Assembly (NCBI GenBank): GCA_041937175.2 | Contig: CP166615.1 | Coordinates: 1,856,001-1,920,000, forward strand | Reading direction: 5' to 3' | Source: Limnothrix sp. BL-A-16 | Lineage (GTDB): Bacteria; Cyanobacteriota; Cyanobacteriia; CACIAM-69d | Length of the DNA: 64,000 nucleotides | In this document: positions 1-64,000 of the stretch, piece after piece | How the letters are laid out: every line of letters begins with the position of its first letter | How positions within the stretch are numbered: position 1 is the stretch's first letter | The notes under the pieces: generated by a model | The model's input: the letters and a program-made list of their open reading frames with translations, nothing else | Told to the model about the DNA's origin: nothing | Database searches by the model: none | Made by a program: the position numbers and the translations under genes

Positions 1-2
1 TC

Positions 3-890
3 CGAGAAGCAGGAGCCGCCCCGGATGGTGGCTTGGGTAACTCTTGGGTGGTGATTATTCGCTTTTCGGCCGATGCAGCCGATCGCTATGCGGAGCTGAC
101 CAAAAAACTGGCGGGTACGGGCCGCGGCTTGGGTATTTTTCTCGATCGGGACTTGTTAACCGCGCCCGTGGTGGGGCCGGAATATGCCCAATTGGGAATT
201 ACGGGCGGCAGCACCGAAATTCGCGGTAACTTCACCGCTGACTCTTCCCAAGAATTGGTGATTCAACTGAAGGGTGGAGCCTTGCCCCTGCCCGTGAAAC
301 TGGTGGAAACCCGCACCGTAGGTGCAACCCTGGGTCGCGACAGTGTGGAAAGCAGCATTGCGGCCGGTGTGGGTGGCTTGGTGTTAGTGCTGATTTTTAT
401 GGCTATCTACTATCGCCTGCCCGGTGTGGTGGCGGACTTGGCCTTGATGATCTACGCCCTGTTGAACTTTGCGGTATTTGCTTTGGTGCCCGTCACCCTC
501 TCGTTACCAGGGATTGCGGGTTTCATTCTCAGCATCGGGATGGCGGTGGATGCCAATGTGCTGATCTTTGAGCGGACGCGCGAGGAATTGCAAGCGGGCA
601 AGAGTCTTTATCGATCGGTTGAATCGGGTTTCTATCGGGCGTTTTCCAGCATTTTGGATGGTAACGTCACCACCCTGATTGCCTGTGTGGTGCTGTTTTG
701 GTTGGGCACAGGCCTGGTGAAGGGGTTTGCCCTCACCCTGGCAATCGGGGTGTTGTTGAGCATGTTCACCGCCCTCACCTGTAGCCGTACCCTATTGTTT
801 GTGGCTCTCAGTGTTCCCTCCCTGCGCCGTCCTGAGTGGTATTGCCCCGGTTTAAAGGCCAATCTGAAAACGGCTGGCTCGGGCAACTAG
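3..890 (+). CDS. secD: Protein translocase subunit SecD, 5'-truncated by the window edge
   Basis: Motifs GALPLP...[42 protein letters not shown]; directly upstream of secF; frame open to the window start. Confidence 0.97.
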
Positions 891-938
891 CACCCCCCTT
901 CGCCCCATTCCACCTGCTCTCCTGAATCAGCAAGCGCG

Positions 939-1934
939 ATGAACCTGAAGATTATTGAAAAAAGTCGGTTGTGGTGGTCGCTGTCTCTGGCTCTGACCGT
1001 TGCCGGGGCGATCGCCGTGATTGGTTGCATGGTCACCTTTGGCACGCCCCTGAAGTTGGGACTGGACTTTGTGGGGGGAACTCGCCTGCAACTGCAATTG
1101 GACTGCCCAGCCACCGGGGCCCAACCCCAATGCCAAAAACCTGTAGAGCTGGCCGATGTGCGGGCCGTTTTGAATGCACAGGACTTGAGCGGAGCGGCTG
1201 TCCAGTTGTTGGATGTGGACTCCAAGGCCCAAGACCGACACATCATCGCCATTCGATCGCAGGACTTATCAGCCGAAAAGCGCAGCGCCTTGGTGACCGC
1301 CCTAGAAGCCAAATTGGGCAAGTTTGATGCCAAGGGAACGCTGATTGATACGGTGGGGCCCGTGCTGGGGCAGCAGGTGCTGAACTCCGGGGTGATGGCC
1401 GTGTTGCTGTCCCTGTTGGGTATTGTGATCTATCTGCGATTTCGCTTCCAGTGGGACTACGCTATTTTTGCGGTGGTGGCCCTGATTCACGACGTACTGA
1501 TTACGGTCGGGGCATTTGCGGCCATGGGCTGGTTTGGCGGCACGGAAATTGACACGCTGTTTATTGTGGCCCTGCTGACGATCATCGGCTTTTCCGTGAA
1601 TGACACCGTGGTGATTTACGATCGGGTGCGGGAAAACATTGCCCAAAATCCCACCGCCCCGATCGATACAGTAGTGAACGAGGCGGTGAATCAAACCCTG
1701 ACCCGATCGCTCAACACCACCGCCAGCACCTTGCTTTCGGTTGTGGCAATTTTCCTGTTTGGGGGTTCCACCCTGCGGGACTTTTCGCTAGCCCTGATCA
1801 TTGGGTTCATCTCTGGGGCCTACTCCAGTATTTTCATCGCCAGTACCCTCCTGGCCTGGTGGCGATCGCGCCCGGGCTATGTGCCTCCCAAACCCGCTAC
1901 GGAAACCGAAACCAAGCTCCAAGACTCTATTTAG
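939..1934 (+). CDS. secF: Protein translocase subunit SecF
   Basis: LGLDFVGGT, ALIHDV, IIGFSVNDTVVIYDRVREN, TLTRSLNT, GAYSSIFIAS motifs. Confidence 0.97.
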   Translation: MNLKIIEKSRLWWSLSLALTVAGAIAVIGCMVTFGTPLKLGLDFVGGTRLQLQLDCPATGAQPQCQKPVELADVRAVLNAQDLSGAAVQLLDVDSKAQDRHIIAIRSQDLSAEKRSALVTALEAKLGKFDAKGTLIDTVGPVLGQQVLNSGVMAVLLSLLGIVIYLRFRFQWDYAIFAVVALIHDVLITVGAFAAMGWFGGTEIDTLFIVALLTIIGFSVNDTVVIYDRVRENIAQNPTAPIDTVVNEAVNQTLTRSLNTTASTLLSVVAIFLFGGSTLRDFSLALIIGFISGAYSSIFIASTLLAWWRSRPGYVPPKPATETETKLQDSI

Positions 1935-2017
1935 CCATCCCCTTCTTTGCTGAATCGGTTGGCTGAGCTGGTTTACCGAACAGGTCTACTGAACAGGTTT
2001 GCTGGGTTCATACAACT

Positions 2018-2395
2018 TTGCCGTTGCTGAGCGTCTTGATGCAAGTTTCTTGCTCGACCCCAAAGACCTCCCCATCGGTCGTTTGTCTCTTTTTCTTCGC
2101 CCCTTGCCCAAGCGTGCCTGCTCCTTCTTCCTCTCGCTTGCCCAGTCGATCGCGCTGGTTGCTGCTCGTCCTCTGTTGGGGCACGATCGGCCTAGCTAGT
2201 CTCTGGGCAATGCGCGAAGAGTTTGACCTTTGGCGCACCTATTTCACCTGGGCAGCGGTGCGCTATGCCATTTTTTTCAACCGCTGGCCGGTTTTTGGCC
2301 TGTCCCTTTGCCTAGGGCTAACGGTCACCACACTGATCGATTACGGCCGCCATTATTTCTGTGGTCAGCAGCCCGATCGCCCGCGTAAACCCTAA
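2018..2395 (+). CDS. Conserved cyanobacterial small membrane protein (start uncertain)
   Basis: C-terminal half RWLL..CWGTIG..SLW..R.EF.LW..YFTWAAVRY with two hydrophobic segments; N-terminal part is low complexity. Confidence 0.6.
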   Translation: MPLLSVLMQVSCSTPKTSPSVVCLFFFAPCPSVPAPSSSRLPSRSRWLLLVLCWGTIGLASLWAMREEFDLWRTYFTWAAVRYAIFFNRWPVFGLSLCLGLTVTTLIDYGRHYFCGQQPDRPRKP

Positions 2396-2603
2396 ATGGG
2401 TCACAGGTGTAAGCACTTTTACGCCCCCCAGACCTAGGCATTTTCAAAACCGCGATCGCAAGTTGACTGTCGAGGAAAGTTGATAATAATAAAGAGTGAA
2501 TTGCAGTGAGCGATCGCTCCTCTTGCTAATCGGGTTTAAGCAATTAGGCCAACGGCTCGATCGCCCCAATGGTTACTGATGCCGTTTACCAAGGAACTAC
2601 GCC

Positions 2604-2891
2604 ATGTCCGTTGAAATCATAGAAAAGAAGTCAGCCGCCACCATCCGTAAGCCAGCACCTCGCTACAAAGTGTTGCTGCATAACGATGACTTTAATTCCA
2701 TGGAATACGTGGTGGAAACGCTGTTACAAACCGTTAGCAGCCTCACCCAACCCCAAGCAGTCAATATTATGATGGAAGCCCATTTTAACGGCTTGGCTTT
2801 GGTGATTACCTGTGCCCAGGAACATGCGGAATTTTATTGCGAAACCCTCAAAAACAAAGGGCTAACCAGCACGATCGAGCCAGACGAATAG
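2604..2891 (+). CDS. clpS: ATP-dependent Clp protease adaptor ClpS
   Basis: RYKVLLHNDDFNSMEYVV...MMEAH..G.ALVITC..EHAEFY; AAGGA upstream. Confidence 0.97.
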   Translation: MSVEIIEKKSAATIRKPAPRYKVLLHNDDFNSMEYVVETLLQTVSSLTQPQAVNIMMEAHFNGLALVITCAQEHAEFYCETLKNKGLTSTIEPDE

Positions 2892-2912
2892 GAACCAATT
2901 CATCAGTTGTTT

Positions 2913-3250
2913 TGAGCGATTCTAAGGAACCAAAGACAAGGGGCTTAAGCCCCTTGCTCCCACCACTAATGGTGCTTTGCCACGAATGGTACTTTGCCAG
3001 TACCCCAAGTTTCTGAGCGATTCTACGAACGCTAAAGACAAGGGGCTTAAGCCCCTTGCCCCCACCACTAATGGTGCTTGGGAAGTACCCCAAGTTAAGT
3101 GCCCCAAGTTACTGCTCAGAGGATGTCTGAAAAGCCAGAATTGCTACTCTGTCCGCTCCAGTGATCGACGTAGACAAGGGGCTTAAGCCCCTTGCTCCCA
3201 CCATTAATGGTGCTTGGGAAGTGCCCCAAGTTACTGCTCAGACATCTTCT
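2913..3250. repeat. Cluster of three degenerate units, each with the palindrome CAAGGGGCTTAAGCCCCTTG (2937, 3039, 3175)
   Basis: AGACAAGGGGCTTAAGCCCCTTGC(T/C)CCCACCA(C/T)TAATGGTGCTT occurs three times between the convergent clpS and sasA genes. Confidence 0.9.
3118..3250. mobile_element. MITE-like element, family B (ends AGAGGATGTCTGA...TCAGACATCTTCT), carrying the palindrome
   Basis: 13-bp terminal inverted repeat with 1 mismatch; related ends at 36975-36992 and 52190-52206. Confidence 0.6.
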
Positions 3251-3283
3251 CGATCAGTTAGTGTCAGTTAGTGGTTGGTTGCC

Positions 3284-4480
3284 CTATAGAGCAGACGGCT
3301 TGTACCCCAGCTTTTGGTAAACCGGTAGGGTGAAATGGAAACAACTCCCGCCGCCCGGCCGCTCATCAACCCAAATTTGTCCATAGTGGGCCCGAATCGC
3401 TCGCTGACAGGCGGCTAGCCCAATGCCATATCCTTCTGAGCGTTGATCCCGTTGCAGTCGGAATCGCTCCTTAAAGATGGAGCTACGTTGGCTGTCGGGA
3501 ATGCCGGGGCCGCTGTCACAAATGCTGACCTGCACATTTTGGGTGGTGCGGTGCAAAGCGGCCACATGGATTGTGCCCCCGTCCGGTGTATATTTCACGG
3601 CATTGTCCAGCAGGTTGGAAATCACTTGCCGAATCCGATCGGGGTCGGCATAAACCACCGGCAAATCCTGGGGAATATCCGTTTCCAAGGTCTGGTGCTT
3701 CAGGTGAATTCGGCTGCTGAAGGTGTCGATCACCGCGTAACAAAGAGCCTTCAGGTCAACGGCTTGAGGTTGCAAATCGGCCTCTTGCCCCTCCCCTTGG
3801 GACACTTCCAACAGGTTGGCAATCAAGCGATCGATCGCCCGAATTTGCGATCGCGCCTGCATCAACAGTCGCTCCCGCAGACTGTCGGTCATCTGGGCCG
3901 CCTGAATGGTGTTGGGTCGATAGCTGGCCTCCAGGGTCTCGATCGCCATCGAAGCCGCCGCCAAAGGGTTTCGCAAATCGTGGGCCACAATCTCGATCGC
4001 CCGATCCTTAAACCGCAACAGTTCCCTTAATTCCGCCTTTTCCCGCCCTAACCGAAATACCTCATCGGACAGACGAATCACCTCCGCCGCCGTTGCCAAC
4101 GACGAGGGCGAACCATCCGCCGGCATCATTTCCATCGGCTGGTTGTTCTCTGGCGAGTCCAAGCTGTCGTGAATTGCCTCCTGCCACCGCTCCCACCAAG
4201 CGTCCAATTGCTGGGCCAAGTCCATCCCCGTCAGGGTTTGGCGAGGGTGGGGATGCACCTTCACCAGCGCGGGCGTGGCAATCAGCCGGAAATGTTCAGC
4301 CACGTAGGGCTGCTCGGCCACGTCCACAATGTCGAAGGCAAAGGGGTAACGGGCTTTTAAGGCCTGTAATCGACCCTGAATTAGGCTTGCTTGCTCCCAG
4401 GAACTGGAGCGGTGATCCACAAACAGAAGCAGTTGCAAGGGCGCGCGTGAGGCAGGGAAAGGATCGGGCGAAACCGACAT
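3284..4480 (-). CDS. sasA: Circadian output histidine kinase SasA (KaiB-like sensor + HisKA + HATPase)
   Basis: N-terminal KaiB-like LQLLLFVD...EQPYVAEHFRLIATPALVK; H-box AHDLRNPL; NLLDNAVKYT, DSGPGI, GYGIGL. Confidence 0.92.
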   Translation of the reverse strand: MSVSPDPFPASRAPLQLLLFVDHRSSSWEQASLIQGRLQALKARYPFAFDIVDVAEQPYVAEHFRLIATPALVKVHPHPRQTLTGMDLAQQLDAWWERWQEAIHDSLDSPENNQPMEMMPADGSPSSLATAAEVIRLSDEVFRLGREKAELRELLRFKDRAIEIVAHDLRNPLAAASMAIETLEASYRPNTIQAAQMTDSLRERLLMQARSQIRAIDRLIANLLEVSQGEGQEADLQPQAVDLKALCYAVIDTFSSRIHLKHQTLETDIPQDLPVVYADPDRIRQVISNLLDNAVKYTPDGGTIHVAALHRTTQNVQVSICDSGPGIPDSQRSSIFKERFRLQRDQRSEGYGIGLAACQRAIRAHYGQIWVDERPGGGSCFHFTLPVYQKLGYKPSAL

Positions 4481-4856
4481 AAGCGATGAACCATAAGATC
4501 AATAAGTTATGGATCGAGGCGGGCCTGCACCGTGACCATCCACCCGCATTCCAACCAAAAAGGCGCAAACTCTTTACAATCAACATCCAGTAAAGAACAC
4601 CAAGCAAAATCAAGTCGCAAGCCAGTTGCAATCAAACTACACGCAAAGGCCCGTCACGGGCAGTGGGGGATGATGGAGCTGGCAGTGGTTGCCTCTGTCG
4701 ATATCAATACCGTAGAAATGCCGTCGCTGGATCAAGGGTGGGGTTGGAAATGGGGCCGCAGGCTAAAAGTCGCCAGTCGGTTGAGTTCAGGCTAAGTTGA
4801 GCTTGAATGGGTGTTGATTTCTCCAGCCTATCGCTTTTTTCAGCGGGAGCTGCCAA

Positions 4857-5495
4857 TTACGGTAAATCGGGAGGGGTGGAAGCGGCAATTCGATCGAGCG
4901 CCGAGCGGGCCGCCTTCGTCACGATCCCGGTTACAACTAGGGTGGCGATCAAACCCAAAACAAAGAGCAACCACTCGATCGGGCTTTTGGCTCGCTCTCC
5001 ATACCCCGCAAACAGACTGGCCAAGTCCCGAAAAGAGGCCCCGATATAGACATAGGCAACCGTTCCCGGCAACATCCCGATCGAAGCCAACAGGTAGTCT
5101 CGGATCGAAACCTTCGTTAGCCCCAACATATAGTTCAAGGCATTAAAGGGAAACAGCGGCGACAAGCGCATCAGCAACACAATCTTGAGGCCATCTTCTG
5201 CAATAGCGCGATCGATCGCCTGAAATTGTCGATTTCCAGCAATCCAGCGCTGTTCCACCCAATCCCGAATGCCATAGCGCCCCACCAGGAAAGCCGCCAG
5301 CGACCCCAGCGTGGCCGCCCAGAAAACAATCACCGATCCCCAGCCAACCCCAAACAGCACCCCGGCCCCTAAGGTCAACAGCGATCCGGGAACCAGCGCC
5401 ACCGTGGCAACCACATACACAACCATGAAAGCGACACCGCTCCAGGGCCCCAGATGCATAATTTCCGATAAAACCCACTCCAAGAACGCCTGCAC
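4857..5495 (-). CDS. TVP38/TMEM64 (DedA/SNARE-associated) membrane protein
   Basis: PGSLLTLGAGVLFG, LMRLSPLFPFNALNY.LGLT, GMLPGT..YVYIG. Confidence 0.9.
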   Translation of the reverse strand: MQAFLEWVLSEIMHLGPWSGVAFMVVYVVATVALVPGSLLTLGAGVLFGVGWGSVIVFWAATLGSLAAFLVGRYGIRDWVEQRWIAGNRQFQAIDRAIAEDGLKIVLLMRLSPLFPFNALNYMLGLTKVSIRDYLLASIGMLPGTVAYVYIGASFRDLASLFAGYGERAKSPIEWLLFVLGLIATLVVTGIVTKAARSALDRIAASTPPDLP

Positions 5496-5895
5496 GCTAA
5501 CCAGCCTCCCTCAGCCCCAAATTGGTGAATTTCAAGGAATCCCTCGTTTTAGCCCCTCAAGGCTCTCCGTTTATAACAATCCGCATCTATAAATCTGCTT
5601 CTGCCAACTATCAAGCCATCGAAAATTTCTGGAAAATCTTACTTGAAATTTAGCTTGATCTTTGCTCGATCGCTACTCGATAAATACTGAATCTATATTT
5701 CCTTCCCCATGGACAGTTGAATAGCCTCAATCGAGATTTTTCCCGATGAAGACTCCGACGATGGCAGTAAAATGGTTCAATATTACTATTGCCACAAAAC
5801 TGCTGAAGCAAAAGCTGCAACTAGAACGGTAACCAAATCCCACTAACCTTTAATTTGACTTTAGAGTCTTTTCAGAATCACTTCGTGAATGTCCT

Positions 5896-6174
5896 ATGGA
5901 TCGGCCGTCCCACACTCCAATTCCGCTGCCTTCACACATTCACTATGAACTACTTCTTCAGTTGCTGGAACGAGAAACCAGTGGCATTCTCAAACGAGGC
6001 ACCGAGGAACACCGGCAGCTCCAAGAATTGGTGGCCACCCTGCGCCGGGCACTCGCCGTTCAAAAACAGTTGGAAGCCAGTTGCCAAAATAAACAGCTCC
6101 CGATCGAATATCACTGGTCGTTGAATCTTCCGGCCGTTGGCCCTCTGAGCAACGCTGCCAAAGGCGAAGAATAA
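5896..6174 (+). CDS. Conserved cyanobacterial protein, DUF5340-like
   Basis: PIPLPSHIHYELLLQLLER...LRRALAVQKQLE..C......EYHWSLN. Confidence 0.75.
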   Translation: MDRPSHTPIPLPSHIHYELLLQLLERETSGILKRGTEEHRQLQELVATLRRALAVQKQLEASCQNKQLPIEYHWSLNLPAVGPLSNAAKGEE

Positions 6175-7163
6175 TCCAGAATCAACCATCAATCAGGAAT
6201 GATCGATTGAGCACAATCATCAATCAATTTCACTGATCAATCATTGATCAATTTCTCATTTTGTATTGATCATCTTTAATGATTGGCGGTTTGACTATAA
6301 CTACCAAATTAGTAATCTTAAATAACTCAAGAAATTTTGATAATCTTTGAATAATCCCAAATTCAACTCATTATTGATTCTTTTACTCCATTTGAATATT
6401 TTCTTAAAAAGATCATCACAATTAATCAACAAAATAATTCAGTTACTAACTTTAGTTCATTAAGAATTTTCAAACCTCAAATTTATTTAATTAAAAAATC
6501 TCTATTTGATTCAAAAATCCAAGGCTAGTGAATTAATTTAAATTCGTTAAATTAGCCAAAATAGATCAACATGAATTAATCAAGATTAATTGATCACCGA
6601 AATCTCTGGCTTTTACTCAATTTTTCGCCAGCTCAATTGGTCTTTCATGCGGTACTCAGTCCCCAATCCTCCAAAGAAGGATGCTACAGGACACAGGCGA
6701 TCACCCGAAGTGTTTGGAATAGCTCGTTTTGTGACCAATGTCGATCGCCCATCAGCGATCGCTAATTCTTAAGGATTGACCCAAGGCAGTCCCTAAGAAT
6801 TGACCCCACTTTAGAGAGGCTTGTGCCAGTTAGCAGCAGATTGATTTTGGTTTTGTCTATATTTTTATCTGAATCCTAATTGCAAAAGATTCTCGTTTCT
6901 AACGATGCCTAAGCCTATAAAAACCCCTCCCAACTAAAGATCCAGCCCATCAAAAACTCAAGACAAATCTGCCCGATCAGCCGATCGCTTACCGTTCCAA
7001 ATTTGCAACAAACTGAAATAATTAACAGGATTATTTTTATCGAATTGTGTCAGATCCTAGAATTGCAGATCAGCGCCAATCGGCGATCTGGTAAAAGTGC
7101 CTAGAGAGCAAGCGTTTTCGAGTTTCCATCCTCATCCAACCCAGCCGCAGGAGAGAGTACCGG

Positions 7164-10100
7164 ATGTTCACCTACGTCAAGCCCGCCGTGCGCCACGTCC
7201 AACCCGAAGATCTTCGGGGGCGGTCTTTAGTCAAGGTGGTCTACGTCGTTCTGGAAGCGCAGTACCAGAGCGCCTTGACGGCAGCAGTCAAGTCGATTAA
7301 TGCCAACAATCCGAATGTGGCCGTGGAAATCAGCGGCTATTTGATTGAGGAACTGCGTAGCCCCGAAAATTACGAAGCCTTTTGTGATGATGTGGCCAGA
7401 GCCAACATCTTCATTGCTTCGCTGATCTTTATTGAAGACCTGGCCGAAAAGGTGGTGGCCGCCGTGCAGCCCCACCGCGATCGCCTTGATGCGGCGGTGG
7501 TGTTCCCCTCCATGCCCCCGGTGATGCGGCTGAACAAGCTCGGCACCTTCTCGATGGCGCAATTGGGCCAGTCCAAGAGCGTGATCGGCGAATTCATGAA
7601 GAAGCGCAAACAGCAAAACGGCAGCGGCTTTGAAGACGCAATGCTGAAGCTGTTGCGGACGCTGCCCAACGTGCTGAAATTCTTGCCCGTCGAGAAGGCC
7701 CAGGATGCCCGCAGCTTCATGCTCAGTTTCCAATATTGGCTGGGTGGCTCGCCGGAGAACCTGGAAAACTTCCTGCTGATGCTGGCCGATAAATATGTCT
7801 TCAAAACAGACAAGTCGGGCCGCGATCAGTCACGCGAAAAAATTGATTTGGACTACGCCGAGCCGGTGACCTATCCCGACATGGGAATTTGGCATCCGCT
7901 GGCTCCCAAAATGTTTGAGGATACGAACGAGTATTTGGCTTGGTATCGCAGCTCGCAGGTAGTGCCCGATGCGGTGCGGGATCCCGATGCACCCTGCGTG
8001 GGCTTGGTGTTGCAACGGACGCACTTGGTAACGGGCGACGACGCGCACTATGTGGGCATGGTGCAAGAGTTTGAAGCCCAGGGCGCGAAGGTGATCCCGG
8101 TGTTTGCAGGGGGCTTGGACTTCTCGAAGCCGGTGGATGAATATTTCTATTTGCCGAGCAAAAACGGCGGTGAACCGACCACGATCGTGGATGCGGTGGT
8201 GTCCCTGACCGGGTTTGCCCTGGTGGGCGGCCCGGCGCGGCAGGATCACCCGAAGGCGATCGAGTCCTTGAAGCGCCTGAACCGGCCCTACATGGTGGCG
8301 CTGCCGTTGGTGTTCCAAACCACCGAGGAGTGGGAAGAAAGCGAGCTGGGCTTGCACCCGATCCAAGTGGCGCTGCAAATCGCGATTCCTGAGTTGGATG
8401 GGGCGATCGAGCCGATCATCGTCTCCGGTCGTGACGGCAACACCGGTAAGGCGATCGCCCTGCAAGACCGAATCCAGGCGATCGCTGAGCGCGCCCTCAA
8501 GTGGGCCAACCTGCGCCGCAAACCGAAGCTGCACAAGAAGGTGGCGATCACCGTCTTCAGCTTCCCGCCAGACAAGGGCAATGTGGGTACGGCGGCCTAT
8601 CTGGACGTGTTCGGCTCGATCCACGAGGTGCTACAAGGGCTGAAGCGCGAAGGCTACGACGTGCAAGACGTGCCCGAATCGCCCAAGGAGCTGATGGAAG
8701 CCGTCCTGAAGGATGCCCAAGCCCAATACGCCAGCCCCGAGCTGAACGTGGCTTACCGGATGAGCGTGGCGGAATACGAAAAGCTGACCCCTTATTCCAA
8801 GAAGCTGGAAGAAAACTGGGGCAAGCCGCCGGGCAACCTGAACAGCGATGGCCAAAACCTGCTGGTGTTCGGGAAGCATTTCGGCAATGTGTTCATCGGC
8901 GTGCAGCCCACCTTCGGTTACGAGGGCGACCCGATGTTGCTGCTGTTCTCGCGATCGGCTAGCCCCCACCACGGTTTCGCCGCCTACTACACCTATCTGG
9001 AAAAGGTCTGGGGCGCGGATGCAGTGCTGCACTTCGGGACGCACGGATCGCTGGAGTTCATGCCCGGTAAGCAAATCGGCATGTCCAACGACTGCTATCC
9101 CGACAGCCTGATCGGCTCGATCCCCAACCTCTACTACTACGCCGCCAACAACCCCAGCGAAGCGACGATCGCCAAGCGCCGGGGCTATGCGGAAACCATT
9201 TCCTACCTGACCCCGCCCGCCGAAAATGCCGGTCTCTATAAGGGTCTGAAGGAACTGAGCGATCTGATTGGTTCCTACCAAACCCTGAAGGATACGGGTC
9301 GCGGCCCCTCGATCGTCGATGCGATCATTGAGCAAGCCCGCGCTGTCAACCTGGATAAGGATGTGGAGCTGCCGGAAACGGCCGGTAAGGATCTCAGTTC
9401 CGAGCAACGGGATACGGTGGTGGGTTCCGTTTACCGCAAGCTGATGGAAATCGAGTCGCGCTTGCTGCCCTGCGGTTTGCATGTCATTGGCAAGCCACCG
9501 ACAGCCGAAGAAGCGGTGGCGACCCTAGTGAACATCGCCGCCCTCGATCGCCCCGAAGATGGGATCATCGCCCTGCCCCGGATCATCGCCAACAGCATCT
9601 ATCGCGACATCGAAGAAATCTATCGCAACAGCGATAAGGGTGTGCTGGCCGATGTGGAGCTGTTGCAGCAAATCACCCTGGCCACCCGCACAGCGGTGAA
9701 GGCGATGGTTGATGCCCAAATCGACACCGATGGTCGCCTCTCGAAACTGGCGAAGTTCAACTTCTTCGGCTTCGGAACCCAGAAACAACCTTGGGTTGAT
9801 GCCCTGAGCGAGGCTGGGTTTAACAATGTCGATCGCGACTCCCTGAAACCCCTGTTCGAGTACCTGGAATTCTGCCTGCAGCAAATCGTAGCCGACAACG
9901 AAATGGCCTCCCTGCTGCGGGCCCTCGAAGGCGAATATATCCTGCCCGGCCCCGGTGGCGACCCGGTGCGAAACCCGGATGTGCTGCCCACCGGAAAGAA
10001 CATGCACGCCCTTGATCCCCAGTCGATTCCGACCACGGCGGCGGTGCAGTCGGCCAAGGTGGTGGTCGATCGGCTACTCGATCGGCAACGGGCCGAAAAC

Positions 10101-11180
10101 GACGGCGCATACCCCGAGACGATCGCCTGCGTCCTCTGGGGAACTGACAACATCAAGACCTACGGCGAATCCCTGGCGCAGATCCTCTGGCTGGTGGGCG
10201 TGAAACCCGTGCCCGATGCCCTGGGTCGTGTCAACAAGCTGGAACTCGTCTCCCTTGAGGAACTGGGTCGCCCCCGGATCGACACGGTGATCACCTGCTC
10301 CGGCGTGTTCCGGGATCTGTTCGTGAACCAAATGGCCCTGCTCGATCGGGCCGTCAAGATGGCCGCCGAAGCCGACGAGCCGTTGGAAATGAACTTTGTC
10401 CGTAAGCACGCCATGGCCCAAGCGGAAGAGCTAGGCATCAACCTGCGCCAAGCCGCTACCCGCGTGTTCACCAACTCCTCCGGCTCCTACTCCACCAACG
10501 TTGGTCTAGCGGTGGAAAACGGCACCTGGGAACAGGAAAAAGACCTGCAAGACATGTACCTGTCGCGCAAGTCCTTCGCCTTCTCCGCCGATAACCCCGG
10601 CGAAATGGAGCAGTCCCGCGAGCTGCTGGAGCGCGCCCTCAAGACCGTGGACGTGACCTTCCAAAACCTGGATTCGTCGGAAATCTCCATGACCGACGTG
10701 TCGCACTACTACGACTCCGACCCGACCAAGGTGGTGGCCAGCCTGCGTGGTGACGGCAAAAAGCCCGCCGCCTACATGGCCGACACCAGCACCGCCAATG
10801 CCCAAGTGCGTACCCTGTCGGAAACCGTCCGCCTGGATGCCCGCACCAAGATGTTGAATCCCAAGTGGTACGAAGGGATGCTCTCCCACGGCTACGAAGG
10901 GGTGCGCGAGCTGGCCAAGCGCCTGAACAACACCCTGGGCTGGAGTGCCACGGCGGATGCGGTGGACAACTGGGTTTACGAAGACACAAACGACACCTTC
11001 ATCGCCGATCCCGAAATGTGCAAGCGGCTGATGGATCTGAATCCTCACTCCTTCCGCCGAATGCTGGGCACGCTGCTGGAAGCCAACGGCCGCGGCTACT
11101 GGGATACGAGCGATGAAAACCTCGATCGCCTGCGGGATCTCTACCAAGAAGTGGAAGACCGCATCGAAGGCATCGAGTAA
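7164..11180 (+). CDS. chlH: Magnesium chelatase subunit H
   Basis: 1338 aa; MFTYVK start, [55 protein letters not shown] end. Confidence 0.98.
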
Positions 11181-11224
11181 GCGCCGTAGACTCTATTGTG
11201 AGTTTCGGCTAGACTAAACTTCGG

Positions 11225-11254
11225 GGGTAGACAGGCTGCTGTCTACCCTTTGTT
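11225..11254 (+). terminator. Rho-independent terminator after chlH
   Basis: GGGTAGACAG-gctg-CTGTCTACCC followed by TTTGTT. Confidence 0.75.
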
Positions 11255-11269
11255 GTATGCGATAAGCTG

Positions 11270-11713
11270 ATGATTGAAGACTATGCCAGCGCCTTTCTGG
11301 AACGCGCTCAAGACCAGGCTGTGCTCGCCCAAGCCGATCGCCGAATTGCGGCTATGCATATGGGCGGTATCATGATTGAATGCCGCCTCAAAGCAGCGAT
11401 TCTCGGGCACTTCTCTGAAGATCGAAGAGATTGGGAACGGTCTAAAAATCCCAATGCTCAACATTGTGGCATTCGCAATCCGGGACATGACTTACATCAG
11501 GCACTGAATGAACTGGACAAGCTTGGAGTTGTAAAAGCATCTGATGATATTCAAGGTGCTTTAGATACTATTCAGAATCCTTTACCTGAATACTCATTTA
11601 TTAATCTTCGTTACTACGGTGGTTCCTTAGAAGCATCAGATTATGAAGACTGGGAAACCAAATATCAGGTTTTCAAAACTTGGTTGGATCAGCAATTGTT
11701 GTCATCTTCCTAA
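11270..11713 (+). CDS. HEPN-like helical protein (putative RNase toxin), copy 1
   Basis: Pattern A..(H/Y)..G..IECRLKA ... GHDL ... LRY typical of HEPN domains; 21 bp upstream of the large ATPase gene. Confidence 0.65.
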   Translation: MIEDYASAFLERAQDQAVLAQADRRIAAMHMGGIMIECRLKAAILGHFSEDRRDWERSKNPNAQHCGIRNPGHDLHQALNELDKLGVVKASDDIQGALDTIQNPLPEYSFINLRYYGGSLEASDYEDWETKYQVFKTWLDQQLLSSS

Positions 11714-11734
11714 TTCATCATCTTAATAATTCGT

Positions 11735-14410
11735 ATGAACCAACAACCATTTAGTCCCTGGGATATTCAAAATATTTACCAACGTCTGAGAAATCGCTTT
11801 GTTGTCAGCTCATCAAAGGACTGGGTTCATCTATATCGATCGTCCTCTGGACTACTGAACATTACAGTTGTCAGTGATCAATTTCGCGGCATTAGTTATA
11901 GTGACCGACGCATTCAGGTCAATGAAATTGTTCAAAGTTCGACAGGTTCTCTCTCTCTCTACACGCAGGATGAAGCCAAAATTCTGGAAATAGAGAAGCC
12001 TGCTAGCGATCGCGTTCAATCAGTCAGAACTTGGCATGACTTAGCAATTTGGGCGCAAAATCCCCAGAACCACGGCGAGGTGCAAGAACGATCGCCCCGA
12101 TCGCCCCGTACTGTTGCTTTCTATTCCTTCAAAGGGGGTGTTGGCCGCACTACAGCCCTGATTCACGTGGCTTGGCTGTTAGTCAAACAAGGTAAAAAAG
12201 TTGTCGTAGTTGATCTAGATATTGAAGCACCAGGACTCAGCAAAGCTTTGGATCTGGATGACTTACCAGAAGTCGGCATTGTTGATTATTTCTATGAACG
12301 AGCTTATGCACCTGATGGAGCAGATTATGAAATCCAAATCGGCGATATCTTAGCAGAATACCGAGATCAGCAATTAGGCGATACCCGTGGTGGACGTTTC
12401 TTTGTTGTGCCCACAGGAAAACTCAATCTTGATTATTTAGCGAAAGTTGACGACTTAAAGGCTAATGCTTGGGTCAATGGCGATGAGTCTCTGTGGGATG
12501 TTTTTCTTCGAGATATCAAAAAACAGATTGATCCAGATTTGATTTTAGTAGATTCTCGAACTGGCTTGAATCAATGGGGCGCTTTTTCTCTGGTTCAAGC
12601 AGCAGATTCTGCCATTTTGGTGTTATTCCCTAATGCTCAAAATGCAGAGGGAGCAAAAATCTTAGTCCAATCTCTCGGCTCACTGGGCAAGCAGAACATT
12701 AATTTTGTCTTTTCACCAATTCCTAATTCAGACTCAAAAGCAATAGCCCAATCAATTCAGCTAGATCTGAATGGAATTATTAATCAATTTATTCCACCAG
12801 CCAGTAGCGATGAGCCAGATGATGAAGATCTAGCTAGCAGTGATGACTTGATTTGTATTGAATATCTCCTGCCGATCGCAGTCGCTCCTCACTATCCTGT
12901 TCATTCTGTCTTGGATTGGTATCAGCCGATCGCCAATTTAATCCTAAAAGACTCAAATTCTAGTGCATCTGTGTCAACTCAATTGCAACATGATCGCTGG
13001 AAAATCATTGAAGATCTCCGGTTTTCGGATGTTGATGCTGCCCAGGAACAGGCCAACCTCAGTCACATTTTTCAAAAGACATCCAGTTTCTATGATTTCC
13101 TAGATGATAAAGTCTGTTTAGTGACTGGTCGAAAAGGAACTGGCAAAACAGCTCTCTACTTTCTGTTTTTGAAACATTTTTCTGTTGCTCAAAAACTCAC
13201 TGATCGCCTGAATAATATTACCGTTCTCTCAGGGCATGGTATGTTATCTTCTGGTCGTCTGACTCAGAATGAATTTGATTTTATCCGTGGTGACTTAAGT
13301 ATATCTCAGGCAAGTTGGTTGGGGTTTTGGGCTGCCTATGCACTCTTCAGAATTATGTCTGATCATAACCAGACCTTGACTAGTCTTAGAAAAGATAAAT
13401 ACAAAGCTCTAAAAGATGGCTTCAGTACCGTAAAGAATCTCCAATTTGGCTCGGAGCATCAAGCGCTATTGCTTCAATGGTCTGAAAGCCGCGAGCTAAG
13501 ACCATTAATTTTTGATGCCTTAAAAGACATTAATAACTATCTCAAGAAGCAAGTCCAAAAAATTTGGCTGCTTTATGACAATCTAGATCAAGACTTGGCA
13601 GAAGCCAATAACTTGCGCAGTGATGCATTGATCGGACTCTTTAAATTAGTCCAAGAGTTTGATGCCAAAGAATTAACCAATCTTCGGATTAAAATTTTTC
13701 TCCGTGAAGATATTTGGGAAAGATTAATTTTTGACAATAGAAGTCATCTTCGCGGTCGATCCATAAAACTAGAGTGGAAGCGAGTTGACCTACTGCGCTT
13801 TGCTTATCGTCAGGTTATTCAATCAGAGAAGTTTAAAGCTCTGGTCAGTCAAGTTGTTCCCATCCCGGATCCTGATGCGGCAACAGAAGAGACGTTGGTT
13901 GAAGCCTTGAAGATCTTGTGGGGCGATCGCATTCGGTTGGGATCGCGTGGGAAATATCTCTACCGCTGGATTTACGATCGCCTGAGTGATACCAGTGGTG
14001 CAACTTATCCCCGTAGTTTGGTAGTGCTATTAGCTAGAGCGCGTGAACTGGAACTAGATAGTAAAGATGATCCCAAGTCCAAGCCACCAGTTGATCGCCT
14101 CTTTCGGAGCGGTTTTATGGCGCGTGCACTCGAAGAAGCCTCACGAGCGCGGTGTAACGAAATGCGCGAAGAATATGGCAATCTCTCAGCTTTTTTTAAT
14201 TCTTTATCGGGAAAAGACCCATTAATGAAAATCGAAGACCTACAGCAATGCTGGGAAAATTCTGCCCGAGAGATTGAGCCGAATTTTGAGCAGTTTGTGC
14301 AGCTTTTGAAGTCGATCGGGCTGGCGGAGTGGCGACCCAAAGATGAACGATATCGCTTTGCTGATCTTTATGTTTATGGGTTCAATATGAACAAAAAAGG
14401 GATGCGATAA
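11735..14410 (+). CDS. Multidomain dual P-loop protein: MNT/BolA-like N-terminus + ParA/MinD-like (KGGVGRTT) + second P-loop NTPase (GRKGTGKT), copy 1
   Basis: FYSFKGGVGRTT, VDLDIEAPG, LVDSRTG; then VTGRKGTGKT, LLYDNLD, IKIFLREDIW, YPR, C-terminal LKSIG...Y.F.DLY..G. Confidence 0.85.
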   Translation: MNQQPFSPWDIQNIYQRLRNRFVVSSSKDWVHLYRSSSGLLNITVVSDQFRGISYSDRRIQVNEIVQSSTGSLSLYTQDEAKILEIEKPASDRVQSVRTWHDLAIWAQNPQNHGEVQERSPRSPRTVAFYSFKGGVGRTTALIHVAWLLVKQGKKVVVVDLDIEAPGLSKALDLDDLPEVGIVDYFYERAYAPDGADYEIQIGDILAEYRDQQLGDTRGGRFFVVPTGKLNLDYLAKVDDLKANAWVNGDESLWDVFLRDIKKQIDPDLILVDSRTGLNQWGAFSLVQAADSAILVLFPNAQNAEGAKILVQSLGSLGKQNINFVFSPIPNSDSKAIAQSIQLDLNGIINQFIPPASSDEPDDEDLASSDDLICIEYLLPIAVAPHYPVHSVLDWYQPIANLILKDSNSSASVSTQLQHDRWKIIEDLRFSDVDAAQEQANLSHIFQKTSSFYDFLDDKVCLVTGRKGTGKTALYFLFLKHFSVAQKLTDRLNNITVLSGHGMLSSGRLTQNEFDFIRGDLSISQASWLGFWAAYALFRIMSDHNQTLTSLRKDKYKALKDGFSTVKNLQFGSEHQALLLQWSESRELRPLIFDALKDINNYLKKQVQKIWLLYDNLDQDLAEANNLRSDALIGLFKLVQEFDAKELTNLRIKIFLREDIWERLIFDNRSHLRGRSIKLEWKRVDLLRFAYRQVIQSEKFKALVSQVVPIPDPDAATEETLVEALKILWGDRIRLGSRGKYLYRWIYDRLSDTSGATYPRSLVVLLARARELELDSKDDPKSKPPVDRLFRSGFMARALEEASRARCNEMREEYGNLSAFFNSLSGKDPLMKIEDLQQCWENSAREIEPNFEQFVQLLKSIGLAEWRPKDERYRFADLYVYGFNMNKKGMR

Positions 14411-14613
14411 AGCATTTTTGTTGATGTAGCTGGTTACAGGCTAGTCGAGATGGCATGGAGCAAGGTCCAGGAAGTGCGTTGAAGAAACTACAAGCCGATC
14501 GCCCTGTTTAAGAATATCGATCTGATTATTAATCAATGATGAACAAATAGAAGTCTCTCTATACAGGCAGTTGTCTTAGTAATTATCACCTCGCAGGCAT
14601 CGTTTAATTGTAG

Positions 14614-14652
14614 TTGATGTGGAAGTAATGCATCGCATCGCTTCCACATCAA
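14614..14652. other. Inverted repeat between the convergent ATPase and cynS genes (possible terminator or RNA stabiliser)
   Basis: TTGATGTGGAAG-N15-CTTCCACATCAA; no clear U-tract follows on either strand. Confidence 0.4.
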
Positions 14653-14812
14653 AAGTTTGTGCCTATCAAAACCAATGGGTCAACAAGTGGGCACTGTTAG
14701 AAATGACTTGCCAAAGTCCGATGAAAGCTAAGATTTTGGTGATGTAGGCCAGCCAATCAGTTTTGGCGGTTGGTCTAGCAGCAGCGTGACGCTGTTTCAT
14801 GGTTGATGCTCC

Positions 14813-15262
14813 TTACCATTTTTTGTAGGGCAGGAATTTTCCATTCATGGTGATCTTCACGCGATCGCCCTTGGGATCTTCCTCTTTTTCAATGTCCAAG
14901 GTGAAGTCGATCGCGCTCATGATCCCATCGCCAAACTTCTCGTGAATCACTGCCTTCATCGGCATGCCATAGACCTGCATGATTTCGTAGAACCGATAGA
15001 TCAGCGGATCGGTGGGAACCACGGGCCCCAGCCCTTTCACCGAAGATTCCGTCAGTTCTGGCACCAAATCTTCACTGAGGCCCAGAGCATTGAGCAGCTT
15101 GCTAGCTTCATCAGCAGAGGCAGAAGCTTGGCGATAGATCACCGCCGCAATCCACACTTCATCCCGACCGATCGCTTGTTCTAGCTCCGTGAAGGTCACG
15201 CCTTTGGCCTTTTTAGCGGCCAAAAGGGTTGCGGTGATTGCGGGAATTTCAGTGGTAGACAT
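14813..15262 (-). CDS. cynS: Cyanase (cyanate hydratase)
   Basis: [33 protein letters not shown]...[12 protein letters not shown] at 15262 preceded by GAGAGG. Confidence 0.97.
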
Positions 15263-15334
15263 ACTTTTTCCTCTCAATGTTTGGTTTTTTGTGCTGACTT
15301 GAACAGGGTTAATTCTGTGCGTTGATGGTGATAG

Positions 15335-16216
15335 CTATTTCCGCACCCGAGACTCTTCCACAGCTCGAGTTTCGTAGGAAAGATGCTGCTCCATGGCTGC
15401 TTTCAGTTCGTGGTAGCCCGGATATTGATCCAATTCTTCCCGGCGGCGCGGCCGAGGGAAGGGCACATCCAACACCTGAGCAATCCCCGCAGCGGGCCCC
15501 CGCGTCATCATCACAATTTTGTCAGACAGCAGCAGCGCTTCTTCAATGCTGTGGGTAATCAAAATCACGGTCTTGCGTTCTTGCTCCCAAATTCGCTCAA
15601 TTTCGTCTTGGAGAAAACCACGTGTCAGCGCATCCAAAGCGCCAAACGGTTCATCCATCAACAAAATTTGGGGATTAATGGCTAATGCCCTGGCAATACC
15701 GACCCGTTGCTTCATTCCCCCCGAAAGTTCATGGGGATGTTTTGCTTCAGCACCCCGTAGCCCCACCAGACCGATGTAGTCTTGAACGATCGATTTGCGC
15801 TGGGCAATTCCCATGTTTGGGTAGACCGTTTCCACTGCAAAATCGATGTTTTCGGCAACCGTCATCCAGGGCATCAAGGCATAGTTTTGGAACACCACAC
15901 CGCGATCGGGCCCAGGTGCGGAAACGGGCTGACCATTGATGCTGACTTGTCCCGTGGTGGGCTGAGACAAGCCCGCAATAATGTTCAGCAACGTGGACTT
16001 GCCGCAACCCGACGGCCCAATGATCGAAACGAAGGTGTTAGGCTCCACTTCTAGGTCAATATCTGCGATCGCCACAAAGGGTTTTGAGGTGCGCCGCAGT
16101 AATTTATCCACCGTGCCCATGCGTCCGGGAAACACTTTGGAAATGCCTTGCAGTGTCAGGTGTGCCACTGGGGGTTCAAGGGAGGGGAGCGCCATTTTAG
16201 ATGCAGAAGATTGCAT
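15335..16216 (-). CDS. cynD: Nitrate/bicarbonate-family ABC ATP-binding subunit, cyanate transporter by context
   Basis: [39 protein letters not shown]; directly upstream of cynS. Confidence 0.85.
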
Positions 16217-16219
16217 AGG

Positions 16220-17050
16220 TTAAGACCTTTGGCCAAAGGAAACTCGATGCTGCAATACACCAAATAGGTAGTCCATCAATAGCCCCACCAGTCCAACAAT
16301 CAAGATGGCAGTAATGATGCTGGTGATCTTCAAGTTATTCCACTCATTCCAAACGAAATAACCAATTCCACCACTCAACAGAATCTCCGCTGCCACAATC
16401 ACCAACCAGGCAATTCCTAAGCTGATCCGTAGCCCTGAAACAATGTTGGGAGCAGCGGCAGGCAAAATCACCTTGGTAATGATTCGCCAACGGGAAGCGC
16501 CTAAGGTGTGGGCCACATTCAAATAGGCTGGATCCACATTGCTGACCCCAAATTTGGTGTTAATCAAGGTGGGCCAAATGCTGGTGATGGCAATGACAAA
16601 CAGGGCTGTTCTTTCCGAATCTCGCATGAGTGCCAAGCCCAACGGTAGCCAAGCCAACGGAGAAACGGGGCGCAGGATTTGGATGAAGGGGTCAACGGCC
16701 TTGGAAACCACGGACGATAGACCAATCAGAATGCCCAGGGGAATGGCGATCGCCGTGCCAATCAAAAAACCACTCAAAACTCGGCGTAAACTGGTCAATA
16801 ACAAAAGACCAATGCCCTGATCATTCGGCCCATTATCAAAGAATGGGTTTGAGATCCAAAACCAAAGATCAGCGATCGTTTGGCTAGCAGAGGGCATGAT
16901 GGGCAGGAAGAGTTTTACATTTGCCCCTAACTCCCATAGCCCCAAGAACACCAGCAAAATGGTGATGAACAGCAAGAACGCTTGTTGATCGGTATTCAGC
17001 CGAAATGGCTTAACCTTTGATGGAGCAGAGCGGAATACTTCATGGGCCAT
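16220..17050 (-). CDS. cynB: NrtB/CmpB-family ABC permease, cyanate transporter by context
   Basis: NPFFDNGPNDQGIG, LRPVSPLAWLP, GIAWLVIVAAE, GIGYFVWNEWN. Confidence 0.85.
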   Translation of the reverse strand: MAHEVFRSAPSKVKPFRLNTDQQAFLLFITILLVFLGLWELGANVKLFLPIMPSASQTIADLWFWISNPFFDNGPNDQGIGLLLLTSLRRVLSGFLIGTAIAIPLGILIGLSSVVSKAVDPFIQILRPVSPLAWLPLGLALMRDSERTALFVIAITSIWPTLINTKFGVSNVDPAYLNVAHTLGASRWRIITKVILPAAAPNIVSGLRISLGIAWLVIVAAEILLSGGIGYFVWNEWNNLKITSIITAILIVGLVGLLMDYLFGVLQHRVSFGQRS

Positions 17051-17064
17051 GATGGTAAACCTCC

Positions 17065-18696
17065 CTAGACTTTAAACTTCTTGATTTGCTCATCCACATA
17101 AGCAGCGGGGTCTTTGGGATCGAAGGTATCGTACTTGAGCTTTTCAGATCGCTCGGCAGTACTGGGCGGGGTTTGACCCAATTCTTTCTGAAGTTCTGCT
17201 GCCAAATCTGTCAGGAAGATATCTTGGGAAATCTTGTCGTAATCGGCCTTGTCTTTGGGCATCAAATCCCAGCGCACCAACTGTGTTGCAATCCACTTGG
17301 AAAAGCTCTTCCAGGGATAGGGATCAAACCCGATTCGATCGGGCACATCTTGGGTATTGCCCAGCCCATCTTCAAACTTGCCGGTTAGCACAGCTTCCAC
17401 CACAGGCAAGGGTTGATTGAGATATTTACGCTCAATCAAAGCTCTGGCAATTTCAGGACGATTAGTTGGCGTATTTGCATAGGCAGCCGCATCAATGATC
17501 GCCTTGTTCACAGCCCGGAAGGTGTTGGGGTTTGCATCAATCCACGGTTGACTAGCGGCAAAAGCACAGCAGGGGTGTCCTTCCCACAGGTCTTTGGTCA
17601 ACATGTGAATGAACCCAACCTGCTCAAAAACAGCCCGTTGATTGAAGGGGTCAGGCATCAACATGGCATCAATTTCACCTGCTGCCATTTTGGCAACACT
17701 GTCCGGCGGTGGCACGGGCGAAATTTGCACATCCTTATCGGGATTCAGCCCCCCCGCCGCTAGGTAATAGCGAATCAGCATATTGTGCATCGAGAAGGGG
17801 AAGGGCACGCCAATTTTAAAGCCCTTGAAGTCTTTGGCTTCCTTCACCTTACCTTTATGCTTAGCAGCAACGGTAATTGCTTGACCATTGATGTTTTCAA
17901 TGCTGGCCAGTTTGATGGGAAATGCTGCTGAACCTAAGCCGAGGGTAATCGCGATCGGCATGGGAGAAAGCATGTGATAAGCATCCAATTCACCCGCGAT
18001 CGCAGAGTCTCGAACCGCAGCCCAGTTGGGCATCTTTTTCACCTGCACATTCAAGCCATATTTGCTGTAGAAACCCAGTGGCTCCGACATCACGATCGGT
18101 GTTGCACAGGTGATGGGAATGAACCCGATCGTTAAATCCTTTTTCTCCAAATTCGTTGGAGCATCAGCCGCAGGGGACTGATCTGTCGTGGGGGCTTGAC
18201 CCTGTTGTGGGCCGCAGCTAGCAGCGGCGATTAATGCTCCAGCCACGACCACCCGTTTTAGGAATTCTCGCCGGCTAAATTCACTGTTGTGAATGGTGTT
18301 GCTAAAAAATTCCGTGGAGTGAACACCGAATGCGGCTGCAAATACTTGATCCAGCCCGCCCGCTTCCTTAATCAGTTCCTGACAAAAGCGCTCTCGCTCT
18401 GGGTTGCCGCCCATTTGTCGCAGCAGCAGCGCTTCTTTCATCTCCACTTCAGTCAGTGTCTTGGCCAGCTCTAGGGTTTCAGGCTGGTACAGGCCCATCC
18501 GAATGAGATCATTAACGAGTTCTGCTGGATCATGGGGCATTCCTTCAGCCGCTTGCCAGTGATCCTGAGGAAAATGAGTTCCTCCGCAGGGACAACGACT
18601 GAGTTCGACTTGAGCCTGAGAGCGAATATCCACTGATGACATGAGCTGCTCCAATTGGTATTGCGCAGGACAACATTCGGGTCTGTTGCTTTGCAC
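17065..18696 (-). CDS. cynA: CmpA/NrtA-family substrate-binding lipoprotein (cyanate by context) with long N-terminal extension; start at 18696 (GTG) or 18642 (ATG)
   Basis: IGFIPITCATP, HMLSPMP, NINGQAIT, PFPFSMHN, PDPFNQRA, GHPCC; internal SRREFLK...AAASC signal. Confidence 0.85.
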   Translation of the reverse strand: MQSNRPECCPAQYQLEQLMSSVDIRSQAQVELSRCPCGGTHFPQDHWQAAEGMPHDPAELVNDLIRMGLYQPETLELAKTLTEVEMKEALLLRQMGGNPERERFCQELIKEAGGLDQVFAAAFGVHSTEFFSNTIHNSEFSRREFLKRVVVAGALIAAASCGPQQGQAPTTDQSPAADAPTNLEKKDLTIGFIPITCATPIVMSEPLGFYSKYGLNVQVKKMPNWAAVRDSAIAGELDAYHMLSPMPIAITLGLGSAAFPIKLASIENINGQAITVAAKHKGKVKEAKDFKGFKIGVPFPFSMHNMLIRYYLAAGGLNPDKDVQISPVPPPDSVAKMAAGEIDAMLMPDPFNQRAVFEQVGFIHMLTKDLWEGHPCCAFAASQPWIDANPNTFRAVNKAIIDAAAYANTPTNRPEIARALIERKYLNQPLPVVEAVLTGKFEDGLGNTQDVPDRIGFDPYPWKSFSKWIATQLVRWDLMPKDKADYDKISQDIFLTDLAAELQKELGQTPPSTAERSEKLKYDTFDPKDPAAYVDEQIKKFKV

Positions 18697-18960
18697 AATA
18701 CCAAGGAATAATGGGCGATCGCATTAGAATTTTTTTGGCAAGAGTAGGATTTTTTTTCGCTCTTGAAAGAACAACCAAGGACTCTGTGAGAAATTTAGAA
18801 AGTTCTCATTTGAAAAATAATGCACTGGAAGTCCCTAATTTCAAAAAAATCAAGCAAAAAGCGTCAATTTTTCTGAAATTTTGAAATCACATCTGCGCTT
18901 TATGCAGAGATAGTTCTATACACAGATAATTGATCTATTTTGTTGTATTCAATACCATTC

Positions 18961-19737
18961 CTATGCGAATCGTAGTCGCACAGAGTTTCGCCAGGACTGG
19001 GGGGGATTGCCATAGAGCTGACGAAATTGGCGAGTGAAGTAAGCCACATCCGCATAGCCCACTCCCGCTGCAATTTGGCGCACGGGTTGGTCGGTTTCAC
19101 AAAGTAACATCCGCGCCTGGGACATACGGCGTTCCGTAATCCAACGCTTGATGCTGTAGCCCGTTAGCTCTTGGGTCAAATTCGTTAAATAGGCGGGAGA
19201 ATAGCCGACCGCTTTGGCCACATCATTTAACCCGATCGGGCGGTGATAATTAGCTTCAATGAATGCAAATACGGGTGATAAACGAGAACAGTCGGGGAAA
19301 ATTCCGTTTTCGGATTGACCGTTTATTTTGCTTTCTGCTGGAGATGCATGAAAACTCGCTGCCAATTGGGCTTTTCGTTCTAAGCGAGTAGCGATCGCCG
19401 CTAATAATTGCTCAACGCTACAGGGCTTGGTTAAATAATCATCTGCGCCCAATTCCATCCCCTGCCGCAAATCTGCCATGGTTGCTTTGGCAGTGAGAAA
19501 AATGAAGGGAATTGCAGCGGTGGCCGGATGGCGACGAATGGCCGATAGAACGCTGTAGCCATCGAGATCGGGCATCATAATATCGCAGATAATCAAATCT
19601 GGCAGATGCATTTGGGCTAACTTAATCCCGATCGAACCGTTTTCAGCCTCGATCGCGCAAAACCCCTCAAACGTCAGACATCCCATAAAGATGCTGCGGG
19701 TTTGCGCTTCATCCTCAATCACCAAAACTTTTGTCAT
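18961..19737 (-). CDS. Response regulator: REC + AraC-type HTH
   Basis: VLVIEDE, CDIMMP, FLTAK, GADDYLTKP; C-terminal VGYSPAYLT...VGY.D..YF.RQF...G..P..WR. Confidence 0.92.
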   Translation of the reverse strand: MTKVLVIEDEAQTRSIFMGCLTFEGFCAIEAENGSIGIKLAQMHLPDLIICDIMMPDLDGYSVLSAIRRHPATAAIPFIFLTAKATMADLRQGMELGADDYLTKPCSVEQLLAAIATRLERKAQLAASFHASPAESKINGQSENGIFPDCSRLSPVFAFIEANYHRPIGLNDVAKAVGYSPAYLTNLTQELTGYSIKRWITERRMSQARMLLCETDQPVRQIAAGVGYADVAYFTRQFRQLYGNPPQSWRNSVRLRFA

Positions 19738-19851
19738 GAACTGCCTGATTTACAGTAATGACCTGGGTGGTGTACCATGCCGGCCAAGTTTCGGGCGTAT
19801 TCTCCAAGCCGTGTAGTGTAAGAGGATACACATCCTCATCAGTCGCAAAAT

Positions 19852-21141
19852 TTGTCAGGAATTCTGGACATCATGCGGCAATATTATTGGTCACAGCCTG
19901 TTTCAAAGCCGACCACGACACCGGCCGAGGCGCATCTCTCCGCATTGCGAGCATCACCGGAAACCGACCTAGAAACCCTGCGTCGCCAGCATGAGCTAAT
20001 CCTGAATGCGGTGGGAGAGGGGGTCTATGGGCTGGATTTAGCAGGTCGAGTAACCTTTGTGAATCCAGCGGCGGCCAGCATGATTGGTTGGGAAATTCAG
20101 GACTTGATTGGTCAGTCCATGCATTCGGTTTTGCATCATTCCAAACCCGATGGCCAACCCTATCCCATCCATGACTGCCCAATTTATCAAGCTTTTCAAG
20201 ATGGACGAATTCATCGTGCCAATACGGAAGTTTTTTGGCGCAAGGATGGATCGAGCTTTCCCGTTGAATATATCAGCACACCCATGCAAGATCAGCAGGG
20301 AAATGTGATTGGAACGGTGGTTACCTTCCAAGACATTACCCAACGAAAATGGGCAGAAACTTTGTTACAGCGAACCAATGAAGAGCTTGAGTTAAAAGTG
20401 CGCGATCGCACGGCTCAACTTCATCGTGCCAATCAAGAATTACAAGAATTAAATGATCTCAAATCTCGCTTTGTTTCGATGGTTTGTCATGAATTTCGCA
20501 ATCCGCTCAATAATATTTTGCTGTCAGCATCATCACTTGACCGTTACGATGCACAACTTTCCCATGAGCAGCGTCAAAATTATCTTCAGGGAGTCAAGAA
20601 CGATGTAGAGCGCATGACTCAAATGATTGATGACATTCTAGTGATTGGTAAAACTGAGGCTCATAAGCTAATGGTTCAACCTCAGCCGATCGAGCTAGTG
20701 CGGTTTTGCCATAGCCTGGTAGCAGAAATGCAAGCGACATCTGATCAACAATCACTATTGGTGTTGAGTCGGCATCGCCACCTGATGGCCAACTTAGACG
20801 AAAAATTATTGCGATCGATTCTGACCAATATTCTCTCTAATTCAATTCGATACTCTCATCATCATCAAAGCCCAATTTATTTGCGGCTATCAAAGCGCAG
20901 CGATCAGGTAACGTTCCAAATTTGCGATCAAGGTATCGGCATTCCCCGCGAAGATTTACCCCACCTCTTTGAACCTTTTCGTCGAGGTAAAAACGTCAGC
21001 AATATTCCTGGAACTGGGTTGGGTTTGAATATTGTCAAGCGGTTTGTAGACTTGCAGCATGGAACAATCAAAGTAGATAGCAAGCTAAATGTGGGGACGA
21101 CTTTTAAAATTACGTTGCCGCTTGGTTGGAGCAAAGTATAA
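19852..21141 (+). CDS. PAS-domain sensor histidine kinase
   Basis: PAS (FVNPAAA...FWRKDGSSFPVEY), H-box CHEFRNPL, NILSNSIRYS, DQGIGI, GTGLGL; divergent from the REC-AraC gene. Confidence 0.92.
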   Translation: MSGILDIMRQYYWSQPVSKPTTTPAEAHLSALRASPETDLETLRRQHELILNAVGEGVYGLDLAGRVTFVNPAAASMIGWEIQDLIGQSMHSVLHHSKPDGQPYPIHDCPIYQAFQDGRIHRANTEVFWRKDGSSFPVEYISTPMQDQQGNVIGTVVTFQDITQRKWAETLLQRTNEELELKVRDRTAQLHRANQELQELNDLKSRFVSMVCHEFRNPLNNILLSASSLDRYDAQLSHEQRQNYLQGVKNDVERMTQMIDDILVIGKTEAHKLMVQPQPIELVRFCHSLVAEMQATSDQQSLLVLSRHRHLMANLDEKLLRSILTNILSNSIRYSHHHQSPIYLRLSKRSDQVTFQICDQGIGIPREDLPHLFEPFRRGKNVSNIPGTGLGLNIVKRFVDLQHGTIKVDSKLNVGTTFKITLPLGWSKV

Positions 21142-21170
21142 AAGTAGGTCAATGGTTCATCGATCAATCA

Positions 21171-21692
21171 CTAAGGGTGAAGCCAGTATTCTATGCAGTT
21201 CTCTAGAGTTTTAGTGTCAACAACTAACTGAATTTCTAGCGCCTGTTGAATCTCGAGGGAAATTTGGCAAAGCCTTTTCCATTGAGTGGTTTTGAAGCAG
21301 TTGCTGTAGTTCGATTTTTGAAAAGAATATTGATCTATAATCTCATTAGTTATTTCTAGTAATTGATCAATAAAAATTGTCAGTTTTTTTACGTCCTCAC
21401 TGTCTGACTGGTCTTTTACAATCAAGAGCCGAATCGAAATTGAATTTAAGTGGGCCTTGTAAGCATTAACCAAAACTTCAATTGCGCTGCGCGTGATTAG
21501 GTCTCCCTCTGGAAAGTCATATTTTCTCTCCTTCAGTCTTGGCAAGATGGCAACTTGTCCTAATTCAGGCAATCCAAAAAAAGCAATGAGAGGAGCTATG
21601 GTTTTCAGCTTATTTTGAATTTCTTCGTTCAATTGCAGCATAGTAACAAGTTGATTGTGGTTTATAAAAAAACTTAAAACAATGAAACACAA
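21171..21692 (-). CDS. Hypothetical AT-rich orphan protein (ATG start probably 21641)
   Basis: Open frame of 156-173 aa in AT-rich DNA; no recognisable motif. Confidence 0.55.
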   Translation of the reverse strand: MCFIVLSFFINHNQLVTMLQLNEEIQNKLKTIAPLIAFFGLPELGQVAILPRLKERKYDFPEGDLITRSAIEVLVNAYKAHLNSISIRLLIVKDQSDSEDVKKLTIFIDQLLEITNEIIDQYSFQKSNYSNCFKTTQWKRLCQISLEIQQALEIQLVVDTKTLENCIEYWLHP

Positions 21693-22059
21693 AAAGCTAT
21701 TACATCAACGTAGATGTCAAGTTTCCAAGTTCTGAATAATCTTAACTGCGCGATCGACTCCATTTTCTGTGCGAATTCTTTGGCCTAACTCTGCTGCATG
21801 ATGGTGAATCTTGGGATCGTCAAGAACCTTTTAAATGGGTAATTTCTCGTTATTTCTAGTGATCTTGATTGATTTTCGTTGATTTTTTCGACTTCTATCA
21901 ATTTCTACTGATCTCTGACCGACTTTGATCGGTTTTGATCGATCGGTTAATGGATATCTCAGGGGAGATCTAAATTGAGGCTGGCTGGCTGGTCAGTTGC
22001 AGAGATTCAGAGGATTGGTTGCATAGGGATCGGGCGATCGCGCTAGAATCGGCTCCAAT

Positions 22060-22683
22060 GTGCTATTTCAAGGGCCGATGGGCAACACCACCGACTCCTG
22101 CATGTCCCAATACGATATTCCGGCGCTGATCGCTGGCTATTCGCGCGGCTATTTTTTAATGGCCGATGAAACGGGTAACGATTTGGGCTGGTATTGCAGC
22201 CGGGAGCGGACGCTGATTCCGCTAGACGATCGCTTCCGATATCCCAAGTCCCTGCGGCGAGTGCTGAATCAGAATCGGTTTACGGTGGCGATCGATCGAG
22301 CATTTCGGGATGTGGTGGAAGGCTGTGCCGATCGGGACACCACTTGGATCTCGGAAGAGCTAAAGGAAATTTATTGGGCGCTCCATTGCGCTGGCTATGC
22401 CCACAGTTTTGAAACCTGGCAGGGCGACCACCTGGCCGGCGGCATTTTGGGGATTGTGATTGGTGGGGCGTTCATTGGCGAATCGATGTTTTATCAAATT
22501 CCCGATGGCTCAAAGGTGGCAATGGTCAAGCTGGTTGAGCATCTGCGCCGTCGAGATTTTCTGTTGTTTGATGCCCAAATGATGAATCCACACTTGGAAC
22601 GATTTGGGGCTTACAACATCCGCGATCGCCACTATGAGGTGCTGTTGCATCGCGCAACCCAGCATCGCTGCTCATTTTGCTAG
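22060..22683 (+). CDS. aat: Leucyl/phenylalanyl-tRNA--protein transferase
   Basis: GY..GYF.MAD, TWIS, AHSFETW, LAGG.LG..IGGAFIGESMF, SKVA, DAQ..NPHLERFGA. Confidence 0.95.
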   Translation: MLFQGPMGNTTDSCMSQYDIPALIAGYSRGYFLMADETGNDLGWYCSRERTLIPLDDRFRYPKSLRRVLNQNRFTVAIDRAFRDVVEGCADRDTTWISEELKEIYWALHCAGYAHSFETWQGDHLAGGILGIVIGGAFIGESMFYQIPDGSKVAMVKLVEHLRRRDFLLFDAQMMNPHLERFGAYNIRDRHYEVLLHRATQHRCSFC

Positions 22684-22737
22684 ACCTTTTGCCAGGGGCT
22701 AGCAAAGCAGTTAGCCAGTTTGAAAAAGTCAGGAACC

Positions 22738-22775
22738 AAAAAGCGATCGACTCCCCTGTTTCAGGAATCGATCGC
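22738..22775 (-). terminator. Rho-independent terminator
   Basis: Minus strand GCGATCGATTCC...GGAGTCGATCGC followed by TTTTT, downstream of the 22863-23732 gene. Confidence 0.65.
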
Positions 22776-22862
22776 CTTGCTCAAAACGGCTAGTTCTGTT
22801 GGAATTCGCTCCGCAGGCTACCGCTCATTGGGCGGTAACCAATGGGGATCGATTGAGATCGA

Positions 22863-23732
22863 CTACCGACGGCGGAAGCTGCCAAAGCTCGATCGCATCC
22901 GCACGGGCGATCGCCCAAAGCTGCTGCCAAAGCTGCTGCGTGGCCGGGGAGCCGCCACGCGGCGGTTAGGGGTGCTGCGGAAGGTGCTGCTCCCAAAGCC
23001 GGAGCCAGTGGCCTTGGCTCGGTTGTTGGCGGCCGGGCGGTTCAGCCCCGTGGCGTTGCGAGCCACATTGCCGGTGGCGCGGAACTGCTGGCGGTTACGC
23101 TCAGCCACAGGGGCAGCGTTGTAGCGGTTTTGATAGCTGCTGATGGCATCACCGTAGCTGCGACCATAGCCGCCATAGCCCACCAAGGGGCGACCGGGCA
23201 GATAGGCGGGGGGCAACACGTAATGGGGCGCAAACAGAGCATTCGCCACCACTTGACCCGCGATCGCCCCCGCAAAGGGCGACCAGAAGCTAGACTCACG
23301 GCGAACAATCACCGTTTGTTGCTCACCCGTTTGGGGATTGGTTTGGACAGCGGTTTCGCTATGGAGATATTCGATTTTGAAGTCTTCGTTGAGGTACAGC
23401 ACGGGCTGACCATCTTTCATGGCCAGGTAGGGCTTTTTCCCTTGGGCGATCGCCTCGTCATCCAACCGGGCCATCTGCAACTCAGAGGTACGAAAAACCG
23501 GCGAAGCACCAGCGGGCGTGTTTAACAGCATCAGGGCATATTCCCCCGTGCCGTCGTCATAGGCGGCCTGCTGAACTGGATAGTCGCCCGTGGGCAGGGA
23601 TTTGGCAGCACTGGGCGCGGCGGCCACAATAGCGCTGGGCAAAGCTTCCGCCCGCACCACCATTGGTGAGCCGGTGATCGTGACCCAGGCGATCGCGATC
23701 GCCAGTACCAAAGCCAATAATTTTCGGAGCAT
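22863..23732 (-). CDS. Conserved cyanobacterial exported protein with Gly/Ser/Arg-rich tail
   Basis: N-terminal signal; YPVQQA.Y.D..GEY.LMLLNT, SSFWSPFAGA; tail GSGFGSS...SFGSFRRR. Confidence 0.8.
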   Translation of the reverse strand: MLRKLLALVLAIAIAWVTITGSPMVVRAEALPSAIVAAAPSAAKSLPTGDYPVQQAAYDDGTGEYALMLLNTPAGASPVFRTSELQMARLDDEAIAQGKKPYLAMKDGQPVLYLNEDFKIEYLHSETAVQTNPQTGEQQTVIVRRESSFWSPFAGAIAGQVVANALFAPHYVLPPAYLPGRPLVGYGGYGRSYGDAISSYQNRYNAAPVAERNRQQFRATGNVARNATGLNRPAANNRAKATGSGFGSSTFRSTPNRRVAAPRPRSSFGSSFGRSPVRMRSSFGSFRRR

Positions 23733-23999
23733 AGGGCTATCTCAAAACAACAAAATCACGCTTGAGGCCATTGGGCGGCCAAGAAGCTGAGTCCTGTGGG
23801 CCAAGCCGGCAATGGGCCAAGTCTGCAATCCGCCAGCAGCGAATCGATCGCGCGGTGACGGCCGAACCAAGGGCCGCAGCCCCAAAACAGCAAGCCAAAA
23901 CAGCAAGCAATCATTGATTAAAAAAGACCGACCCTGATTCCTCGGATTGCGATTCCGATGGGACGGCATTCCTCCAAAAGCCCCCCGAAGCGGGAGTTT

Positions 24000-24602
24000 C
24001 TACAGCGGAATCAGTTCTGGGAAATTTTGCAGGAGCTGATCATTCGTTAGCTCATCTCCCAGGCGGGCAGGGGCAAAGTGTACCTGCACGGCCCGCAATT
24101 TTTGATTGTAGTGGAGGTTTGCCAGGGCCTTGAGACCCGTTGCTAAGGCTTCAGAATCGGCCAAATTGGTTTCGAGGCTGGGGACTTCGCCTTCATAGCC
24201 CACCGTCAACATCACCAACAGGTTGCTCGTGGCCGGGAGGGTCAGCAGGTCGTCATCCAGTTGACTGGGCAAATCCAGGTCAGGTTGGCTGAGATAGCGG
24301 GCCGCCGAGTCGGTGAATAGATCATTGAACCGATCGCCCGCTTCTCCTTCATCCCAAAACACGTCCCCCTCATTGCTGGCGGACTGCCAATAGGTTCGAT
24401 ATTGCAGCAGGCTTTCGCAAAGGTCTGACAGGCCCTGGCCCAAAACGTCCAAGTCCCCTTCCGCTTCGATCGCCTCCCGCGCAATTTGGTTGAGCTTGCC
24501 CAGCAAGGGGGCCACTTCTGACCCAGCTAGATGCACAAAAATGCGGGTGACGACGAAGCGGCTTTTGCCCGTCAGTCGATTCCACTGATCACCTAAACTC
24601 AT
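24000..24602 (-). CDS. DUF1517-like protein
   Basis: GKSRFVV.R.F.HL.G.EVAPLLG.LN, YWQSA.NEGDVFW.EGEA, LTND.LL.NFPEL.PL. Confidence 0.75.
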   Translation of the reverse strand: MSLGDQWNRLTGKSRFVVTRIFVHLAGSEVAPLLGKLNQIAREAIEAEGDLDVLGQGLSDLCESLLQYRTYWQSASNEGDVFWDEGEAGDRFNDLFTDSAARYLSQPDLDLPSQLDDDLLTLPATSNLLVMLTVGYEGEVPSLETNLADSEALATGLKALANLHYNQKLRAVQVHFAPARLGDELTNDQLLQNFPELIPL

Positions 24603-24959
24603 GGTTCTGGAACGCCGTTGACGCGATGTTGACGCGGTACTGATTCGGTCTTGATTCGGTACTGATTCGAGATCAAATCAATACGGTTTGAATGCAAATT
24701 GAATGCAAAGGGAGTGGCTCAAACTCCAAAAGCGTGCAAGCCTTGGCTTGCTTACTGTCCAGCTTATCCTGTGGAGCAGGGGTGGCTCTGGCGAGATAAC
24801 CGACCGCTGGCCGGCCTAGCGGAATGATGGCCGATCGGGTATCGACTGCGTTGAATTCCTGAAGTGCGGTGGGGCGAGGGGGAGTTTTAGGGAAGCGATC
24901 GATCGCGCGATCGGGGCACATGGACAGCGTTTGGGCGATGATTCGGCGGTAGTCGGGAT

Positions 24960-25715
24960 TTGGGAATGGTGAAAGGTGTGCGGAGTGGCTGGCGAGCGAT
25001 CGGGTTGGTGGGCTGTCTGGGATGGCTGTGGGGTGGAATCCTGACCCCAGCCGGGGCCAAGCCGGGGCCGGTGGTGCAAGCGCCCCAAACGCCCTTGGAC
25101 TGGCGTTACCAATATCGCAAAGTGCGCCATCCCCAAGGCTTTTGGGCGATCGAACTGCCGATCGATTGGAATATGCCGCTCCATCGGGATTATCACTCGG
25201 TGTTCTATAGCGAGCCGATCGCCCCGTCGCAGGGGTTACAACCCAAACCCCTGCCCCGATCGCTGATTCGGTTGGATTTGGTGCTGCTAGATCAATCCAT
25301 AGCAGCGGCGGAAACGGATTTAACCACCCGAGCAGAAGCGGCAGGACTGACCTTAACCGAGCGATCGACCCTGCGCTTGGCCGGGCGATCGGCTGTGCGA
25401 ATGGTTTTAGATCAAGTGATTTCAGATCAAGTGATTTCGGAGGCAAAAGACACAAAACCAGAAGCGGGCCCAGAGTTCGATCGCACCTGGTTCACCTTGA
25501 TTCCCGTCACCCCGCGCTTGAGTTTGTTGCTGGTGGGTAGCTATAACCCCCGCGACAATCCGATGGCGGAGGCGGTGCTAACCAAAATTCACCGCTCGAT
25601 CGAGCTGTTTTTTGAGCAACCCACCGACATACGCACGCCGGCCCAGCAGTTGCTCCCCCTGGAGTTGCCGCCCTTGGAAAATTCACCCAGCGATCGAGAA
25701 CCCCAAACCCCCTAG
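24960..25715 (+). CDS. Hypothetical exported protein, possibly PsbP/Mog1-like fold
   Basis: Signal-like N-terminus; AIELP.DW and L.LAG.SAVR pattern; assignment weak. Confidence 0.5.
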   Translation: MGMVKGVRSGWRAIGLVGCLGWLWGGILTPAGAKPGPVVQAPQTPLDWRYQYRKVRHPQGFWAIELPIDWNMPLHRDYHSVFYSEPIAPSQGLQPKPLPRSLIRLDLVLLDQSIAAAETDLTTRAEAAGLTLTERSTLRLAGRSAVRMVLDQVISDQVISEAKDTKPEAGPEFDRTWFTLIPVTPRLSLLLVGSYNPRDNPMAEAVLTKIHRSIELFFEQPTDIRTPAQQLLPLELPPLENSPSDREPQTP

Positions 25716-25856
25716 TACCATGACAGGCTTAATACATTGGGCCAAAGTTGCGGAGCCAGTCGTGGTAACAAGGGGCTTGAGCATCTTGCTGCTTAACGAT
25801 CAGGTGACGGTAACAGCCATGTGATTTAACTCAGCGAATTAAGGCAGCCACGCTAC
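25715..25856. mobile_element. MITE-like element, family C, flanked by TA within CTAG, carrying a palindrome variant at 25769-25788
   Basis: CTAGTACCATGACAGGCTTAAT ... ATTAAGGCAGCCACGCTACTAG is a 17/22 inverted match; 142 bp between the TA dinucleotides. Confidence 0.55.
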
Positions 25857-25926
25857 TAGAAATAATCCAATTCAAAACAACTCAAAATAATCCAACTCAA
25901 AACAATCCAAACTATCAAAACCATCG

Positions 25927-25958
25927 AAAAAGGGGCGATCGAGAAGTTCGATCGCCCC
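25927..25958 (-). terminator. Rho-independent terminator after purF
   Basis: Minus strand GGGGCGATCGA-acttc-TCGATCGCCCC-TTTTT. Confidence 0.75.
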
Positions 25959-25990
25959 GCTGGTTAATCCTTAGTTAATTCATTGGTGAT

Positions 25991-27571
25991 TCAGGAACCC
26001 ACCGTGGCCGGTTCCAGCTTTTCCAACATCAGCTTCGATCGCTTCAACATGGCTGGCACTGGAATTGGGTAGCGACCATTGAAACAAGCCGTGCAGAAAT
26101 TCTGCGTAGCATCTTGGGTCGCTTCCAGCATCCCTTCTTCGCTCAGGTAAGCCAGCGTATCCACACCAATTTGATCGGCAATTTCCTGCACCGACTTGGT
26201 GGCCGCAATCAATTGCGATTGGTTATCCGTGTCGATGCCGTAGAAGCAAGGATGGGTGACCGGCGGCGAAGAAATGCGCATGTGAACTTCCGTGGCTCCC
26301 GCATCCCGCAAGGCTTTTACGATCTTGCGGCTGGTGGTTCCCCGGACGATCGAATCATCCACAATCACCACTCGCTTGCCCGCGAGCACATCCCGCAGCG
26401 GGTTTAGCTTCATCCGAATTCCCGACTCCCGCATGGTTTGGGTCGGTTGAATGAAGGTGCGGCCCACGTAGCGGTTTTTGATCAACCCTTCGGCGTAGGT
26501 GATGCCCGAAATTTGGGAATAGCCGATCGCGGCAGGAACACCGGAATCGGGCACAGCAATCACAATGTCCGCATCGATCGGGGTTTCGATCGCCAAGCGC
26601 CGTCCCAACCGCATTCGATAGCTGTAAAGGCTGTCGTTGTGGAACTTGCTGTCTGGGCGAGCGAAATAGATCATCTCAAAAACGCACAGTTTCGGCTCCG
26701 GCTGCGTGGCCCAAAAGAAGGAGGCGAGACCATCGTTCGTGATCCAAACCATTTCCCCCGGTTCCACATCCCGCAGATATTCCGCGCCGATGATGTCTAG
26801 GGCGCAGGTTTCCGAAGCCAGCACATAGCGCTCGGGCGCACCGGGCAGCGTGCCAATCACCAGCGGCCGCACGCCATTGGTGTCGCGGGTGCCGATCATG
26901 CCGTCGGGAGTGCCAATGACCAAACTGAAGGCCCCTTGGCATTGCTGGAAAGCGCGAATGGCTCCTTCCATCCAACCCAAACCGCTGTCCACCTCTTGGC
27001 CAATGGCGATCGCGATCGCCTCGGAATCCGTGGTGGTGGCAAACTCACAGTTACGGGCGGCCAAGGAATCCCGCAGTTCCGCTGTGTTCACCAAGTTGCC
27101 ATTGTGGGCCAGGGCCAAAGACCCCAAACGCGTTTTCACCACGGCCGGTTGCGCATTGACGCGCCGGCTAGATCCGGTGGTGGAGTAGCGGGTGTGGCCC
27201 ACGGCCAAATTTCCCGGTAGCTCTTGCAGGATTTTTTCGTTGAAGACTTGCGAAACGAGGCCCATATCCTTGTGGACATGTACCGTTGAGCCATCAAAGG
27301 TGGCAATCCCCGCTGATTCTTGACCCCGGTGCTGGAGAGCAAAAAGGCCAAAATAGGCAAGGGTGGCGACGTTTTCGCCCGGCGCGTAAACCCCAAAAAC
27401 GCCACAGGCTTCTTCGGGTTTGTCGGGCCGATCGCCCATCAGATCGAACAGGTCTTCAGACTCGGAGGGAAACATTGGGCGACAATGACTCCTAGCAGCA
27501 AGAGCGGGTGAATTAGCAAAAAGACGGTCGGAATCGTGGTCGAGTGAGGCTGGCGCGAGTAGTTGGCGCAA
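25991..27571 (-). CDS. purF: Amidophosphoribosyltransferase (true start probably internal)
   Basis: EEACGVFG, LQHRGQESAG, GHTRYST, AHNGNL, VDDSIVRGTTS, PCFYGID, CTACF. Confidence 0.97.
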   Translation of the reverse strand: MRQLLAPASLDHDSDRLFANSPALAARSHCRPMFPSESEDLFDLMGDRPDKPEEACGVFGVYAPGENVATLAYFGLFALQHRGQESAGIATFDGSTVHVHKDMGLVSQVFNEKILQELPGNLAVGHTRYSTTGSSRRVNAQPAVVKTRLGSLALAHNGNLVNTAELRDSLAARNCEFATTTDSEAIAIAIGQEVDSGLGWMEGAIRAFQQCQGAFSLVIGTPDGMIGTRDTNGVRPLVIGTLPGAPERYVLASETCALDIIGAEYLRDVEPGEMVWITNDGLASFFWATQPEPKLCVFEMIYFARPDSKFHNDSLYSYRMRLGRRLAIETPIDADIVIAVPDSGVPAAIGYSQISGITYAEGLIKNRYVGRTFIQPTQTMRESGIRMKLNPLRDVLAGKRVVIVDDSIVRGTTSRKIVKALRDAGATEVHMRISSPPVTHPCFYGIDTDNQSQLIAATKSVQEIADQIGVDTLAYLSEEGMLEATQDATQNFCTACFNGRYPIPVPAMLKRSKLMLEKLEPATVGS

Positions 27572-27776
27572 CGGTTCCTAAGCCAGGTCATCCCTGGTGC
27601 AGCGATTGGAAGCCAAAAAAAATCGGCTACTCAGGAAGTTAACAAGCTCTTAACGATCCCGCCTTAACAGTAACAGAAGTTGCGGAATCGATCGGCTGTG
27701 GCGATGGCGAATTCAGGACGAGTCCTTGGGAAATATCGATCGCCCGGTAGAAACCCAGAATTCCGGTAGGTTTCAA

Positions 27777-27804
27777 GTAGGGGCGTACGGCCGATCGCCC
27801 CTAC
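27777..27804. repeat. GTAG-type REP-like hairpin between purL and purF
   Basis: GTAGGGGCG-N10-CGCCCCTAC. Confidence 0.55.
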
Positions 27805-27814
27805 CCGATCGCCC

Positions 27815-30211
27815 CTAGACCAACCGCTCCATGCGACGGGCGATCGCCTCGCTCCAACCTTCGGTCATGGTGGCCAGGGCTGCATCCAGGGCCGTTGCGC
27901 CATCCGGTGCGTTGATCACCAGCCGATCGCCCCCGACGGTTCCCAGTTGGGCCCAGTCGGAGCCGAGCTGTTCCGTCAGCCAGGTTTCAAACTCAGCCGC
28001 CCGATCGCCCGCCACGGACACCACGATCCGCGCGCCGCCTTCGCCAAACAGGGCCGCATCCCAGCGATCGCTCCCGGGGTCGATCGTCACCGTTGCGCCC
28101 AGGTTGCCGCTAATGCAGGACTCGGCCAGGGTGACGGCTAGGCCACCTTCGGCGCAGTCGTGGGCCGATCGAATCCAGCCCTGGCGAATCCCGTTGCGGC
28201 AAGCGGCTTGCACGGCTCGCTCCCGATCGAACTCCACCACGGGCGGCCGACCGGCGATCGTGTTGTGAATCGCCGCCAAATAATCTGACGCGCCCAGGGT
28301 TACGGGAGCTGTTGCCCCCAGCAGATAAATCCGATCGCCGGCCGACTGGAAGCCCTGGCCCGTCACCGTGGCGATGTCCTCCACCAAACCGACCATCCCC
28401 ACAACCGGTGTGGGATAGATCGATTGGGGTTTGCCCTCGGAATCTAGGGTTTCGTTGTAGAGCGACACGTTGCCGCCCGTGACCGGCGTGCCCAGTTCCC
28501 GGCAGGCATCGGCCAGGCCGCGGCAAGCATTGGCCAACTGCCAATAGCCCACGGGTTTTTCGGGGCTGCCGAAGTTGAGGTTATCGGTCACGGCCAGCGG
28601 TTCCGCTCCCACACAGGACAGGTTGCGGGCCGCCTCCGCCACCACGCCCAAAGCCCCTTGGTAGGGATCGAGGTACACATGGCGGGCGTTGCAATCCACC
28701 GTGGCCGCCACGCCCTTGGTGAAGGGGGTCGTCGCGTCGGTCACGAGTTGGGGCCGCAGCCGCACCACCGCCGCATCGGCCCCACCGGGCACAATCACCG
28801 TGTTGTTTTGTACCTGGTGATCGTACTGACGATAGACCCAGGATTTCGAGGCGATCGAGGGGGTTTCCAGCAGGCTTTGCAGCACCGCGCTCCAGGGGCG
28901 ATCGGGCAGTCCCGCCACGGAACAAGCAGGTAACGAGTCCGGCGACCAAGCCCAAGCCTGTTGCGCGTAGTCCGGTGCTTCCGCCATCAGTTCCCGGCGA
29001 TAGATCGGGGTGTTATCTGCCAGGGCCGTCGCCGGAATTTCCGCCGCGATCGCACCCTGGAACCGGATACGGACGATCGGCTCTTCGATCACTTCCCCGG
29101 CCACCACCGCTTGCAGGCCCCAACGGTGGAAGATGTCGATCAGTTCCTGTTCGCGGCCTTTGTGCGCCACAAACAACATCCGCTCCTGGGATTCCGACAG
29201 CAGATATTCGTAGGGAACCATCCCCGACTCGCGCACGGGGATTTTGTCGAGATCCAAATCGATGCCCACGCCGCCCTTGGCCGCCATTTCTGCCGTGGAG
29301 CAGGTGATACCCGCCGCGCCCATATCCTGGGCCGCCGCCACTGCACCGGTTTTGAAGGCTTCGAGGCAGGCTTCGATCAGGGATTTTTCGAGGAACGGAT
29401 CGCCCACCTGCACGGCCGGGCGATCGTCCATGGATTCATCGGTTAGCTCCGCGCTGGCAAAGCTGGCCCCACCCATGCCGTCGCGGCCGGTGGTTGACCC
29501 CACGTACAGCACCGGGTTGCCGATCCCATAGGCTCCCGCCTTGACGATTTCCGGCGTTTCCATCAGCCCCAGGGCCATGGCATTCACCAGCGGGTTGCCG
29601 CTGTAGGCGGGGTCAAAATAGACCTCACCGCCGACGGTCGGCACGCCCACGCAGTTGCCGTAGTGGGAAATGCCGGCCACCACCCCTTCAAACAGGCGGC
29701 GGTTACGCGCGTCATCCAGGGAGCCAAACCGCAGGGCATTGAGAATGGCGATCGGGCGGGCCCCCATGGTGAAGATGTCCCGCAGGATGCCGCCCACGCC
29801 GGTCGCCGCCCCCTGGAAGGGTTCCACGGCGGACGGGTGGTTGTGGGATTCGATCTTGAAGGCCAGGTGCAGCCCATCGCCGAGATCCACCACGCCAGCG
29901 TTTTCGCCGGGGCCCACGAGGATGCGCGGACCGCTGGTGGGAAATTGGCTAAGCAGGGGGCGAGAATTCTTGTAGCAGCAGTGTTCCGACCACATCACGC
30001 CAAACATCCCCAGTTCGGCTTTGTTGGGGTGGCGGCCCAGTCGATTCACAATATCGACGTATTCATCGGGCTTGATGCCTTCGGCGGTGATTTCAGCGAT
30101 CGGGAAGGGTGCGGATTCGAGAACGGTTTCGGGGGTTGACACGGCTTTGGTGGCGCGATTCAGAAAGCGCCCTAATTGTACAACCGAGGCGATCGGCGGG
30201 CCCGCCCCCAC
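27815..30211 (-). CDS. purL: Phosphoribosylformylglycinamidine synthase subunit PurL (start probably GTG near 30139)
   Basis: [57 protein letters not shown]. Confidence 0.97.
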
Positions 30212-30267
30212 CCCCAGGGGCGATTGACACTATCCCTCAGTCAACACTGTGCTAACACGTAGCTTTT

Positions 30268-32910
30268 TCAGTCGCTAATATTTGTTTTGCGGCGATAAAC
30301 CATTTTTAATCCAGACTTAAACAGTCCACCAACTCGCCATTGTCCTGGATATCGCACTCGGTCTTCAAAAATCCCCCAATCCTTCATTTGCTGCAAAACT
30401 TCCCTGATCTTTAGCTCTGAAAGTTCAGTTCTTTTAGCCAACTCATTTACACGGTCATCAACCTTGAAAGGCGAATCTAAACCTTGAAAAGCTTCTAGCA
30501 GTTGCCTCACCTTATCCTTATTTTTTTCAGGATCTTCGTCCAGATCCAAGATATTAGATAGCTCATCTCGGACTTGCGTCATGTACTGTACGGCAGCATC
30601 TTCATGAGCAGTAAAAACTAACAAAGAATTGATCTTATCCCCATCAAGCTGCTTACCTTGAAAATCAAAGCTGCGCCAATCTCTATTGGATGATGGATCA
30701 GCAATGATGTCGAGGAAGAGTTCGTAAACCCTTGGATAGTAGCTTAATTGAGATTCATAACCACTGGCTGTGTCGGCAAAATAAGTCTTCAGAAATGTCA
30801 GCATTTTAATGCTGCTACGTTTAAGCTTGGGTGGAAAAATTTCTAATATCAGCTCTTCACATTCTTGTTCAGAAACCTCTGCTCTCTTTAGCTCACTGCT
30901 TCGTGCTTCTAGTTTTCTGACAGTCTCGGGAAAATGATCTTTGTACCAAGGCTTCTTGGAAATTCTCGACAGTAAAAAATTGAAAATCTCTTGAGTCCCC
31001 CATTCTAGGCGTAACTGCTTGCTGGTGCGAGCTTGTTGTTCAAGATTTTCAGCACTATACCGGCGTAAATCATCTCGAATAAAGAGCTTGATCCTGATTA
31101 CTTCGCTCCACCTAATTTCACTGGTGATAGAGCGTACAAATTCAAACAAAGCTTCCGTGTAGCTACGAATTAGTTTGGCATTGAAGGCAATCTCAACACT
31201 GTCGATCAGAAAAGTGCGAGACTCACGAGTTAAATCTAGTAATTTGATTTGAGTGATCAATTCATCAATAGTTGATGATCGCTTTGGCAGAGATTTACTA
31301 TTTTCAATGCGTTGCTTGAACTTTAATTCAAGCTTAGAGCGTGATGTTTTCTGGTCTTCAATTAAAGTTTCCAGTCCTGAAATGAGCAAGTCATACCAGA
31401 AATTGATTGGATTGTCTTTGTAAAATTCTGCTGCTCTAGCCTCTTGAATGATTGGGGAGCTAGCTTGTATACCTTGTGAAGTTCGATCTTCTGCATCAAC
31501 TAGTATGGGCTGACCCAAGCCTGACTTTGCTATTTCTGTAACCAAGCGAGTTTTACCAGTACCTTTCTTGCCAAAAATGTAAGTTGTTTCGTTACCAGAG
31601 CGTAGCAATTCACGGAAGTTCTTAGTTTGCACTAATGACCCTCCATCACTCGATCCAGAGAGAGTTAGGACTGGCATTGAGGATTTATCTTGGCTCTGAT
31701 CCTGAAGGTCTTTCTTGCCTAACAAATCCAGAACACTACGAATATTATTAATTGATTCTTTTGTTTGATCAGCAAGTTCACTAATTTCCGGCATTTGACC
31801 ACGATGATTCTCGCGAAAAGCAGAATCATAGGGCCACATAATCCAATGATCTTCAAGCAGCTCAGCAGAAAGATTGCCAAATTCTTCAGAATCGGGGTTC
31901 CTGTTTTCAACGTCTGCCAGCACCCCTAAGAGTTCTTCTTTTTGATCAGCAGTTCGGCTCTGATAGGAATCTTTTGTTTCATTGTCAGACTTAAATGAAA
32001 CAAAGCAACCTCTATCGGCAGAGTTTTCTCGCAAAAGAGCCTGAAAGAAGTCTTTTGCTAATCGCCATTGGTAATCGAGTCGATTGCAAATAACAGTAGG
32101 GCCTTTTAAGGTTGAGATCCAAGGTAGGGGAGTTGCAGAAATTCCCGATCGATGATCACAAAGCACTATGTCATATGAATGTTCTTTTGCAACTTTCTCT
32201 ACTTCCCTTGCCAGGCGTTCTGTCAGCAAGGAATCCATTGATAGACGTAAAGGCAATACAGCAGCTTCGATTTCATATTCTGATATGGCTGGGCGACAAA
32301 AAATCGCGTCAACCTGACCAACACTGGAAAAAACCTGTGACGGCTCAACATCGACTCCAGAACGACCAAAGCCAAGCAGCGTACTACGAATTGATTCGTT
32401 AGGTGCTCCGTAGAGAACATCCAATGAAGGCGCTTCTGTATCTAAATCTACTACCAACACTTTCCAGCCATCATTGGCTAAAGCTTTGGATAGCATCACC
32501 AGAATAGTAGATCTTGCCTGTCCACCCTTGTAGCCATAAAAATGAACTACTTTTAGTCGATCATCAGCTTCTTCTCCTGTGTCTAGGACTAGTTGATGAA
32601 GAAGCTCCTGTGTCAAGGCAAACGCGTAATGATTTCCCCGCTCCCGAAGTCGGCTGCTATATTCATTTTCAAATTCATTTGGTGATAGAAAGTCAATAGA
32701 AGCAGATGTATAGTAGAGTGTTTCATAAATAATAGATGTACTAGACTGAATTTTATTTGCCACAATCACATCGCGCTGGTCTGGTGGGACTGTGGAAAAC
32801 TCTTCAGAAATGCAAGCAAGGTATAACGAAGGATGACGATAAACCACCTTCAGGCTATCTAAGCCATAGGCTTCTTGTAGTTTTTCAATCAAACTTTTTA
32901 GTGAAAGCAT
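30268..32910 (-). CDS. Multidomain dual P-loop protein: MNT/BolA-like N-terminus + degenerate ParA/MinD-like (KGGQARST) + second P-loop NTPase (GKKGTGKT), copy 2
   Basis: FYGYKGGQARST, VDLDTEAPS, LCDHRSG; IFGKKGTGKT, FLIDSVE, IKLFIRDDL, YYPR, C-terminal KDWGIFE...W.V..LF..GL; colinear with 11735-14410. Confidence 0.85.
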   Translation of the reverse strand: MLSLKSLIEKLQEAYGLDSLKVVYRHPSLYLACISEEFSTVPPDQRDVIVANKIQSSTSIIYETLYYTSASIDFLSPNEFENEYSSRLRERGNHYAFALTQELLHQLVLDTGEEADDRLKVVHFYGYKGGQARSTILVMLSKALANDGWKVLVVDLDTEAPSLDVLYGAPNESIRSTLLGFGRSGVDVEPSQVFSSVGQVDAIFCRPAISEYEIEAAVLPLRLSMDSLLTERLAREVEKVAKEHSYDIVLCDHRSGISATPLPWISTLKGPTVICNRLDYQWRLAKDFFQALLRENSADRGCFVSFKSDNETKDSYQSRTADQKEELLGVLADVENRNPDSEEFGNLSAELLEDHWIMWPYDSAFRENHRGQMPEISELADQTKESINNIRSVLDLLGKKDLQDQSQDKSSMPVLTLSGSSDGGSLVQTKNFRELLRSGNETTYIFGKKGTGKTRLVTEIAKSGLGQPILVDAEDRTSQGIQASSPIIQEARAAEFYKDNPINFWYDLLISGLETLIEDQKTSRSKLELKFKQRIENSKSLPKRSSTIDELITQIKLLDLTRESRTFLIDSVEIAFNAKLIRSYTEALFEFVRSITSEIRWSEVIRIKLFIRDDLRRYSAENLEQQARTSKQLRLEWGTQEIFNFLLSRISKKPWYKDHFPETVRKLEARSSELKRAEVSEQECEELILEIFPPKLKRSSIKMLTFLKTYFADTASGYESQLSYYPRVYELFLDIIADPSSNRDWRSFDFQGKQLDGDKINSLLVFTAHEDAAVQYMTQVRDELSNILDLDEDPEKNKDKVRQLLEAFQGLDSPFKVDDRVNELAKRTELSELKIREVLQQMKDWGIFEDRVRYPGQWRVGGLFKSGLKMVYRRKTNISD

Positions 32911-32920
32911 AGAATTATTC

Positions 32921-33400
32921 TTAACTCAGCAATGAAAGTTTTCTCAAATGGTTGAGGATGTTTTGAGCTGTTCTCAAAGCATTCTCTAAGTCTTGCTCTG
33001 TCGTTTTGCCAGGTCGTCCATTGTGTATGTCAGACTCATGCTGTAAATAACGAATGTATGGATATTTTTGAATGTAAGCTTTCTGCGATTCTCCCTTGCC
33101 CCCTGTGCAGTACAAGTTATCAAAGTCATTTTTGAGGTTTACTGCATCGGCTCTTAGTTGCTTAATGATTTCTCGTTTTCGATAGTCAGTTTTGAATAAT
33201 GGATCAGAATCAGGATCAGAAAACAAGTTTTGAATGCCAGTTGTTATATCATGCCCAATTTGTGGCCAGGTCTTTGTCTTGTCTTTTAAACCGTCTTTGA
33301 CGGCTAGCTCAATAATGACCAGGGAGCAGTATAGATCGAGCAACTTTTTCGAGGTTTCTGACCCTGCTAGGAAGACTTGAGTATTGTACTTATGCGTCAT
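32921..33400 (-). CDS. HEPN-like helical protein, copy 2
   Basis: Y..L..IELAVKD ... GHDI ... YPYIRYLQH; 10 bp upstream of the ATPase gene, same arrangement as copy 1. Confidence 0.6.
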   Translation of the reverse strand: MTHKYNTQVFLAGSETSKKLLDLYCSLVIIELAVKDGLKDKTKTWPQIGHDITTGIQNLFSDPDSDPLFKTDYRKREIIKQLRADAVNLKNDFDNLYCTGGKGESQKAYIQKYPYIRYLQHESDIHNGRPGKTTEQDLENALRTAQNILNHLRKLSLLS

Positions 33401-33620
33401 TGAGTCCGGTGCTTAGAAAAAGTTTTAAATCTTGATTTTTTGAAAAACTGTTTGATGCTGTCTATTCTAGACTAATTGACAATTTATGGATCTTGATTGG
33501 CGTTAACCATTCAAATTTTAAACGCAATCCATGGTTGTTGCTGCTTTAGAAAAGCAATTCAGACAGCGCTCATTTTACAACCAGGCGATCGCGGGGCGCT
33601 GTCTGTTTTGGCTACGGGAG

Positions 33621-33842
33621 CTAGAGGCGCGATCGGGACAGGATGCGGACGACTTGATCGGGTTGGCCTGTGGGGACGGCGGGACTCCAGAGAATGGTTT
33701 CGCCGATGCCGCAGAGGTGCAGGCTTTTGACCAGGCGATCGACCCACTCGCTTTGACCCACGAGGATGATCCGGTTGCAGCGATCGTCCAGATGGTTCAG
33801 GCGTTCCAGAATAGGGCGATCGCCATTACTTGGGTTAGTCAT
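33621..33842 (-). CDS. Small conserved cyanobacterial protein (73 aa)
   Basis: ILVG....V...V..LH..G..E...WS...PTG.P..V..IL.R, a pattern I recall from small cyanobacterial ORFs lying beside XRE genes. Confidence 0.65.
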   Translation of the reverse strand: MTNPSNGDRPILERLNHLDDRCNRIILVGQSEWVDRLVKSLHLCGIGETILWSPAVPTGQPDQVVRILSRSRL

Positions 33843-33861
33843 ATCAATTGAGTGCTGCGAA

Positions 33862-33898
33862 TTGACAACAAATTCACTGTAATCGATCAAGTTGTCAA
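33862..33898. promoter_or_regulatory. Inverted repeat (candidate operator) in the divergent intergenic region
   Basis: TTGACAAC-N21-GTTGTCAA between the small ORF and the XRE array. Confidence 0.4.
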
Positions 33899-33934
33899 CT
33901 CGCAACCTTTACGCAATTTCCCGAGTTTGACACC

Positions 33935-34207
33935 ATGAGCGGCATGGGAAAAGCCGGGAAAGCATTACGCGAAACGTTACAGCAGCACAACCTCACGCAA
34001 AATCGTTTAGCCGTGACGATGGGAATTGCGCGCGGCACGATGAGCCATTGGGTGGCGGAAACGCGCGACCCGACGGCGGAAGCCATCCCAACTATTGTGG
34101 ATGCCCTAGAGCAGTTGAACCCGGAAGCCGCTCGAACATTTATTGAGATGTATTTGGGCCGGGCGATCGGGGAGCTGTCACCCAAGCAATTTGGGCAAGA
34201 AAATTGA
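33935..34207 (+). CDS. XRE/Cro-family HTH regulator, copy 1 (unit starts at ATG 33944)
   Basis: ALRETL..HNLTQNRLAVTMGIARGTMSHWV.ETRDP. Confidence 0.85.
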   Translation: MSGMGKAGKALRETLQQHNLTQNRLAVTMGIARGTMSHWVAETRDPTAEAIPTIVDALEQLNPEAARTFIEMYLGRAIGELSPKQFGQEN

Positions 34208-34471
34208 ATGGGAAAAGCCGGAAAAGCACTACGCACAACGTTGCAGCAATACAACATCGCCCAAAATCGCTTAGCGGTGACGATGGGCATCAATCGCGCC
34301 ACTATTAGCCATTGGTTCGCAGAAACGCGCGACCCAACAGCAGAATCGATTCCAGCGATTGTGGATGCGCTGGAGCAGTTGAATCCTGAGGCGGCGCAGG
34401 CTTTTGTTGAGGCCTATTTGGGCCGGGCGATCGGGGAGCTTTCACCCAAGCAATTTGGGCAAGAAAATTGA
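34208..34471 (+). CDS. XRE/Cro-family HTH regulator, copy 2
   Basis: 264-bp tandem unit; NIAQNRLAVTMGINRATISHWF.ETRDP; TGA-ATG abutted to copy 1. Confidence 0.85.
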   Translation: MGKAGKALRTTLQQYNIAQNRLAVTMGINRATISHWFAETRDPTAESIPAIVDALEQLNPEAAQAFVEAYLGRAIGELSPKQFGQEN

Positions 34472-34639
34472 ATGGGAAAAGCCGGGAAAGCACTACGCAC
34501 AACGTTGCAGCAATACAACATCGCCCAAAATCGCTTAGCGGTGACGATGGGTATCAATCGCGCCACCATTAGCCATTGGTTCGCAGAAACGCGCGACCCA
34601 ACAGCAGAATCGATTGCTCCCACGGTTCTGAAGATTTAG
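34472..34639 (+). pseudogene. XRE HTH copy 3, 3'-truncated (55 aa)
   Basis: Nearly identical to copy 2 up to ...GAATCGATT, then diverges and stops at TAG 34637-34639 next to the gyrB stop. Confidence 0.75.
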
Positions 34640-34640
34640 G

Positions 34641-36578
34641 CTAAATATCCAGGTCAGTGAGGTTCAGTTTGGCCCCGTAGGTTTCAATAAATTCCCGGCG
34701 CGGAGCCACCCGATCGCCCATCAAGATTGTGAAGATCCGATCGGCCTCAGCCGCATCATCGATTTCCACCCGTTTCATGGTGCGGGTTTCCGGGTTCATG
34801 GTGGTGTCCCAAAGCTGATTGGGCATCATTTCACCCAAACCTTTGAACCGTTGAATGTTGTAGTTGGCATTGGCTGGGAAGCCCGCCAAAATTTGCTGCA
34901 ACTCCCGATCGCTGTAGCAATATTGATGATTGCGGCCGCGCTCCACTTTGTATAGCGGTGGGCAAGCAATATAGATGTGTCCTTGCTCCACCAGCTCCCG
35001 TTGATAGCGATAGAAAAAGGTCAGCAGCAGGGTGCGAATGTGGGCCCCGTCCACGTCCGCATCGGTCATCAACACCACCCGGTGATAGCGCAGTTGGGAA
35101 ACATCAAATTCCTCGCCTTTGATGCCTAATCCCAGGGCGGAAATCAGCGATTGAATTTCAGTGTTCTTATAGATCTTGGCATCATCGGTTTTTTCGATGT
35201 TGAGGATTTTTCCGCGCAGGGGCAAAATGGCTTGGAACCGGCGATTTCGCCCTTGCTTGGCGGAACCTCCTGCCGAGTCGCCTTCCACAATAAAAATTTC
35301 TGATTCGGACGGATCCTTCGAGCTGCAATCGGCTAACTTACCTGGCAAGGGCGACGATTCCAGCACTGACTTGCGGCGCACCAATTCCCGGGCCCGGCGA
35401 GCCGCTTCGGCCGCATTAAAGGCCTGGATTGCCTTTTCTAAGATGGAGTCAGCCACGCCGGGCCGGAACTCCAAATATTCCGTGAAGACTTCCCCCACCA
35501 GGGAATCCACAATGCCGCGCACCTCGGGGTTACCGAGTTTGGTTTTGGTTTGTCCTTCAAATTCTGGATCGGGCACTTTGACGGAAATAATCGCCGTCAG
35601 CCCTTCGCGAATATGTTCGCCACCTAGGTTGGCATCGCCATCTTTTAGTTTGTTGCGCTTGCGGGCGATCGCGTTCATGGTGCGGGTCAAAACGGCTTTC
35701 AACCCTTCCAGGTGGGTTCCGCCATCCACGGTGCGAATGTTGTTGGCAAACCCGAATAGGTTGTCCGTATAGGCATCGATCGACCATTGCATGGCCACTT
35801 CCACATGCACCCCGTCGCGCTCCCCTTGCACGTAGAGAATTTCCTCATGGAGGGGCAGCCGATCGCGGTTGATGTAGGCCACATATTCCCGAATGCCGCC
35901 TTCGTAGCAGTAGGTTTCAACCTTGGGCTGCTCGGTGCGCAATAGCTCCAGCCGGTGATCGCTGAAGGTAATCTTCACGCCCGCATTCAGATAGGCCAAC
36001 TCCCGTAGCCGACTGGCGAGGGTGGCGTAGTCAAATTCTGTACCGGTGATGAAAATTTCGCGATCGGGCAAAAAGGTGACCCGCGTGCCCGTTTGGGAAT
36101 CGTCGCTGGGTTCGCTGGTCAAGGGGCCTTGGGGAATCCCTCGGCTGTAGCGTTGAACGTACCGTTGACTCAGGCGCTTGACTTCAACAATTACTTCTTC
36201 CGAGAGGGCATTCACCACGGACACGCCCACGCCGTGGAGACCGCCGGATACCTTATAGCCACCGCCGCCGAATTTGCCGCCCGCGTGCAGCACGGTCATC
36301 ACGGTTTCGAGGGCGGATTTGCCGGTTTGGGGATGAATATCAACGGGGATGCCGCGGCCGTCGTCGGTGACGGTGACGGAGCCGTTGGCATTCAGATCCA
36401 CTTCGATGTGGGTGCAATAACCAGCGAGGGCTTCATCGATCGAGTTGTCCACCACCTCGTAAACTAGATGATGGAGACCGCGCGGCCCGGTGGAGCCGAT
36501 GTACATTCCCGGTCGCTTGCGGACAGGTTCAAGCCCTTCAAGAACCTGAATTTGATCTGCCCCGTAGTTGCTGGTCAT
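34641..36578 (-). CDS. gyrB: DNA gyrase subunit B
   Basis: [65 protein letters not shown]. Confidence 0.98.
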
Positions 36579-36811
36579 GCTCGCTCCACTCCAGATTGGA
36601 CATCTTAGGCAGGTTAAATTTGCCTAAAGCCCTATAACTTCAAAACATTCCAAGATTTTAGCACAAACGGGTTCTAGGAGTTGCCAGGGTACGCTTGTTA
36701 TGAATTTAGGCTTGGGATTGATTGACCTTGAAAAATGCCTGGAAAGGTCACTAACAGCCCTAGAAATTTGCCTTCCTAAGGTTGCAGCGGGGAGCCATTT
36801 CCCCCCCCTGA

Positions 36812-36992
36812 TGAGGCGATCTGAGCAGCCAAAATTGATACACCGCTTACCCCAGCGATCAATGCAGACAAAGGGCTAACGATCAATGCAGACAAGGGGC
36901 TAACGATCAATGCAGACAAGGGGCTTAAGCCCCTTGCCCCTACGACTATTGGGGCTTAACCAGAGCTTTCAGAGACTTTTCAAACATCCCCT
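36812..36992. mobile_element. MITE-like element, family B, with the palindrome at 36917-36936 and a 24-bp triplication of its left arm
   Basis: Right end ACTTTTCAAACATCCCCT then TA; degenerate left end TGAGGCGATCTGAGCAG; CGATCAATGCAGACAA(A/G)GGGCT three times at 36856, 36880, 36904. Confidence 0.55.
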
Positions 36993-38299
36993 TAGGCTCC
37001 TAGGGGAATGGCCGATCGCAAGGCGGCCATGAGCTGGGCCAGATGTTCGGGCTGGTGGGTGGCCATCAGGGTCAGGCGCAGGCGGCTGGTGGGCACAGTG
37101 GGCGGTCGAATGGCTCCAATCCACAGACCGGCTTCGGCGAGCGATCGCCCCAATTGGCTGGCGGTGGCCGGGTTGGGCACTTGCAAGCAGAGGATAGGCG
37201 ATTCGCTGGGCAGTAGGCGGTAGGCGCGATCGCCCTGGGTGAGTTTGGCGGGTTGAGTGGCTAACCAGTCCTGGAGAGCTTGCCGGAGCGATCGGGTGTT
37301 TTGCCAAAGGGCGGCCCGTCGATTGGGTTCTTGGTTCACAATCCGAATGGCAGCCAGGGCGGCGGCCGTGTCGGCGGGTGAAAGGCCTGTGGTGTAAATC
37401 CAACTGGCGGCCCGATTGCGTAAAAAATCCACTAAGGTTGCCGAACCGGCCACATAGCCCCCCAAGCTGCCCAGGGCCTTACTGAGGGTTCCCATTTGAA
37501 TCAGCGATCGCCCGCTACACCCCAGGGCCTCCACGCAGCCGGCCCCCGTGGCCCCAAAAACCCCCGTGCCATGGGCCTCGTCCACCAATACCATGGCGGA
37601 AAAGGCCTCCGCCATGTCCAGAATTTCCGGCAGGGGAGCCAAGTCCCCATCCATGCTGAACACTGTGTCCGTGAGGATCAGGCAGCGGCGGTAGTGGGAA
37701 CGGTGGCTTTGGAGTCGATCGCCCAACTCCTGCAAATCACCATGCCGATAGTCCACCACCGTGGCTCCACTGAGCTTGGCCCCGGCGATCAGGCTGGAAT
37801 GGTTATAGGCATCGTTCAAAATCAAATCTCGCGGGCCGACCAAAGCGGCGATCGTGCCCAGATTCGCCAAATAGCCGGAACTGAAGACGATCGCGTCTTC
37901 GGTCTGTTTCAGTTGGGCGATCGCCTGTTCCAGTTCCCGGTGCAACGCTCGCTGGCCGGTAATCAACCGTGAGCCAGTGCTGCCGGTTCCGTTGGTTTGA
38001 ATCGCCTCGATCGCGGCGGCCATTAACCGACCATCGCCCGCCAGTCCCAAATAGTCATTGCTGGCGAAGTTAATCAGGGTGCGGCCGTCGCGCTCCACCA
38101 CAGCCCCCGGCCGGCCGCTGAGGGTTTGGGGCGATCGATGCCAATGGACCCGGTGAATCGTCTGGAGGGCCTTGGCCATCCAATCGTAGGGAGACTCGGT
38201 TGATGAAGGGCTGGAAATAGACTCAGGAATGGGCATCGGTGGCGCGATCGACGGCATGGTCAGCCCTGGGTTGGGCTGGGGTGGCAGATCCCTGCCCAT
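36992..38299 (-). CDS. bioF: 8-amino-7-oxononanoate synthase (true start probably ATG 38236 or later)
   Basis: [52 protein letters not shown]. Confidence 0.95.
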
Positions 38300-40466
38300 T
38301 ATGATCGATCGAATTCAAATCCTTGGGATCATCCTCCGGATCAAAATCCCCGTGCTGACTGTCCTCAGCTTGCCGATCGCCGGCTGAACGATCGCTCCCA
38401 TCCGCACGATCGGGGTCAAAATCACCCGAATTAGAATCACTAAAATTACTAAGATTTCTCATCCTTGGATCGCCAGCTATTTCACCGAATCTTTCGGAAA
38501 GATCGGGATCCGACGCTGGCGGCCGCTCGCCCACCAGCCAGTAGGTGAGCATTTCCCCGCGGCCTCGCACTTGCCAGGGCCCGCGCGGCTCCAAAACGAA
38601 TTGATCGCCTAACAGGGCCGCCGTGGAAGCCGTCACCTGAATTTTGCCTGCCTCCCCTTGAGATTCCATTCGGCTGGCAATATTCACCGTGTCGCCCCAG
38701 AGATCATAGATAAACTTGCGAATACCAATGACCCCCGCCACCAAAGGGCCAGTATTCAGTCCAATTCGCAACTGAAACGTTTGCCCATTTTTGCGTTGAA
38801 ACTGCCCGATCGCCTGCTGCATTTCCAAAGCCATACGCGCCGTGTTGATGGCATGGTTAGGATGCGCCGAAGGTACGCCCCCCACGGCCATGTAGGCATC
38901 CCCGATCGTTTTGATTTTTTCAACGCCATAACGTTCAGCAATCCGATCGAACTCCGAAAAAATGTCATTCAAACAGGACACCAACTCCGCCGCTTGAATT
39001 TGGGAAGCCCATTCCGTAAACCCCACAATGTCCGCAAACAGCACCGTTGCCGACTCGAAGCGATCGGCCATGGCCGTCTGTTGCATTTTCAGGCGTTGGG
39101 CAATTTTTTGGGGCAAAATATTCAGCAATAATTGCTCCGATTGTTGCCGCTGTTGCCGTAATTCCAGCTCCGTTTTGCGGCGTTCGGTAATCTCTTGCAC
39201 CATGCCTTCAAAATAAAGAAACTTGCCCCCGGAATCATAAACACTGCGAACGGTTTCAGAAATCCAAATTCGCCGGCCATCCTTCCGGTAAACTTCCGAC
39301 TCAAAATTGGATACTTCCCCGTATTGGGCCATGTAAGCCAAAAACTCTTCGCGACGGTGCGATCGCACGTAAAGCTGTTGTCCCACGTTGGTAATTGATT
39401 CCATCATCTCCTGAGGAGATCCATAGCCACAGATGCGGGCCAAGGTCGGATTGATACTCATAAATCGCCCTTCCCAAGTAGCTTGAAAGATTCCTTCTAG
39501 GGCATTTTCAAAAATACTGCGATAGTTTTCCTCTGCCTTTTGCAGGGCATCGGCCGCTAACTTGCGATCGGTAATATCATCCAAAACGCCTAAAACCCCA
39601 ATCACCTGACCCGCTTCATCTCGAATCGGCACTCGGTAGCAATCTAACCAGATGGGCTGGCCCCCTTCGGCGTGGCGATACTTCCGTAGTAGTTGATGGG
39701 AAATGGGTTGATTGGTTTCAATCACCCGGCGATCTTGGGCCCGAAATTGTTCCGCAATGGCTGGATCTTCAATTAAGTCCTGATCGGTTTTGCCAATCAC
39801 ACTTTCAGGATCTCCCAAGCCGGATGCTTCCGCCCAACTGCGGTTACAACCCAGAAAAACTAAGTCAGCGTTTTTCCAAAAAATTTGCTGAGGAATATTA
39901 TCTAAAATGATGCGCAAATATTGCTTTTGTTCGCGCAAAACAGCGGCGGTTTTTTCATGTTCCGCCACTTCCGCCATTAGCCGCTGATTTTGTTCGGCGA
40001 CCAGCTTGGTGGCACGCTGAATTTTCAGGTGTGTGTTAACCCGAACCAACACTTCTTCGAGGGCAAAGGGTTTAATTAAATAATCAACACCACCCACTTT
40101 GAAGGCCTGGATTTTATCTAGGCTGCCATCGGAGCTACCGGTGAAAATAATCGGAATATCGGCAGTTTCTGGGTTGGTTTTCAGTTCCTCGCAAAGGGCA
40201 AAGCCACTGCGATCGGGCAGATACACATCCAATAGGATGAGGTCAAAGGTATGGTGCTTCAGTTGTTGCCAAGCCTGATGGGCATTATCCGCCAGCAGGA
40301 TGTGATAGCCCTCACGCGCTAGAAGTTGATGCAAAAGAGTTCGATCGTCCGTTCGATCGTCCACGATCAACAGACTGGAGCGGGCCACCGACCAATCAGG
40401 ACGCAGAACGGGTCTCTCTGCACCGTCGGGCAAACTCTCGGCAGACGGGTCGATCGAGAAAGTCAC
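38223..40466 (-). CDS. Class III adenylate/guanylate cyclase with REC and two PAS domains
   Basis: REC ([16 protein letters not shown]), two [47 protein letters not shown]. Confidence 0.93.
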
Positions 40467-40935
40467 AAGGCTCTCCTCAAAAGCTGAGGCGCAAACGAAG
40501 CCGCATCACGGCAAACTACCAATATCTTATCGCTGACCTAGCTTCTGGCGAAGAAGCATTCTTGGATCATGTTCCGCATAATCACGGTTATGTCCTGGCT
40601 GATGATCTCTGTCCATCGTCGTTATTCTTGCGAAAAATGGATATTTTCGGGTCTAATATGACCAAATTGCAACGCAAAGAGCGCTCCAGTCGCATCTTCA
40701 GACTCCGAGATTAGCTAAGTAGCAATTAATACGGTGCTCCGAAAATACTCGATCGACTGTGAGCGAAGCGTGAACATTGGCCCTGTCCCGGGCGGCAGTT
40801 TTGGGTGGGTTCGGGGTGGCTTGTCGGTCTTTGCTGGCTGATTTTCAGGGGCTGACAAATTTCAGAGGTTGGTGCAGGAGTTTGTTTTAGGTTGCCCATT
40901 TGTTTTAGGTTGTTGGTCTTGGTTGGCTTGATTGG

Positions 40936-41123
40936 GGGCTTGTCGTCAAATGGCCTGCAATCCTGATGACCTCGTTCTTCAAACCAATCAGTCGTAGGGG
41001 CGAGGTTTCCTCGCCCATTCCCGTGATCCTTGGGTGTTCTCAGGGGTGGGCAGGGTTGTAGCGATCACCCGGGTTAGGGTTGGGAGACCCAACCCCTACG
41101 GCGATGGAAATGACGACAGGCCC
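40936..41123 (-). mobile_element. MITE-like element, family A shell, enclosing a GTAG-type REP doublet (40994-41099)
   Basis: Ends GGGCTTGTCGTCAAAT and GGAAATGACGACAGGCCC then TA; inside GTAG-GGGCGAGGtttCCTCGCCC ... GGGTTGGGagaCCCAACCC-CTAC. Confidence 0.7.
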
Positions 41124-41207
41124 TAGCCGGTTTGATTTGGTTGGTTTGATTTGGTTGACTGATTGAGCTTGGTTGACTAATTCTGTTTGTCTTTAACGCG
41201 GCGGTGA

Positions 41208-42041
41208 ATGGGCATGACTCAAAATTCCCCAATTCCGGTAGTGGTGGTGGGTGCGGCTGGCAAGATGGGCCGTGAGGTGGTGAAGGCGGTGGCGGCTGCG
41301 CCCGATATGACCCTCATTGGGGCGGTCGATCGCGCACCGGAGCTAGTGGGCCAGGATGTGGGCGAAGTGGTCGGTTGCGGCCCCTTGGAAGTGCCGATTT
41401 TGGATCAACTAGAAGCGACTTTGGCCATGGCGGCCCAAGAGCGACAGTTGGGCGTGATGGTGGATTTCACGCACCCCAGTTCGGTCTATGAAAATGCGCG
41501 ATCGGCGATCGCCTATGGCATTCGACCCGCGATCGGCACAACGGGGCTGAGTGAGGAACAGGTGCGCGAGTTGGCGGAATTTGCCGACAAGGCCAGCACC
41601 GGTTGCGCCATCATTCCCAACTTCTCGATCGGGATGGTGTTGCTTCAGCAGGCTGCGGTTCAAGCCTCCCAATATTTCGATCATGTGGAAATCATTGAGC
41701 TGCACCACAACCAAAAAGCCGACGCACCCAGCGGCACGGCCCTGCAAACGGTGCAACTGATGTCTGGATTGGGCAAAACCTTCAATCCGGCACAGGTGGA
41801 AGAAAAGGAGTTGATTCCCGGTGCGCGGGGCAGCTTGGCCGGCGACAATATCAATGTTCACAGCGTGCGCTTGCCGGGTTTAATCGCTCACCAGGAGGTG
41901 ATCTTCGGTGCGCCGGGCCAAATCTACACGCTGCGCCACGACACGAGCGATCGGGCTTGTTATATGCCCGGTGTGTTGCTGACGATTCGGAAGCTGATTG
42001 ACCTGAAGTGCTTGGTTTATGGTCTCGAAAAACTGCTGTAA
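41208..42041 (+). CDS. dapB: 4-hydroxy-tetrahydrodipicolinate reductase
   Basis: [48 protein letters not shown]. Confidence 0.97.
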
Positions 42042-42119
42042 CAGCGCGACAACCTGATGTCGATCGGTCAAGTTCAATGGCTGTTGCCGTTACCCGATCA
42101 CTTGGCAGCAAGGGGCTTA

Positions 42120-42260
42120 GGGGGTGTCGTCATTGTTCGAGGTGATGCTGAAGCGGTTGATTTTCCGTCCCCCGTCGTTGTAACAAGGGGCTTAAGCCCC
42201 TTGTCCCTCACGATCTGCCAACGGTGGAATCAGGGTTTCAGGCGATTTGACGACAGGCCC
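42120..42260 (+). mobile_element. MITE-like element, family A (141 bp), TA duplication, inserted into a palindrome and carrying another palindrome
   Basis: CAAGGGGCT-TA-[GGGGGTGTCGTCATT...ATTTGACGACAGGCCC]-TA-AGCCCCTTG; internal ACAAGGGGCTTAAGCCCCTTGT at 42183-42204. Confidence 0.8.
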
Positions 42261-42367
42261 TAAGCCCCTTGTGAGGGCGACTGACGTTGCCCTCCGATCG
42301 CTGAACCCTGCCCACTCGCCTTAATGACTTCCTCAGAAACTTCCTCAGAACCACCGCCGAACAACCT

Positions 42368-43231
42368 ATGCTGGTTCCGCTCACCCGTGACGCTTTCGAT
42401 CGACTGATTCCCTCGATCGCCACCTATCCGCAATACCAATTCTATTGGGGGCAACCGGCAGACTTCATTCGCCGCCTGGCCATTTCCGTGGTGGGCATGG
42501 TGGTGACCTGGTTGGGGAGCCTGGCCACGGGCGATGCAACGGGCCCCATTTGGTTTGTGCTGGGGTTTGCGGCAGCGCTCTACTGGTTTTGGGCCCCCAT
42601 CTATTGGGCCAGCCTCCGCAATGGCAAGGTGCGCAAATTCGGCTATTGCGGTTTTTGGGAAGGGGAAATTCTGGATGTTTATGTGACCGAAGAGCTGGTG
42701 GGCCAAGAGGAAACGGTGAACCGCCAGGGCGAGTTGGTGATTGTGGAAAACCGGGAGCGTTGCCTCAACTTGGAAGTGGGTGACGAGACGGGATTTGAAA
42801 CCCGTTTGCAGGCTCCGTTGCGCCGTGAGCACAAGGGCATTCAGCCGGGAATGCGGGCCCAAACCCTGATTTTGTCCGATCGCCCTGACTTGAGCCGAGT
42901 GGCCCAGGTGGCTGATTTTTATCTTCCCGATCGCCGGATTTGGATCAGTGACTACCCCCTGTTGCAGCGGGAAGCCTTTGAGGAGGTGAGCCGGGAGCTG
43001 AGCGACCCACCGCCGAATCGTCGATCGCGTCGGCCCAGTCGTCCGGCCCCGAGCCAGGAGACCGGCTTAGCCCGCCGCCCGGATCCGCGCGATCGGGCCC
43101 TGGCCCGTTATGATCGGCGTGATGCCTCCGAGGGGCGCGGGCGGTTTGATGATCTGGAAGACGACTTTGAGAACAACGATTTCGAGAACTTTGAGGACGA
43201 TCGCCGCGATCGCCCCCGTCGCCGCCGATAG
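42368..43231 (+). CDS. Conserved cyanobacterial membrane protein with Arg/Asp-rich tail
   Basis: MLVPLTR..F..LIP..AT..QY..YWG, two TM segments, EETVN..GELVIVENRER..NLEVGDE.GF. Confidence 0.8.
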   Translation: MLVPLTRDAFDRLIPSIATYPQYQFYWGQPADFIRRLAISVVGMVVTWLGSLATGDATGPIWFVLGFAAALYWFWAPIYWASLRNGKVRKFGYCGFWEGEILDVYVTEELVGQEETVNRQGELVIVENRERCLNLEVGDETGFETRLQAPLRREHKGIQPGMRAQTLILSDRPDLSRVAQVADFYLPDRRIWISDYPLLQREAFEEVSRELSDPPPNRRSRRPSRPAPSQETGLARRPDPRDRALARYDRRDASEGRGRFDDLEDDFENNDFENFEDDRRDRPRRRR

Positions 43232-43531
43232 AACCTGAGAACAGCCCCAACGAAACAAAAAAGCCCAAGCCGTTGATCAAAGTCGATCAAAACAGACCCT
43301 GTTGCCCAAAATGCTCGCTAAATCCCAGGAACTGCTGACAGTTGGGTCAATTTGTCGGTTAGGGAATTGACGGAATGGGTTGAGCTTGGTATTCCTGATG
43401 TCAACATGAGCGTGCTTGACTGGCCCCAACGATCCCCGATCGCCCCTTGTCACCCGAAACCGCTCGATCGCCTAACCTCGCTGAATTCCGTCTTTTGGAT
43501 CCCTATTGCGCGTTAGCTCGTCGATCAGCCT

Positions 43532-44983
43532 GTGGAACCCCTATCCTTTTCCGATCCGTTTAATGGTGCGTCGTCGCCCGGGGTGACCCTATTTGGGCCG
43601 CCACATCTTGCGCCCGGGGCAATTGGGGGAGCGGATTGGTTGCCCCCAGTGCCGCCAGAAGAGATGGTCAGCGAAGTAACCGTCATGCCCGAGCATTCTG
43701 CGGACTGGCTGTTGCAGCAGTGGTTGGATCTGGGTCTTCAGCAGCTCGAAGCCAGCAATTATCCTGGGGCGATCGAAGCCTTTGAACGGGCCCTGGATAT
43801 CCAATCCGACTTAACCGTTGCTCGCCACGGCCGGGCGATCGCCCTGGTGGGAGCCAAGGCCTACGCCGAAGCCCTCCCGGAGTTGGAGGCACTCCTGCAA
43901 CAAATTCCGCACCAAATGGATCTTTGGGGGAACTATGGCCACGCCCTCACGGCCATGGAGCGCCACGAGGAAGCCCTCGCCGCCTATCGCCACATCCTGG
44001 CCATTGATCCCAACGTTGTCAACGCCTGGCTCGATTGTGGGCGGTTGCTGCAAACCCTAGGCCGCTGGAGCGAGGCCGCCGCCGCCTATGAACGGGCTTT
44101 GGAGTTGCAACCCACCGCCAGCGCGGCCTGGTTCGCCCGGGGACTGCTTCAGAAAAAGCTCGGTCAACGAACCCAAGCCCTCGAGTCCTTTGAGCGCACT
44201 CTTTCGATCGACCCCCATTGCAAGGAAGCCTGGAACTATCGTGGCAACTTGCTCGAAGATTTGGGCCGCACCCAGGAAGCCCGCGAAGCCTATCAACGGG
44301 CGATCGACCTGGATCCTCAATATGCCGAAGCTTGGAATAACTTGGGCATTGCCCTCGATAGCCAACAGGCCCACCAGGAAGCCCTGGAAGCCTTTCACCA
44401 GTCCTTGGCTAGCGATCCGAATAATCCCGATGTGTGGAATAACTGTGGCCTCACATTAGATAGCTTGGGGCAGTTAGGCGAAGCGGTGACCGCGTTCGAT
44501 CGCGCCTTGGCCCTCACCCAAAACAGTCACTGGAAATCCTGGGCTAATCGGGGCTGTGTCCTTTTGCGGCTCCACGGCTACGCGGCCGCCCTCAAAAACT
44601 GGAATCAGGGCATCGACTCCCTCGATCGCCAAGCCCCAGACTATGCCCTCGGTTGCGGCATTTTGCACTATCACAAGGGCCGGGCCCATGTTGATGAAGG
44701 CCAGCGCCACTCCGATGCCTTTCCCTACTTGCAGGAAGCGCGGCTCTGTTTTGAACAAGCCCTCAATTTCCTCACACCCGATCGCCATCCAGATTGGTAC
44801 TTGGAAGCGGCCCAAGGGGCGATCGACACGTATCGGGCCCTGGGTAATGCAGACCAAGCCCAAGCCCTGATGTATAGCGCCACGGAGCTGCTGCGCCGCC
44901 GAATGCGTGAAACGGACTGCACCAGTCAAAAAATGGCCCTCGCGAACAAGCTTGCTAGCTTCTACCAAAACGGGCGATCGTAG
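43532..44983 (+). CDS. Tetratricopeptide repeat protein (start uncertain)
   Basis: Multiple 34-aa repeats of the form W...G..L..LG...EA..AY.RA...DP. Confidence 0.9.
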   Translation: MEPLSFSDPFNGASSPGVTLFGPPHLAPGAIGGADWLPPVPPEEMVSEVTVMPEHSADWLLQQWLDLGLQQLEASNYPGAIEAFERALDIQSDLTVARHGRAIALVGAKAYAEALPELEALLQQIPHQMDLWGNYGHALTAMERHEEALAAYRHILAIDPNVVNAWLDCGRLLQTLGRWSEAAAAYERALELQPTASAAWFARGLLQKKLGQRTQALESFERTLSIDPHCKEAWNYRGNLLEDLGRTQEAREAYQRAIDLDPQYAEAWNNLGIALDSQQAHQEALEAFHQSLASDPNNPDVWNNCGLTLDSLGQLGEAVTAFDRALALTQNSHWKSWANRGCVLLRLHGYAAALKNWNQGIDSLDRQAPDYALGCGILHYHKGRAHVDEGQRHSDAFPYLQEARLCFEQALNFLTPDRHPDWYLEAAQGAIDTYRALGNADQAQALMYSATELLRRRMRETDCTSQKMALANKLASFYQNGRS

Positions 44984-45118
44984 CGATTGGTTGTTGGAAT
45001 GATTAATCACTTAATCGTAATTATTTTTGCAAGTTATTATTTGTAGTTATTGATTGTAAATTATTTAATTAATCAGCATAATCGCGCGATTCTTTAGCTG
45101 TTGTTCTGGTTTTTCAAC

Positions 45119-45147
45119 AAAAAAACTGCGATCGCTTGATCGCAGTT
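45119..45147 (-). terminator. Rho-independent terminator downstream of the porin gene
   Basis: Minus strand CTGCGATC-aagc-GATCGCAG followed by a T run. Confidence 0.65.
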
Positions 45148-45295
45148 CGTCAAAAAGGTGAGGATAAAAGAACGAGAAAATCATTCAAGAATTGGGCAAC
45201 GATGATTCCATGAATGATTGGGAATTGGGAACGATCGAACCATTAGCCCCAATTGATCGTTAAAACCCTGATCTTGGGTCAGGAGCACCAGGAAC

Positions 45296-46969
45296 CTAGA
45301 AACTGAACTCGGTGCGAACCACGCCCAAGACGGCCGTGTTGTTGTCGTTGCCCGTGTCCGCATTGAACACCGCAATCACTCCCGGCGTGATCGAAATGAA
45401 GTCGTTCACGGCCCAGCGGTAGAGTGCCTCCACGTGGATCGGCGTTTCATCATCCTCTTCCACGCCATCCGCACTGATCACCGTCGGCGGCTGACCCACC
45501 AACAGGGATCCCAGGTTGCCTTCTTTGCCCAAGTCGGGGAAGACCAAACCCACAGCCCAGTTCAGCACATCGATGCTGTCGTCGCTTTGGGCATCTTCCG
45601 CCTTGGTGTAACCGACCCAGCCGTTCAAGCCCACCTTAGGCGAGAACAGATAGTTCGCTTGCAGGCCGACACTGTTGCTGACGGCGGAATGATCGCCAAA
45701 GGGGTTGATCGTGCGGCGCGTGCCGGTGCGACCCAACAGGCCCAAATCTTCGTCGGCGTATTGGTAATCGTCGTTGGAGTAGTAGCTGTGGGCAAAGAAC
45801 AGGCCGGCGCTGAAGCGGCTGTCACTGCTCTTGTAGTTCAAGCTGGCGCTGGCGCTGTAGCTACCGCCGAAAAGGCCACTACCATCACTGGGGCTGGCGG
45901 CGTTGCCGGCCATGTAGGCGGCCCCGATCGACCATTGATCGCTGGGACTCCAAACCAAGCCCACCCCGGCATCGGCCGGTTGGCGCAACACGGGCGGCCG
46001 ATCGCCAAATCGCGACAGGGCCCCGGAACCATCGCCATAGAGGAAGGGGTTGTGGGTGTCGTGGATGTCATCCAAATCCAACCCGGTGGTTCCCACAAGG
46101 GCTTCCACCTTTTCCCCGATCGGGAAGCGATAGCCCAAATAGGTCAGGCTGACTTGGTTGCTGTCGCCGTCGCCATAGCTGAGGGAACCCAAGCCCGTCA
46201 CATCGTTCAGCGGGTTCTGAACATTGTTGGTTTCCAAACGGGTGGTCAGGGTGTCTTGGCCCGTGAAGCTGGTGTTGAACACCAGTCGCACCCGATTGCT
46301 GAAGGTGACGTTTTCGGCGTTGCTGTCGTCGTCATCGCCCGTCAGGGTTCCCCCTTGCAAACCGAGGATGGCGTTCCCGGTCAGCTTGGTGGTGGTGGAG
46401 AATTGGGTTTTCTCCAGGTAAGAAATCCGACCTTCCAGGGTGTCTACGCGACCGCGTAGCGCGGCCAGCTCGGTCTTGAACATGTCCTGCAATTTTTTCA
46501 GGACTTCTAGATCGGCCTTAGTGGCGTAGTCGGCCACATTGGTCACGAGCAATTCTTGGATTCGATCGAGGCAAGCATTCAAACCGGCCGCGAACTCGTA
46601 GCGGGTCATGGCCCGGTTGCCCTTGTAGGTTCCGTTGGGATAACCGGCAATGCAACCGTAGCGTTCAACCAGGGATTGCAGGGCTTGGAAGGCCCAATCG
46701 GTGGGTTGCACGTCCGACAGTTGCGATACGGAGGTGACCTGATCGGCGCTGCTGGCGCGGCGGTTGCGTCCCTCTTGGCCGTATTGGTTGAGGTCGTTGA
46801 TCAGCTCGCTGGTGTCGGCCACGGCCCCGATCGAGTCAGGATTGGCCAAGTCAGGGCTAGTCAAATTAACGGATTGGGCCAAAGCCGGCGCAGCGGGAGC
46901 CGCCGCCAACAGGGCCAGGGCAGCGATCGGGGTTAAGCGCGATCGCCAATGGAACCGAGACATATGCAA
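45296..46969 (-). CDS. Cyanobacterial outer-membrane porin (SLH + OprB-type), iron-uptake porin family
   Basis: QVTSVSQLSDVQPTDWAFQALQSLVERYGCIAGYP, FSTTTKL, C-terminal VRTEFSF. Confidence 0.93.
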   Translation of the reverse strand: MHMSRFHWRSRLTPIAALALLAAAPAAPALAQSVNLTSPDLANPDSIGAVADTSELINDLNQYGQEGRNRRASSADQVTSVSQLSDVQPTDWAFQALQSLVERYGCIAGYPNGTYKGNRAMTRYEFAAGLNACLDRIQELLVTNVADYATKADLEVLKKLQDMFKTELAALRGRVDTLEGRISYLEKTQFSTTTKLTGNAILGLQGGTLTGDDDDSNAENVTFSNRVRLVFNTSFTGQDTLTTRLETNNVQNPLNDVTGLGSLSYGDGDSNQVSLTYLGYRFPIGEKVEALVGTTGLDLDDIHDTHNPFLYGDGSGALSRFGDRPPVLRQPADAGVGLVWSPSDQWSIGAAYMAGNAASPSDGSGLFGGSYSASASLNYKSSDSRFSAGLFFAHSYYSNDDYQYADEDLGLLGRTGTRRTINPFGDHSAVSNSVGLQANYLFSPKVGLNGWVGYTKAEDAQSDDSIDVLNWAVGLVFPDLGKEGNLGSLLVGQPPTVISADGVEEDDETPIHVEALYRWAVNDFISITPGVIAVFNADTGNDNNTAVLGVVRTEFSF

Positions 46970-47110
46970 ACCTCACACGAAAAATCTAAGTCCATTGCAA
47001 ACTGAATTCATCCCCAGCCTTTAACCATCAAAAGCTGGCAGCAATTCCTCAAAATTACTGCCCTCCCAGGATCGCCAGCCAGCAGCTAAATTCCTGTGCA
47101 TTCATCAGAA

Positions 47111-47125
47111 AGATAATGATTCTCA
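47111..47125. promoter_or_regulatory. Fur box-like site upstream of the porin
   Basis: AGATAAT-G-ATTCTCA versus the 7-1-7 consensus TGATAAT-N-ATTATCA (2 mismatches). Confidence 0.6.
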
Positions 47126-47492
47126 ATCTGATTTATGAAAAGATAATTAAGCGGCGATGAATCAGTTTTGATCGTCATTCTAGCGAATTCTGGCTCGACC
47201 CAAGGCAGAATGAAGACAAAATATTATTGATGTAAGGCCTCAATAACGCAAGATAGATTCTGCGTGAAATTACTGAAATTGATAACTCGCAATTGCGGAA
47301 CAGCCCCAGCAGCACCACCACCCAGTGAGCAAACATAACGGGTTGCAAGGGCTAATTAACGGATGAATACGGATGAATTCTGATGCTCTGTGGAGCCGAT
47401 CACACCATTTCCAGCGATCGCCCCACTCAATCCTCATAACCCCGATCCAGCCCGTCGGCGGCCTTGGCCCTAGGGCAACGGCGCAATTGGCC

Positions 47493-49028
47493 CTAAGAAT
47501 TCTCGAGATTGTGGGCAGCAGCGCGATCGAACCAACGGAGCAACACGCGGGCTAACTTGCCCGAATGGTGGCGAATGAGGCCCGTGTGGGGATCTTCGTC
47601 AATGACGTTGGCGATCACGATTCGGCGACCCAGACGGGCCACCGCTTCTCGATCGAGCTGAATCGGGTGGCTATGTTCGCGGGCATAGCGATCGAGGGTT
47701 TTGGGGGATGGGGGATTTTTTTGCACCAACACGGCATCAAACAACTTTTGACCACAGGCCTGGTCGATCGCCCGGATGTGATCCGAAACGGTGTAGCCCT
47801 CCGTTTCTCCCGGTTGGCTCATCACGTTGCACACATAGATCCGAGGAGCTGGACAACGGGCGATCGCCTCCGTAATTTCCGGAACCAACAGATTGGGGAT
47901 TACGCTCGTGTACAGACTGCCAGGGCCAATGATGATGTAGTCCGCTGACTCGATCGCCTCGATCGCCCGAGGCACGGCCCGAGGATTGGACGGCGAACAA
48001 CCAATGCGGGCAATTTGCCCATGGGCCTCGCTGATGTTCGACTCGCCCTCCACGTAGCGGCCATCGGTTAGCTCGGCCCAGAGCACCACATCCTCCAGCG
48101 TGGCCGGCAGCACCCGCCCCTGCACCGCCAAGACTTGGGAACTGGCATCGATCGCCTGTTCCAAGTCTCCCGTGATGTCGCTCATGGCCGTCAAAAACAA
48201 ATTGCCAAAGCTGTGGCCCGCCAACCCGCTACCGGTGGTGAAGCGATATTGAAACAAAGCCGTCATCAGCCGCTCTTCCGCCGACAGGGCCGCCAAGCAA
48301 TTGCGAATATCCCCCGGTGGCAGCACCCCAAAATCGCGCCGCAGCCGTCCTGAAGAGCCGCCATCATCCGCCACCGTCACAATGGCCGTGATATTGGCGC
48401 TGTATTGCTTCAGGCCTCGCAACAGGGTGGAAAGGCCCGTGCCGCCCCCGATCGCCACAATGCGCGGCCCCCGATTCAGCCGCCGATGGGTCAAGAGGCG
48501 ATCAATCAACTCCTCATCCCCATCGGGCATCAGCACTTCCGCGATCGTGCCCAGGGTGCGTGTTTGTCCCCACAACACCAACCCCAACCCCCCCGCCAAC
48601 ACCAGCGGCCCAGAAACATTATTGGGAATTAGGGTGGCCAAGCGCCCCACAAACTCTTGCAAAAACTGAGTGGTGTAAAACACCGGGGTTTGCTTTGTCC
48701 AAATGGCCGCCCCAAACCACACCAACACCGCCCCGCTCGCACTGGTCAGCAGCCAGCGCTTGACCAACAAACCCGGTGCAAGCCACTTCACCCATTGGTT
48801 AACCCGTTTGGGGGCGCGGCGCTGCAAAATGGCTCGCGGTAGGTTGCTGAGCCAGTGAACGGTTGAGTAGGACAGTCGATTCTTCAAGGGAAAGGTGGGG
48901 AAAAACGGACAAATAAAGCCAAAGCAAGCAGAATCAACAACAAGCACTGGGCTACAACGGCGGCAACGGCAGCAGCTACCGGGATGCAGGGAAATTAAAC
49001 CATTGGTGGGGGATCGGGTTCTGGCCAA
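47493..49028 (-). CDS. YvcK/UPF0052 (CofD-like) gluconeogenesis factor; true start likely downstream of 49028
   Basis: [51 protein letters not shown]. Confidence 0.9.
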
Positions 49029-49084
49029 TGGCTACCGTCTCCTTCAAGCACGTATTCAAGAACGTCTTCAAGGACGTAGGCTTA

Positions 49085-49226
49085 GGGCCTGTCGTCATTT
49101 CCTAGGATCAGGTGGAAACGATTGATTTTCCATGTCCCAGTCGTTGTAACAAGATGCTCAAGCCCCTTGTCCCCCACGATCTGCCAACGGCGGAATCAAG
49201 GTTGTAGACGATTTGACGACATGCCC
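49085..49226 (+). mobile_element. MITE-like element, family A (142 bp), TA duplication
   Basis: TA-[GGGCCTGTCGTCATT...ATTTGACGACATGCCC]-TA; internally colinear with 42120-42260; palindrome variant at 49150-49169. Confidence 0.8.
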
Positions 49227-49603
49227 TAACATCTATGGATCCCCGTTGTTGGCGTTGATTGAGCCGGTGATTAGTCTGCTGATCCTGAATCCCGATCGCC
49301 CCAGCCTGGATCCGCAAACGGGCGGGCTAAAATGGCGAGCAACGGAATCAACCGTTTCCAACCGTCGTAATTTCCATGAGGATAGCGCGTTGCGGATTGG
49401 ATCCCGGGATGAGTAGCCCGCTCGGTGGGTTGGCATGGCTGGGAATGCTGACTGCTGGTCAGTCGGTCTAATTCGTGCTGCGAGACCAGTTCAACCCATC
49501 GATCGCAACCCATCGATCGCAACCCATTGGCCACAACCCATCAATTGCCAGACTTGCCGCGATCGGATCCAAAACAGCAAGCAATCACCCAATCATTCCA
49601 GAC

Positions 49604-50443
49604 ATGTCCCAATCCCTGGTTTGTGGCGGATCGGCGAACCCGCTGCCCCTTGATCGCCCCTTGGTGGAACTGCGCGGGGTCAGCAAAACACTGGGCGATC
49701 GCAAAATTCTCGATCGGGTAGATTTCGCCATTTATCCCAACGAGGCGATCGCAATTATCGGCCCCTCCGGCACGGGAAAATCAACCATTTTGCGGGTGAT
49801 TAGCGGTCTGTTGGAACCCGACGAGGGAGAGGTTTATTTGTTAGGAGAACCCCGCCAAGGCCTGCTGGGCGACAGCCACGAGCCGGAGGGGGTAGAAATC
49901 AAGTTGGTGTTTCAGCAAGCCGCCCTGTTTGACTCCTTGACAGTGGGCGAAAATGTGGGATTTTCCTTGCTGGAGGCGGGCCAGTTGCCGCCGAATGAAG
50001 TTCAAAAACTAGTCGATCGCGCCCTGGAGCGAGTGGGGTTGCCGGCCATTGCCGATCGCTACCCGGCGGAGTTGTCGGGCGGCATGAAAAAACGGGTCAG
50101 TTTTGCCCGCGCCATCATTGAAAATCCTGCTCCCGACGGCACACCCATTCCCGAAGTGTTGCTCTATGACGAGCCAACGGCTGGCCTTGACCCGATCGCC
50201 TCCACAATTGTGGAAGATCTGATGCGGGAACTGAGCCAAAAGGTCAATTTCTGCTCAACCTATGTGGTCGTGACCCACCAAGACAGCACCATTCGCCGCA
50301 CAGCCGATCGGGTGGTGTTTTTGTACGATGGGCGCATTCGCTGGCAAGGGAAGATCCAGGAGATTGACACCACCGATAATCCCTACGTGCGCCAGTTTTT
50401 CAACAGCGCGATCGAGGGGCCAATTCAGGTGGTTACCGCTTAG
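49604..50443 (+). CDS. ABC transporter ATP-binding protein, MlaF/Mkl/TGD3-like
   Basis: GPSGTGKST, VFQQAALFDSLTV.ENV.F, ELSGGM.KRVSFARA, YDEPTAGLDPI, NPYVRQFF. Confidence 0.9.
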   Translation: MSQSLVCGGSANPLPLDRPLVELRGVSKTLGDRKILDRVDFAIYPNEAIAIIGPSGTGKSTILRVISGLLEPDEGEVYLLGEPRQGLLGDSHEPEGVEIKLVFQQAALFDSLTVGENVGFSLLEAGQLPPNEVQKLVDRALERVGLPAIADRYPAELSGGMKKRVSFARAIIENPAPDGTPIPEVLLYDEPTAGLDPIASTIVEDLMRELSQKVNFCSTYVVVTHQDSTIRRTADRVVFLYDGRIRWQGKIQEIDTTDNPYVRQFFNSAIEGPIQVVTA

Positions 50444-50503
50444 TTAAGACTCAGGTTCAGTAGCTTCGATTGATCCAAGATTCAGCCAGAATTGGGAGTT
50501 GCT

Positions 50504-51019
50504 TTAATCCCAATCATCCACAGTTTTTTGCTGAAGTTGCCATTTTTGGAATCGTTTTTCAAAGTCTTCCGTATCCGGTTGCAAAGACTTCCAGGCATCC
50601 AGGGCAATGAACATTCCCCACCCCAAACCCAAGGTGAGCGACCAGCCCAAATGACCCGAGGAAACCAAGTCGATCAGTAATAAAAAACCGTTGACAATGC
50701 CAAATTTACCCAGGTTTAGTTTTAAGCGCTGCCGTTGGGCGGCTACGAATTGTTGGCGTTGCGATCGATCCCCATTTTGAGCCAACCAACGCTGTTCGGC
50801 TGCATACAAATCAGTGCGATCGATCCCGATTTCATCGGCCAATTCCAGAAGCTGACTGCGGGAATATTGCTCAATATCCTGGCGACGGGCGATCGCGAGT
50901 TGCAAAATTTCCTGCACCGCATCCCGATCGTAATTATCGCGGGTGGGCACATCGATGAAGCGGGAGTCGGAACCGCGTGCATCAGGATTGGCTAAGGGCG
51001 ATCGATCAGCGTTAGTCAT
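50504..51019 (-). CDS. 2TM domain-containing protein
   Basis: Y....VQEILQLAIAR...L.E.A.E.GI, two C-terminal TM segments (IVN.FL..ID...W...WG). Confidence 0.8.
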   Translation of the reverse strand: MTNADRSPLANPDARGSDSRFIDVPTRDNYDRDAVQEILQLAIARRQDIEQYSRSQLLELADEIGIDRTDLYAAEQRWLAQNGDRSQRQQFVAAQRQRLKLNLGKFGIVNGFLLLIDLVSSGHLGWSLTLGLGWGMFIALDAWKSLQPDTEDFEKRFQKWQLQQKTVDDWD

Positions 51020-51207
51020 AGGTGGGTTATATCTGGTCTTGGCCGTTGTTTATCAGGCGGGGCTGCCTGCGATCGGGCGATGAACTCGGCGATCCAAAAC
51101 TTCAGCAATCTCATTCGGCGATTTCAACCGAACTAGACGATCGAACTCGGCCATCGAACTACGAATCATAATATCGATGTTCCTATGGTACTGAGGTTGA
51201 TCAACCG

Positions 51208-52080
51208 TTGGCTGCTTCTGAACAGGCCCCAGCAATTCCTCAAGCCATCCCGCAAGCGCTCCATGTGGAAACCCGCGGCCGGGGGCTGCCGCTGTTGTGT
51301 TTGCATGGTCACCCCGGCTCTGGGCGCAGTATGCGAGTGTTTACGCGCCATTGGGCCGATCGATTCTGGACGATCGCGCCGGATTTGCGGGGATATGGCC
51401 GCAGTCGATCGGGGGGTGACTTTGCCATGGAAGCCCACATTGCGGATTTGGTTGCCCTGCTCGATCGGCTCCAAATTGACCAAGCCCTGGTTTTGGGTTG
51501 GTCTTTGGGGGGAATTTTGGCCCTGGAGTTGGCCCTGCGACATCCCGATCGAGTGCAGGGGCTGATTCTGATTGCCACGGCGGCCCGCCCCCGCAGCGCC
51601 CCCATGCCCAGCCAACGCCGGGACTTGGCCTACACCCTGATTGCAGCTCTGTTGAATGGGGTATGGCCCGGTTGGGCTTGGAATATTCGGCAATTTGGCG
51701 AGCGATCGCTCCTGCGCTACTTGATCCAACGCCACACTCCCGAAACCTATCGCTACTTGGCTGAATCGGCGGTGTGGGATGTGTTGCAAACCTCAGGGGC
51801 GGCCACCCGATCGCTGCGTCAGGCGCTTCAGGCTGGCTACGATCGCCGGGCGGATTTGGCCAAAATTTGCTGCCCAGCACTGGTGATGGCCGGAGCGGGC
51901 GATCGCCACATCACCCCGATCGCCAGTCTGGAAACCGCCACCGGCTTACCCCGCAGCCAATGGCACTGTTATGACGGCGTGGCACACCTGTTTCCTTGGG
52001 AAATTCCCGATCGGGTTTTGGCAGATATCGATCGCTGGCTTCAGGAACAGGGTTTTGGGCCACTCGATTCACCCAAGTAA
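51208..52080 (+). CDS. Alpha/beta fold hydrolase
   Basis: LHGHPG, PDLRGYGRS, GWSLGG nucleophile elbow, AHLFPWE. Confidence 0.9.
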   Translation: MAASEQAPAIPQAIPQALHVETRGRGLPLLCLHGHPGSGRSMRVFTRHWADRFWTIAPDLRGYGRSRSGGDFAMEAHIADLVALLDRLQIDQALVLGWSLGGILALELALRHPDRVQGLILIATAARPRSAPMPSQRRDLAYTLIAALLNGVWPGWAWNIRQFGERSLLRYLIQRHTPETYRYLAESAVWDVLQTSGAATRSLRQALQAGYDRRADLAKICCPALVMAGAGDRHITPIASLETATGLPRSQWHCYDGVAHLFPWEIPDRVLADIDRWLQEQGFGPLDSPK

Positions 52081-52086
52081 TGGGAG

Positions 52087-52206
52087 TTGTCGTGGGGGGG
52101 CAAGGGGCTTAAGCCCCTTGTCTGTGCCGATCGATTGGGCCCCTTGTCTGTGTCGATCGATGAGGCCCACCAGCTAGTTCTAGCTGTGGCTTTTCAGACA
52201 TCCGCT
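52087..52206 (-). mobile_element. MITE-like element, family B, partial; palindrome at 52101-52120
   Basis: Minus strand begins AGCGGATGTCTGAAAAGCC and continues ATCGACACAGACAAGGGG, colinear with 3118-3194; arm duplicated; second end not found. Confidence 0.55.
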
Positions 52207-52310
52207 CAGGGCCACAGTCTGGGAACGTGGAGGCGGGTGATAGGATACAAATTCGACTAATCAGCGCCGCTTCACAGGCCGATCGCACCGCCGCACCACC
52301 GATAACCACC

Positions 52311-53411
52311 ATGGGCAACACGTTTGGACATCTGTTTCGGATCACCACCTTTGGCGAATCCCACGGTGGTGGGGTTGGCGTTGTGATCGATGGTTGCCCG
52401 CCCCGGTTGCCCCTGACGGCCGAAGAAATTCAGGTGGAACTCGATCGCCGCCGGCCGGGCCAGAGCAAAATCACCACGCCACGCAAGGAAACCGACCAGT
52501 GCGAAATCCTTTCGGGGGTGTTTGAGGGCAAAACCCTGGGTACCCCAATCACGATTTTGGTGCGGAATAAGGACACCCGGCCCCAGGACTACGACGAGAT
52601 GGCCAAGACCTATCGCCCGTCCCACGCCGACGCAACCTATGACGCAAAATACGGGTTTCGCAATTGGCAGGGCGGTGGGCGATCGTCCGCGCGGGAAACG
52701 ATCGGGCGGGTGGCAGCCGGGGCGATCGCCAAGAAGATCCTGACGGAATTCGGCAACATCGAAATCGTCGGCTACGTGAAGCGAATTAAGGATCTCGAAG
52801 CGGCGATCGACCCGCTGACCGTGACCACGGAGCAGGTGGAAAGCAATATTCTGCGATCGCCCGATGGGGACTTTGCCGAACGGGCGATCGCCCTGATTGA
52901 GTCGATCCGCGATGAGGGCGATTCGGTCGGGGGCGTGGTGGAATGCGTGGTGCGGAATTTGCCGATGGGCTTGGGGTCGCCCGTGTTCGATCGCCTGGAA
53001 GCCGACCTAGCCAAAGCAGTGATGTCCCTGCCCGCCACCAAAGGGTTCGAGGTGGGATCGGGCTTTGCGGGCACGTTGCTGAAGGGCAGCGAACACAACG
53101 ACGAGTTTTACACCGATGAAACGGGCAAACTGCGGACGACCACCAATCGATCGGGCGGAGTCCAAGGCGGCATCAGCAACGGCGAACCGGTCGTGATCCG
53201 CATTGCCTTCAAGCCCACGGCCACGATTCGCAAGGCCCAAAACACCGTCGATCAAACCGGGGAAGCCAAGGTGCTGGCGGGCAAGGGTCGCCACGATCCC
53301 TGTGTGTTGCCCCGGGCCGTACCGATGGTGGAGGCGATGGTGGCGTTGGTGGTTTGTGATCATTTGCTGCGCGATCGGGCCCAATGCCACACCCTCGAAG
53401 ATTTGGCATAG
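52311..53411 (+). CDS. aroC: Chorismate synthase
   Basis: [51 protein letters not shown]. Confidence 0.98.
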
Positions 53412-53426
53412 CGTAGAGATTGCGTT

Positions 53427-53513
53427 GAGATCAGCCAAATCGAGATCAGCCAAGTCGAGATCGGGTATGTCGAGATTGAGGATGTCAGGATCGGCCAAGT
53501 CGAGATTCGGCAT
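53427..53513. repeat. Degenerate 15-bp tandem repeat (about 6 units)
   Basis: GAGATCAGCCAAATC GAGATCAGCCAAGTC GAGATCGGGTATGTC GAGATTGAGGATGTC AGGATCGGCCAAGTC GAGATTCGGCAT. Confidence 0.75.
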
Positions 53514-54429
53514 GGCGGGCATTTTGGGGTTGCTGTGCGGCTTATTGCCCTTGGGTTTGGGCGGCTGTGCCAACGATGGTGCAGCCAGCCGAGCCTTGGA
53601 ACAATCCCTCGCGCCCGACCCGGCCTTGCAAGCGAGTCCTAGCCCCGCCGCTCAACCCAGCCCGAGTCCGAGCTTGATTGCTCCGAGTCCTGACCCGATC
53701 GCCAGCCCGATCGCCCCCAGTCCCAGCCCCAGCCCTAGTCCCACCGTTCAACCCAGCCCGATCGCCAGCCTCTCTCAGGAATTGCAACCCTATTGGCAAG
53801 ATTGGCGCAAGCTCGATCGCCTCCAGGGCCTCCAGGATCCGAACCAAATCGTGACCCGGCGGCAATTTGCCCGCTGGCTCGCGAGCGCCAATAACCAACT
53901 GTTCCAAAACCGTCCGGCCTGGCAGGTGCGATCGGCCAATGTCAGCAGCCAGCCCCTCTTCACCGATGTGCCCACTACGGATCCAGATTTTCCCACCATC
54001 CAAGGCTTGGCCGAAGCGGGCATTATCCCCAGTCGCTTAACGGGCAACAACAGCCCCACCTTCAGCCCCGATGGCCCCCTCACACGGGAAACCATGGTGC
54101 TGTGGAAAGTGCCCCTCGATTTGCGTCGTCCCTTGCCACCGGCCACCGTGGAAACCGTGCAAAAGGCCTGGGGATTTTTGGATGCAACCAAGGTAGATGC
54201 CCAGGCCCTCCGGGCGATCGCTGCCGATCGCGAGAACGGCGAACTCTCCAACATTCGCCGGGTTTTTGGGTTCACCACCCTTCTGCAACCCCAAAAACCG
54301 ATCACCCAAGGGGAAGCCGCCGCCGCTCTTTGGTACTTTGGCCCCGAAGGCCAAGGCATCACCGCCAAGGATTTGCTCAGCAATGCACCGTCCCCGATCG
54401 CCCCGCCAGCTTCCCCGGCCGTAAACTAA
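53512..54429 (+). CDS. S-layer homology (SLH) domain lipoprotein (start approximate)
   Basis: Lipobox LGGC, Pro/Ser-rich linker, FTDVP..DPDF..IQGLAEAGII, LTRE...WKVPLD. Confidence 0.85.
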   Translation: MAGILGLLCGLLPLGLGGCANDGAASRALEQSLAPDPALQASPSPAAQPSPSPSLIAPSPDPIASPIAPSPSPSPSPTVQPSPIASLSQELQPYWQDWRKLDRLQGLQDPNQIVTRRQFARWLASANNQLFQNRPAWQVRSANVSSQPLFTDVPTTDPDFPTIQGLAEAGIIPSRLTGNNSPTFSPDGPLTRETMVLWKVPLDLRRPLPPATVETVQKAWGFLDATKVDAQALRAIAADRENGELSNIRRVFGFTTLLQPQKPITQGEAAAALWYFGPEGQGITAKDLLSNAPSPIAPPASPAVN

Positions 54430-54487
54430 ACGCAACGAATTCCCTGCTTTTGCACAAATTTTGGTGACCGCCGCGATAGAAAGATGA

Positions 54488-55267
54488 TTGCCGGCCTCAA
54501 CATCGATGTCTATTAGGTCTTCGTCTGTGGTGCGATTCACCTTCCAGCCTCCACCGCCAGGATCCCCCGATCCCGATCGCGATCGCCAATTAAACCAAAC
54601 CCTCCAAACCCTGGTGCTGCGGGCCCAAAGTCTACCGCCCCAAAGTCTAGAGTTCAGAAAAGCGATCGAGCAGGTGCTGAAACTTGTTTGTGAATCGAAC
54701 CGGCTTCGACGTTCTCTAGCAACCCAGAAGGTTTATCGAGATCACCCCCGTTATGAGGAGTTTTATCACGAGGCATTTTGCCGCTTGCTCGATTGGCTAA
54801 CCATCGCCATCCAGAAGAAACAGTACGATCCCGATCGGGGTGAAGTCATGACTTGGCTCAACGACAAACTCAAGTGGCTATTTAAGGATGCTGTCCGCGA
54901 TTTAACCGGCGTGCGCACACCCTTTGCAACCGGTGTAGATTTGGAAAACCTGGATGAGCGGGGCGAGCTGCCCGCCGATATGAACCCTTGGTCAGCACTC
55001 ATGGCGCAAGAAGAGCTGGATTCATCGGAAGTTTGGCGACTTTACAAAGCCCAAGATCCCGATGGATTGCTACAAAAAGTGGTTTTTGAGTCAATTCGCC
55101 TTGAACAACTGATTGATGCTAAAAATCAAGGAAAGAGTATGCGGAAATTGGCAATTGAGCTATCCGTCAATGCCAATACTCTTAGTTCTATCTACACTCG
55201 CAATAAAGATCAGTTCTTCGAGTCGGTTCGGCGCTTTAAGAAGTCGCTCCAACCGCCTGATGAATAG
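54488..55267 (+). CDS. Cyanobacterial sigma-70-like factor (divergent, ECF-sized); ATG start probably 54506
   Basis: Region-2-like Y.EA........YDPDRGEVMTWLN..L; C-terminal HTH GKSMRKLAIELSVNANTLSSIY.R. Confidence 0.7.
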   Translation: MPASTSMSIRSSSVVRFTFQPPPPGSPDPDRDRQLNQTLQTLVLRAQSLPPQSLEFRKAIEQVLKLVCESNRLRRSLATQKVYRDHPRYEEFYHEAFCRLLDWLTIAIQKKQYDPDRGEVMTWLNDKLKWLFKDAVRDLTGVRTPFATGVDLENLDERGELPADMNPWSALMAQEELDSSEVWRLYKAQDPDGLLQKVVFESIRLEQLIDAKNQGKSMRKLAIELSVNANTLSSIYTRNKDQFFESVRRFKKSLQPPDE

Positions 55268-55683
55268 CCTAATTCACGCAGAAACTTCCTTGAACTTAGT
55301 TCTTTAGGAAAATTCTTCTCGTGAGTTGGTTAATCAAATCTAGACATGCATCTCCTAGTACACCCGCTCTCTTCATTTTCATCGTTTTTGTCACTCTCTA
55401 ATCAAGCCTACTCTTTAGCAAAAACCCTCTAAGAGGAGACAGTATTCTCGATTCAGGTGGCTTTAAATTTTCAATTGCTTCTTTCAATTGCTTCTTCTAA
55501 TTGACGATTGACCAAATATTGATCAACTCCAGTCGGGGACTACCATCCCTGGTCTTTGGTTTTTCAAAATTGGTATTGTCAATCAGAATTAATGATTGAA
55601 GACTACTTGAAATTAGCCTGAAACAAACTTGAATTTCAATCAAAATTGAGTTGGTTAACCCTCCAATGACGGACAACTAGATC

Positions 55684-56889
55684 ATGACCCTTGACCCCAT
55701 TTCACCCAATCCTCAACCCACAGAAACTAACCAGTTCCACGAAATAATTACAATTCCCTTGCGCGCCAAACACCGAGCCACCGCCGAACAATTTGCCCAG
55801 TCCGCAACGCATCCAAGCCAGCGTGATGTGATCTATCACAACACGTTGGCGATCCTAGCCCTCAGTGATTGGTTAAATTGGCTGCAAATTCCCCATTCCC
55901 ATCAGGATTGCGAGAGTTGGGATTCTGTAATTCGAGGATTTGATGATGTGGCGGATTTGGCGATCGAGGGAGTAGGTCGAGTAGAGTGCCGGCCGGTTTT
56001 TCCGGGGGCTGATGCTTTGGAAATCGCCCCAGAATCCCAAGCCGATCGGGTCGGCTACTTTGCCATTGGCTTGAATTTGCAAATGGGCGATCGCCCCGAA
56101 GCCACTTTGATTGGGTTTATCCCCACATCGGCCCTGTTCGATCGAGAACAAATTTGGCTCTCAGAACTCCAATCTTTGGATGATTTCTTAGAATGGTGGG
56201 ATGCAAAGGTTGCAGAAACTCGCATTGTAAATTCTGAAACTAGTCAACAGAATGTTTCAACCAGCAACGCAGTAGCCAGCTCGGAAATTGATCCCAAGAT
56301 TAATCCAGAGATCAATCCAAAGATTAATCCAACAATTAATCCTAGAATTAATCCAGAACCTGATTCAGAACTCCCTCCAGAAGTCAAACCAACGGGAGCC
56401 AAGCCGGCCGTTTCCCTGATCCCTTGGCTCGAAAATCAATTCGAGCATGGTTGGCAGAATCTGAACAGTTTATTGCAAGACATCCTAGAGCCAGATTCCT
56501 TTAGAGTCGGTTACCGAAAACAGCCAAAAATCACAGGGGCCAAAACCCTGGCGATCGAGACTTTGGAAAAGCCAATTCTGCTGAGTGTGGTGATTGGCAA
56601 CCATGAACTCACCGAAGAAGAAGAAATCAGGCCTGAGAACTTGTCTGAGAGCCTCCTGCTGTGGGACGTTACCATTCGGCTGCAACATCTGAATGTGGAA
56701 ATGCCTTTACCCAACGAATTGCAACTCATGCTTTTGGATCATTTGGGACAAACTATGGAGCAGACCACCCCAGAGGGCCACACAAGTCTAAAAATTGATT
56801 TCATTGCAGAACCTGGGGAAACCTTCATGGTGCAAGTGGTGCTGGGGGATTTTAAAGTTATTGAAACTTTAACTGCACCATTGTTGTAA
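55684..56889 (+). CDS. DUF1822 family protein
   Basis: A.QFA......Q...IYHNTLA.LA...WL, DVADL.I.G.GR.ECRPV, DR.GY..I, L..WLEN.FE.GWQ; internal INPx repeats. Confidence 0.85.
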   Translation: MTLDPISPNPQPTETNQFHEIITIPLRAKHRATAEQFAQSATHPSQRDVIYHNTLAILALSDWLNWLQIPHSHQDCESWDSVIRGFDDVADLAIEGVGRVECRPVFPGADALEIAPESQADRVGYFAIGLNLQMGDRPEATLIGFIPTSALFDREQIWLSELQSLDDFLEWWDAKVAETRIVNSETSQQNVSTSNAVASSEIDPKINPEINPKINPTINPRINPEPDSELPPEVKPTGAKPAVSLIPWLENQFEHGWQNLNSLLQDILEPDSFRVGYRKQPKITGAKTLAIETLEKPILLSVVIGNHELTEEEEIRPENLSESLLLWDVTIRLQHLNVEMPLPNELQLMLLDHLGQTMEQTTPEGHTSLKIDFIAEPGETFMVQVVLGDFKVIETLTAPLL

Positions 56890-56920
56890 TTCGCGCCCGC
56901 TCGCTAGGGTTCGATAAAAT

Positions 56921-59900
56921 GTGTCTGGTTTCGTCAGGGCTACCATGGCACACATTTGGGGTCTACAAGCGCTAAACTGCCGCACCATCTCCCTGTTTGG
57001 AGTGGGGGTTATGTTAACCCATGGGTTGATGGCAAGCTTTTTGGCCACTGCTGCGGTTGCTGAGTCGATCGCCCCGGATGGTCAACTTTCAACCACGGTG
57101 CAGCAACGGGAACCCAACCAATGGACGATCGAGGGGGGCGATCGGGCCGGGAGCAACCTGTTTCATAGTTTTCAGCAATTTTCGATTCCCACGGGTGGGC
57201 TGGCTCACTTCAACAATGCCGCCGACGTGGCCAACATTTTTGCCCGCGTGACCGGTGGCCAGCGATCACTCCTGGACGGAACGCTGAGGGCCAATGGGGC
57301 AGCCAATCTTTTCCTATTAAATCCAGCGGGGATTTTGTTTGGGCCCAATGCTCGCCTAGATCTGGGCGGGTCGTTTTTTGCGAGTACGGCCGATCGCCTG
57401 GTGTTTGCGGATGGGCTGAGTTTTGGGGTGAACGACTCGGCGGGGCGGCCGTTGCTGTCGATGACTGTACCGGTGGGATTGCAGTATGGGTCTGCGCCGG
57501 GGCCGATTCGGGTGGAGGCGCGATCGCTCGATCCAACTGCGACTGTTCCCACGGGTTTAGAAGTGAAACCGAGTCAGGCGATCGGCTTGTTTGGTGGGGC
57601 GATCGAGCTGGATGGTGGTGTGTTGATTGCGCCGCGTGGTCGCCTGCAACTGATCGCCAACAATCCCGATGCAACCCTGGCGTTTAATGCACCAATTGCC
57701 ACCATTCAAACCACAAATTCCGGATCGATCGGCACTGGTCAAGCTGCTATTTCACCATCGAACATTCTATTAACGAATAAAGCCCTTTTGGACGTTCGAG
57801 ACCCGGTTCAGGGTGGGACGGTGCAATTAGATGGCCACAACATCACCCTCACTTCTGGTTCTAAGGTTTTTGCAGGTGTTATTCCTAGTTCCTTAGAGAA
57901 AAACTCTGAATTGAGTGTGACTAACCTTGATCCCACCATTCTTGCGACATTACCCACTAGTGGCGATATTATTGCCCGAGCCACTGATACGATCACTCTA
58001 GATGGAGGGTTAACCTTTTTTTCTAATGGTGTTGATCCAGATTCCGTGGGTAATGCTGGCAATACCACACTAAATGCTCAATTGATTCAGCTATCTAATG
58101 GTGGTCGTGTTTATACCGGAACTGAGGGATTAGGGAATGCGGGAAATTTATCCCTAACGGCTGACAAATTAACGGTGACCGGTGCAAGCTCAAAGCCCTA
58201 TTTATTTAGTGGCGTTCTCAACTTGGCAGAGACATCAGGGTTAGGCAATGGTGGGCGAATTGATATCCAAGTCAACTCAATTTATATGACTGACGGCGGC
58301 TCAATTCGGGCTAATACTTCAGGGCAGGGGAATGCAGGTCGGATTACCATCCGAGCAACAGGCGATATTTTGATTGAGCGCGTGGATATTAGACCTGAAA
58401 TAGAAGTCGATCGAGACCCGAGCGGAATCTATAGCCGCAGCACAGAAAATTCCACGGGGAATGGTGGAACCATCGATCTTCAGGCGCGATCGCTCACGCT
58501 TCGCGATGGTGGATTCATCAATGCCAACACGCTTGGAAGCGGCAATGCAGGCAGTTTATTAATTAATGTCAGTGAAGCAATTAACATCTCTGGTGTAGGC
58601 CAATTAGAAGAAACACTTATATTTTCTGAAACAGAAAGACTTGTTTTTCAGCAATCTAGTGGATTGTATAGCTCCGTTTCAAGAACGGGTACAGGGGAAG
58701 GAGGAAATATTCAGGTTAATACCAATGCTTTGTCTGTTCTGGAGGGTGGCTTAATTATCACGAGAACCAACGGGCGCGGTAATGCTGGCAATATTCGGAT
58801 TTTTGTGCCGGGGCCTGTGATTGTTGATGGAGTTGGCCCTGATTTATCAGCTAGTGCAATCTTGAGTTCTGCTGAGCGGGGAAGTCGCGGTAGCGGTGGA
58901 ACGATTCGAGTAGAAGCACAATCACTAACGGTTTCTAATGGTGCTGTAATTAATACCCAAACATTCTCTAACCAAGATGCAGGAAGCATTGTGCTTGAAG
59001 CAGATCGCCTATCATTTTTGAATGGAGGACAAGCGATCGCCACGACCCAGAGTGCAGGTCGGGCGGGTGACATCACCATTCAGGCAAATGAGATGGTCGT
59101 CGCAGGGCTTGATCCGCTTTTTTCTGAGCGACAAAAGCTCTTTGAAAACAGTGTTGATAACAACATCATTGGGCAAAACTTAGGATCGTTTAGCGGCATT
59201 TTTGTGGGAGCAGATGTCGAGTCAACGGGAGAAGGAGGCAGCCTTGATATACAAGCCGCATCCTTGACCTTACAGCCAGGAACAACCTTAGCCGTGGGGT
59301 CATCTGGCAGTGGCGCAGCGGGACGGATGCGACTCGTTGTTGACCAGTTGCAGATGAATAATGGGCATTTGTCAGCCGAAACGCGATCGGGGGCGTTTGG
59401 CGGTATCCAAATTGATAGCCAAGGGATCGAATTACGGGAGCGATCGCTGATCAGCACCAACGCTCAGGGGGAAGCCACGGGCGGCAACATTGTGATTGAC
59501 ACTGACACGCTGGTGGCACTGGAAAACAGCGATATTGCCGCAAATTCGGTGAATAGTTTTGGTGGGCGGGTGAATTTGCGGGCCCAAGGGGTGTTTGGCA
59601 CGGCGTTTCGGGAAGCACTGACTGATCGCAGTGATATCACCGTCAGCTCGGCAAGGGGGCCAGAATTTAGTGGCACGGCGCAACTGGAAGTGCTGAACCC
59701 CGACCCGGCCCGAGGGGCGATCGCCCTGCCGACGGCGGTTGGTGTGCCCCCCAAACCCACCAGCCCCTGCGGCCGCCGATCGGATCCGAGGGCGATCGAG
59801 TTTTTTGCCTTGGGACGGGCGGGCCAAGCACCCAACCCGATCGAGGCGGCTACCTTGGAAACCATGCCCTTTGCGGCGGATTTGCGCCCGATCGCCCCAA

Positions 59901-60061
59901 CGACCACCGCCCAAGCCGAAACCACCCCTCCGCTGCGGGAGCCAATCTTGGAAGCCACCCATTGGCAAAGAACCGAAACCGGACAAATTCAGTTGGTGGC
60001 CGCTGCTCCAGTGCAATGGGCGGGATTTGACTCTGGTTGCCGTTGGGGGGCTGAACCATGA
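56921..60061 (+). CDS. Filamentous haemagglutinin N-terminal (TPS) domain exoprotein
   Basis: NLFHSFQQFSI, NIFARVTGG, ANLFLLNPAGILFGPNARL; G.G(N/G)AG.I.I beta-helix repeats; C-terminal EA..W.....G.I.LVA. Confidence 0.9.
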   Translation: MSGFVRATMAHIWGLQALNCRTISLFGVGVMLTHGLMASFLATAAVAESIAPDGQLSTTVQQREPNQWTIEGGDRAGSNLFHSFQQFSIPTGGLAHFNNAADVANIFARVTGGQRSLLDGTLRANGAANLFLLNPAGILFGPNARLDLGGSFFASTADRLVFADGLSFGVNDSAGRPLLSMTVPVGLQYGSAPGPIRVEARSLDPTATVPTGLEVKPSQAIGLFGGAIELDGGVLIAPRGRLQLIANNPDATLAFNAPIATIQTTNSGSIGTGQAAISPSNILLTNKALLDVRDPVQGGTVQLDGHNITLTSGSKVFAGVIPSSLEKNSELSVTNLDPTILATLPTSGDIIARATDTITLDGGLTFFSNGVDPDSVGNAGNTTLNAQLIQLSNGGRVYTGTEGLGNAGNLSLTADKLTVTGASSKPYLFSGVLNLAETSGLGNGGRIDIQVNSIYMTDGGSIRANTSGQGNAGRITIRATGDILIERVDIRPEIEVDRDPSGIYSRSTENSTGNGGTIDLQARSLTLRDGGFINANTLGSGNAGSLLINVSEAINISGVGQLEETLIFSETERLVFQQSSGLYSSVSRTGTGEGGNIQVNTNALSVLEGGLIITRTNGRGNAGNIRIFVPGPVIVDGVGPDLSASAILSSAERGSRGSGGTIRVEAQSLTVSNGAVINTQTFSNQDAGSIVLEADRLSFLNGGQAIATTQSAGRAGDITIQANEMVVAGLDPLFSERQKLFENSVDNNIIGQNLGSFSGIFVGADVESTGEGGSLDIQAASLTLQPGTTLAVGSSGSGAAGRMRLVVDQLQMNNGHLSAETRSGAFGGIQIDSQGIELRERSLISTNAQGEATGGNIVIDTDTLVALENSDIAANSVNSFGGRVNLRAQGVFGTAFREALTDRSDITVSSARGPEFSGTAQLEVLNPDPARGAIALPTAVGVPPKPTSPCGRRSDPRAIEFFALGRAGQAPNPIEAATLETMPFAADLRPIAPTTTAQAETTPPLREPILEATHWQRTETGQIQLVAAAPVQWAGFDSGCRWGAEP

Positions 60062-62661
60062 ACCAATCCTGGTCTCGTCGATCGCTTCTGGGTTTGTTGG
60101 GCTGGGGCGGGGCGATCGCCCTGTCGGGTCTCGGGGAACGGGCCCAAGCCCAAGCCTTGGACGACTTGCTCGCAGCGGGCCGACAAGCCTATCACGAGGG
60201 TCGCTATCGGGAGGCGATCGCCCTTTGGCAATCGGTGTTGGAACCAGCAACGCAGCGGGACGATCGGGAAACAATCGGCCTGGTGGCGAGTTATTTGACT
60301 TGGGCCCACCTGCAACTCAGTGAAATGACGGCGGCCCAAGCTTGGATCGATCGGGGGCGATCGGCCCTCGCGGGTGGTCTGTCGGCTGCCGTGGCCGCTC
60401 GGCTGTGGGGAGCCGCTGGAGCAACTGCCGCCCTTCAACAGCAGTGGAGTGTGGCGGAGCAGGCTTTTCAAATGGCCGCCCAGCAATACCAAGCGGCCAG
60501 CGACTCCGTGGGAACCCTGAACAGCCAAATTGACGAGGCCGCCGTTTGGCAGGGGGCCGGCAACCAGCGCCGGGCCTTGGAACGGCTGTGGGATTTGCAG
60601 CACCACTGGCAACAGGAACCGCCCCAGGAACCGGAGGCGATCGCCGTTCGGGCCCGGGGATTACATCGCTTGGCCCTGGCGTTGCTGTGGGCCGAAGACT
60701 TTGAACAGGCTTGGCAGGCGGCGATCGAGGCGAAACCGGTTTTGGGCGCGGCGGCGGAATTGACCTTGGCCCAAATCGCCAGTTGGCGGGCGGCCATGGA
60801 CGGATCCGCCGCCGAGCAGGCTAGTTGGGCTGAAACCGCGATCGAGCACTATCACGCGGTGATTTTGGGGCCCGATCCAGCCCTATGGCGATCGGCCATG
60901 GTTGGGCGACTGGAATTGGCCACAGAACGCGGGCGGCCAGAGTCGTCGGAGTGGGCGGAACAATTGCGACTGGTGGCCCAGCGCTGGACAGGGGGGCGAT
61001 CGGCTGTGGCGTTGCAGTTGGCGGCGGCCCGGGCCTTAAGCCAATTAAACCAACCGATGCCCATGGCGCAGGTGTTGTCCCTGGTGCAACGGGCCCAACA
61101 GCAGGCGGAATCCTTGGGCGATCGGGCCCTGTTGGGTTGGGCTTGGCAATTGCGCGGCCAGGTGTTGGCCCAAGGGAGCGATCGGGCAGGGGCGGCCCAA
61201 GCGGCCCGATCGGCCCTGGGGCAATGGGAACCGCTCGATCGGCCCGAATGGAACTATGAGGCCCTGTGGCTGTGGGGGCGAATGGCGCACCATTTGGGCC
61301 AAGCCCGCGAGGCTTTAGCTGCTTACCGCTTGGCCGCCGAAGCGGCCCAAGCCGCCCGCTCCAGTTTGGCGGGCCTGAGTGTGCGGCTGCCGGGACTGCA
61401 AACGGAAGGGGTGCAAGGCTGGCTCGATCGCGCCGAGCCGCTCTATCGCCAACAAATGGGACTGCTGTTTGGTTCGGCCGAAACCAACCATTGGATTGAA
61501 GCCAGCGAACAGCTCCAAAATCTGCAACTGCAACGGATTGAGAATTTTTTGCAATGTCGCCTTGACAATCCTGCCCCGTCGAACTTGCTTCAGTTGGCTG
61601 ACTCGACTACCGATGAACGAACGGCGGTGGTGGTGGTGGCGATCACGGAATTGCCACCGGATTTGGCCTCGGGATCGGCCAACCGGTTGATCGATACGCT
61701 GGTGCGCTGGAAGGATCCCCAAACGGGCCAAGAACGCCAAAACCTGCACCGCCAGCCGATCGCCCGATCCGAGTTGGAGACGATCGTCAAACGCCTCACC
61801 CGCCACTTCAGACAAGTGGGCAGGGCCCGCGCCTTGCAACAGGACAGCCAACAGCTCTATCGCTGGATTTTGGAACCCCATCGCCCGATCCTGACGGCGG
61901 CGGACATTAACCTGTTGGTTTGTGTGTTGGATCCTTCCCTACGGAACTTGCCGATCGATGCCTTGTTTGACGGAGAGCGCTATTTGGTGGAATCCTTTGC
62001 CGTCGCGATCGCCCCTGATGTGAAGCTGGATCCAGCCTCCGATCGGGGACGGCGCGGCCCGGCCCTGTGGGCTGGCTTGTCCGAACCGCGCGAGGGCTTT
62101 GCGGCCCTGGCTCCCGTGCCCCAACAGCTTGCCCAGTTGGGAAAACTGCTGAAGGGGCAAGTTTTGCTCAACCAGCAATTTACGCCCAGGGCCTTGACCC
62201 AAGCCTTGGTCAGCCAACCGATCACCGTGTTGCACTTGGCCACCCATGGGCAATTTAGTTCCCAGCGCGATGACACCTTCTTGCTGACCTGGGAAGGCAA
62301 GCTCAACACGGAAGATTTGGATCAGTTGCTGAAGGAGCGGTGGGCCAAGCGGTCGGAACCATTGGATTTGCTCACCTTGTCCGCCTGCCAAACGGCCACG
62401 GGCGATCGTTACGAGGCCTTGGGTTTAGCAGGGTTGGCGGTGCGATCGGGCGCGCGCAGTCTGGTGTCTTCGTTGTGGAATATTCCCGCCGACGACACCG
62501 CCAATCAGTTTTTTAGTCAGTTTTACAGGGGTTGGCTGGCTGGACTGTCCAAAGCCCGCGCCCTCCAGCAGGCCAAGCTAAAGCTGCTGAGCGATCAAGG
62601 CAACCTCGCTGCCGATCCCTATTCCTGGGCGGGCTTTGTCCTAATTGGTGACTGGCGCTAG
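60058..62661 (+). CDS. TPR-like + CHAT (caspase/HetF-like) protease with twin-arginine-like N-terminus
   Basis: SRRSLLG...AQA leader; LHLATHGQFS (His), LTLSACQTA.GD (Cys), SLWN, PY.WAGF.LIG.W; ATGA overlap with the upstream gene. Confidence 0.9.
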   Translation: MNQSWSRRSLLGLLGWGGAIALSGLGERAQAQALDDLLAAGRQAYHEGRYREAIALWQSVLEPATQRDDRETIGLVASYLTWAHLQLSEMTAAQAWIDRGRSALAGGLSAAVAARLWGAAGATAALQQQWSVAEQAFQMAAQQYQAASDSVGTLNSQIDEAAVWQGAGNQRRALERLWDLQHHWQQEPPQEPEAIAVRARGLHRLALALLWAEDFEQAWQAAIEAKPVLGAAAELTLAQIASWRAAMDGSAAEQASWAETAIEHYHAVILGPDPALWRSAMVGRLELATERGRPESSEWAEQLRLVAQRWTGGRSAVALQLAAARALSQLNQPMPMAQVLSLVQRAQQQAESLGDRALLGWAWQLRGQVLAQGSDRAGAAQAARSALGQWEPLDRPEWNYEALWLWGRMAHHLGQAREALAAYRLAAEAAQAARSSLAGLSVRLPGLQTEGVQGWLDRAEPLYRQQMGLLFGSAETNHWIEASEQLQNLQLQRIENFLQCRLDNPAPSNLLQLADSTTDERTAVVVVAITELPPDLASGSANRLIDTLVRWKDPQTGQERQNLHRQPIARSELETIVKRLTRHFRQVGRARALQQDSQQLYRWILEPHRPILTAADINLLVCVLDPSLRNLPIDALFDGERYLVESFAVAIAPDVKLDPASDRGRRGPALWAGLSEPREGFAALAPVPQQLAQLGKLLKGQVLLNQQFTPRALTQALVSQPITVLHLATHGQFSSQRDDTFLLTWEGKLNTEDLDQLLKERWAKRSEPLDLLTLSACQTATGDRYEALGLAGLAVRSGARSLVSSLWNIPADDTANQFFSQFYRGWLAGLSKARALQQAKLKLLSDQGNLAADPYSWAGFVLIGDWR

Positions 62662-63420
62662 CTGAAGCGGCGCGGCCAAGGGGGCCTCGCGCAAATCGCT
62701 AAAGCCCTCCTGATCCAGGAGTTCTATCAATTGGGGCGATCGCCCTTGGCCGTCGGGACTCAAGAGCCGATCGAGCTGATCCAACCAATATTCCGTTTTG
62801 GCATGGGCCGCATGGACGATCGTGCCCATCACAAAGTCCACCGTTTCCTCGGGTCGATTGGCACAGCTCACTCGCAAATACCAGTGATAGAAGCGATTAG
62901 GCACAAGACCCGGGCCGTTGGGCAATAGGGGCAATCGCAGCAGCCCCGCTTGGGAACCCATCACCAGGCGCTGCTGATCCAGGGAATGACCGACCGCATC
63001 TTGCAATTCCCATTCCAACACCGTGCCCGCTGGATAGCGCACATAAAACCACAACCCAGGCTGAGCATGGCGGGTTTCGCCCAAAACCACCGTTGTCCCA
63101 TCTTCCCAAATAGTCTGCGGAACCAGCGCCACCAACAGCTTGGCCGGATCCGCTGACCCCCCCACAACACAGCCGCTATAGCTCCCGGCCCCGCGCCCGC
63201 GGCCATTGATCGGGCGATCGCCCCGCACAGGGGGTCTGGTTTGTTTGAGCTGCCGCTGAGTTTGGTTCAGGGTTGGATGGGCCAGGCGGGCGATCGGCTG
63301 GAGCGGGTCGATCGCCCATCCCGGCAAGGCTCCGAGCGTCACCCCCGCCAATAAACTACCCAAAACAATGCCCATGCGGGGTAGTCCAAACCCAACACAA
63401 CAAGACTGAACATGAATCAT
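62641..63420 (-). CDS. DUF928 domain protein
   Basis: Signal peptide, G.GAGS..GC, L.ALVP, G.T....P.LWFYV.Y, L......YHW, W.D.L, LL...G..DL. Confidence 0.8.
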   Translation of the reverse strand: MIHVQSCCVGFGLPRMGIVLGSLLAGVTLGALPGWAIDPLQPIARLAHPTLNQTQRQLKQTRPPVRGDRPINGRGRGAGSYSGCVVGGSADPAKLLVALVPQTIWEDGTTVVLGETRHAQPGLWFYVRYPAGTVLEWELQDAVGHSLDQQRLVMGSQAGLLRLPLLPNGPGLVPNRFYHWYLRVSCANRPEETVDFVMGTIVHAAHAKTEYWLDQLDRLLSPDGQGRSPQLIELLDQEGFSDLREAPLAAPLQLAPVTN

Positions 63421-63512
63421 GATTCAGAAGAGGGGAAAGATAGGTGCTCAATCACTATCTTCCCCGAAATTTCTCTGATTCGCCTGAATCAAGGCGAGTT
63501 AACCGGCCTGGT

Positions 63513-64000
63513 TTAACCAAGTTGTTGAAACTGTGCGGTTAAGGCCAACCGATCGACCTTGCCTTGGGCGTTGCGGGGAATTTGGGTCAAGGGTAGCCAG
63601 CGTTTGGGAATTTTGTAGCGACTGAGCCGATCGCCCAAGGCCGATCGCAGTCGATCGGGCGTGATCGTTGAGTTCACGGGCACATAGGCCGCCCCGATCA
63701 CCTGGCCCCATTCCCGATCGGGCAACCCCAACACCACCACATCAACCACCCATCCCGTTTCCCACAGGGCCGCTTCCACCTCAGCGGGATAGACATTTTC
63801 GCCCCCGGTGATGATTTTGTGGCTGGCGCGGCCCACCAGATGTAACCGTTGGGCCCCGTCAAAATAGCCCAAATCATCCGTCAGGAATTGCCCCGTGGCG
63901 CTGGTGTCCAGAGGGGTGAATCCTTGGGCACTCAGATAGCCCACCGCCAAGGAATTCCCCGCGATCGCCACTCGGCCGATGGTTGACCTGCTCCCAAGCG
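63513..64000 (-). CDS. menE: 2-succinylbenzoate--CoA ligase C-terminal part (5' end outside the window)
   Basis: F.TDDLGY.D, VGR...KIITGGENVYPAEVEAA, G.PD.EWGQ, L.RYK.PK.W, PRNAQGKVDR. Confidence 0.8.
   Translation of the reverse strand, partial: LGSRSTIGRVAIAGNSLAVGYLSAQGFTPLDTSATGQFLTDDLGYFDGAQRLHLVGRASHKIITGGENVYPAEVEAALWETGWVVDVVVLGLPDREWGQVIGAAYVPVNSTITPDRLRSALGDRLSRYKIPKRWLPLTQIPRNAQGKVDRLALTAQFQQLG

Follow-up and report, generated by a model that had tools for sequence, protein, structure and literature searches.

Two co-oriented genes lie between chlH and cynS in the window, by which we mean the whole 64,000-nucleotide stretch of Limnothrix sp. BL-A-16 DNA that was analyzed. The first is a 147-aa ORF (positions 11270 to 11713, + strand) encoding a small HEPN-fold protein of the PDC-M28A/PA-HEPN1 type; the second, which starts after a gap of 21 nt, is an 891-aa ORF (11735 to 14410, + strand) encoding a two-ATPase protein, here called the giant. 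These coordinates confirm the ORF pair reported in the first-pass annotation, and all the motifs quoted there for the two proteins were found in the translations. The ORF upstream of the pair, chlH, encodes a 1338-aa Mg-chelatase H/CobN protein (Pfam E = 0) and ends at 11180. Between its stop codon and the small ORF, and 19 nt before the latter, sits a terminator-like hairpin (11223 to 11250, + strand) with a 12-bp stem, 6 G-C pairs, and a T-rich tail, in keeping with the earlier statement that the pair begins right after the chlH terminator. No sigma-70-like promoter was found between the hairpin and position 11270. The pair is also AT-richer than chlH, as had been claimed: GC amounts to 0.444 in the small gene and 0.428 in the giant, against 0.595 for chlH and a genome mean of 0.552, and GC3 is 0.38 and 0.37, respectively. 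Only 1.5% of 3-kb segments of the genome have a GC of 0.43 or less, and by composition the cassette formed by the small HEPN-fold gene and the giant looks horizontally acquired. The same-family genome G220, in which an empty site was sought, gave no cynS. An exhaustive phmmer search gave 80 cluster representatives for the small protein at E ≤ 1e-3, and 121 relatives of the giant were found at the same threshold among 8000 scored candidates; neither, therefore, is a chance ORF.

The giant begins with a hypervariable N-terminal domain, continues with a ParA/MinD ATPase, and closes with an AAA+ ATPase of the ORC/Cdc6-STAND-like type, at whose C-terminus lies a winged helix. The two separate P-loop domains noticed earlier were recovered as the ParA/MinD core and the AAA+ domain. 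The ParA/MinD-type core (12104 to 12676, + strand) has an arginine P-loop, KGGVGRTT (residues 133-140; 12131 to 12154), followed by DLDIEAPG (160-167) and DSRTG (273-277). It matches the NCBIfam family NF047398, "KGGVGR-motif variant AAA ATPase" (E = 5.7e-49, residues 124-314), as well as Pfam AAA_31, CbiA, and ParA; scores against the MinD and ParA equivalog models are far under their cut-offs. Relatives of the giant carry the source annotations "ParA family protein" or "MinD-like ATPase." Across 27 giants, R138, D160, D162, E164, A165, P166, D273, R275, and G277 are invariant and G167 is nearly so. The P-loop departs from the deviant Walker A motif KGGxGK[ST] in that the signature Lys (K133) is kept and the second Lys is an invariant Arg.

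The AAA+ module spans residues 424-891 (13004 to 14407, + strand) and contains the Walker A sequence GRKGTGKT (465-472; 13127 to 13150), LLYDNLD (612-618), and KIFLREDIW (653-661). G465, K467, G468, T469, G470, K471, and D615 are invariant in the same 27 proteins, and D618 nearly so. Structurally, the C-domain model was matched best by two archaeal ATPases, SSO1545 and PAB2304, and by Cdc6; the alignment to 2fna and 2qen spans the full length, and the model ends in a helix-helix-strand-strand element. A profile of this domain searched against PDB sequences gave P-loop-level matches only (Cdc6, 0.0032; KaiC, ∼0.06).

The N-terminal domain of the giant (residues 1-118; 11735 to 12088, + strand) had been described as MNT-like, a description that the profile comparisons do not support. 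They link the domain to BolA: hhalign gave a probability of 89.7% (E 1.9e-6) against 25 cyanobacterial BolA sequences and 0.1% against 40 MNT sequences, and PF01909 was found at 19 sites in the Limnothrix genome, none of them at the pair locus. When the N-domain profile was searched against PDB sequences, the top 15 rows were all BolA-family or BolA-like proteins (best, 1e-4), including four without BolA in the title. A Pfam BolA match was obtained at E ≤ 1 in 24 of 29 members of the N-domain family, the best of which (3.2e-4) is still under the curated cut-off; the domain of the giant itself (P0002) scored 16.3 bits against a cut-off of 25.7. The conserved His of BolA, in an R-H-R segment, aligns with the invariant R58 of the giant. 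On profile evidence, BolA homology is supported and true BolA membership is not. A search of the ESM Atlas with the domain gave no usable match. The same domain is labeled an inactive Pol-beta NTase ("iNTase"), on the basis of structure searches, in the preprint that describes the HINPO systems (Li, Burroughs and Aravind, bioRxiv, October 2026), whereas the sequence profiles used here place it with BolA.

The pair had been proposed as an undescribed module, a proposal that had to be given up. It matches all three PADLOC models for PDC-M28, with E values of 3.9e-6 for A (a weak and partial match, residues 1-66), 1.6e-38 for B, and 5e-27 for C; A, B, and C are typically three genes, whereas here B and C form one polypeptide. 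PDC-M28 belongs to the "guilt-by-embedding" PDC set of PADLOC-DB (Payne et al., bioRxiv 10.1101/2024.01.29.577857), and the family was first catalogued because copies of it sit within operons for BREX, DISARM, or type I RM; that preprint describes PDCs as untested candidates, and PDC-M28 is not named in its main text. The copy in the window is neither embedded in nor beside such an operon, but embedding is the criterion by which PDC-M28 was discovered and not a requirement for membership. The pair also matches the published HINPO architecture, fused form included. As outlined by Li, Burroughs and Aravind, HINPO comprises an upstream HEPN protein (PA-HEPN1), an N-domain-ParA protein whose ParA belongs to the clade ConB2, and an ORC/CDC6 ATPase, the last two fused "in several cases." Because of the PDC-M28 and HINPO matches, the claim of novelty fails computationally on the ground that the first-pass annotation had itself named, a match to a described system. 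HINPO is a computational prediction in a preprint, and in the literature searched we found no experiment on PDC-M28 or HINPO; "PDC-M28" and "Sll1717" occurred in no paper, "HINPO" only in its preprint, and "KGGVGR" only in an unrelated lectin review.

The Limnothrix genome contains three divergent copies of the cassette, all of low GC (0.40 to 0.44, ∼3 standard deviations under the genome mean). The second pair lies in the window on the − strand, flanked by purL and gyrB. Its giant (P0017; 30268 to 32910, 880 aa, GC 0.412) has a KGGQARST P-loop and a GKKGTGKT motif, matches the first giant at E 7.6e-8 in a search of its own genome, and is recognized by the PDC-M28B (E = 9.2e-17) and PDC-M28C (E = 4.4e-5) models. 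The small partner (P0016; 32921 to 33400, 159 aa), 10 nt upstream of this giant, has readable ELAVKD, GHDI, and IRYL motifs; hhalign gave a probability of only 1.6% for homology with the first small protein, and a database search returned no relative beyond itself. Among the 401 genomes surveyed, relatives of P0016 were found in two others, with a long ORF directly after in both. The small partner of the third pair likewise gave no convincing link to the first small protein (hhalign probability, 7.1%; PDC-M28A, E 0.02).

The pairing is conserved in other genomes. A profile of the first small protein identified 48 cyanobacterial loci, and in 38 of these the small gene is linked to ATPases of this kind: a fused giant lies directly downstream in 28, separate B and C genes are present in 5, only B accompanies the small gene in 3, and 2 are degraded. 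The small gene is always first in the operon. The cassette was found in 42 of 401 genomes and in 24 of 156 genera of the phylum; a contig scan with a single giant as the query gave 2 loci. Fused giants are also named from Bacillota, Chloroflexota, Methylococcaceae, and Burkholderia, and three-gene operons on Enterobacter and Burkholderia plasmids match the PDC-M28 models at 1e-31 to 1e-173. Conjugative plasmids carry copies, with an integrase and a TIR-domain gene as neighbors, and copies are likewise seen on plasmids of unrelated phyla. Contexts vary among the 37 loci surveyed, where the immediate neighbors are mostly housekeeping genes and PIN, ParE, Uma2, HsdR-like, and transposase genes are scattered; an HsdR-like neighbor and a TaqI_C neighbor were each seen once (L060 and L064). 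We considered whether a housekeeping gene in the same orientation always precedes the cassette and rejected this, as only ∼21 of the 37 loci show co-orientation. Association with defense islands, listed earlier alongside conserved pairing as a point to check, is not seen for the window copy, which has chlH and cynS as its flanks. No match to the cassette was found among 50,697 phage records, and so there is no phage-side clue.

This distribution bears on two alternative explanations. A housekeeping role, in which a cyanobacterial ParA-type ATPase would serve positioning or segregation and the small protein would act as cargo adaptor, could be read from the ParA/MinD fold, the annotations of relatives, and the housekeeping neighbors; the patchy occurrence, variable insertion sites, low GC, three divergent copies in one genome, plasmid-borne copies in unrelated phyla, and HEPN fold of the small partner make it very improbable. 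A toxin-antitoxin-like addiction module, in which the giant would neutralize a HEPN toxin and the main effect would be stabilization of the carrying island or plasmid rather than phage defense, is favored by the atypical composition, the several copies in one genome, and the conjugative plasmids, where the cassette lies next to the integrase and other TA genes. In addition, the genes for the closest Pfam-recognized HEPN relatives of the small protein are each paired with a 129-aa ORF that overlaps them, an arrangement resembling that of TA modules. We nevertheless regard this explanation as unlikely, since two large NTPase modules and a sensor-type winged helix far exceed what neutralization needs, and since it was through copies lying within BREX, DISARM, or type I RM operons that the family was first catalogued. 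The 129-aa partner was itself examined as a possible homologue of MNT, BolA, or the N-domain of the giant, and rejected as each (hhalign probability, 0.06 to 0.2%).

The small protein (P0001) contains the motifs E37..L40-K41-A42, G72-H73-D74-L75, and R114-Y115. The first-pass annotation took it for a HEPN RNase, and of the two parts of this assignment the fold stands. AF2 and VIA gave a four-helix up-down HEPN fold, and hhalign gave a probability of 96% against Pfam-HEPN-positive relatives. Searched directly, the protein does not match PF05168, the Pfam model for HEPN; relatives retrieved with the small-protein profile score 24.5 to 30 bits against the Pfam HEPN cut-off of 22, and PF05168 is present in 16 to 31% of the members of its nearest ESM-Atlas clusters. 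The only match of the profile to PDB sequences was a designed protein (E 0.099); sequence provides no link to any solved HEPN structure. The canonical HEPN catalytic motif, Rx4-6H, is located where the last core helix begins. It is absent from the small protein, in which R114 is followed by Y115 and no His occurs 4 to 6 residues after R114, and none of 36 family members has a His at +5 to +7 after this position. H73 is located elsewhere than the Rx4-6H site, and its conservation does not extend to the PDC-M28A proteins of proteobacteria; indeed, the HEPN family of the small protein, from cyanobacterial to proteobacterial members, has no His that is conserved throughout. Because the canonical Arg-His motif is missing, the RNase chemistry of the small protein is uncertain. 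Six polar residues, R12, E37, C38, K41, R114, and Y115, are conserved across very divergent members, a pattern that would fit an active or ligand-binding site.

The lack of a conserved His favors an explanation in which the ATPases are themselves the effector: the ORC/Cdc6 module would recognize invading DNA and nucleate ParA assemblies that block replication or packaging, and the small HEPN-fold protein, as a non-nuclease, would only bind RNA or nucleotides as a sensor or adaptor. Li, Burroughs and Aravind put forward a primary model of this type, with ParA multimers as the block and the HEPN protein merely a "backup," and also describe a ParA system with catalytically dead HEPN domains. Against it are the six conserved polar residues and the retention of the small gene, always in first position, at 38 of the 48 loci; we judge this explanation rather unlikely.

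Comparison of the family members indicates which segments diversify. Over 351 pairs, mean pairwise identity is lowest for the C-terminal two-thirds of the small protein (34.6%) and the N-domain of the giant (38.2%), compared with 54.2% for the ParA core. Among close relatives the cassette forms a mosaic. In a comparison with one relative sharing 88 to 90% identity in the flanking DNA, exactly residues 42-147 of the small protein and residues 1-95 of the giant have been replaced. A more specific proposal would make HINPO a P-loop-driven counterpart of HEPN-MNT pairs, in which the BolA-derived N-domain and the arginine-P-loop ParA hold the HEPN protein inactive, by binding or by modification of Tyr115, in which the hypervariable HEPN C-part and the N-domain are swapped from strain to strain as a matched specificity cassette, and in which the three copies form a receptor repertoire. 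Tyr115 is an invariant residue next to Arg114. No signal of specific co-evolution between the small protein and the N-domain was detected, as correlations of domain identity are uniformly 0.78 to 0.86. In the close pair of loci L053 and L058, the N-domain is 92% identical and the small-protein C-part 46%, so the two segments are not always swapped together. We consider this proposal doubtful as a whole.

We conclude, with a probability of about 0.6, that the pair is a B-C-fused member of HINPO/PDC-M28, a horizontally mobile candidate system against mobile elements (phages or plasmids) in which a HEPN protein would be switched by NTPases. An NTPase-controlled HEPN effector is also proposed by Li, Burroughs and Aravind in the only published analysis. 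In the mechanism that we envisage, the AAA+ module with its winged helix would sense foreign DNA or another infection cue, and the signal would lead to ATP-dependent dimerization or multimerization of the ParA module. The small HEPN protein, kept inactive on the giant until then, would be freed or switched on and would attack RNA or otherwise arrest the cell, resulting in abortive infection or dormancy. Its holding site would most likely be the N-domain/ParA half of the giant, since loci that have lost the AAA+ half retain the small gene together with the N-domain/ParA half.

The cassette is a real, conserved, and already catalogued candidate antivirus system, and not a new kind of system. HINPO/PDC-M28 unites three well-known switch and effector folds and is widespread, with members in cyanobacteria, Bacillota, Chloroflexota, methanotrophs, Burkholderia, and conjugative plasmids of enterobacteria. 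The locus adds little to the concept of HINPO, and what is new here is the presence of three copies, the BolA-like N-domain by sequence, the mosaicism of the cassette, and the absence of a family-wide conserved His. It is nonetheless of use as material, since it provides the system in a compact form of two genes, a complete genome with three divergent copies, and natural chimeras from which the exchanged segments can be read, along with natural variants in which the AAA+ half is missing but the small gene and the ParA half are retained. If either the BolA-like N-domain or the missing catalytic His holds up, the published model, as set out in the preprint, with a nucleotide-sensing inactive NTase and a HEPN RNase backup, would need revision.

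Among known systems, the HEPN-MNT toxin-antitoxin modules (type VII, HepT/MntA of Shewanella; 5yep, 7ae2, and 8xdj) have an adjacent MNT, and none was detected here; the small protein described here also lacks Rx4-6H, and its regulator would be an 891-aa protein with two ATPase modules. In STAND/NLR-like ATPases (Avs and the CED-4/Apaf-1 type) and in BrxC of BREX, the effector is fused N-terminally, whereas here it would be a separate small protein; the pair also lacks a repeat-type sensor domain and has a ParA ATPase in series. The C-domain is structurally closer to SSO1545, PAB2304, and Cdc6 than to Avs. ParA-HeH systems with a third HEPN gene (Salmonella prophage HepS-type) are cited by Li, Burroughs and Aravind as anti-phage tRNA anticodon nucleases demonstrated by experiment; as described there, their ParA belongs to clade ConB1, their partner is HeH, and they have no ORC/Cdc6 module, unlike the ConB2-type pair in the window. 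With HINPO the gene order is the same, with an upstream HEPN gene followed by a fast-evolving N-domain and arginine-type ParA and then by an ORC/Cdc6-STAND AAA+ module, which in HINPO lies downstream of or is fused to ParA and in the window giant is fused. Both hallmarks that the preprint gives for ConB2, an Arg that replaces the Walker A Lys and, following sensor-1 (DxD), a PG motif, are present in KGGVGRTT (R138) and DLDIEAPG (P166 and G167). HINPO is enriched in multicellular bacteria according to the preprint, and those relatives to which a name is given here belong to the filamentous cyanobacteria (Limnothrix).

The cassette consists of a 147-aa ORF (11270-11713) and an 891-aa ORF, here called the giant (11735-14410), on the forward strand and 21 nt apart, as the first-pass annotation had reported; the motifs quoted there were all found in the two translations. 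Upstream lies chlH (7164-11180; CobN/Mg-chelatase H protein), and the pair does begin after a terminator-like hairpin (11223-11250), which lies 19 nt 5' of the small ORF. Both genes are AT-richer than chlH, as had been noted, with a GC content of 0.444 (small gene) and 0.428 (giant) against 0.595 for chlH and a genome mean of 0.552; only 1.5% of 3-kb genome windows have a GC content of ≤0.43. An exhaustive phmmer search gave 80 cluster representatives of the small-protein family, and 121 relatives of the giant were recognized among 8000 scored candidates.

The two P-loop modules proposed for the giant proved distinct: residues 124-314 match the NCBIfam family "KGGVGR-motif variant AAA ATPase" (5.7e-49) and residues 430-874 match "P-loop ATPase, Sll1717 family" (4.6e-43). 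The PADLOC models PDC-M28B (N-domain plus ParA; 1.6e-38) and PDC-M28C (AAA+; 5e-27) both fall on this one polypeptide. The ParA-type core retains the signature Lys (K133) together with the DxD and a Walker B/switch II segment; in place of the P-loop Lys it has R138, an Arg that is invariant, and a PG motif follows the DxD. The first 118 residues, the N-domain, had been called MNT-like, which is probably wrong: hhalign gave a probability of 0.1% against 40 MNT proteins and of 89.7% (E 1.9e-6, 73 columns) against 25 cyanobacterial BolA proteins. Pfam BolA matches 24 of 29 N-domain members at E ≤ 1 (the best, 3.2e-4, falls short of the curated cut-off), and an N-domain profile run against PDB sequences (best 1e-4) returned BolA-family or BolA-like proteins in all of the top 15 rows, four of which lack BolA in the title. 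Judged by sequence, the domain appears BolA-like, but it is not a functional BolA, because the invariant R58 aligns with BolA's conserved His. BolA and Pol-beta nucleotidyltransferase folds have a common alpha-beta-beta-alpha-beta-alpha order, and a structure search could therefore return either.

The small protein gave no significant Pfam match; the PADLOC model PDC-M28A aligned with its residues 1-66 (E 3.9e-6). Its AF2 model is confident (pLDDT 94.8) and all-helical, and a Foldseek search gave no PDB match at E ≤ 1e-3, the best credible rows being the HEPN domains 2hsb, 1wol, and 1o3u. The family profile also finds eight weaker relatives, all of which entered a profile-profile comparison with the family (probability 96%, E 4.3e-9); the three scanned reached 24.5 to 30 bits against a Pfam HEPN cut-off of 22. 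In the ESM-Atlas clusters nearest the small protein, PF05168 is borne by 16 to 31% of members. Because of the structural model with its Foldseek rows, the Pfam-HEPN-positive relatives, the profile-profile score, and the ESM-Atlas clusters, we accept a predicted HEPN fold and HEPN homology.

The canonical HEPN catalytic motif is Rx4-6H. In a 36-sequence alignment of the small protein, eight residues are invariant (R12, E37, C38, K41, P71, H73, R114, and Y115), and the motif is absent: Y115 follows R114, with no His 4 to 6 residues on. Adding proteobacterial PDC-M28A proteins leaves a universal set of R12, E37, C38, K41, R114, and Y115; H73 drops out, and no His is conserved throughout the entire cyanobacterial and proteobacterial family. 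The HEPN RNase of the first-pass annotation thus stood as regards its fold but lacked the canonical motif and a family-wide His, and RNase activity is something we infer rather than a finding. In the main rival explanation, the HEPN protein would be non-catalytic, and the ATPase assemblies would do the work.

The small-protein profile matched 42 of 401 sampled genomes of the phylum (24 of 156 genera). ORFs at all 48 loci outside the Limnothrix genome were scored with profiles of the three parts, A (small HEPN gene), B (N-domain and ParA), and C (AAA+). The pairing is conserved: a fused giant of 869 to 926 aa lies directly downstream of the small gene in 28 loci, and B and C are separate genes in five (one, L049, has a second such set). 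Three loci of a single genus have the small gene and B only, with a GmrSD_N gene and a RiboL-PSP-HEPN gene in the place of C. Two loci are broken, one is cut off by a contig edge, and nine lack the ATPase; eight of these nine form a Pfam-HEPN family of their own, in which a 129-aa ORF comes next and overlaps the HEPN gene. Other fused giants bear the names of Bacillota, Ktedonobacteraceae, Methylococcaceae, Burkholderia, and further taxa. Three-gene forms carried on conjugative plasmids of Enterobacter and Burkholderia match the PDC-M28 models at 1e-31 to 1e-173, and one plasmid-borne form adjoins an integrase, a TIR-domain gene, and a GNAT/DUF1778 pair; the phage records searched gave no match to the cassette.

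Some of these loci have features of their own. Where the AAA+ half is missing (L041, L042, and L046; e.g., L041 6001-10065), the GmrSD_N (DUF262) and RiboL-PSP-HEPN genes adjoin RidA, and in a sister genome (L043) the corresponding site, flanked by IleRS and RidA, is occupied by a complete fused giant. At L047 (6001-10233), the giant is split into three ORFs with an opposite-strand 305-aa ORF between the pieces, and this copy looks to be decaying. In the separate two-gene family (L073 to L080, eight genomes; e.g., L074 5986-6764), a 136- to 144-aa protein, recognized by Pfam HEPN in the three scanned, overlaps the conserved 129-aa ORF by about 22 nt; neither Pfam nor PADLOC matched this ORF, and no link to MNT or BolA could be detected. 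The pair is possibly a HEPN toxin-antitoxin with a new partner.

The Limnothrix genome holds three divergent copies of the one two-gene design, all with a GC content of 0.40 to 0.44. Pair 2 (about 0.41) lies on the reverse strand between gyrB and purL and comprises an 880-aa giant (30268-32910; KGGQARST and GKKGTGKT) and, 10 nt upstream, a 159-aa small partner (32921-33400) that is nearly an orphan: only 2 other genomes of the 401 have relatives of it. Pair 3 (0.42), at about 3,008,839-3,012,177 of contig C1 of this genome (locus L010, 4840-8178), begins 16 nt past the LeuRS gene and consists of a 156-aa ORF and a giant of 950 aa, which carries KGGVGRTT. By sequence comparison the three giants are demonstrably related; homology of the small partners of pairs 2 and 3 to the 147-aa protein was not supported by hhalign. 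Elsewhere in the analysis, PF01909, the MNT-type nucleotidyltransferase family, was matched 19 times across the whole genome, a number that suggests many HEPN-MNT-like modules.

From chlH to cynS, the window and a Limnothrix relative are collinear at 88 to 90% nucleotide identity. One segment departs from this: over residues 42-147 of the small protein and 1-95 of the giant, the proteins share roughly 30 to 45% identity, and giant residues 96-260 are again nearly identical. Over 351 pairs of 27 loci, the small-protein C-terminal part (34.6%), the inter-ATPase linker (35.8%), and the N-domain (38.2%) were least conserved and the ParA core (54.2%) most. Different segments are swapped between different close relatives, and the cassette is mosaic. 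An association with defense islands was not borne out: among 139 immediate-neighbor proteins from 37 loci, most were housekeeping (groEL/ES, IleRS, Obg, AsnRS, and chlH again in L069 and L081), with PIN, ParE, Uma2, Tse2-like, HsdR-like, TaqI_C, HNH, and transposase genes scattered among them. The behavior of the cassette is that of a small mobile insertion rather than of a member of a classical defense island. A housekeeping role for the cassette itself is unlikely; a mainly selfish toxin-antitoxin role ranks as the second rival. The chlH gene adjoins the cassette in three subfamilies (the window, 7164-11180; L069, fused, 1028-4837; L081, split, 1300-5283), which could be chance or a favored insertion site. 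In two genomes, divergently oriented Tse2-like ADP-ribosyltransferase toxin genes adjoin the cassette (L054 4654-5085 and L056 6620-7063).

The most likely reading is the published HINPO model with one refinement. The giant would be a two-stage ATP switch with the small HEPN protein as its effector, probably held on the N-domain/ParA half, since loci that have lost C still keep the small gene beside B and since the small protein's variable part is exchangeable together with the N-domain. Of the proposed NTP-gated switch that holds and releases a HEPN protein, domain anatomy and conserved gene linkage were borne out; the switching, the holding, and every other step past these we infer.

The architecture was not undescribed, matching PADLOC PDC-M28 A, B, and C and also HINPO, fused form included. 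PDC entries are, according to Payne et al. (bioRxiv 10.1101/2024.01.29.577857), untested "phage defence candidates," selected because copies of them occur inside operons of BREX, DISARM, or type I RM. The literature searched gave no use of the term "PDC-M28," no relevant paper on HINPO beyond the preprint of Li, Burroughs, and Aravind (22 Oct 2026; bioRxiv 10.64898/2026.10.19.760177), and no experiment on either. That preprint describes an upstream, previously uncharacterized HEPN (PA-HEPN1), a ParA protein, and, downstream, an ORC-CDC6/STAND ATPase that "in several cases" forms one polypeptide with the ParA. It proposes that ORC/Cdc6 detects selfish DNA and steers ParA assemblies, that the HEPN serves as a backup effector of suicide or dormancy, and that nucleotides are sensed by the N-domain. 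Its structure searches assigned the fast-evolving N-domain to an inactive Pol-beta nucleotidyltransferase, whereas we find a sequence affinity to BolA. The preprint defines the ConB2 ParA clade by an Arg replacing the Walker A Lys and a PG after sensor-1, and the giant, like the HINPO ConB2 ParA, has both. The first-pass interpretation was partly right on design and wrong on novelty: the locus belongs, as a new member in fused form and triplicated in its genome, to a known kind of system that is computationally described and experimentally untested.

Follow-up and report, generated by a model that had tools for sequence, protein, structure and literature searches.

A divergent HEPN–ParA gene pair in a low-GC islet of Limnothrix sp. 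BL-A-16 as a candidate conflict module

We report a two-gene locus, referred to as copy 2, in a 64,000-nucleotide stretch of the genome of Limnothrix sp. BL-A-16 (hereafter the window). The reading that we favour, at a probability of roughly 70%, is that the locus arrived by horizontal transfer and is an intact candidate conflict module, directed against phages or mobile elements, and that it represents a divergent clade of the systems catalogued as PDC-M28 and HINPO. A sequence-only reading of the window had proposed that copy 2 mirrors a second, highly diverged gene pair (copy 1), and the open reading frames of both pairs confirm this layout (Table 1). In copy 2 the small gene lies upstream of the large one, with a gap of 10 bp between them, and copies 1 and 2 are separated by 15.9 kb. 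A third HEPN–ParA–ATPase module is encoded 1.1 Mb away in the same genome.

Table 1. Positions in the window of the two modules, the islet around copy 2 and the predicted domains of its large protein.
Feature	Position	Strand	Basis
Copy 2 small gene, 159 aa	32921..33400	-	ORF
Copy 2 large gene, 880 aa	30268..32910	-	ORF
Copy 2 large protein, N-terminal domain, residues ~1-115, BolA-like by profile	32566..32910	-	Alignment A4, 36 sequences
Copy 2 large protein, ParA/MinD-like (SIMIBI) domain	31951..32553	-	NF047398 2e-19, residues 120-275; Pfam AAA_31, CbiA
Copy 2 large protein, second P-loop ATPase, Sll1717 family, PDC-M28C-like	30541..31629	-	NF047389 6.9e-17; PDC-M28C 4.4e-5
Copy 2 large protein, C-terminal HTH-like stretch, residues ~795-850	30361..30528	-	Weak Pfam matches; tentative
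Low-GC islet with copy 2	30212..33500		GC 0.38-0.44 inside, 0.52-0.66 outside
Copy 1 small gene, 147 aa, HEPN-fold, PDC-M28A	11270..11713	+	ORF and profile matches
Copy 1 large gene, 891 aa, four-part architecture as in copy 2	11735..14410	+	ORF and profile matches

The islet that holds copy 2 is bordered by purL (27815-30211, minus strand) on one side and by an XRE-HTH repeat and gyrB on the other. The GC content of the module is 0.409 and that of the remainder of the window 0.548, while GC3 amounts to 0.34-0.41 in the modules and 0.66-0.77 in purL, gyrB and chlH. Neighbours within the window are housekeeping genes (purL, gyrB, chlH and a cyanase-like ORF), with no defence-island context there. 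A repeat search revealed nothing convincing in the way of direct repeats or target-site duplications flanking the islet, and promoters and terminators predicted between positions 29900 and 34700 showed no excess over shuffled sequences (6 against 6.9 and 3 against 5.3, respectively). In the sole genome of the same family, gyrB is 86% identical, purL does not adjoin and the module is absent. The sequencing runs listed as carrying the sequence number 17, every one of them a DNA metagenome.

Among the relatives of copy 2, which occur in cyanobacteria, Acidobacteriota, Verrucomicrobiota, Spirochaetota, Pseudomonadota and other groups, the small and the large gene are kept together in 46 of 52 loci, mostly with an overlap of 4 or 1 bp. 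There is no third conserved gene, any other gene being common to at most 6 of the 52 loci. The proposal that the gene order marks a real functional unit is upheld by these counts and, as judged from gene order and overlap, the pair is conserved from phylum to phylum and its genes are translationally coupled. Scores above cut-off place the family in 52 of the 401 cyanobacterial genomes sampled; several copies are present in 18 of these 52 carriers, so that multi-copy carriage is common, and the phyletic spread is patchy and incongruent with the tree. The copy-2-type HEPN family comprises about 250 clusters at 50% identity.

The large protein of copy 2 combines four parts: the N-terminal domain, a ParA/MinD-type ATPase with an arginine in its P-loop, a second and apparently intact P-loop ATPase, and an HTH-like tail. 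The domain order is the same in both large proteins, with NF047398 (AAA_KGGVGR) followed by NF047389 (ATPase_Sll1717), and every motif pair quoted in the sequence-only reading was found in the two translations. Copy 1 matches these models with E values of 5.7e-49 and 4.6e-43, respectively. Against a cut-off of 90 bits for NF047398, copy 2 reaches 70.7 (below), copy 1 167 and copy 3 143.7; against the 75 bits of NF047389, the scores are 61.7 (below), 148 and, in the genome search, 51.6.

The ParA domain of copy 2 contains the motifs YKGGQARST, DLDTEAPS and CDHRSG; those of the copy 1 large protein are FKGGVGRTT, DLDIEAPG and DSRTG, together with GRKGTGKT. In copy 2 the Walker-A lysine is replaced by R133, an arginine kept without exception in the 27 relatives of the alignment, and the tetrad E159-A160-P161-S162 (EAPS) occurs in copy 2 and in all 27, with EAPG in copies 1 and 3. 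Profile matches of this domain in the PDB include MinD, Mrp, FleN and ParA, with Mrp/NBP35-type Fe-S carriers and MinD among the best; the invariant columns of the 27-sequence alignment contain no CxxC ligand motif. The second ATPase displays a GKKGTGKTR Walker A and a Walker-B-like LIDSVE, its invariant residues are G447, K449-R455, D570 and E573, and weak Pfam matches to AAA_16 and ATPase_2 hint at a possible place in the ORC/CDC6 clade. The C-terminal half of the protein gave nothing significant against PDB sequences, and the E values behind the HTH-like stretch are 0.0019 for HTH_Mga, 0.1 for GntR and 0.14 for Sigma70_r3.

The N-terminal domain looks BolA-like, not nucleotidyltransferase-like, when profiles are compared with hhalign. 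The combined profile aligned with that of 30 BolA ORFs over 79 columns (87.8%, E 3.3e-6) and reached 0.2% (E 0.28) with 30 minimal nucleotidyltransferase (MNT) ORFs. By subgroup, the probabilities for BolA were 72-75% in the copy-1 subgroups and 22% (E 9.6e-4) in the copy-2 clade alone. Pfam BolA (PF01722) was matched by 7 of the 36 members, at best with 4.1e-4 and, among the matches shown, always below the gathering score. The profile found nothing significant among PDB sequences and residues 1-118 had no usable match in the protein atlas. An ordinary BolA gene is kept separately in the genome.

The product of the copy 2 small gene is a HEPN-fold protein by its AF2 model (pLDDT 93.3) and by its profile link to the copy-1 family. 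Both small proteins model as HEPN-like bundles whose best structural matches are HEPN domains (2hsb, 1wwp, 7ae2 and 8xdj among the matches). None of the 37 copy-2-type small proteins matches Pfam HEPN, the copy-1 family being Pfam-HEPN-positive; a word-index search for homologues of the copy 2 protein returned the query only, and its relatives were gathered through synteny; and both small-protein profiles yielded nothing significant among PDB sequences. Against 17 DUF86/HepT-type proteins encoded beside MNT genes in cyanobacteria, the two profiles gave hhalign probabilities of 0.8% and 0.4%, an uninformative result given that even the Pfam-HEPN-positive copy-1 family fails.

In the 37-sequence alignment of the copy 2 type, F10, Y24, E31, H50, P114, R117, Y118 and D124 are invariant and K35 is conserved in at least 90%, and in the 28 copy-1-type sequences E37, C38, K41, H73, R114 and Y115 are invariant. 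The canonical Rx4-6H motif is absent from both families: copy 2 has R117-x3-H121, with an invariant arginine and an unconserved histidine, and in the copy-1 family R114-Y115 lacks a later histidine. Both do have Ex3[KR] and a histidine N-terminal to the arginine (E31-x3-K35/H50 in copy 2, E37-x3-K41/H73 in copy 1). As described in PMC3710099, Ex3[KR] with a conserved histidine N-terminal to an R-only motif constitutes an alternative active site in HEPNs of the AF0298/AbiV type. Since the canonical motif is missing, RNase activity is something that we infer for these proteins.

At the DNA level the best blastn segment between the two modules spans 24 nt (E 0.008), in keeping with the lack of obvious nucleotide similarity noted from the sequence. 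The BLASTP match of the large proteins is weak, at 31% identity over 143 aa (E 1e-6) plus brief stretches around KLFIRDDL and the second Walker A, and a copy-2 profile built from 27 relatives matched copy 1 over 746 columns, covering residues 40-886 (hhalign, 99.3%, E 2e-20). This profile alignment makes the large proteins full-length homologues. Since the two specific NCBIfam models are matched by both proteins and in one order, the similarity goes beyond generic P-loops. The small proteins showed no BLASTP match to each other; their profiles (37 and 28 syntenic homologues) aligned over 120 columns with a probability of 87.3% and an E value of 3.8e-6, against 0.38 for a reversed profile and at least 0.085 for 20 column-shuffled ones. 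In this alignment the E-x3-K, H and R-Y positions that are invariant in the two families superpose.

A quick tree of the ParA domain placed the copy-2 clade (35 rows) on one side of a branch with an SH-aLRT of 96 and copy 1 within a 9-row clade with a support of 99. The three modules of the genome form separate lineages of this tree, and each sits in an islet of about 41-43% GC within DNA of about 55% GC. The proposal that the unit was acquired twice is borne out by these lineages and islets, and the three modules would represent separate acquisitions of one device.

Under the favoured reading, the large protein would act as sensor and switch. The C-terminal ATPase and the HTH-like tail, possibly with the N-terminal domain, would recognise either a nucleotide signal or nucleic acid of the invader, and the ParA domain would pass the signal on by dimerising or multimerising in an ATP-dependent manner. 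The HEPN protein would be the effector, probably a metal-independent RNase with an alternative site formed by Ex3K, the relocated histidine H50 and the motif arginine (R117-Y118), and its release or activation would arrest the infected cell.

The strongest competitor, which we consider unlikely and yet worth keeping in view, makes the ParA-ATPase polymer itself the effector: the ORC/CDC6-like ATPase would sense invader DNA and nucleate blocking assemblies, and the HEPN protein would serve as a suicide effector in reserve or as an adaptor that binds RNA and has no catalytic role. A polymer effector is the primary model for HINPO in the preprint (10.64898/2026.10.19.760177), which also reports a different ParA system whose HEPNs are inactive, and the lost Rx4-6H would fit a non-catalytic HEPN. 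Against such a HEPN speak five to six polar residues (E, K, H, R and Y, with D in copy 2) that are invariant over the 37 and 28 sequences at a mean column identity of 30-34%, a pattern of an active site and not of a mere binding surface, and that fit the alternative HEPN site of PMC3710099. From what is generally known of P-loops, moreover, the Walker-A change from lysine to arginine makes a vigorous ATPase motor unlikely.

We regard as improbable that the pair is a toxin–antitoxin-like addiction module that stabilises the islet, with a HEPN toxin, the large protein as its neutraliser and no role in phage defence. The coupling of a small HEPN gene to a partner does resemble HEPN-MNT pairs, in which this genome is rich (19 PF01909 matches), and the modules do lie in islets of foreign GC content; but a double ATPase of 850-900 aa far exceeds the needs of a neutraliser, its N-terminal domain lacks the profile similarity to MNT proteins, and the islets hold no other mobile-element genes to be stabilised. 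Addiction and abortive-infection roles can, besides, coexist. A housekeeping or metabolic role, for instance in iron-sulfur cluster trafficking or cellular positioning, is suggested by the fusion of a domain that is BolA-like by profile to an Mrp/MinD-like ATPase and by the Fe-S carriers and MinD among the best PDB matches, yet it is highly improbable for a family of such limited and often multi-copy occurrence among cyanobacteria, housed in low-GC islets with a HEPN partner gene in most loci, devoid of an invariant CxxC and found alongside an ordinary BolA gene.

A bolder version of the conflict-module reading can be offered tentatively and is, taken whole, rather doubtful: the copy-2 clade would be a distinct two-gene immune family (KGGQ[AG]RS, EAPS and a HEPN of its own) with a BolA-derived sensor and an RNA-cutting HEPN with relocated histidine, and the genome would hold three non-cross-reacting modules with different triggers. 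ParA-type ATPases have lately been proposed, on computational grounds, as recurrent cores of prokaryotic immunity, and this genome provides a panel of three intact, strongly diverged versions of one predicted device. Such a panel is suited to asking what is sensed, whether one HEPN partner can stand in for another and whether the Arg-for-Lys ParA domain is a switch rather than a motor. Current detection models miss the widespread copy-2 branch, which PDC-M28A leaves unmatched and which scores below both NCBIfam cut-offs. If the N-terminal domain is truly BolA-like, the proposed mechanism of sensing changes.

Among known systems, PrrC and RloC have an ABC-type NTPase, unlike the SIMIBI and AAA+/STAND-like NTPases found here. 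They share the logic of an NTPase governing a HEPN effector: according to PMC3710099, a P-loop NTPase controls a HEPN RNase that serves as a suicide or second-line effector. In PrrC/RloC, however, NTPase and HEPN form one polypeptide with a canonical Rx4-6H, whereas the modules described here encode them as two proteins, with a non-canonical HEPN motif. The type VII toxin–antitoxin pairs HEPN-MNT (HepT/MntA) and the NT-associated HEPN-T proteins, as covered in the same source, likewise have a small standalone HEPN beside a regulator and an Ex3[KR] motif, and the AF0298-type HEPN variant described there shares the relocated histidine with the copy 2 small protein. The HEPN-MNT partner, though, is a minimal nucleotidyltransferase and not a double ATPase of ~870 aa, and the RX4HXY motif of these pairs is absent here.

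ParA-HeH subtype 4 (ParA, HeH and HEPN) is, according to the preprint (10.64898/2026.10.19.760177), antiphage in Salmonella by experiment, with a HEPN that is a tRNA anticodon nuclease. As is predicted for copy 2, it couples an immune ParA to a HEPN effector gene; unlike copy 2, it belongs to the ConB1 branch, has a lysine in its Walker A and a HeH sensor gene, and lacks a second ATPase. HINPO, a computational prediction in the same October 2026 preprint, stands much closer. Its description there fits the gene order and fusion of copy 2: a HEPN gene upstream, a ParA with arginine for lysine (the Walker-A hallmark of ConB2, an immune branch of ParA) and a second AAA+/STAND-like ATPase downstream or fused. 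The predicted immune role matches copy 2 as well, as does the enrichment in multicellular bacteria, cyanobacteria among them. The second ATPase of HINPO is assigned to an ORC/CDC6-STAND clade, in which the fused second P-loop ATPase of copy 2 may also belong. The differences, within what the preprint sets out, are a Walker A of KGGVGR against KGGQARS in copy 2, a PG motif downstream of sensor-1 in HINPO/ConB2 that is missing in copy 2, which has EAPS, and an N-terminal domain that is regarded on structural grounds as an inactive Pol-beta nucleotidyltransferase, whereas the copy 2 family is BolA-like by profile and has no MNT-type similarity.

A literature search on KGGVGR, Sll1717 or PDC-M28 found no publication, and we found no published experiment on any member, PDC-M28 and HINPO both being predictions. 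In PADLOC-DB v2, copy 1 matches PDC-M28 components A (3.9e-6), B (1.6e-38) and C (5e-27), with B and C fused, and the large protein of copy 2 weakly matches B (9.2e-17) and C. PDC-M28A matches neither the copy 2 small protein nor any of its 37 relatives, against 27 of 28 copy-1-type proteins. The general architecture is thus already catalogued computationally, as PDC-M28 and HINPO, and copy 2 extends this known work and is not a new kind of system.

Two divergent copies of one two-gene module, in which a small HEPN-type ORF precedes a large double-ATPase ORF, lie 15.9 kb apart in the window. The sequence-only reading had described copy 2 as a second, divergent module of this kind, and this was correct: all of the motif pairs that it listed were found in the translations of both copies, and its failure to see DNA-level similarity was borne out by blastn, which returned segments of ≤24 nt, at chance level. 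BLASTP detected 31% identity between the large proteins across 143 residues (E 1e-6), plus short fragments around the second Walker A and KLFIRDDL. Two specific models matched both proteins, in the same order: NF047398 ('KGGVGR-motif variant AAA ATPase', cut-off 90 bits) at 2e-19 (70.7 bits) in copy 2 and 5.7e-49 (167 bits) in copy 1, and NF047389 ('P-loop ATPase, Sll1717 family', cut-off 75 bits) at 6.9e-17 (61.7 bits) and 4.6e-43 (148 bits), respectively. A1, a profile of 27 large-protein sequences of copy-2 relatives, aligned with residues 40-886 of copy 1 over 746 columns (probability 99.3%, E 2e-20). Because of the shared specific models and this alignment, the similarity is not limited to generic P-loop motifs, and by profile comparison the large proteins are homologous along their whole length. 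Residues invariant in A1 include HF-GYKGGQ-RS, D-D-EAPSL, DHR-G, G-KGTGKTR and D570/E573; given the first of these, the ParA-like P-loop lysine is always arginine. In a PDB sequence-profile search the ParA-like domain resembled MinD, Mrp/NBP35, FleN and ParA, and the C-terminal half had no solved relative by sequence.

Coordinates of the modules, their parts and neighbouring or related features (window positions unless a locus or contig is named; G000, genome holding the window)
Feature	Location	Strand	Remark
Copy 1 small ORF, 147 aa	11270..11713	+	followed by 891-aa ORF
Copy 1 large ORF, 891 aa	11735..14410	+	
Copy 1 N-terminal domain of large protein	11735-12100	+	fused form
Copy 2 large ORF, 880 aa	30268..32910	-	downstream of 159-aa ORF
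Copy 2 N-terminal domain of large protein	32566-32910	-	fused form
Copy 2 small ORF, 159 aa	32921..33400	-	ends 10 bp before large ORF
264-nt repeat	33935-34614		between copy 2 and gyrB
Tandem XRE-type HTH_3 proteins, ~88 aa	33935-34207, 34208-34471	+	encoded by the repeat, with a partial third copy
Third module, whole	G000:C1:3008839-3012177 (= L013:4840-8178)		outside window
Third-module small ORF, 156 aa	L013:4840..5310		HEPN-like; 15 bp upstream of 950-aa ORF
Third-module large ORF, 950 aa	L013:5326..8178		KGGVGR plus Sll1717-type
Two Uma2-family genes	L013:1014-2143	-	just upstream of leuS
Copy-2-type pair, 130 aa + 854 aa	L096:4161-7117	+	another cyanobacterial genome
Copy-1-type pair, 135 aa + 915 aa	L096:10554-13678	-	same locus
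Two KGGVGR genes over cut-off	G056:C152:78485-84476		another cyanobacterium
Weak Sll1717-family matches	L005:593-3639 and L004 (G000:C1:1592628-1596266 and 740907-744440)		genome of the window

BLASTP found no match between the two small proteins. A word-index search returned no relatives of that of copy 2, and relatives were therefore gathered by position, as the ORFs directly preceding each relative of either large gene: 52 copy-2-type loci came from a profile search with A1, and 30 copy-1-type loci from 401 cyanobacterial genomes searched with NF047398. Of the 28 copy-1-type loci with a detected large ORF (L014 and L043 were left out), 26 have an ORF of 110-200 aa adjoining it, and L038 and L039 lack one. 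Clustering recovered a small protein in 46 of the 52 copy-2-type loci plus the window, and phmmer with the window's 159-aa protein matched 37 of the 38 other copy-2-type upstream ORFs. At the junction the genes usually overlap, by 4 bp or 1 bp. Invariant columns are F10, Y24, E31, H50, P114, R117, Y118 and D124, with K35 at ≥90%, in the alignment of copy-2-type small proteins (A2, n=37, spurious rows L085 and L087 excluded), and E37, C38, K41, H73, R114 and Y115 in that of copy-1-type proteins (A3, n=28). Alignment of A2 with A3 by hhalign (probability 87.3%, E 3.8e-6, 120 columns; reversed control E 0.38, 20 column shuffles E ≥0.085) superposed the E-x3-K, H and R-Y columns. The small proteins of copies 1 and 2 are remote homologues with a HEPN fold. 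Pfam HEPN (PF05168) matches 16 of 28 A3 members and none of the 37 in A2; for the PDC-M28A model the figures are 27/28 and 0/37. The canonical Rx4-6H motif is absent from the small proteins. The available text of Anantharaman et al. 2013 (PMC3710099) describes an Ex3[KR] motif in HEPN proteins and, in the AF0298 (2hsb) and AbiV types, an alternative active site formed by a second conserved His, nearer the N terminus, where the motif His has been lost; both features match invariant residues here, and the invariant polar residues form an active-site-like set. Against 1.84 billion cluster representatives, the A2 profile matched 253 proteins at E ≤1e-3 and 227 at E ≤1e-10, with lengths of 115-227 aa among the 150 matches listed.

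Both modules are compositional islets, with GC of 0.38-0.47 within them versus 0.52-0.66 in the flanks (0.429 and 0.409 for the two modules, the remainder of the window being at 0.548) and GC3 of 0.34-0.41 versus 0.66-0.77 in purL, gyrB and chlH. Beside copy 2, a 264-nt unit is repeated about 2.5 times, its copies 80-82% alike; the XRE-type repeat region is native-like in GC (0.52-0.54) and is not conserved beside copy-2 relatives. Elsewhere in this genome (4.56 Mb, 2 contigs) lies a third fused gene of this type, in an islet of ~0.42 GC directly after the leucyl-tRNA synthetase gene; its small ORF, as read by eye from the translation, carries E-C-x-L-K, T-H-D-L and L-R-Y. The genome hence offers a natural panel of three modules. 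Two adjacent genes of the Uma2 family (putative restriction endonuclease-like) precede that leuS. Two further ORFs of the genome match the Sll1717 family weakly (E 4.9e-5 and 3e-6), one being a P-loop protein of 774+ aa preceded by a 220-aa ORF, and may be other NTPase-based conflict genes. Pfam NTP_transf_2 (minimal nucleotidyltransferase, MNT) has 19 matches in the genome, which suggests many HEPN-MNT-type toxin-antitoxin pairs.

The KGGVGR domain exceeded its cut-off in 52 of the 401 cyanobacterial genomes, 18 of which hold two or more such copies (counted from the search table), so that multiple copies in one genome are common for the HEPN-ParA-ATPase class. The genes occur either fused (~900 aa) or split (~460 aa). 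At locus L096, a copy-2-type and a copy-1-type pair are convergent, and the 3.4 kb that separates them contains GAF and CobQ-like amidotransferase genes. The G056 contig, where a split-type (458-aa frame) and a fused gene (910-aa frame) lie ~5 kb apart, is a further example of paralogous modules lying close together. In this sample, copy-2-type genes are rare, a frame of ~860-885 aa at ~70 bits occurring, among the matches listed, only in the window's genome and G240; elsewhere they are widespread (at least 219 at E ≤1e-3 among 8000 scored candidates). Among these homologues, identity is 85-87% for three proteins, one named by its source as Limnothrix sp. FACHB-1083, ~42% for those of Dolichospermum, Prochlorothrix and Snowella, and 30-36% for those of Acidobacteriota, Verrucomicrobiota and proteobacteria.

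A quick maximum-likelihood tree of ParA domains (67 rows, 227 columns, SH-aLRT support only), with four housekeeping ParA-like ORFs of the window's genome as outgroup, set all 35 copy-2-type rows apart by a long branch (support 96) and grouped copy 1 in a cyanobacterial clade of nine rows (support 99). Copy 3 forms a very long branch of its own (4.2), which makes its position unsure; the tree has long branches, and possible long-branch joins were flagged in it. Within the copy-2 clade, cyanobacterial rows are nested among Acidobacteriota, incongruently with organismal phylogeny. Taken together, the tree lineages and GC islets favour separate horizontal acquisition of the modules over duplication within the genome. 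With the conserved pair, they also uphold the earlier proposal of a real functional unit acquired twice, here as a genuine unit taken up on more than one occasion.

The small and large genes are conserved as a translationally coupled pair, and no third gene is conserved with them. Our overall reading, to which we give a probability of about 0.7, is an anti-phage or anti-plasmid module in which the large protein would be a sensor-switch and the HEPN protein an RNase effector. The large protein would sense nucleic acid or nucleotides and switch by ATP-dependent assembly, and the HEPN RNase would halt the infected cell; within this defence reading the primary effector may be either the HEPN protein or the ParA assembly. 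In the large protein, the Arg-substituted ParA P-loop is accompanied by a second Walker A that is intact and by a Walker-B-like motif. It is unlikely that the coupled pair acts as a toxin-antitoxin module only. A housekeeping role is likewise unlikely for a module of patchy, multi-copy distribution and foreign base composition.

The N-terminal domains of the fused large proteins were compared as A4, an alignment of 36 domains from both clades. BolA was the sole Pfam family with more than one match (7/36, best 4.1e-4). By hhalign, A4 aligned with 30 cyanobacterial BolA ORFs over 79 columns (87.8%, E 3.3e-6), as against 0.2% (E 0.28) with 30 MNT ORFs, 0.3% (E 0.22) with reversed BolA and E ≥0.19 with 20 column-shuffled BolA profiles. 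Copy-1 subgroups A and B matched BolA at 74.7% (E 2.6e-5) and 72.4% (E 3.3e-5), and the copy-2 clade alone at 22% (E 9.6e-4, 73 collinear columns); copy-2 domains matched those of subgroup B at 92.2% (E 5.8e-7). By profile, the fused-protein domain thus looks BolA-like and not MNT-like. The ~150-aa N-domains of split-type ~460-aa ParA proteins (L015, L017, L022, L023) matched the fused-form domain only at the ParA junction, and are neither BolA nor MNT by hhalign (0.4%, E 0.15 and 0.1%, E 0.4). Since they match none of the three outside that junction, the 'N-terminal domain' label covers, at the sequence level, more than one family in this system class.

PADLOC-DB lists the architecture as candidate PDC-M28; all three of its models (A, B and C) match copy 1, whereas copy 2 is matched by B and C only. 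A full-text search found no literature naming KGGVGR, Sll1717 or PDC-M28. The HINPO system was predicted, with no reported experiment in the available text, in a bioRxiv preprint of 22 October 2026 (Li, Burroughs, Aravind; 10.64898/2026.10.19.760177). Its parts include an upstream PA-HEPN1 gene and an ORC/CDC6-STAND AAA+ gene, downstream or fused; the AAA+ part is predicted to sense DNA, ParA to multimerise and HEPN to be a backup suicide effector. Where our profiles give a BolA-like N-domain, a reading of value in itself, the available preprint text makes a structure-based call of an inactive nucleotidyltransferase, which may have been made on split forms. Copy 2 is a divergent member of this recently predicted class. 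It differs from the class as described there in EAPS for EAPG and KGGQARS for KGGVGR, substitutions invariant in the copy-2 clade (A1); it falls under the cut-offs of both NF047398 and NF047389, and its HEPN family draws no match from the PADLOC M28A or Pfam HEPN models, so that the copy-2 clade exposes a gap in current detection models.
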